A stretch of DNA of 44,837 bases, counting the filler, from Asterias rubens (taxonomy: Eukaryota): the NCBI RefSeq assembly GCF_902459465.1. It is 2 parts of 2 records of this genome, joined end to end, with 100 filler letters (N's around TTAATTAATTAA, not from the genome) between each part and the next. Parts side by side here need not be neighbours in the genome. Positions count along the whole stretch, not along the records: positions 1 to 25,019 come from NC_047065.1; 1 more part is not named here. One strand, given 5' to 3'. Both the position numbers and the translations under genes were made by a program. Under the pieces are notes generated by a model. It searched no databases and was not told the DNA's origin. It saw nothing but the letters and a program-made list of their open reading frames with translations. Below are positions 1 to 44,837 of this stretch, in pieces. Each line of letters begins with the position of its first letter. The first letter of the stretch is position 1.

Positions 1-170
1 CGTCTAGCTTGCTTCTAAGCGGAGATTGTTACCCAATAATCTGCTCGCAAGAATGCTGTGTTCGTTTTTCACCACCTGAATGTATACACAAACTCTCCGG
101 TTGTTTTATGCAAGGTAATTATTAGGTTGTGATCATCATAGATTAATCGAAAATTATCCTGTCAAGGCTG

Positions 171-204
<34 letters not shown>

Positions 205-420
205 GCGGCCTATTTCTTTTTTACTCAACACTTAATGGCCAAGTTTGACTAATTTCGAGTTGTTAGTGTAATTGAACTCACGGGCATTAATTCGTGGAGG
301 ATGCTAATATAAAATATAAAAAACTGTCCGGATTAATATTTATATCTGGGTTTTGAGATTCATATGTTTTTTTTAAATCCAGGTTGTTATTGCAGCGAAT
401 GGTTTGAAACACTGCCTTAC

Positions 421-625
421 CAGATCCACTTCCTACTCCTAAGACACGGAGCTCATTGTCTTGGTCCAAGTTTGGGAGATGAGGGACGATCTTGTCGAGT
501 AGCACTGTCTTGGTCCAGGTGTCCTGACGTTCGTACTTGGCAGAGTACACACTGAAAGTCTCATACGCCTTTAAGTAGCGGTCCCGGTTGGCAAATAAAC
601 GCATCATGGGCTTAGAAGCTGCCAT
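421..625 (-). CDS. HNMT: HNMT-like methyltransferase gene A, coding exon 1 (remaining exons lie left of the window)
   Basis: ATG at 625; MAASKPMMRLFANRDRYLKAYETF...LRVLGVGSGSG aligns with the human HNMT N-terminus and SAM motif I (ILSIGGGAG). Phase-1 donor G|GTAAGG at 420 gives a 205-nt exon. The symbol is family-level; orthology was not tested. Confidence 0.9.
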
Positions 626-779
626 AATGTATACCCTTGTACTCCCCGATGCAACTTGCTGTCAAAAGAAAATACGCCTCAATAGTTCGTTATAACTATA
701 GTTCATGACTTTAGTAGTGCAAGTCAAATCCACAATGGTTCCCGTTTTGGTATGTTATTAGTAGTATGAGAGGCGTATA

Positions 780-824
780 TGACCTCCGTTTTATGAGGGT
801 CATGACCCTCACTCATGAGGGTCT
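780..824. promoter_or_regulatory. Cluster of nuclear-receptor-type RGGTCA half-sites including a perfect IR0 palindrome
   Basis: 18-bp perfect palindrome TGAGGGTCATGACCCTCA at 794-811, plus TGACCT at 780-785 and GGGTCT at 819-824, 155-200 nt upstream of the gene A ATG. Confidence 0.3.
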
Positions 825-2347
825 TCGAGCCACTCTAGAAGACTTTGGACTGGGTTTCTCGATTGCTGTGTAAAGGGTGTACTTATCGTTAATAAGCTAA
901 CAATGGTTAAAAGAAGTACATGGGTCTTTCTCGATGCAGATAACTCGTTTAAGAATCACCCCTCGGTCAAGAGTGGCGTGTCCGCCAGTTGTTTTGAACG
1001 TGTTTGAACTTGCTCTCAGTTGCCGGACCGACAACCGAACGGAATGCCCAATTATATGGACGTGGCCTACGTTTCTGTATTGCGGTGGATTAATTGTTTC
1101 CTTTTTTTTTCCTCAAAAATAAAACAGTTCTTTTGGAATGCCGCCACAAACCATTATTTGAGTCTAATAATTGTTATTTATGTTTACTCTTTGTATAATA
1201 TGCATCCCCAAATCGGCTTTTTGACAACCATGTTTGCATTTTTAATAAACCAACAATAATAATAATAATACACCCTTTTTTTTTTTTTTTTTTTCGATTT
1301 ATTTTTAGGTTTAAATATTGTGTACATTATAGTAATAGTATCATAATTAAATATAATTAAATGCTTTATTGGAAAATACGAAGAGAGGGTTCCGATTTTA
1401 CAGAAGCAATTTAGCGTTGCAACCAAAGACCGACGATTATATAAACAAGGTCGTGTTTTATTTTATTTTATATATATTACACATAGAATGATTTAAACTT
1501 TTGACGACAACACCGGTGATCTACACTACTTTTCATAAATAAGAGCCCCAAAGTGTGGGTACAACCGAGTTAGCCATGGAGAAAAAGGATTAAATGCTTA
1601 GTTTGTTTTGAATTGACACCCCCCCCCCCCCTCCTGTTTTTTTGGGGGGTAGGCCTAAGCAGTTTGCAATACAACAGATAATTTTCTATGCGTATATGTT
1701 TCTGTACGGACTAATAAACTTACGGCGCATATCCAGGATATAGGTCTCTGCAAACGATCATATTTCCATCGTTCTCTACAAAGATGAAACGTTAAATAGA
1801 GTTATGGTGTCATAATAGAATCTAATAATTACTATCCTAATCTGTAATTGCCCAGTGGCCTTCACTTCGTGTACAAAAACAAAAAGACCGGTGCATGGTT
1901 AACGTGAAAACCTCAATGACCCTTGATCACTGAGGCTTATCTGGTAGTTAATAGATGACGTCACAACTGAAATGGTCTACCAGCCAAACGTGCCAGTTCT
2001 TGTTCCCCATACAGTGGAGCTATCTTTGTTTTCTACAACTCCAGGACCACATCATGTACCACAATCACTCGGACACGGTATTATGTTTGTGTTTACCTTT
2101 GCAAGGGGCTGCAGAGAAAACGAGTATACACGGAAAAACAAGAAAAATGCTTTAACAAATCTCCGTTGATAATACTGTTCTGTATTATTACCAAATCAAA
2201 CAATACAATCTTGGTGTGTAGGATTGAAAAACCTTTCATCATTTAAACATAAGTTTAGCATTCTTTATCGAAAAATTCAGTATTTTCATTGCACGTCTCC
2301 CGCTCTCTTCCTCTTCATTCTCATAAGCACTTTCGTCTGTTGATAGA

Positions 2348-2780
2348 TAGTCTAGGTTCCTAGACCATTGGTGTTGCGTGGTCACACACAACCAACGTTC
2401 CGATTATGCACGGCAAAAACTGTACACGCTTGTAATGAACGAACGCTAGCGGGCGCTCTGTTTCTCTTATTTCCTGTGCTCACCAGGACATAGACCTTAT
2501 CGCAAATACCAATGCGCAAGCGCAGACTGTTGAATGAGGTGCATTGTGGGATAGATATGGATCAAATTTGGATACCAGCAAGACCACAATGCACCTAATT
2601 CCAAGCTTTACGCGCGCGCCCCGGTATTTGCGAAAAGGTCAATGGGGAGATCCGGAAATCAGAGAAACAGAGCGCCCGCTAGCGTTCGTTCATTACAAGC
2701 GTGTACAGTTTTTGCCGTGCATAATCGGAACGCTGGTTGTGTGTGACCACGCAACACCAATGGTCTAGGAACCTAGACTA
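2348..2780. mobile_element. 433-bp foldback non-autonomous DNA element with ~120-bp TIRs (TAG...CTA termini)
   Basis: tagtctaggttcctagacc...ctctgtttctct (from 2348) is the reverse complement of 2661-2780 with one mismatch; no clear TSD. Confidence 0.85.
2490..2643. mobile_element. ~150-bp palindromic element nested at the centre of the 2348-2780 element
   Basis: TIR atagaccttatcgcaaatacc / ggtatttgcgaaaaggtcaat with internal IR aggtgcattgtgg / ccacaatgcacct; near-identical free copy at 27879-28030. Confidence 0.85.
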
Positions 2781-2812
2781 CCCAAGGCTAATCTCCAATG
2801 CCAAAGGAGTCT

Positions 2813-3290
2813 CCCAGCAAACATCTGTATTGGCTCGATACTGGCATTTTGTTTGAAACATTGGCAATTAATCGGCCCAGTACAGTTGCCATAACTGCTG
2901 GCACAATTCTTTATTGGACCATTACAGTCATGTCACTATTGACCCAGAATCAGCCCGTTATCTGGCCAGATGTGGCCCACTGCTGGCAGAAGGCTGGCCC
3001 AGTACTCTTTGCATAGGCCCAATAACGCTCGCGCCGATGCTGGCACCTCTGTTTTTGGGCCATTATAGCATGGCACTATTTGGCCCAGAATTGGCCAGCT
3101 ACTGGCCAGATAATGCCACAGCTGGCAGAAGGTTGGCCAAAATACTTTTTGCACAGTAACAGTTGCCATAACTCACCCAGTAGGCCTACAGGCCCAATAA
3201 CGTTCATGATGAGTTCATGCGGGCACTTCTGTATTGGGCCAACACAGTTTGCCACTATTGGCCCATAATTGGCCCGTTACTGGCCAGATG
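2813..3290. repeat. Degenerate GC-rich tandem repeat (about 3 copies of a 140-180-bp unit)
   Basis: Recurring tgc(t/g)ggcac...cactatt...ctggccagat...ggcccaataacg blocks starting near 2902, 3038 and 3217. Confidence 0.6.
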
Positions 3291-3319
3291 GTTCAGTGTG
3301 TAATTAATACGTTAATTAA

Positions 3320-3700
3320 TTAAAGGCAGTGGACACTATTGGTAATTACTCAAAATAATTATTAGCATAAAACCTTTCTTGGTGACGAGTAATGGGGAGA
3401 GATTGATGGTAACAAACATTTTTAGAAACGGCTCACTCTAAAGTGACGTAGTTTTCGAGAAAGAAGTAATTTTCCACGAATTTGATTTCGAGACCTCAGA
3501 TTTAGGACTTGAGGTCTCGAAATCAAGCATCTAAAAGCACACAACTCCGTGTGACAAGGATGTTTTTTCTTTCATTATTATCTCGCAACTTCGATGACCG
3601 ATTGAGCTCAAATTTTCACAGGTTTGTTATTTTATGCATATGTTGAGATACACCAAGTGAGAAGACTGGTCTTTGACAATTACCAATAGTGTCCACTGGC
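3320..3700 (+). mobile_element. Kolobok/T2-type MITE, ~370-bp family
   Basis: TTAA|AGGCAGTGGACACTATTGGTAATT left end, inverted aattaccaatagtgtccact right end; many further copies in the window. Confidence 0.85.
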
Positions 3701-5195
3701 TGTGAAATTTTTCCATGTGTACAAACACGACTAGTATTTTCTTCGCAATGTTTTTAAATGTATTTTGTGATTGTTAATCTAGAGAACTCGAGGTACACTA
3801 CAATTTCCGATGTTTTAGGTTTTTAGCTTTTAGCTTTAAATCATTCTAATCTAACCTAATCTAATCTAATCTAACAATGCGTTAAACTGCCAACAAACTG
3901 GATTTTTTTCAATTGTTAGCCCACAACAGTTAGATTGGTTCGTAAAATGTGGAGAACACTTTTTAAAACGAGGGAGAACTGTAATCAAAATTTAGTTACT
4001 TTAAAATCCTGTAAAATAATTTCTTTTTTTTTGACTGGTAAGATAATTTCAAGCCATGAAGTATCATTGTTGAGTCTAGACTACACCTGGTAGGCCTACC
4101 TATTTAAGTATAGTATATATGTCTACATTATAAGAGAAAAATAATCAACGGTTTGTGCTTTTAACAACAGAGAAATTATGTTCAAATAATAAATAACTCT
4201 TTATTAGAAAAAACACCAACTCAAATACTTTCAAAATGACATTGAAAGCGCCTGTTGGTCCCTCTGAAAGTGCAATTTGATTGCAGATCTATCCAGTACA
4301 CCCAAAAGCTTGTTACGGATACCTGACCCATACGGGTACCTACCCTGTATGGTATCCTGACAACATCAATATGGAACCACAGCAGAACCTGACTATTTTT
4401 CACGTGAGAAGTCCGTCGTCTGCTAGGTTTTCTGTATTGTTTTAAATTTGATTTTTTTCAGGGTGAAGGACTAAAAATTAGCCTTGGTATCCACCATTTT
4501 CGAATTCAGCACCCCACATTAGTTAAATCAGGTATGTTACCAACTTTTACTCATAAATGAAATCTGGTCTAGACTACATCAATCAGAAGCCTGGCTGGAA
4601 GAGCAGAACTACCTACCCTGTGCTGTAACACTAACCCAGTGAGCCGTAACCTTGGACGTGAAATGTCAAGGCGTACGCATAGGGCACACACACAACAGGC
4701 AGGGGGTAAAAGGCTGATGGATTCCAGAGTGTTGGCACTATACAACTAAATATTTATAAAGCGCCTTTACATCAAGATCAAACGATGTAAAGAGCAAAAC
4801 CAATGGAACTATAAATACAACAAATTACATCTGATACAAGTGAGTTTTGTGATATTTTTTGAACAAAGGCAAAGAGTTATAATTTCTGATGCGTACAGGT
4901 ATGTTGTCCCATAATATTCACTATTGGCACTCGACATTTTGTTCATGTGAACATACAAAATACTTGCGTCTCACCTTGATGTCAAAAATGAAACAGTTGT
5001 TTGCTGTACTTAATCTTATAACGGCCAGCAGGGTGGACGGTCCAAGTCCAAACGTTGCTTTAAAGCAAAATACAGGTCTTGGATTAAACTGATTGGAGGA
5101 TCGTCTTGACAAAATAGACCACCGACTCTTCTAACACTACGTGGTGACCTTCATCAGATGTCCATGAGCCGTAGTGACGTGTATTTTAATTTACA

Positions 5196-5539
5196 TTAAA
5201 GGAACACGTTGCCTTGGATCGGACGAGTTGGTCTACAAAAAGCGATTGAAACCGTTTGTTATGAAATGTACATGGTTAGAAAGATGTTTTAAAAGTAGAA
5301 TGTAATGATCCACACAAGTATCACTCAAAACTGCACGGTTTTCTTTTTACGCCGCGAACTATCACGGTCGGCCTTTTATGGGAGTCAAAATTTTGACTCC
5401 CATAAATGGCCGACCGTGTTATTGGACGAGGTGGTAAAAAGAAAACCACTTAATTTCTAACCATTGCATTTATAACAAATGGTCACAAAACGCTTTTCAA
5501 AGACCAACTCGACCGATCCAAGGCAACATGTTCCTTTAA
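5196..5539. mobile_element. Kolobok/T2-type MITE, second family, TTAA TSD
   Basis: TTAA|AGGAACACGTTGCCTTGGATCGGACGAGTTGGTCT ... AGACCAACTCGACCGATCCAAGGCAACATGTTCCT|TTAA. Confidence 0.9.
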
Positions 5540-5697
5540 GATCTGGTTGTCTTTATTGGGCCTACGTCTTATTTGTATCTGATGGTGTATTATTATTGTG
5601 CTGCCCTATGAGTCTGACATATTATTTTTTGGACGTCAAAATGGATTGGGGGGGGGCTTGGCTTCGGCTTATTGTGTTTTAAGAGTGGTTCATGCTA

Positions 5698-5713
5698 TAG
5701 CGCCCTCTCGCGG
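5698..5713 (-). promoter_or_regulatory. CTCF-like motif (duplicated at 11543-11558)
   Basis: Minus strand reads CCGCGAGAGGGCGCTA, close to the CTCF core CCACCAGGGGGCGCTA. Confidence 0.4.
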
Positions 5714-5864
5714 GGAAAACCGTGTGTACTAAGGTCTTCTTAGCAACACATATCTATCTGTGCTGCGAGATTGTCAGATGTGTTTTTTTTTGTAGCTATA
5801 AGTAGTCTGTAGTCGGATAAACCGTTGGTTTGGACACTGTTGGTGATTACTCAAAATAAATGAT

Positions 5865-6655
5865 TATAACACACCTCTGTTTGTTTTTTTTTATTCTGAT
5901 TGGCTGAAACACGGTCACGTGGGTGAACTATTATACACATTGACTGGCAATGAGGTATAGTGTACGTCTATTCCCCCAAGGGACTTTGAGTGACCAGAAG
6001 AGGGACCTAAATAGGCCCCTCGTCTGGTCGATCAGGCCCGAGGGGGAAAGACGTACACTTTTAGTTACCGAAATATACCAGTCAATATGTGTTTTATAAC
6101 ACAGCTCGGTCTTAAATATCAATTAAAAACAGAAATCTGGAAAAGAAAGGAAGTTTTGAGAGAGAGGGCGCTGTAACCGGGCACTATTTTCAAAGACTAA
6201 TGCCCGCTCGGGTACTGGTTCCTGAAAAACACACGCGCGCGATCACAAGACTATAGTTCATCCTACGTGACCGTGTTTATCTCTGTCCTTACTCTATGGT
6301 TTAGCCAACCAGAATACAGAACAAGCAAGAGGTGTGTTATAGTCTAGTGATCGCGCGCGCATGATAGTGTCCGACCGGGCATAAGTCTTTTAATTTTTGA
6401 CTGGTAACAGGGCCCTCTATAGACGAGAACCGTGGATATAGCAACTCTGCAAAACTTCCTTTCCTTTCAAATTGTTATATTTTATGTCAAATTGACCGAG
6501 GTGAACTGGCATTAGTCGGTACATAGTGCACGTCTATTCCCCCTCGGGCATTTGACTGACCAGAAGAGGGACCTCCGCTAGTCACGTCACTCAAAGTGCC
6601 TCGGGGAATAGACGTACACTATTTTACCTCATTGCCAGTCAATAATTATGTGTAT
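5865..6655. mobile_element. Cluster of palindromic non-autonomous DNA elements (tataacacacctct...agaggtgtgttata family)
   Basis: TIR tataacacacctct (5865) / agaggtgtgttata (to ~6341). Internal hairpins with cccgagggg / ccctcggg motifs; ~5936-5990 is the reverse complement of ~6585-6650. The paralogous copy (13552-18845) is split by the LINE. Confidence 0.7.
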
Positions 6656-6734
6656 ACAAATTAACCCGGAAGTGATAACAATAATGTGAGAGCGTCGTCG
6701 TGCGGTCACGGGCCATTCATTCTGCTTTGGACTC

Positions 6735-7099
6735 TCAGTTATCAGACAGCTTTTTAGTAACGATGACTGCATCCCATTCAACATTGATGATGACTCTACT
6801 CCCGTCTTTCTTTGAGCACTCACTGCTGGCTAGAAGCTCAATCACGTCTTGATACTGTGAGGCGGTTGCCTTCTTTTTAAACTGCGTCACTGCGAGGATG
6901 AATTCAAGCAAGAGTTCCCCGTCTTCAGACGTCTTGTCGAAGCACTGGGTGATATCCACTTCACAGTTTTGGTGACTGTGGGTGTATGGAATGTTACGTT
7001 GGTTGAACGGGCTCTGCAATGAAGCAAGGCCAAAGTACCGCACATCCTGTTTCAAGGAATCAGGAACACTTCTCCAGAGCTTGAACCAACTACTCTCGT
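6735..7099 (-). CDS. HNMT: HNMT-like gene B, exon 3 (last, includes TGA)
   Basis: Acceptor ttcttttgcag|; ESSWFKLW...VDITQCFD...GELLLEF...KKDGSRVIIN matches human SSGWDKLW...MDISDCF...GDLLWDF...KKEGKVLFN; 365 nt. Confidence 0.95.
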
Positions 7100-7499
7100 C
7101 TGCAAAAGAAAATATCAAATTATACCAGGAGAGTTCATCACAACATGTACAACAACAATATAATAATACAAGACATTGCTAGAGTGTAGGATCGTTTCGT
7201 CAATTCATTGTCTGTAATTTGTTTAAAAGGCACTATGGATACTATTGGTAAATTAATTTGCTCTAAATAATTGTTGCCATAAAACCTTACTTGTTAGCGA
7301 TCAATAGAGAGATGTTGATAGCATAAAACATTGTAGAAGAAACGGCTCCCAAAGTAACGTCGTTTTCGGGAAAGAAGTGGTTTTCCACTAAAATATTTTG
7401 AACTTGATTTCAAAACTTCAGAATGAGATTTTGAGTCGGATCGCTATCACCCACGACAGACATTATTTTGTAACGACTTGTCCATAAGTCTAATTTTAC

Positions 7500-7820
7500 C
7501 TGACATGATAATGACAAGCAATTTGCCACCAGGTTCAAGGAGGTCGTACATATACATCAAGGAGCTCTCTACGTCACCAACGTGGTACAGGGAGTGAATA
7601 GCGCTGATGAAATGAAACTTGGTTCCAATTCCGTCAGTATCTCTGTACTGTTCAAGGGTTTGCTGTCGCCAGTCAAACTTTACACCTTGTAGTTCGTGTC
7701 CCTTGGATTGGACCAGTGCTTTGTACTTGTTGATTTGATCTTCGGCAGGTTCAACTACACGGTTCGTGATGATCGGAAATTTCTTCAGGAGTGCGGTCAG
7801 GAATGGATACTCTATCTCCC
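7500..7820 (-). CDS. HNMT: HNMT-like gene B, exon 2 (not in the ORF track)
   Basis: Acceptor ttctctataaag|, donor G|GTAAAA; 321 nt, phase 1-1. EIEYPFLTALLKKFPIITNRVVEPAEDQINKYKALV...VKFDWRQQT...KFHFISAIHSLYHVGD...LLEPGGKLLVIIMS matches human VVEPSAEQIAKYKELV and FIHMIQMLYYV. Confidence 0.95.
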
Positions 7821-8551
7821 CTTTATAGAGAACAGTTCAATTAGTTGAAGTTAAGAATAATTATTGAGGGGATTGATAAATATACAGGTTCGTAACTTCA
7901 GGCTGTTAATAAAAGTGTGCTCTAATTAAGTTCGAGCTTAAAACAGCTCAACTTTAAAGCCTTTTTTCCTGATTAATATACTTTTTACTGGTGTGTTGTT
8001 AACAAATAAATTGCTAGCATTGCCTTGCTCGTTCCCGCCCTGCCCAGTTTTCACCATTTTCAAAGCTCAAACATGTCAATCTCCTGCTTATTATATCTGA
8101 ACTTGTTTACCATTATTCCCCTACTCGGACTTAATACGTTAAACTCAAAAGTCATTGTTTCTACAAAAGCTTTCTTTCCCTTTTTCACATGGCCACTGAT
8201 CATTTTCTTACGCCGCCACCATTACTATATAATTTTTTACAGTATTCCATGTGCATAATCGCCAGACTAGTATTTTACACTGTTTTAAGTCGCTGTTAAA
8301 AACTCTCTTTTTTTAAGCTGCTTATTTTTGTAATTATGCTTTTAATTTTGTATCTTTCACTCGCTGTGTTATTATTTATTATTTGTTGTTCTCTTTGTGC
8401 GCACAAGGGGGCTTTTTTTGCATTAGGAGCTTTACACATGTCTTCATTTTGTTGTTATTATTAAGTTATTGGATTTGAAAATTCATATGCTCAGAATTGT
8501 AAATCATATTTCTGTATTGCAGCAAAATGATTATTTGAAACACTGCCTTAC

Positions 8552-8741
8552 CAGATCCACTGCCTACTCCTAAGACACGGAGCTCATTGTCTTGGTCCAA
8601 GTTTGGGAGATGAGGGACGATCTTGTCGAGTAGCACTGTCTTGCTCCAAGTGTCCTGCCGTTCATACTTGTTTGAAGATGCAATGAAAGCCTCATACGAC
8701 TTCATATAGCGATCTTCGTAATGTAACTTAGATTCAGCCAT
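8552..8741 (-). CDS. HNMT: HNMT-like gene B, exon 1; full CDS join(8552-8741, 7500-7820, 6735-7099) = 291 aa, intact
   Basis: ATG at 8741 (MAESKLHYEDRY...VLGVGSGSG), donor G|GTAAGG; 190+321+365 = 876 nt in one frame; human HNMT is 292 aa. Confidence 0.95.
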
Positions 8742-9890
8742 TTTGATCTGTCGTTTTCTCTCGCCGTCTGAAGAAGCACTGCCTGCCAACACAAAAACAC
8801 CCGATGAATAAAAGTAGTCTCACACGAGACAGTAACGTACAGGCAGGTCCGCAGGCAAACTCCATTGCTCATTATTGATTCATATTTCAGTTTTCTCATT
8901 ATAGTTTCATGTGACTTAGTTACTGCTACCTTCGGTTCGGTATCCGAAACGTGACCGAAACGGTGCTTTACGACCACCAAAACACACCCAACCGCAACCT
9001 CGTCCCCATGGTTTACTTTGTTTTCAACCATGTTTACAATAGTAAACCCTGGGATGGAAACTCCTATACTTGGATCCTGATTGGACAACTATTTTACATT
9101 ACTTGATCGTGTCCGCCCGGACGCTGCTGCATAATGCAATGTGTCCGCGGTGACACATTTTCATATGCACTTGTGTCCGCCCCCGTGTAAAACCGTCCTT
9201 GCAGTAAATTAAACGCCATTGGTCGACGGAACACGTTCTCCTTTTTTTACAAGCTAAATGCAGGTCATGAAATTTTCGGCTGCATATACTGCATATGTAC
9301 GTAGGTCCAGTGCATGCACACTCATTTAAGCGGGCACATACCATGTACAATGTCCACCGGATTGTTTTTGCATAGCCCCGGACACGATTGCATATGCAAA
9401 AGTCGACTGACACCGCTACAACACTGCCACCGCAACGACATATAGACTTCTTCACCCCGAAGTCAAATTTTGTACAGTAACTAGATCATGAACATACTCA
9501 CCTTATATTAAAATATGGTCAAAATAGATCGACTGCAGTGTTTTGCTAAATTTCATGTAAGGGTTGGCTGAAACATCCTGACGACAACAATAGACAAAGC
9601 AATACCTTTGAATGTACATATTATACTCCACTCCAACAAATTGCACAGTGACCAATATTTACCTTCAAAGATTAGGCATAGGCATAATAGTGTAAAACTC
9701 ACGCGCTGGAAGTCAACTGCATAAAATATTCAGATTCAGTCCTTCCCGCGCAGTGCCCATGAACTCGGAGCAAGGTCGTGCCCTCTATTGTCGACTGTTA
9801 ATAAAAACCTACACGGCAGCTAAAGGTTGTATGGCTTCTGAATGGCACCCCTGAACACTATTTACAAAATAGGGACACCGCCAATATATA

Positions 9891-9943
9891 GGACTAGATA
9901 GCTCAGTTGGTAGAGCGCCGGCACGTTTGTTCGAATTCCACTC
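9891..9943 (+). mobile_element. tRNA-derived SINE head fragment (copy at 22366-22420)
   Basis: A-box tagctcagttgg and B-box gttcgaattcc with the anticodon/variable region deleted; cannot fold into a tRNA. Confidence 0.7.
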
Positions 9944-10039
9944 TTCCTATAGTCAATTCTTTGTTCTTTATCACCCGGCAATTCGACCCTGCAAGGTTTT
10001 AAACGGCCGTAGAACTAGTAACTACCCTTTTATTTCCAT

Positions 10040-10222
10040 TCATAAATAAGGGAATCAGTGTTTGGTGAAGAGGTTTTCAACTACTGGTTTAATCCCAACG
10101 AGACTGGTTCTTGATAAACTTTTACCGAGACGAAGTCGAGGTAAATTAAGAACAAGGCCTCGGCGGGTTTAAACCACATAGTTGAAAACCGATTCAACAC
10201 ACGATGATTCCCATTTATAAAT
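10040..10222. mobile_element. Palindromic MITE (copy at ~22515-22697, half copy ~31330-31410)
   Basis: taaataagggaatc...ggttttcaacta / tagttgaaaacc...gattcccattta inverted arms. Confidence 0.7.
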
Positions 10223-21064: not shown

Positions 21065-22844
21065 TATGATCTGTCGTTTTCTCTCGCCGTCTGAAGAAGC
21101 ACTGCCTGCCAACACAAAAACACCCGATGAATAAAAGAAGTCTCACACGAGACAGTAACGTACAGGCAGGTCCGCAGGCAAACTCCATTGCTCATTATTG
21201 ATTCATATTTCAGTTTTCTCATTATAGTTTCATGTGGTTTAGTCACTGCTATCTTCGGTTCGGTATCCGAAACGTGACCGAAACGGTGCTTTACGACCAC
21301 CAAAACACACCCAACCGCAACCTCGTCCCCATGGTTTACTTTGTTTTCAACCATGTTTACAATAGTAAACCCTGGGATGGAAACTCCTATACTTGGATCC
21401 TGGTTGCACAACTATTTTACATTACTTGAATATGTTCCATATTCATAGGTACAGCCAGCCGCCGGTGTCGCATGCGGATATGTTCTCTATGCAATACTAT
21501 CCGGAGGACACTATTGCATATGCAATAATGTCCGCCGGACGGTTTTGCATATGTAATCGTGTCCGCCCGGACGCTGCTGCATAATGCAATGTGTCCGCGG
21601 TGACACATTTGAATATGCACTTGTGTCCGCCCCCGTGTAAAACCGTCCTTGCAGTAAATTAAACGCCATTGGTCGACGGAACACGTTCTCCTTTTTTTAC
21701 AAGCTATAAATGCAGGTCATGAAATTTTCGGCCGTTGGGTATTCGCTGCAATCATAAATACGTGAATATTCATGCTGCATATGTATGTATAGGTCCAGTG
21801 CATGCACACTCGTTTACGCGGGCACATACCATGTACAATGTCCACCGGATTGTTTTTGCATAGCCCCGGACACGATTGCATATGCAAAAGTCGACTGACA
21901 CCGCTACAACACTGCCACCGCAACGACATAGAGACTTCTTTACCCCGAAGTCAAATTTTGTACAGTAACTAGATCATGAACATACTCACCTTATATTATA
22001 AAAAATATGGTCAAAATAGATCGACTGCAGTGTTTTGCTGAATGTCATGTAAGGGTCAATAGAAGCAAAGCAATACCTTTGAATGTACATATCATACTCC
22101 ACTCCAACAAATTGCACAGTGACCAGTATTTACCTTCAAAGACTAGGCATAGGCATAATAGTGTAAAACTCACGCGCTGGAGGTCAACTGCATAAAATAT
22201 TCAGATTCAGTCCTTCCCGCGGAGTGCCCATGAACTCGGCGCAAGGTCGTGCCCTCTATTGTTGACTGTTTATAAAAAAAAACCTACACGGCAGTTAACG
22301 GTTGTATGGCTTCTGAATGGCACCCCTGACCACTATTGACAAAATAGGGACACCGCCAATATATAGGGCTAGATAGCTCAGTTGGTAGAGCGCCGGCACG
22401 TTTGTGCGAATTCCACTCTTCCTATAGTCAATTCTTTGTTCTTTATCACACGGCAATTCGACCCTGCAAGGTTTTAAACGGCCGTAGAACTAGTAACTAC
22501 CCTTTTATTCCCATTCATAAATAAGGGAATCAATGTTTGGTGAAGAGGTTTTCAACTAGTGGTTTAATCCCAACGAGACTGGTTCTCGATAAACTTTTAC
22601 CGAGACGAAGTCGAGGTAAATTAAGAACCAGGCCTCGGCGGGTTTAAACCACATAGTTGAAAACCGATTCAACACACTTTGATTCCCATTCATAAATACC
22701 TTTTCGGTCAAAAAACATCAACACTTTTGGTCAAAAAGTAAAATAAATGCAAACATTTTAATTGTTGAATGATTTCTTTCAACACAACACCCCTCCAGCT
22801 ATGAAACGGTAAGGCCCTCCTTCGGGTAAACAACTCCTTATAAG

Positions 22845-23510
22845 GGAATGCTGTGCGCGTCGCGCGTATCGCGTGATGTGGCACAACTGTCCCGGTGTGG
22901 CGGTTTCAGTCTTCCGCCGTGTTCAGTTTTCCGGGTGACGTTGTCGGTCATATCAGCACGCTGTTCGAACGGTTTTAGCTTTCCGGCGTGTTCAGTTTTC
23001 CGGGTGACTTGTCAGATACCTGCGCGAGTACCCTGGCGAGTACTGTTAGTTCTCTCAGCAGTGACCCCACATTGTTTACTACGATTCTTTTATGTGTAGT
23101 CACATATACTCTTGCCCCATCTGTACATGTATGGGTACAACTTCAGGCAGGTCACACTCTGCTTGCATAACAAAACAACTCATACGATCCACGCGAGGGT
23201 AACGGATGACTCAATACGGCACTAAAAATGGACTACTTTCGCTTGTTGTGCGCAGGCATCGCATGACGTAATGCTACCGTATTGGGTCATTCGGAAAACT
23301 GAACACAGCGGAAAGTTGAAACCACCACACCGGCCGTTGCTCTCGACCAATAGGAATTAAGCAACTGTCTTATAAGCACAGGTGCAAGCTCGCGTGTCAC
23401 TCACATGTTTAAACAGTTTTTTACTGGTCATAAACAAAGCTTTTTATACACACCACGTGACGCGCTCTCCACCAATAGGAATGGCGAAACTGTCTGAGGT
23501 ATTTATGAGT
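22845..23510. mobile_element. Repeat-derived segment with internal direct and inverted repeats, starting at the duplication breakpoint
   Basis: gtgttcagttttccgggtgac occurs twice (~22919, ~22988) and inverted as ggaaaactgaacac (~23294); ccaataggaat occurs twice. Confidence 0.5.
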
Positions 23511-23520
23511 ACCTTTTTGG

Positions 23521-23785
23521 TTAAAGACACTGGACAATATTGGTAATTGTCAAAGACCAGTCTTCTCACTTGGTGTATCTCAACATAATGCATAGAAATA
23601 ACAAACCTGTGAAAATGTCAGCTCAATCGGTCGTCGAAGTTGAGAGATAATAATGGAAGAAAAACACCCTTGACACACGAAGTTGTGTGCTGTCTGGTGC
23701 TTGATTTCGAGACCTCAAGTTCTAAATCTGAGGTCTCGAAATCAAATTCGTAGAAAATTACTTCTTTCTCGAAAACTACTTTTGA
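23521..23785 (-). mobile_element. Truncated copy of the 370-bp Kolobok-type MITE
   Basis: ttaaagacactggacaatattggtaattgtcaaagaccagtc... is the reverse complement of the 3' two-thirds of 3320-3700. Confidence 0.8.
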
Positions 23786-24161
23786 CCACACTGCTGAATA
23801 ATATGCGGTCATCTAACCGATAGTTGAACCTGCTATTTGGGGAAATACTTTGTTTGGTGCAGGCATTTAGCAATTTTTCGCATGTTCACATTATTTGGAC
23901 TATAGATAGTGTTTATAGTGTGCATGATCAATATCGTTATGACTTATGATGTTTTCTTTGAGGAACCGATTTTCTCTATTCTAGGATGAAGACCATTTTA
24001 TTTATTGTAGACGTTTATCACAGTGTATCCTAAGGCCCTTTCAAAACCGCGGCTTCGGCTCCAGAATCGGCTCATCAGCAGAGGCTAGCTTGGGTCCTCA
24101 CGAGGGTTCGGCGCTCAATCACTCCGCTCGCTCGAACCAATAAAAAATCTCACTCCGAGTT

Positions 24162-24760
24162 GGTCAACTTTAGGGATCGGTGATGACCGATTGCAAAAAG
24201 CCACCACCGATCCCTAAGTTGACTGATTGCAAAAAGCCACCACCGATCCCTAAAGTTGACTGATTGCAAAAAGCCACCACCGATCCCTGAAGTTGACCGA
24301 TTGCAAAAAGCCACCACCGATCACTAAAGTTGACCGCATGCAAAAAGCCATCACCGATCCCTAAAGTTGACCGATTGCAAAAAGCCACCACCGATCACTA
24401 AAGTTGACCGATTGCAAAATTCCATCACCGGTTGCAAAAGTTGACCGATTGCAAAAAGCCACCACCGATCCATAAAGTTGACCGATTGCAAAAAGCCATC
24501 ACCGATCCCTAAAGTTGACCGATTGCAAAAAGCCATCACCGATCACTAAAGTTGACCGATTGCAAAAAGCCATCAACGGTCGTGAATATGCATGACCGAT
24601 CGCTAATACCATCACCGATCATGAAAAAGCATGGCCGATCGCTAAAATGGACCACCGATCGTGTTTTACGACCGATTGCTAAAGTTGATCACCGATCGCA
24701 TAGGACCACCACCGATGACAAATTTGATCACCGGTTGCAAAAGACCATCACCGATGATTA
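24162..24760. repeat. 37-bp minisatellite (11 conserved copies plus degenerate tail) preceded by an inverted partial unit
   Basis: Unit gttgaccgattgcaaaaagccaccaccgatccctaaa; gattgc (one variant gcatgc) recurs at 24189, 24225, 24262, 24299 ... 24558; 24162-24185 is an exact reverse complement of part of the unit. Confidence 0.95.
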
Positions 24761-25019
24761 AATGCCTCTTTGGCGTTCCATAGATTTCTGAACTTGGCAT
24801 CTCTGCAACAAGCATAACTTGATCTTGACGACTGCAATACAATCGACGACCTATCTACTCTTCAGTCGGGGGGTATGGTAGAATGGGTAGACAGTAAGTT
24901 TGAATGAGTAATGCATAGTCACAGTGTGGCTTTGAAAATGATCAGAAGTTCACACCAAGTTTGGACATGACACTATTTGCTGCGCCGGCCAGTTATGGGG
25001 CGCCGTTTGTCCATTAATT

Positions 25020-25119
25020 NNNNNNNNNNNNNNNNNNNNNNNNNNNNNNNNNNNNNNNNNNNNTTAATTAATTAANNNNNNNNNNNNNNNNNNNNNNNNN
25101 NNNNNNNNNNNNNNNNNNN
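25020..25119. other. Assembly gap / synthetic contig linker
   Basis: 44 N + TTAATTAATTAA + 44 N = exactly 100 nt; the 12-mer has stops in all six frames. Confidence 0.9.
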
Positions 25120-25179
25120 ATAAGTTCAAATCAAAGTGTCGAATGTAATAATAAATAATATAATAATATTAAAAATACT

Positions 25180-25310
25180 GGAAAAGTTTCCGTATGGCGC
25201 CACCACTTTTTCATTCGATATTAAATAATATAGTATCAATGTCCAATAATGAGATATCCCTTTTTGTAAAAATGAGTGAAAAGGTGGTGGCGCCATACGG
25301 AAAGTTATCC
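25180..25310. mobile_element. Palindromic MITE
   Basis: tttccgtatggcgccaccac / gtggtggcgccatacggaaa inverted arms. Confidence 0.75.
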
Positions 25311-26873
25311 AAAATACTATTTGTAAAAAGTATGGAAGGCCCATACATACTGCCAAATACGCTGGATTCCCTCAAGAAACGGTCTTCTTTGATTTTTGTA
25401 AACTTATAATATTAGTTGAGTGCTGAGACAGTGTGAGCACTGCTTCCACGAAATTGCATTGCAAATGCAAGTTCGTCGTTCCACTTTCACCGATGCGATA
25501 GCTAGCGGAACGAACCTTTTCCATATGCAAAGTTCTAGGACCGTGTGGGTATGTTTGCCCGATCATGGGGACTTGCAATTGCAACTAACAAATAATTCGC
25601 AATAATTATTTACCTGTAGATTAAAATCTCCAAGAAAAACGTTTTTTTTTTCACAACAAACGAAGCGCAACCATCATTCGAACTCTTTCTCAACTTTCGC
25701 ATGAAACCTCTTCAGCTGCCCCTGACTATTTTGCTTTGCGCGTGTATTACAACAATGAAGTCTGGGGTATATACAATAGTTTTTATCAAACAACAGAGGT
25801 CGCTATTTTTTGTTAGCGACTGTTTAGCTGTTGCTGGCCGCATTATGATGTTCGTTGGCCAAGTGACGAGGCACGTCTTTGCCCGACATTTCTTCCTCCA
25901 TGATTTCCATCAGTGTCGTTTGAAGGATGAAAAGGGAATTTACATTTGTTTAGCTTTGATGTCAAGCTCTTACCATCGGACAAAATTGATCAAAATTCAA
26001 TCAGTTGATGTTAATTAACCGTCAACAAGACACAAGCCGGGACAAAATGATCCCCATGACACTGGCGGCCCCGCGATGTGCAGCAATTTTTGTTTGTGAA
26101 CTTCAAAACGGCCACTGTCGTAGTGCTTTTCAATGCGGAAATGTTTTTTCAAAATTGATTTGAAAAGCAAATCCTTAAACAACATCAGGAACATTTTTTA
26201 GGGTGGCAATTTTGATGAACAGAAAAACAAATTCCTGGCGGGCAGCAGGGGGAGACCCCCCTTATATTATTTAATATTTAGGGCGCCCTCTTGAAAACTT
26301 TCATAGCCCGCGGGATCAACTATCTATGCACAGGCGTAAACGTCACACAAAACAAAGACAATTGAAACACCATCCCCCCCAAAATTAACATTAAAGATAT
26401 GTTTTTTGTAATAAAATATTAATTTTTTATTGCCTCTAGATTTAATTTCAGGCAATATTTTTTATTTATTAAAACAACAACCCCTCGTCCCAACAAAATC
26501 ACAACTACACTTTTTTTTTAATTACAAGAAAACTGTTTAAAATATAATGGGCATTAAGCGAGGAGACTCCTGAAGACGATCATATAGCATACTAATCGAA
26601 TGGTTGAGTTGTCAACCGACGGTTCTTTTTTAGAACACTAAAATATATTGGTGCTAATACTTGGTCCTATCGCAACCTCACTAAACTATCCACGTTACAA
26701 AATGTATAACCCCAATCATGAGACTTTTTGTTCAATACTGATCAATTCTTTCGAACGGGTCCTTTGCAGGGGACAGTCAGAAAAGAGCAGATACTGATCC
26801 CTGTATCCCCGTTCTCAAAAAAACTATATTCTGTTGAGAGTTCTGTAGTAAAAAGTTGCAGTTTGAAGACCAG

Positions 26874-27044
26874 GGGTGGATTTCTCAAAGGTAGTCCTAA
26901 CTTAGGACTAGTCCTAGGCAATGCTAAGAGATAGGACTGGTCCTAAGTTAGGATGAGTTACTGGTCCTAACTTAGGACCAGTCCTATCTATTAGCATTGC
27001 CTAGGACTAGTCCTAAGTTAGGACTACCTTTGTGAAATCCACCC
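26874..27044. mobile_element. PIF/Harbinger-type foldback MITE with CAG TSD
   Basis: GGGTGGATTTC...GAAATCCACCC, near-perfect palindrome of ~80-bp arms, CAG on both sides; the empty site (gaagac tag cagaag) is visible in the neighbouring duplicate near 27255. Confidence 0.9.
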
Positions 27045-27311
27045 CAGCAGAAGTGGCTGTTATCAGATCCCTTATAAGGAACTAAAGACTGTCTTCTTCA
27101 CCAAGATGTCACTGGGCGAATCTTCCGAAATTCTTTCTATGCAGGGTACAGTCAGAAAGGAGCAGTTACTGATCCCTGTATCCCCAAGAACTTGAAAGGT
27201 GTTCTCAAAAAAACTAGTTTCTTTTGAGAGTTCTGTAGTAAAAAGTTGTTTGAAGACTAGCAGAAGTGGCTATTTCTGACCCCTCAAAGAACTAAAGGCA
27301 GTGGTCTTCCT

Positions 27312-27476
27312 TCACCAAGATGTCACGGGGCGAATCTTCCTCCACTCGGCTACTTTCGGGTTCGCTGCAACTCGGTCGAAAAGGGACTGCAGCTTGGGGA
27401 ACTTTGCCATGGAGTTCGGGAAGTAGATTTCAGCAAAGTCAACCATGGAGAAAAAATGTACGTCTGCCGCAGTCAA
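27312..27476 (-). CDS. GST: Sigma-class glutathione S-transferase, exon 5 (last)
   Basis: Acceptor ctctctccaatccag|; LTAADVHFFSMVDFAEIYFPNSMAKFPKLQSLFDRVAANPKVAEWRKIRPVTSW*; 165 nt. Confidence 0.93.
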   Translation of the reverse strand: MTAADVHFFSMVDFAEIYFPNSMAKFPKLQSLFDRVAANPKVAEWRKIRPVTSW

Positions 27477-27878
27477 CTGGATTGGAGAGAGAGACGTTAC
27501 AAAACAAATTCACTACTTTTGTGGGGTACACGTACTAGATACACTGCTGCATGTTGTTACCCCAAGCCAACACCAGCTATGTATATTATTTACAATTGTA
27601 TAGTAACAATTTATTATTTATAACCAAACCATCAAACCAACCATTCTACTCCAGTCTAGTCTAAAAAGTACTGGAACTTTTTGTTTTAATAGATGTTTAA
27701 ATTTGCATCAGGGCTGGAATATTGCAGATCTAGTCAATTCGCGTTTGTAAACCTTTGTGTCTCCAAACAAGAACGTGTTAGTGTATACGATTTGAGGACG
27801 GTAGAAATGATGTGAAATCTTTATCATGGACATTGGGCATAGGAGTTCCGGGCCGATGCTAGAGGACTCGAAGCCCAA

Positions 27879-28030
27879 AGACCTTATCGCAAATACCAAT
27901 GCGCAAGCGCAGACTGTTGAATGAGGTGCATTGTGGGATAGATATGGATCAAATTTGGATACCAGCTAGACCACAATGCACCTAATTCCAAGCTTTACGC
28001 GCGCGTCCCAGTATTTGCGAAAAGGTCTAT
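27879..28030. mobile_element. ~150-bp palindromic element in GST intron 4 (same family as 2490-2643)
   Basis: Near-identical to 2490-2643. Confidence 0.85.
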
Positions 28031-28129
28031 GTCGGATTTGGACTCCATCCAGGGACTGGACTTTCAACACTGACTGTAACAGTATGGCTGTCTGTAATAA
28101 CACTGGGTTCTTGTAGCGCTTTACCACAT

Positions 28130-28375
28130 CCCTGGCCTAAGCGTATCAAGCGCTCAGGTTTGTTTCCCTGCAAGGTACACGGTGCTGTAAAGCAATACAG
28201 CAAATCAAGCAAGGAACACCGGGGCGGAACCCCTTCTCTAAAACGATAAGTGCAATAGGTTCTTCTTGGTGCGCTACACAACACACGGGACCGAAGACAA
28301 ATGGTGGACACGGGTGTCACGACTATGGGACTCAAACCCAGACTCTGCTGATCAGAAACACCAGAGCTTGAGTCT
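28130..28375 (-). mobile_element. tRNA-derived SINE remnant in GST intron 4
   Basis: Reverse-strand B-box-like gggactcaaaccc followed by ctctgctgatcagaaacaccagagcttgag; body with gataagtgc...ggttctt...tacacaacacacgggacc, a core I recognise from marine-invertebrate SINEs. Confidence 0.6.
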
Positions 28376-28478
28376 GTGATCAGGGCGTGTCATTGTGACC
28401 AAAAGGTCCAAATAGGTTACTGAGGTTCTACCATGGATTTCAAAATAAACCAATGATGATGTTACGACCAGACCTCAC

Positions 28479-28586
28479 CTCATTGCCCACAAAGTAGTCT
28501 CCTGCGTGATCCTGCTCCAACAGCCGCGTCAGTCGCTGATAGATTAAGGGCGCCTCCACTTCCTTGAAGTTCTTGGTGTGTTTTGC
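28479..28586 (-). CDS. GST: Sigma-class GST, exon 4
   Basis: ctttctggcag|...|GTGAGG; AKHTKNFKEVEAPLIYQRLTRLLEQDHAGDYFVGNE; 108 nt, phase 0-0. Confidence 0.93.
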
Positions 28587-28876
28587 CTGCCAGAAAGTGA
28601 ATCATAAAAAATGGATGAAGTTTGGGAAAGTTTGGGAGCGTGTACTGTGATGTGGGAGGGTGATACAAAAGAAGGTGATATTATAAGAAGTTTGTGCAAA
28701 GTTCGCCACAATGCAGGGGGGGGGGGGGGGAGACACAGAATCTCCTGCCACACTGGCACGGCCCTCGTGAGAGGTTAGCGGAGGCCTACCCCCTCCTATT
28801 CTGGGGGCCTGTTTCCACTCGGTTTTTGAGAACCACCCCCCCCCCACACATTTTGGTTTATTTTAATAGTCATCAC

Positions 28877-28992
28877 CTTCTCCTCTTCGGATGTGGCGAA
28901 GAAGATGAGATCCCAGGGTGGTACGATGTCATCAGCCGTGTCGATTACAGTATCGATATAGAAGGCCTCGAGGTCGTCCTTCCCGAACAAAC
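28877..28992 (-). CDS. GST: Sigma-class GST, exon 3
   Basis: ttttctgtggcag|...|GTGATG; (G)LFGKDDLEAFYIDTVIDTADDIVPPWDLIFFATSEEEK; 116 nt, phase 1-0. Confidence 0.93.
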
Positions 28993-29083
28993 CTGCCACA
29001 GAAAACGACCGAGTTAATATTTGTTCTTGAAGGCGAGGACGGGAATGCAACAAAATAAATGAGTTTATGACTTTGTACATCAG

Positions 29084-29299
29084 GGCCCAATTTCATTGGG
29101 CAAATGTGCTTAGCATGAAACTACTTCCTCGATACCAACAAAGTTTCCATTTGTTGCATATTGCTTGGTACTGGTATTCAGCTGCTGTTTGCTTACCCTG
29201 AAAATCACGTGGAAATTTGGTTGGTAATCCTGTTTTCATCAAGGAAGAAATTTCATGCTAAGCAAATTGTTGTGCTTAGCAGCTCTACAAATTTGGGCC
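29084..29299. mobile_element. Harbinger-type MITE (ggcccaatttc...aaatttgggcc); family ends also near 31250, 36195, 37510, 39200
   Basis: Short TIR ggcccaa / ttgggcc flanked by CAG / TAG; internal gcttagca / tgctaagc inverted motifs. Confidence 0.65.
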
Positions 29300-30085
29300 T
29301 AGTGGTCAGATAACGCGGTAATTGAACCAGGAACTGGTTATTGAAAAGGAAAGCAAAAGTTGAATTTAAAAGCCATATCGAGTGACCAGTGGAAGTAGCC
29401 TGGCGTAAACAACAGTGTATGATGACACAGTCGAATGGTACTCGAAAATCGCAAAATCATGTTATGTGCACATAAACGATGTCATGAGTTTTTCATTAAT
29501 ATAATATTTTATACAAACAAAATTTGTGAAGTCGCATAAAATTATTTATGTTTATATTAACTCGACAACGTTCACTACGACATTGCAAATAATGTGCGTG
29601 TTCACTTCGCGAGTTGTGTCCTGTCGGGGCTACCGTAAGTGTGAAGGCAAACCATTCTTTATGCATGTACTACGTCGGTGTTAATTTTCTGTCTTCACAT
29701 ATCAACGCCCCCACGTTTTTTTACAACTGGCTCAATCAGACTAAAAGAATTTCACATCGGTGTTGTTTGGTAAGATCAAACTACCCAATATTGGTGTAAA
29801 TTGAACTTTACACAACCCCTGGGTAAACTTTGGGTTGGGTAAGGTTTACCCCGACTTTTGTGTCATGCTAGCTGGGAACAGAGTTTCTGTGGCTAAACAC
29901 TAGACTCATTATTATTGGGTAAAACATTTGCACAGGGCTAAGTCAATTCCTACCCTACGCAGTTCGGTAATTAGGCCTACCCTATTGAACTGACAACCAT
30001 ATTCCCGTAACCTAAAAAAAAAAAAAATTCACACAATACTTGTTACAGTGCGTGGGGAAACAAACCGAATACAAGAGATTCTTAC

Positions 30086-30178
30086 CATATTTCTTGGCCA
30101 AATAACGTATGATGGCTTTGCTCTGACCACATTTCTTGCCATCAATCTCCAGCATAGGAACTTGAAGTATCGGAATAG
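30086..30178 (-). CDS. GST: Sigma-class GST, exon 2
   Basis: tttttttgcccag|...G|GTAAGA; (S)[30 protein letters not shown](G), containing the cis-Pro loop and the QS glutathione-binding motif; 93 nt, phase 1-1. Confidence 0.93.
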
Positions 30179-30422
30179 CTGGGCAAAAAAAAAAACCATA
30201 ATGGTTTAGAGATTTTGTCATCATCACTTCGACCTATGCCGAATTTCCCCGAAGAAGTACTGCATGGAATAAAACAAATACCAAAAGTACAACACCCAAG
30301 CAAGGTACAAATGCTTAGCAGAATAAGTTTATAAGCCAAAATACCATTTCACGTGTACCTTCTGTGACTGTATCCCGCTCTTTTTGCTTGTGGAAAGTTG
30401 TTAAGCAATAATGCCTAAAGTT

Positions 30423-30810
30423 CAAAGACATTGGACACTGTTGGTAATTGTCAAGGACTAGTCGTCTCACTTGGTGTATCTCAACATATGCATAAAAGAA
30501 CAAACCTATGAAAATTTGAGCTCAATTGCTCGTCGAAGTTGCGAGATAATAATGAAAAAAAAACACCATTGTCACACGAAATTATAGTGTGCGTTTAGAT
30601 GGTTGATTTCGAGACCTCAAAATTCTAAATCTGAGGTCTCGAAATAAAATTCGTGGAAAATTACTTCTTTCTCGAAAACTACATCACTTTAGACGGAGCC
30701 ATTTATCATAATGTTTTATACCATCCAGCTCTCTCCATTACTCGTTACCAAGTGAGGTTTTATGCTAATAATTATTTTGAGTAATTACCAATAGTGTCCA
30801 CTGCCTTTAA
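30423..30810 (-). mobile_element. 370-bp Kolobok-type MITE, abutting another TTAA|AGG element starting at 30807
   Basis: Ends aattaccaatagtgtccactgcct|TTAA|agggaagg. Confidence 0.85.
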
Positions 30811-32210
30811 AGGGAAGGTATCGTTTGGTAGTCACTCCTAAAATGAATGGCAATCAACACGTGTACTTGGTAAGAAGTAGGGCTAGTAGACGTAAGGGGT
30901 ACATCAGCTTTCGATACAGTATACATCATGTTGTGAGACTCAATCCACTTTGAATAAATTTGGTAATCACTAATGGGAAAAGATATTATTTGTTATCCCC
31001 CAAATTTGAATCTGAGAAACGCTGTGATCAGAGAGAGACCTTGTCAGATTGTGTGCTCCAGATACGGTTTACTATTCCATTTTTGTGTGGGCATAATATT
31101 CGCTCCAGATTTTCAGCGATATCTCAAAAACGCTTCCATCTTTTGAAATGAAATTTTCACATGCTGGTTTTGTTGTTATTCTTTCTTATAGAATTAAAAC
31201 AATCGAACGGTTAAATGAATGAAGGGAAGTGTCTTATAAGGAGCTCTGTAAAATTGGGCCATAGTCTCATTTTCATGTCTACACGTAGGGCCTACGCTAT
31301 CTGGGGTGCGACACCGCCTTGAATAATAAGAGAATCAATGTGTGGTGAAGAGGTTTTAAACTAGTGGTTTAAACCCGCCGAGGCCTGGTTCTTGATAAAT
31401 TTACCGAGATTTCGGGGAGTAATTCAGCTTGCTGGTTAAAATACAAAGTGATGAACGAGGTTAGAATGTCAGAAATCCAAGTTGTGTACTCATTATGCTG
31501 ATTCAGGGGCCACACACGTGGCTGTGGTTATATCATCCGTTTAAACACCCCACGTGATGTCCCCCCCAATTGGAATGGATAAACTTTCCCAGGCATTTAT
31601 GAAAGGCTATTAACACCAACGTGTCCTTGTATAAACTTCAGTAGCAGAAATAAAACTTGGGTGTTTTCTTTGACCTTGGTAAGGGTCAGTGTGAACAGGA
31701 AAACGACGCGATGAACCGGGAAATTAACATGATAACAAGGAACAGTTATAGTTTGACCATGGTTTGACAATGGAGCATTAAACTGGATTGCTCCATGGTT
31801 TGACAGACATTACAAGAACAAAATTGAAAGAAAAGTGCAGATGAGTCATCAACATCTGGGAAGAGATGTATTTATTTTTTGTAACTTGCGAATAAATGTT
31901 TTATTACACAGTAAAGCCCACACACTAACATGAATACTGTTGTAAACGGTGACGAAATGTTCATTTTTTAGATGTGGGAGGAAAAACCTTTAAAGTGTGG
32001 AAAACCAACGCAATAGGGGATTTTAAAAAAAGCCATGCACTCCTCAACACAATACTCTTGACTAAGGTGGGAATTCAAACTGCCCTCTGCAGCGTCGACA
32101 GAATCGCCAGACAATCGCTTAGACAACATTACTTCAGAGAGGGTATTTTCTATGAATTTAGAATAATATTATGTGTTCAAAGTTCAATCATTTTTAACCC
32201 GAAAACTTAC

Positions 32211-32346
32211 ATGGTTTAATCGCCGGCCATTCAGCCTCCTCAAACCGGCAGTCCTCAAACGCCACTCCGGCCAGCCGAAACATGATTCTTATAGACTCAG
32301 CACGCCCCTTGCCGTTAAAATAATACAACTTGTACGAGGTTGACAT
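32211..32346 (-). CDS. GST: Sigma-class GST, exon 1; full CDS join(32211-32346, 30086-30178, 28877-28992, 28479-28586, 27312-27476) = 205 aa
   Basis: aaaaATG; MSTSYKLYYFNGKGRAESIRIMFRLAGVAFEDCRFEEAEWPAIKP with catalytic Tyr, GRAE and EW; donor T|GTAAGT. 136+93+116+108+165 = 618 nt in frame. Not in the ORF track. Confidence 0.95.
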
Positions 32347-32679
32347 TTTTCTGTTTTCTCAATGAATTCACAGACAAGATGTCTTCACGAAACATTTATA
32401 GCACTACAGTAGTGAGACACTTGTGACCCGTCATGCACCTTTCTGATTTTTTTTTTGACAATGGCAGAGCCACACCGAGCTATACACACTATTGTTCGTG
32501 ATCGATCAACTGAATGTGAATAATAAGTTGTTCCTTTGTAGAATGACCTTCCTGATATATATTTTGGCAACAGGAAAGTTATGTACATATTAAAGCCGTG
32601 TTTAGCTCCCTCAGCAAAATAAACACTGACCATGTTCACTTTAAACAATTTTTAAAGACCAAGAAAAGGGTTTGTTTGA

Positions 32680-32826
32680 ACGGAGCTCTGGAAGTGCCAT
32701 CTGGCATGTCGAGATCCTGACATATTTATCTCAGAATGACGACATGCTAAAGACAAATAAGTTTTTAAAAAACGAGATAAATAAGTTGGGATGTCAACAT
32801 GTCGGCTGGCACTTCTAGAGCTCCGT
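32680..32826. mobile_element. Palindromic MITE upstream of GST
   Basis: acggagctctggaagtgcca / tggcacttctagagctccgt. Confidence 0.75.
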
Positions 32827-33590
32827 ATGTTTTGGGTTTTTTTTCGGGAAAAATTAACTAAAACTCACTTTGTATTGCTAAACCATTGCATGTAATAGGC
32901 CTGCCAATTATCCAGAAAAGTTAGTTAATAGTATGAAATGCTGTTAGTCGAGAGAGAAAGGAAACTGTTCGTAAAAACTACTATGGCCATTGCAAACAGC
33001 GCCCTCTTTGTGTCCAACTAGGCGGTATTTTGAAAACTTCCAACTGAATTAAATCTTCACCATCTTTTACTAATTCCAAACGAACCAGGGAACTCATCGT
33101 GATAAATGTATTATAATCGTACTACTTATACAAAGAATGGTACATGGTTCGGTAATAATGGAAAACAACTTCAAACAATTTTTGTTTACTTTGACTTTCA
33201 TTATTATTATTTTTTGTTCAAGTGCAAGCACTTTTTTTGTAATTTCAAACATAGGCCTGTTCACTCACAAAACAAACTACGAAAATACCAAAAACGAGAA
33301 CAACACATATCAAGCAACGATATTATGGTTCGCTTGTTTACAGTGAAAGTTGACTCTGACAAATCTTGATACCATGGAAAGACTGGTCCCCTGTCTTTAT
33401 CACGTGCTGCATGTGACGTCAGTGGATGGAGTTCGTACCTATTTAAATATAATTCCACGCATCCCTAATTAAACCACTTTAGATTAGTTTCCTCGGAACA
33501 GATTAATATTTCTGGGAGTTTTAGTAAATGGGTGGTTCAGAAATGCCTCTCTGGCGTATTTCCAAAAAATTATGAATAATTCTCTTTAGA

Positions 33591-33959
33591 AGGCAGTGGA
33601 CACTACTGGTAATTACTCAAAATAATTAATATCGTAAAACCTTTCTTGGTGACGAGTAATTGGGAGAGGTTGGTGGTATAAAACATTGTGAGAAACGGCT
33701 CCCTCTGAAGTGCCATAGTTTTCGAGGAAGAATTTCCACGAGTTTGATTTCGAGACCTCAGATTTAGAACTTGACGTTCATCCATCTAAACGCACACAAC
33801 TTCGTGTGACAAGGGTGTTTATTTCTTTCATTATTAGCTCGATGACCAATTGAGCTCAAATTTTCACAGGTTTGTTATTTTATGCATGGGATGTTATTGA
33901 GATACACCAACTGTGAAGGCTAGTCTTTGACAATTACCAATAGTGTCCACTGCCTTTAA
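33591..33959 (+). mobile_element. 370-bp Kolobok-type MITE
   Basis: aggcagtggacactactggtaatt ... aattaccaatagtgtccactgcct|TTAA. Confidence 0.85.
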
Positions 33960-34209
33960 AAGGAACAGCCGAAATCGTTTTTATATCTTTGAAACAATCA
34001 TACAGCCCCAAGATTGGGGACTGTGCGTAAAATCTGCAAGGAGTCTAAATTACTACTCTAAGTGTCGATTTTGATTAATGGGGCGCCTTCAAAATTTGGG
34101 CTAAGGCTCCGGGCGTTTCTTCCTGTGGGAGGCAACGAGGGCCGTAGACTTGCCAAGTCTCTCTTTATCTTTCGACCGCCCTATATACAATTTTTGGTAT
34201 AAAAACATA

Positions 34210-34550
34210 CTTGTTATGAGCAATGGAGAGCTGTCGATATTATAAAACAATCTACCTCTGCAGTAACGTAGTTTTTGAGGAGTTAACTTTTCACTAAATT
34301 TAATAATAATAAAAGACGTCGGGCCTGAAGCCCTTTATTATAGGCATCTGAAGGCACAAACATTTTGTACAACAATAGTGTTTTTTCTTTAGTTTGTCTT
34401 GCAACTTCGATGACCAATTGAGTCAAAATTTACACAGATTTGTTATTTCATGCATAGTTAGGATACATAGTGAGTATACTGGTCTTTGACAATTACCAAA
34501 GGTGTCCACTTTTACCAAAGGTGTCCACTTTTGCCAAAGGTGTCCAGTGC
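34210..34550 (+). mobile_element. Degenerate Kolobok-type MITE with a triplicated 19-bp terminal motif
   Basis: Family core cttcgatgaccaattgag..aaattt.cacag; ccaaaggtgtcca occurs three times at 34497-34547. Confidence 0.65.
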
Positions 34551-34855
34551 ATGTAATATAATAGTTAAAGTCACCCTGCTATGGGTGACCCCAAGCTTTT
34601 CTATAGTCAAATATTTATCCCTAACTTTAAAGAATAAATAACCACATCCGCGAAGCACACACGAAATATTAGCCTCCTCAGAGTTTGGCCCACGGTTCCG
34701 CCCTCTCCTGTCAAAACACTAAACAGTCGTAGGCTTCTAGACTCTAACTCAAGCCGTGGTTTGCAAACAAATCACGGCCTTTTCATTGGTGATAAACAAA
34801 CTGCACTGGTCGGCATGGACGACCGACGTTAGCAAAAATTATTCAGGTTTTGTAA

Positions 34856-35210
34856 TAAAGCCATTGTACACTTTCGGAACAGAAAAAAAATCACAGATTT
34901 ACAAACAACTTACAGGGTTTACAGAAGGTAATGGTGAAAGACTTCTCTTGAAATATTATTCCATGAAATGCTTTACTTTTTTAGAAAACATTAAAACAAT
35001 TATCAATTCTCGATATCGATCATACGTATTTATTTAAAACACATGTCATGACACGGCGAAACGTGCGGAAACAGGAGTGGGTTTTCCCGTTATTTTCTCC
35101 CGACTCCGATGACTGATTGAGCCTAAAGTTTCACAGGTTGTTTATTTTATATATAAGTTGTGATACACGACGTGTGGGCCTTTGGACAATACTGTTTACC
35201 GAAAGTGTTG
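34856..35210 (+). mobile_element. Third MITE family, TTAA|AGCC type (copy at 40121-40478)
   Basis: taaagcca.tg.acactttc.gaacag...cttacagggtttacagaaggtaatggtgaaagactt...ggacaatactgtttac shared by both copies. Confidence 0.8.
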
Positions 35211-36426
35211 TGAACAAATTCAGCATTTTCTGCAAAATTGTCAATGAGTAAAATACCTTCCACGATTGGTTGCTTTGTTTTCAACAAATTCAACTCATTG
35301 TTTTGTGCTTACGAACTTGGCTTTGCTTTGCATTTATGGCTTTCCATATAGTTTTCCAACTTCGGGTGGCAAAATATGGCAACTTTAGTGTATTCCAAAA
35401 AATTTCTCAGTTTGAAATACCACAACCTGAGCTTTATGGCACAATATTGGACCATTTTTAACAGTCCTTAAATACTGTGACCTTCAAGAAATTTCCAGAA
35501 AAACTCATGGAATTACAATTTATTTATTCACGAGACTTGACGCATGATGTTCCTCACTGTTGTCTCCTGCATGCGTTATTGGTAGCTATAGACTTGCGGA
35601 CAAGTCGTTCTGTGCATTACAGGACGGCAGTTGGTTTACGCAGAACGACTTGTTTTCAACTCTATTCGTTTATGACAATAATACTACACAATTTGGGAGG
35701 GGGGGTCAGTGTTTGTAGCCAGAAGTGTAACTTGTGCAGTGACTGCCATTCAGACCGTTTCCTTATCCCCTAATCGCTTACAAACCTTGAGTGACGCTGG
35801 GGAACAAGTCGGACGTTGGGCCCCCGCTCAGAAACCGCTCATACATGACTTAACATAATATGGTTTCATTCTGAAAAATAAAGACGCAAGAATTTATATG
35901 CCTATCGCCTATCATCTATGATCTACAAACGAACGGGGTGTACAACAGTCATGAAAAGTTGCGTTTATTTTGCATCTCGTCTTGGTTCGTGAACGTGAAC
36001 GAATTTACTCGAAGACAAGTTTGGACAATGAGACCATGGTTCGATTTCAAGCTGATTTTAAGCACACAAACTAATAACTAAGCAAAACAAAATGATGCTT
36101 ACCAAAATAAGCTTTCCAGCCAAAATACCATGTCACATGTAGAAATTTGCTTTTATCTGCTCTTCAGAAATGTTTTGAGCAAAACATCTTCTGAAATTGG
36201 GCCCATGTAGGTGTCTCCTTGCGTGGGTTCTAAAAGGCTAAACAAGATCAACCGCAAATTAAAAAAAAGGTATCAACCAAGAGACTGTGCCAGTCTAATA
36301 CTTCAGCAAACCGGCATCCTTCAGACCTGTCAAAAACGAGGAAATGCTAATAAATGGTATCACCCGATAGGGAAACGTTGTGTTAGCCTCTTCCCCAAGT
36401 CAAACCATCACGTATATATACACTTA

Positions 36427-36434
36427 TATATAAA
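36427..36434 (+). promoter_or_regulatory. Possible TATA box of the orphan membrane-protein gene
   Basis: TATATAAA about 160 nt upstream of ATG 36593; could be chance in AT-rich DNA. Confidence 0.25.
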
Positions 36435-36592
36435 TATGAAAGAAATACAGTAATTTTTCAACAGCAAGGACGACTGTAGCAAAAGAGGAACATTGTGGTT
36501 GGTTGGCCACACAGGCCAATGCGTTTTTGAGAGTTTGGTTTCGTCCGAGTATCAAATCAAGTTGTTACACACACCTTTTGTTAAGCAATGTG

Positions 36593-36736
36593 ATGGCACG
36601 CGTGTTCGGTTGTACCTTGTTTTTGCTGGCGCTTCTTCTACACGTGCTCGTGATATTGTCGTCTGCTGGTTCTTTAACGCGGGAAGAAAATGATGTTCGA
36701 TTTATACTTGAGAGTGGAAACAATGACAGTAGTAAG
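36593..36736 (+). CDS. Orphan type I membrane protein, exon 1 (signal peptide); model join(36593-36736, 42303-42381, 42755-43197) = 221 aa
   Basis: MARVFGCTLFLLALLLHVLVILSSAG looks like a typical signal peptide; strong donor AAG|GTGAGT, phase 0. Confidence 0.8.
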
Positions 36737-36805
36737 GTGAGTAGTTTCTTGGTATTACTGTGAGGGTCCATTGTGGAAATTGGGGCTTGGTGGAACCCAC
36801 ACACA

Positions 36806-36972
36806 GTCCTTTATCATGCTGCCTCCATCTTGGTCATGTTCCTTGTATCGAATAACAATAATTAATGCTAATAATCATTTTGCAAATAGGAACCAGACTA
36901 TTTTGTTCTTCCAGCCTCGGTTTGGTTACATTGATGAGGAAAATTCAAGATGGCTGCACCATGATAAAGATC
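36806..36972. mobile_element. Degenerate palindromic element (ctttatcatg...ccatctt / aagatgg...catgataaag); relative at ~41094-41216
   Basis: Inverted arms at 36808-36833 and 36946-36971. Confidence 0.55.
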
Positions 36973-37974
36973 CATAGACAGTAAAGGCACGAGACCAGTG
37001 ATTTTAGCGTCGGACCAGTAAACTCAAGAGTCTTAGTCCGGTTGGTCTCCTTGATTTTTTTCTTAATCCAGAGCCTTGGGAATAAACCGAAAGTTTCTGT
37101 TTATGAAGGCTTACAGCAATCTTGAAAGTCAGGGGGTAGGTAGGGGTGTTCATAGGTTATTTGAAGGAGAACAACGGGGTTACACTTAGGAGGCTTGCCC
37201 AGGTATCGAGAACAGTCGAGTTTTGGGAGGTGTTACCGCCTCCAAACTTCTGCTTTTCTTTCCCCGCCTGCATAACGTCACCAATAATGAACATGGCTAT
37301 ACGTCAACATACACACAAATTAATGTTGTGCAATGTTTTTTTTTATTAATTTTTATTACATGGCAGAATTTGTATAATATAGGTTTATTGTTTTTTGTAA
37401 AATTTTGTATGCGTCATTTTTTTTTTTTTAAATAACTTTGTAGGCCTATGTGTTAACTTTTGTTTATTTTTGATAGCCTATTGTTTTGGGGCTGCTAAAG
37501 CAGCTCCATGAAATTGGGCCCACATATCGGAACTTCAAAAAATGTGTAAAAAAAACACATTAGAAGTAGCCCACATAAGAGATGTTAAACTTGCATCGGG
37601 GATAAAGAATATTAATTTTGGTTTTTACCCATACACCGAGGTGTGTTAGCACTGTATTCTCAGTACTCACAGTAGCCCACAGGTCCACCTGTAATTTTTG
37701 GATGTCATGTGGAAATGCCACAAATAATGATACCCCTTGCTCAATAGGACCAACTGGGACCTTAGGGACCAACTACTGAAACGATATTTCCTGTTTTCGA
37801 ACGTGAGTTTGTGTTTTTATGTTCGGTTGACTGATTAGCTGTCATCTTTTTAAATGAAGTTATTATCGGGTTCGAAACAAGCCGGTATTTCAGCTCAATC
37901 ACCACGGGAGGCACAGAGAGACCTAGCCCGGATATTGCCAAATGAGGGCTCTATGTTTTATGTTAATATTTTAG

Positions 37975-38741
37975 TTAAAGGCACTGGACACTATTGGTCA
38001 AAGACCAGCCTGCTCACTTGGTGTACCTCAACATATGCATAAAATAACAAACCTGTGAAAATTTGAGCCCAATCGGTCGTTGAAGTTGCGCCGGATAATA
38101 ATGATAGAAAAACACCCTTGTCACACGAAGATGTGCGCTTTCGTCGGATGCTTGACTTCGGGACCTCAAATTCTAAATTTGAGGTCTCGAAATCAAATTT
38201 GTGGAAAATTACTTCTTTCTCAAAAACTTTATCACTTCAGATGGAGCCGTATCTCACGGTGTTTTATACTATCAACCTCTCCCTATTACTCATTACCAAG
38301 TAAGGTTTTATGCTAATAACTATTTTGAGTAATTACCAATAGTGTCCACTACCTTTAAAGGCACTTGGCACGTTTGGTTGTTTTCAGAGACAAGTACTCT
38401 TACTTTGTGTATCCCAACGATATAAATAAAATAACAAACCTCGGAATTTGTCATCGAATTTGCAAGAGAATAATGAAAAAACAAGCACATTAATTTTTTT
38501 TTGTTGTAAATTTTATTACTTTGTGTGCTTTCAGATGCATAATAAAAGGCTTCAGCTAAAGTCTTTTATTAATATTTGAGTGAGAAATTACCCCTTTCTC
38601 TAAAACTGCGTTACTTCAGAGGGAGCCGTTTCTCACAACATGTGTTTTACTATCAACATCTCTCCATTGCTCAGTTACCAAGTAAGTTTTCATGCTCACA
38701 ATTTTTGTTTAGTAATGACAAATAGTGTCCGGTGCCTTTAA
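37975..38741 (-). mobile_element. Two Kolobok-type MITEs in tandem sharing one TTAA (37975-38358 and 38355-38741)
   Basis: ...gtgtccactacct|TTAA|aggcacttggcacg...gtgtccggtgcct|TTAA. Confidence 0.8.
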
Positions 38742-38796
38742 GTATAAGAAACGTAGATAGGAACGTACAATTTGCTAAGAGGTCAGCGTTCATTTG

Positions 38797-38944
38797 TAAT
38801 AGGAGACTTTCCAACGCTAGGTGGCAGCAGACATACCGGGTAAATTTCCATTGTTTACGTAGTTCTGAACATGCGCATAATTCTGAGAACAATGGATTTA
38901 CCCGGTAAGTCTGCTGCCCTCTATCGTCCCAGAAAGTCTCCCAT
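38797..38944. mobile_element. ~147-bp palindromic MITE (same family as 13087-13233)
   Basis: aataggagactttccaacgctaggtggcagcagac / gtctgctgccctctatcgtcccagaaagtctcccatt. Confidence 0.8.
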
Positions 38945-39584
38945 TGTTTGTGGTGTCAATTAAAGGAATAATCTTCTCCAGATTTGATTTTGGACTTTAT
39001 GGGAGAACCCGGCTTTCAAGTGACATAATATCTGCTGTTCGCATATACTATAGGTAGGCCTTTATTATTTACTGTTTATTACTGACAGGGTGCATCCCCT
39101 AATTTCACTCTAAATTGACCCGGACTTCAGGTCCCAAGAGGGTCTGCTGGCACGCTATTCTGAGTCAAGCTGACCCGGAAGCTGTTCTATGAAATTTGAC
39201 CCAGGGCTCAATTTCATAGAGCTGCTTATAAGCAAAAACTTTTGCTTAACATTTTTCTGCTGAGCACAACTAAACATCATCCTTTTAGCACAGGACACTA
39301 TTGGTAATTACTCAAAATGATTGTCAGCATAAAAACTTAGTTGGTATGAGCAATTATAGAGGCTGTTAATAGTATTCAACATTTTAAGAGAAACGGTTCC
39401 CTCTGAAGTAACGTAGTTTTTGAGAAAGAAGTAATTTCTCACTAAAATATTTGAATTGATTTCGAGACATCAGCTGAGACCTATTTTTGGTCTATTGATA
39501 AATTGAGACTATTGACCTCTTGTTGATAGACCTACTTTCATGTAGGCCCCTACTCATTTTTCCCCAAACCCATTAATTATTTTT

Positions 39585-39936
39585 TTAAAGGCAGTGGACA
39601 CTATTGGTAATTACTCAAAATAATTATTGGCATCAAACCTTACTTGGTAACGAGTAATGGGGAGAGGTTGATGGTATAAAACATTAAGAGAAACAGCTCC
39701 CTCTGAAGTGACCTAGTTTTGGAGAAAGAAGTAATTTTCCACGAATTTGATTTCGAAATCAATCATCTGAAAGCACACAACTTCATGTGACAAGGGTGTT
39801 TTTTCTTTCATAGTTACCTCGCAACTCCGACGACCGAGCTCAAATTTTCACAGGTTTGTTATTTTATGCATATGTTGAGATACACCAAGTGAAAGAATGG
39901 TCTTTGACAACTACCAAAAGTGTCCACTGCCTTTAA
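39585..39936 (+). mobile_element. 370-bp Kolobok-type MITE (partial copy at ~39290-39480)
   Basis: TTAA|AGGCAGTGGACACTATTGG ... GTGTCCACTGCCT|TTAA. Confidence 0.9.
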
Positions 39937-41819
39937 TGATTGTTGATGTCCAAGCCACTCTAGATTATAGCGAAGGGAAAGTAAGCTAAAGCACAACGCC
40001 CTCTCAAGGTCACTGCCAAAACAGGGACTTTTAAAACAGGGACAAAGGAAAAACAACTTTCAATTTTGTTTTTTTCAATGCGGGCATCAATCTTGTGTTC
40101 TTAACAGTAAGTAAACAAACTTAAAGCCAATGGACACTTTCTGAACAGAACAAAATTAAAGGTTCACATATTTACAAATAACTTACAGGGTTTACAGAAG
40201 GTAATGGTGAAAGACTTCCCTTGAAATATTATTCCATGAAATGCTTTATATTTTGAGAAAACATTGAAACAATTATAAATTCTCGATATCGGGAATAACG
40301 GCAATTATACGTGCAATACGTGCAGAAACATGGGTGTGGTTTCCCGTTATTTTCTCCCGACTCCGATGACCAATTGAGCCTAAATTTTGACAGGTTTGTT
40401 ATTTTATGTATAAGTTGTGATACATGAAGTGTGGGCCTTTGGACAATACTGTTTACTGATGTTGTGCGATTGCTTTAAGATGATCTTCACATCATCATAA
40501 GGGAACTCGGCAAACTCCCACAAGATAAAGCTGGAAACAGCCAATCCCTCTAATCAAACTTTGATTTAATGTCTATGACTATGTGATAGCACAAATCAAG
40601 AAATTGTGATTAATTAACTCGACGATGTGAAATCAGCTGTTATCTTGGTAGGATTCGAACCTACAACCTTGCACCACTCTGGTATTAAAATTACCCTGTT
40701 TGCTTGTTATTCAAGACTAGAATGAGCAATGACTTTCGAGTGGTGTTACGAATTGAAAAACTGCATACTTTCCCCCCTCTCCTATCCCTATCCCTACCCC
40801 CCCCCTTTACCCCAAACTCCTGTCATACATTGAGTGGATGTGTAATTCAGATGCATGTCACTCAATGGGGTCTCGGAAGGTCTTCATTAAAGACAAGGAA
40901 ACGACGACGGGATGCCATGAATCAAGAACCCTGGCATACTGAGCCCCAACAGCTCCTAGGAATTCTTCACTTTTATGGCGTAATCAAACAACATGAAAAC
41001 AATTTGGTTTTTTTTGAGTGGGCAGAGAAAACATGCTACACCCGCAGCTCTTTCCCTGTTGAAGCTTTCTTGTATTAGATTATTATATCAAATTATACCC
41101 ATTGTATTGGCCGCCATCTTTGATGAAACGTGCACGCATTGGCCTAGAGTCGTGCACAGCGCGTACACGCGTGTGCACCAAAAGATGGCGGTCAATGACG
41201 TCATGTGCCGTCTATAATAACTCTATCGCCATGGACGCAGGGTAGAATAAAATAATTGATATTAAGTGGTTTGGCTCGACGGATAAGCCCGCGCTTTCAA
41301 ACTTAAAGTATGAAAAATGTATGTATGTGGTCTTGGTTCATGACGTTATACGTCTCTGTTTGTGGTCTTGGTTCAAGACGTTATACGTCTATTGTTTTAT
41401 TGCTTGTGTTTCAGTTTGCTTAACCGTTATAACGCACAGCACTAAATCCAACCAGCTGGTACTGTATGCATGCACACTTAAGGAGCCTTGTGTCGAGGCT
41501 AATCCTTGTCAAATAAATTTCTCTTGATTTGCTGTCCCCAGTTGACAAAGCGAAAGGTCATTTTAATTGATAAATCAACAACATCAACCGAGGGGTGAAA
41601 TTTAGCCTTCCATGGTCCGTTTAGTGACACCCTTAACCATCATCTGGGGGAAGTGTTTAATTTGTTGGAGGATATTCAACTTTCAGTGAGTTTGACCTTC
41701 GTTTAGAGGAGCTGAAATTATGAAACGTGCCCCTTAAGTTGACACATGGGGGAAGTCTTCGCTAAGAAGGCACAATTTCACGTCTTTATTGGTTTTGGTT
41801 ATTATGAATATTGATAGAA

Positions 41820-42118
41820 TTGCTGTTGCTATTGTTGTTGTTCTTGTTTCGTGTTGTTATCGTTGTTGGTGTTGCTGTTGTTGTTGTTGTTGTTCCTTGT
41901 TGTATTTGTCTGTTCTTGTTCTTCTTTGATGTTTCTGTTGTGTTGTTGGTGATGGCTATATTTTGGTTATGATATGATGGTAAGGTTATGGTTATGGTTA
42001 TAGTTGAAATTATTGGTATGGTTATAGTTATGCCCAGTTATGGTTATATTATAGTAACGGTTATTCTAATGGGTATGGATTTAGTTGTTATGGTTATGGT
42101 GAGGATCATGGTTATTAT
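41820..42118. repeat. Degenerate (GTT)n followed by (GGTTAT)n microsatellite
   Basis: Visible simple-repeat periodicity. Confidence 0.9.
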
Positions 42119-42302
42119 TACAGAGGGCCTATAAACTATTGTATTGTTGTTTACAGATAAAAACATGTGACGGGTCATTGGTCAAATCGCAAAAAATTCT
42201 GATTCATTTATCGATAAAGACACATTCAGCACAAGTTAGAATATAATTGTCTGTTCCCCGTTTCATTTGTTCGAAATCTGTTGTTTTTTAAATCATGTTT
42301 AG

Positions 42303-42381
42303 GAGCATCCAGGAACTTCAGTTCATCATGGACGGCCAAATGCACATCAGACAATGGCAGGCAGATTAACATTATCACCAG
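42303..42381 (+). CDS. Orphan membrane protein, candidate exon 2
   Basis: Acceptor tgttttttaaatcatgtttag|, donor CAG|GTTAGT. The 79 nt convert phase 0 to phase 1, exactly what is needed to join exon 1 to the TM-containing frame; EHPGTSVHHGRPNAHQTMAGRLTLSP(G). Confidence 0.6.
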
Positions 42382-42754
42382 GTTAGTCAACGTGTTAAAC
42401 GGTTCCATTGTACAAACACACTGATTTAACTGATTATCTATGACGTATAATTAATTATCTGTAATGGAATAAACAGTCACCTAAATGTATAGCCACCATG
42501 GAGAACTTATAGTACATTTTGAATCCGACGTGACCCCGACGACGACAGGCACAAACATTTTTTCAGTGTGCCTGAAAAGTTTTCCTAGCCCCCAGTTAAA
42601 ATAGTCTTAGTTGTTTTTAACTTCTAAACTTCGATCGAGAGTTTGATGTTAATTACTATACTGAGACTCAATTCTTTACTCAGCACTTTGAATAACGAAA
42701 TACATAATTATTAACTTGAATTGAATAGAATTAACACGATTTTATTTTCGACAG

Positions 42755-43197
42755 GAGAGTCTCTACGTCACATGGAGACACCGACTTCTAAGTTGCAACA
42801 GCAAGCCTTTGTCGTCGACAGGAGGCGACGACGACGTCGCGAAACCTCCAAACTGCAACTTTTCAATCACGACACCAAGCCCAGTCTCCAGCAGAAAAAC
42901 TGCGACGACAAGCAGCAGCGCCAAGCACCGGCCAACCCCACCGTGGTGGCTGGCATCGTAGGGGGCGCACTGGCATTCTTCCTGGTCGTTGTCTTGACCA
43001 TTATCTACTGCTCCTACAAGAACCACGCCCCGTCGGACCTAAGGAAAAGGGTGGCCGATCTGTACACTTACATCGGGGATGTGGAAGATGTTATCTGGAT
43101 GCCGGGAGCTAACCCTGCTGCTGTGGACATTGGGACGTGTGAACATGTTAAATTTGATGGAATCTCGAGGCTTGCTAAGTATCCGCGACAAGCGTAA
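42755..43197 (+). CDS. Orphan membrane protein, exon 3 (poly-Arg site, TM helix, cytoplasmic tail)
   Basis: Acceptor ttttattttcgacag|; DRRRRRRRE; TM VVAGIVGGALAFFLVVVLTIIY then C and basic residues; GC-rich island with C-ending codons; TAA at 43195-43197. Confidence 0.75.
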
Positions 43198-43427
43198 CTT
43201 TTAGTGACTTTTTTTTGCAAAACTGATAATAGACTTTTCAAAATAATTAATTTGGAACTTTTCATCTTAAAACATGATTTTTGCCACCACTTACTCGAGG
43301 TTAGCGGCAGTGCAAAATTGGGATGGCCTGAATGCTACTTGGGCGTCATTATTATCATTCTTATGTAAATCTTAACATTTACCAGAATAATTTCGCAATA
43401 GGTGGATTGCACATTGACCACCATAAT

Positions 43428-43575
43428 GGGTGCGTTCGTTTAGCTTCCCTGGGTCGACCCGGTGTGTGGCATTTTTTGTTTCCAGGACGAACGTGTGCAG
43501 ATAATTACCCACGTTCGTCCTGGGGAAAAAAAACCGCCACACACCGGGGTCGACCCAGGGAAGCTAAACGAACCC
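43428..43575. mobile_element. Harbinger-type foldback MITE
   Basis: gggtgcgttcgtttagcttccctgggtcgacccggtgtgtggc / gccacacaccggggtcgacccagggaagctaaacgaacc. Confidence 0.8.
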
Positions 43576-43762
43576 TTGATCGAACGTGTAGGCCTACGCG
43601 TGAAAGGTTTTCATTGGCTGAGGAGAGACATGCGCAGAGCGCATACAGGCAGGCACTTTTCCATTGTTTATCATAAGGGCGGAGTCGATGGCGCTATGTG
43701 CAACCCATAGTCAATCTCACATGACTTACTGGTAATCGAGCCATTTTTCTACAAGTCTTCTT

Positions 43763-44136
43763 GCAGTGGACACTATTGGTGATTACCTAAAATAATTATT
43801 AGCATAAAACCTTACTTTGTGGGAGAGGTTGATAGCACAAAACATTGAGAGAAACTGCTCCCTCTGATGAAGTGGAGTAGTTTTCGAGAAAGAAGTAATT
43901 TTCATCGGATTTGATTTCGAGGCCTCAAGTTTAGAATTTGAGGTATCGAATTCAAGCATCTGAAAGCACACAACTTCGTGTGACAAGGGTGATTTTTTCT
44001 TTCATAGTTATCTCGCAACTCCAATGACCAATCGAGCTCAAATTTGCACAGGTTTGTTATTGTATGCATATGTTGAGATACAGCATAGGAAGACTGGTCT
44101 TTGACAATTATTACCAATAGTGTCCACTGGCTTTAA
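43763..44136 (+). mobile_element. 370-bp Kolobok-type MITE
   Basis: gcagtggacactattggtgatt ... ttaccaatagtgtccactggct|TTAA. Confidence 0.85.
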
Positions 44137-44837
44137 AGTGTGAACTTGGGAGTTATATTTTATTGATATCCTAAACTGCATCATCCACATATCGTAAAGG
44201 GGTATCAGGTCGAAGAGATTTTTGTTGAGGGGCATAAAAACTATAATTATACACTCGTGTACTTTTATCATTGACATTAATACAAAAGTAGCAGTAGCAC
44301 ATGGTATCAAATTTTATTTGAACCACTCAGTCAATTGCTATTAAACTTTACAGTTTTTAATGTCAAAAATGTATAGCCCCTATGGTCCCATGTCTTGTTA
44401 TCCATAATAATAATAATTATTGGCTGTGTTTTAGGTTCTTGCGCAGGCCTACGAAAAAAGAAAAAAAAAACAAGACCGCGCGCATTGTCAGCCTATCGGG
44501 GGTGCACCACACAATAACCCACAGAGCAAACACTCTCCCAAGAGACTACGTTTCTAATAACGCCGTTATGCAGATGTTCCCTCTAGGAGAATTATTTCAA
44601 AACGGGGAAAGAAAGGCCGAATTCCATAGAAAGTTTATTACGACGTTATGCACGATACCTCCTCATCGAAGGATTATTTCAAATAGCGTTGCAATGCAAC
44701 GTAGTATCCTCAAAACAGGAATTGGCAGTTAGCAGAAAACTCATTTTGTTTAAAGCTTTTTTTTTTTTTAATTTGCCTATTTGTATCTTGTATCTTTCTC
44801 TTATTGTTTCTTTAATGCGCTTAGAGGCTTTTGCATT

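Follow-up and report, generated by a model that had tools for sequence, protein, structure and literature searches.

Vertebrate histamine N-methyltransferase (HNMT; EC 2.1.1.8; PDB 1JQD, 2AOT) is a two-domain enzyme of about 291 residues, in which E28, Q143 and N283 make hydrogen bonds with the ligand (PMC9867436), whereas Y147 and C196 touch the amino group of histamine and are both altered in a relative that acts on carnosine (PMC3660329). This relative, CARNMT2 of chicken (U3NEE3; Drozak et al. 2013), is an HNMT-fold paralog that arose by tandem duplication, takes a substrate with a carboxylate and changed its substrate through pocket positions 147 and 196 (PMC3660329). It thus provides a real precedent for a substrate switch within this fold, as had been pointed out in the preliminary description of the locus studied here. 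Tandem arrays of HNMT-like genes were also noted by Drozak et al. in sea urchin and acorn worm (PMC3660329).

In this work, we describe three HNMT-like genes (B, C and the truncated A) of the sea star Asterias rubens, found in a window of 44,837 nucleotides (the whole stretch of DNA that was analyzed), with which LR699095.1 is identical at about 11.69–11.71 Mb. On balance, we favor the reading that these intact members of a tandem array encode fast-diversifying small-molecule methyltransferases, whose acceptor would be something other than histamine and probably anionic.

Structure of the HNMT-like gene array

Gene B (6735–8741, minus strand) has three exons and a product of 291 residues, which is 100% identical to XP_033625518.1 (P0175), annotated in Asterias rubens as "histamine N-methyltransferase-like". 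The coding part of its first exon (8552–8741, with the ATG at 8741) accounts for residues 1–63 plus one base and holds K25, which corresponds to E28 of HNMT, as well as the start of the GxGxG motif. It is followed by intron 1 (7821–8551; 731 nt, GT-AG, phase 1), by exon 2 (7500–7820), with the Rossmann core and residues E87, Q92, H139, S140, Y142 and H143, by intron 2 (7100–7499; 400 nt, GT-AG, phase 1) and by exon 3 (6735–7099, stop codon at 6737–6735), which encodes the substrate-binding domain, including W175, W179, K187, V190, Y192, F237, A240, N276 and V277. When the exons were searched singly, exon 2 matched Methyltransf_23 and Methyltransf_12 in Pfam (the first above its cut-off) and HNMT in the PDB (E=6.5e-13), and exon 3 matched residues 177–284 of HNMT in the PDB (E=1.7e-3); exons 1 and 3 had no match in Pfam, and exon 1 had none in the PDB.

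Both introns are supported for this gene group by RNA-seq. Reads and contigs with intron 1 spliced out were found in four of four runs, and the joints fall exactly at 7820|8552 and 7099|7500, the latter also in all four runs. All RNA reads, however, carry letters other than those of B at 6884, 6892 and 6893, within the B-specific codons 240 and 243, and the runs appear to derive from a related species or from other copies (C or the A. amurensis orthologs). Being apparently from another species, they are uninformative on the expression of B. Further sequencing runs, whose kind is not stated, contain 100% of the words of gene B exon 3.

The RNA match extends to 8778, next to an acceptor AG at 8780–8779, which places a 5' UTR of gene B (8742–8778, minus strand) within the first coding exon. 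A candidate end of an upstream exon was predicted at 9703–9722 (minus strand), with an ATG at 9722 and a GT donor beyond 9703. Joined at 8778, this exon would be in frame and add 19 residues, which may be compared with isoform X1 of A. amurensis (P0230, 310 residues). The 5' exon sequence present in the RNA reads had no match anywhere in the window, probably because the species differ.

Gene C (18923–21064, minus strand; exons 21064–20875, 20008–19688 and 19287–18923) lies 12.3 kb upstream of B. Its product of 291 residues (P0229, XP_033625519.1) has 94.5% identity to that of B. In neither gene is a frame, a start, a stop or any of the four splice sites disrupted. Downstream of B is exon 1 of gene A (421–625, minus strand); the rest of this gene is cut off at the low end of the piece, but its exon 2 was found at 20735–21060 of a public locus (L001). 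The first exon of A retains the F9 region, carries the lysine that replaces E28 of HNMT and is 97% identical to P0180 of A. amurensis.

Genes B and C are part of larger duplicated units: a self-blastn search revealed about 94–98% identity between 6161–10370, which contains B, and 18377–22844, which contains C. As to the context of the enzyme genes, the two units are separated by a degraded non-LTR retrotransposon (13962–18212, plus strand; Pfam RVT_1, E=5.4e-35, and zf-RVT), which breaks the unit matches between 5844–6158 and 13533–13845 and those from 6161 and 18377 onward.

Fold, SAM site and substrate pocket

The AlphaFold (AF2) model of the gene B product has a pLDDT of 90.8. Compared by Foldseek with 1jqd_A, it gave TM scores of 0.88/0.90 and an rmsd of 2.0 Å over 285 columns, while the next fold reached only 0.56, and 1jqd was also the phmmer match in the PDB (E=1.7e-31). 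The preliminary description had suggested structure prediction as a check, and the outcome is an HNMT fold (TM 0.88–0.90), with a Rossmann SAM domain and an inserted substrate domain. The characterized structural relatives of the model are vertebrate HNMTs and chicken CARNMT2 only, the latter with a TM score of 0.88.

At 27–28% identity to vertebrate HNMT, B and C keep the SAM site, as had been proposed: the GxGxG glycines G60, G62 and G64 are invariant in 81 sequences, and E89 and Q94 are present in C and in B (as E87 and Q92). SAM would be expected to bind as in HNMT. The seven aromatic residues of the pocket are also conserved, namely Y15, F22, Y146, W179, W183, Y198 and F243 (Y12, F19, Y142, W175, W179, Y192 and F237 of B).

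The polar part of the pocket is different. Residues were assigned on a MAFFT alignment of 112 sequences, in which the numbering of Macaca HNMT equals that of the human enzyme, and every call made earlier by hand was reproduced. E28 is replaced by lysine in A, B and C (K25 of B), Q143 by H139, Y147 by H143 and N283 by V277 (B numbering), E246 by A240 in B and by histidine in C, and the F9 region, present in HNMT, is gone from B and C through a deletion of four residues. To these calls we add M144, replaced by serine throughout the family (S140 in B), and D193, replaced by K187, a second charge reversal; this last position is unambiguous among ambulacrarian sequences, although a pairwise HMMER alignment with human HNMT shifts by two and gives D189 of B instead. 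C196 corresponds to V190 in B and to leucine in C. In total, eight positions of HNMT (E28, Q143, M144, Y147, D193, C196, E246 and N283) all differ, the replacements being, in the same order, K25, H139, S140, H143, K187, V190 (L in C), A or H240 and V277.

Among the residues lost from B and C are those that bond to the ligand in HNMT (E28, Q143 and N283, now K25, H139 and V277) and those at the amino group of histamine (Y147, C196 and D193, now H143, V190 or L in C, and K187), where we take D193 to be a contact as well. Since the polar contacts of the human enzyme to histamine are all missing, binding of histamine after the fashion of HNMT is unlikely, in line with the non-histamine substrate first proposed. 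The suggestion that the substrate may be anionic also fits the pocket, which would be net basic and rich in histidine (K25, K187, H139 and H143, with H240 in C). CARNMT2 took another route. It keeps E28, Q143 and N283 of the vertebrate pattern and carries Y147R and C196G, at the positions of H143 and V190 (L in C), and its N-terminus is extended by about 30 residues, whereas that of B and C is four residues shorter than in HNMT. Moreover, CARNMT2 is a paralog within the vertebrate clade and is not orthologous to B and C.

Distribution of the pocket types and divergence of the copies

The preliminary description had treated the charge-reversed and rewired pocket as a property of A, B and C. In this form the claim does not hold. 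In 56 named HNMT-likes of invertebrate deuterostomes, K28 was present in 43, H143 in 37, S144 in 47 and H or Q246 in 43, and this majority state covers sea urchins, brittle stars, sea cucumbers, crinoids, acorn worms and all sea-star paralogs. K28, H143, S144 and H/Q246 are therefore ancestral to a K28-type family. It had also been considered that K28 and H143 might be ancestral in a family with a known substrate; the ancestry stands, but the known substrate does not. The whole echinoderm/hemichordate family is labeled "histamine N-methyltransferase-like" in annotations, despite a conserved pocket signature of its own that is distinct from the histamine-type pocket.

A, B and C are members of this K28-type family and lie inside its sea-star clade. 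B has K25, H139, S140 and Y142 of the signature, yet A240, whereas C has H240. The core type, represented by XP_786900 of S. purpuratus, P0160 of Acanthaster, P0181 of A. rubens and P0190 of Ptychodera, shares with A, B and C the K28, H143, S144, Y146 and H246 signature, the arrangement in tandem arrays and 46–52% identity. Four features of the core type, namely Y147, D193, N282-N283 and the F9 segment, are preserved from acorn worm to urchins, brittle star and both starfish orders; the first two were lost in the A/B/C clade, and N283 and the F9 segment in B and C. Y147H and D193K are thus particular to the A/B/C clade of Asterias, N283V and the N-terminal deletion to B and C, and E246A to B alone; the A. 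amurensis orthologs have Q or H at position 246.

All HNMT-likes of sea stars group together (support 99), in a clade that is expanded only in sea stars. Within it are an Asterias clade (99) and a clade of A, B, C and P0179 (100) with a stem of 0.40. Y147H and D193K were gained on this long Asterias-only stem, and N283V and the N-terminal deletion in the B/C lineage. We found no one-to-one ortholog of the A/B/C clade in Patiria or Acanthaster, nor a match there for its pocket combination. Starfish orders have expanded the K28 type independently, and the Asterias sub-clade is the one that gained a second charge reversal. The tree places the sea-star genes, B and C included, in an ambulacrarian clade apart from the vertebrate proteins and the E28-type proteins of Saccoglossus and Ptychodera (SH-aLRT 84–88), but one ambulacrarian clade is still compatible with the data in an AU test (p=0.30).

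Acorn worms have a separate protein (P0069) with the full E28/Q143/M144/C196/E246/N283 pocket. As both pocket types occur within one animal, the comparison is between types and not between an enzyme and its own mutated ortholog. Three groups are available to be compared, that is, the core type (P0181, P0160), the derived type (B, C) and the HNMT type (P0069). These data bear on whether B and C might still be histamine N-methyltransferases that hold histamine in another pose, which we regard as very improbable. The RefSeq name, the HNMT fold and the retained SAM site and aromatic cage would agree with such a role, and among labeled sequences the E28/Q143/M144/C196/E246 type was not found in echinoderms, so that in sea stars something else would have to inactivate histamine. 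Nevertheless, eight polar or contact positions are changed, and two swaps from acid to lysine would repel the protonated amine. The side-by-side presence of both types in acorn worms implies different jobs, and the chicken paralog lost histamine activity through far fewer changes (PMC3660329).

A different question is whether the recent copies are functional at all. B and C differ by 16 nonsynonymous codons and one synonymous codon, or 17.5 nonsynonymous and 1.5 synonymous differences, and their dN (0.026) is close to the non-coding divergence of the duplicated units (0.023). Polarized by the A. amurensis copies (P0230 and P0231 were the DNA compared), the B lineage shows ten amino-acid changes and one synonymous change. 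Statistically, this divergence fits neutral drift, so that one copy could be losing function. B, and perhaps C, would then be a redundant young duplicate, with A240, S173/S174 and other changes as neutral decay, and the B-specific letters were found in none of the RNA reads examined. We find this unlikely, although it deserves some weight. Those runs, apparently from another species, are silent on B, while neither copy has a broken reading frame or a damaged start codon, stop codon or splice site (four sites in each), and the residues of the SAM site and of the fold core are unchanged. Moreover, the tandem pair is also kept in A. amurensis, with a dN/dS of 0.26 between copies, and the interspecies dN/dS of 0.23–0.48 indicates that the genes are constrained over the longer term. 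The synonymous deficit (probability of at most one synonymous change under neutrality, 0.02–0.08) if anything favors selection for change, but being borderline it does not lead us to claim positive selection between B and C. Some of the B/C changes fall at or beside pocket positions (HNMT 177/178, 194, 196, 244 and 246); with two of the 16 exactly at such positions against about 0.9 expected, the enrichment is not significant.

Candidate substrates

If A, B and C are, as we favor, methyltransferases of a non-histamine acceptor, they would be cytosolic, SAM-dependent enzymes. The acceptor would probably be a small N-nucleophile (heteroaromatic, imidazole, guanidino or amine) with a carboxylate, sulfonate or phosphate, the acidic group of which may pair with the two lysines (K25 and K187), and, owing to the shortened N-terminus, the pocket may be less enclosed than that of HNMT.

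One such class of acceptors would be imidazoles with a carboxylate, that is, histidine, imidazole or urocanic acids and histidine dipeptides, with K28 binding the carboxylate. Carnosine is in fact the only known non-histamine substrate of the HNMT fold, and CARNMT2 gained an arginine at 147 (PMC3660329); additionally, P0170 of Patiria miniata was deposited as a "putative histidine methyltransferase-like protein". That the family as a whole has this activity is nonetheless doubtful, and we consider it distinctly unlikely. B and C have H instead of R at 147, V (L in C) instead of G at 196 and no N-terminal extension, and both have lost N283, by which the imidazole nitrogen is oriented, while P0170 lies on a distant branch with W28 and F143.

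The more consequential proposal was that the substrate might be a purine or nucleotide, which would link these genes to 1-methyladenine, the starfish oocyte-maturation hormone. A member of the sea-star K28-type expansion, possibly of the A/B/C clade, would then be the SAM-dependent N1-adenine methyltransferase of follicle cells, with ATP, AMP or adenosine as acceptor. The methyl-transfer enzyme was indeed still called unknown in a 2023 review, in which 1-methyl-AMP or 1-methyladenosine are the proposed intermediates (PMC10216564). The host is a starfish, the sea-star HNMT-likes form a single clade with a sea-star-only expansion, and a basic two-lysine pocket with a shortened N-terminal lid could perhaps take a nucleotide. 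On the other hand, the idea is weakened by the fact that the A/B/C clade is specific to Asterias, with Patiria and Acanthaster lacking both a one-to-one ortholog and a matching pocket combination, whereas to our knowledge 1-methyladenine is used across starfish orders. The pocket also varies between B and C and among the A. amurensis orthologs, which would be unexpected for a hormone synthase. Furthermore, members of the family occur no less in urchins, brittle stars, crinoids and acorn worms, in which, as far as we know, 1-methyladenine is not the maturation hormone. The link would be important if true, but for A, B and C specifically it is a long shot, and we hold it to be extremely improbable. 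In our literature search, which covered a minority of the papers in subscription journals, we found no paper that ties HNMT-likes to 1-methyladenine, none on 1-methyladenine and a methyltransferase in Patiria, none that explains the name of P0170, none on a homarine or picolinate methyltransferase and none on HNMT in echinoderm expression studies.

An order-specific tandem expansion, pockets that differ among paralogs and weak constraint suggest instead a lineage-specific chemistry of metabolites, osmolytes or detoxification. Judged from sequence comparisons, this fits the evolutionary pattern better than a conserved step of hormone synthesis would. The family could in this way reveal new N-methylation chemistry of marine invertebrates, involving osmolytes, alkaloids or signaling molecules, and its annotation could be corrected. 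As a less dramatic alternative to hormone synthesis, the Asterias clade may make a methylated anionic metabolite typical of Asterias. A candidate is asterubine, a dimethyl-guanidino sulfonate known from a Japanese sea star and from sponges (PMC12903071).

Gene models, fold and pocket residues

The piece of the window concerned matches chromosome record LR699095.1 (~11.69-11.71 Mb) letter for letter; it is eukaryotic DNA with introns and ~40% GC, carrying three related genes (A, B and C), all on its minus strand. Gene B has exons at 8741-8552, 7820-7500 and 7099-6735, both introns being phase 1 and GT-AG, and a product of 291 aa. Gene C (21064-20875, 20008-19688 and 19287-18923) has the same exon/intron structure, and of gene A only exon 1 (625-421) lies within the piece, its exon 2 lying 2.4 kb beyond, in public locus L001 of A. 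rubens. The products of B and C are 100% identical to XP_033625518.1 and XP_033625519.1, respectively, both named "histamine N-methyltransferase-like [Asterias rubens]" in RefSeq, and the genes are already annotated members of a known family related to vertebrate histamine N-methyltransferase (HNMT). Four RNA-seq runs confirm the splicing of gene B: their reads and transcript contigs leave out precisely 7100-7499 and 7821-8551. In codons 240 and 243, which are B-specific, the reads show non-B letters, either CAA, found in one A. amurensis copy, or CAC, found in gene C, and transcription is therefore documented for the gene group, not for B specifically.

Two copies of a conserved upstream mini-exon end, each with its own ATG and GT donor, are found at 9703-9722 and 22174-22193 (minus strand). 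Joined to the acceptor before 8778, the first of these would lengthen the product by 19 in-frame residues, which is the case in isoform X1 of A. amurensis (310 aa); in the RNA reads, 8778 is joined instead to another sequence, of unlocated origin. At 6600-6676 the RNA depth is 5-20x that of the gene B exons, and many reads are unmatched on both sides, with loose ends at 6603 and 6644; this is apparently a short repeated element just past the 3' UTR, transcribed from many places. Past the window's low edge, a public gene call (L001 18117-22007) begins at the ATG of gene A and has a product of 651 residues, a length which suggests that two tandem copies were fused in the gene model or that A is followed downstream by one or more further HNMT-like copies.

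The gene B protein is HNMT-like. In the PDB, exons 2 and 3 each matched human HNMT only, and the whole protein matched it with E=1.7e-31. The structure prediction and superposition proposed in the preliminary description gave the HNMT fold: when superposed on chain A of 1JQD, the AlphaFold2 model (81 input sequences, mean pLDDT 90.8, pTM 0.88) gives TM 0.88/0.90 and an rmsd of 2.0 A across 285 columns, and the next fold of another kind has a TM of 0.56. The Swiss-Prot models close to it were vertebrate HNMTs and chicken carnosine N-methyltransferase 2, and no others. The family is small: exon 2 matched only 227 clusters (50% identity) at E<=1e-3 among 1.84 billion representatives.

Pocket residues were called from an alignment of 112 family members, including the 292-aa macaque HNMT, which carries the human numbering. 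The residues reported in the preliminary description are real and accurate. The SAM-site residues (G60/G62/G64, E89 and Q94) and the pocket aromatics (Y15, F22, Y146, W179, W183, Y198 and F243) are kept; E28 is replaced by K in all three genes; Q143->H, Y147->H and N283->V were recovered; position 246 is A in B and H in C instead of E; and the loss of the F9 segment from B and C is due to a four-residue deletion. Two further differences from HNMT had been overlooked, M144->S and D193->K187 (gene B numbering). The latter alignment is gap-free and unambiguous for B against other echinoderm proteins, whose conserved (Q/E)-D aligns with human Q192-D193, where the Asterias clade has L-K; in a pairwise HMMER alignment of B with human HNMT, it is D189 of B, not K187, that stands opposite D193.

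Distribution of the pocket signature

The preliminary description took the charge-reversed, rewired pocket as a feature of these genes, and its proposed survey of K28 does not bear this out. In a set of 56 named sequences from invertebrate deuterostomes, covering sea stars, sea urchins, brittle star, crinoid, acorn worm and amphioxus, K28 is present in 43, H143 in 37, S144 in 47 and H or Q at 246 in 43. All 10 vertebrate sequences have E28, and nine of them Q143, M144 and E246, a shark HNMT-like protein being the lone exception at these three positions. The reversed charge at position 28 and the histidine at 143 are the majority state in invertebrate deuterostomes, and thus the ancestral signature of the entire echinoderm/hemichordate family.

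Acorn worms have a vertebrate-type protein alongside several K28-type paralogs. The pocket is complete in Saccoglossus XP_006821830 (E28, Q143, M144, Y147, W179, W183, C196, Y198, E246 and N283) and largely complete in a Ptychodera flava protein; no echinoderm protein of this type was seen among the labelled sequences. Both pocket types thus occur together in one animal, and they probably date back to the deuterostome ancestor. The acorn worm vertebrate-type proteins cluster with vertebrate HNMT (SH-aLRT 88), but an AU test did not reject a single ambulacrarian clade (p=0.30), so that ancient paralogy is graded only as likely. A distant family member from Patiria miniata (WAS27816.1) has W28 and F143; it was deposited as a 'putative histidine methyltransferase-like protein', a name for which our literature search found no accounting paper.

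All 35 sea-star sequences form one clade (support 99), with separate expansions of 12 Asterias sequences (support 99) and of 23 Patiria and Acanthaster sequences. A "core" type is retained in each order (P0181 in A. rubens, P0160 in Acanthaster and P0159 in Patiria), and its pocket is the one also found in proteins of sea urchins and acorn worms: K28, H143, Y147, D193, H246 and N282-N283. Genes A, B and C, a fourth gene 150 kb away (P0179) and their A. amurensis orthologs form a nine-member clade (support 100) on a long stem, of 0.40 substitutions per site. On this stem D193 became K and Y147 was lost; most members now have H at 147, and two A. amurensis copies have N or D. Only B and C, with their two orthologs in A. 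amurensis, show N283V and the N-terminal deletion, and only B shows E246A. This combination of pocket states is absent from every Patiria or Acanthaster paralog. What is new is the recognition of a family-wide non-histamine pocket signature and, within it, an Asterias-specific sub-clade with a further charge reversal and rapid divergence.

Possible substrates and the 1-methyladenine question

Because motifs and fold are kept, the A, B and C proteins should bind SAM as HNMT does, and the methyl group would pass to a small molecule held in the aromatic cage. The polar end of this cage would present two lysines and two or three histidines in place of two acids, Gln, Asn, Tyr and Cys. In HNMT, ligands are hydrogen-bonded by E28, Q143 and N283 (PMC9867436), and the histamine amino group is contacted by Y147 and C196; in the chicken carnosine enzyme, a change of these last two alone accompanies the loss of histamine activity (PMC3660329). 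Given the replacement of these contacts, histamine would not be the substrate and the acceptor likely has an anionic group, and the shortened N-terminal lid may leave room for something larger than histamine. The function can be tested by simple enzyme assays.

The preliminary description also raised a link to 1-methyladenine, whose premises held: the organism is a starfish (A. rubens, the common starfish, matched by the products and by LR699095.1), and a 2023 review still lists the enzyme of the methyl-transfer step as unknown and considers 1-methyl-AMP and 1-methyladenosine the likely intermediates (PMC10216564). The evolutionary pattern, however, argues against these genes as the enzyme. 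Although 1-methyladenine is said to serve as a hormone across starfish orders, the A/B/C clade has no ortholog in the two valvatid genomes, and its pocket varies even from one sister copy to the other. Starfish share the conserved core type with animals which, to our knowledge, do not use 1-methyladenine as a maturation hormone. No paper linking HNMT-like proteins to 1-methyladenine was found in our literature search, and we consider the 1-METHYLADENINE idea, in which genes A, B and C encode the 1-methyladenine methyltransferase, very improbable.

Recent evolution of genes B and C and the surrounding DNA

The same tandem pair is present in A. amurensis. At synonymous sites the copies cluster by species, which points to gene conversion or independent duplication. 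Nei-Gojobori estimates of dN/dS were 0.23-0.48 between species and 0.26 between the two A. amurensis copies, against 3.1 between B and C (17.5 nonsynonymous and 1.5 synonymous differences). With A. amurensis used to polarise the changes, 10 amino-acid replacements and 1 silent change fall on the B lineage, and 6 and 0 on the C lineage. dN between the two copies is 0.026, matching the divergence of introns and flanks (0.023), and the simulated probability of at most 1 synonymous difference under neutrality is 0.02-0.08. No purifying selection is thus detectable on B and C over the time since they last had a common sequence; the cause could be either diversifying selection or a relaxation of constraint. 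Several of the differences lie at or beside pocket positions (HNMT 177/178, 194, 196, 244 and 246), with exact pocket hits in 2/16, not a significant enrichment.

The duplicated units holding B (6161-10370) and C (18377-22844) are ~94-98% identical. A degraded non-LTR retrotransposon (13962-18212, plus strand) contains an ORF1-like ORF (13962-14711, 249 aa), a reverse-transcriptase ORF (15998-17575, 525 aa, RVT_1 E=5e-35) and, overlapping the latter out of frame, a zf-RVT ORF (17415-18212, 265 aa). Since it breaks the flank of the gene C unit, its insertion probably postdates the duplication.

At the exon 1/intron 1 border of gene C (20718-20886, minus strand) there is a 135-bp segment absent from gene B. 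It is bounded by a 34-bp direct repeat that spans the donor site, so that a second, unused donor copy lies inside the intron, and it resembles the start of the gene A intron (311-571 vs 20765-21025, 84%). On either side of the B/C pair, 20 kb apart, is an inverted pair of 254-bp segments (3448-3701 and 23525-23779, 92% identity), probably copies of a dispersed repeat. Upstream of the tandem pair, the two Asterias assemblies have different genes: one for a 1340-aa PPDK_N/PEP-utilizer protein in A. amurensis (L002 1-5763) and one for a DENND11/Avl9-like protein in A. rubens (L005 1-5292), which suggests a rearrangement or different array extents. At 24184-24757, units of ~37 bp are repeated in tandem, giving self-matches at offsets 36-37 with 84-89% identity.
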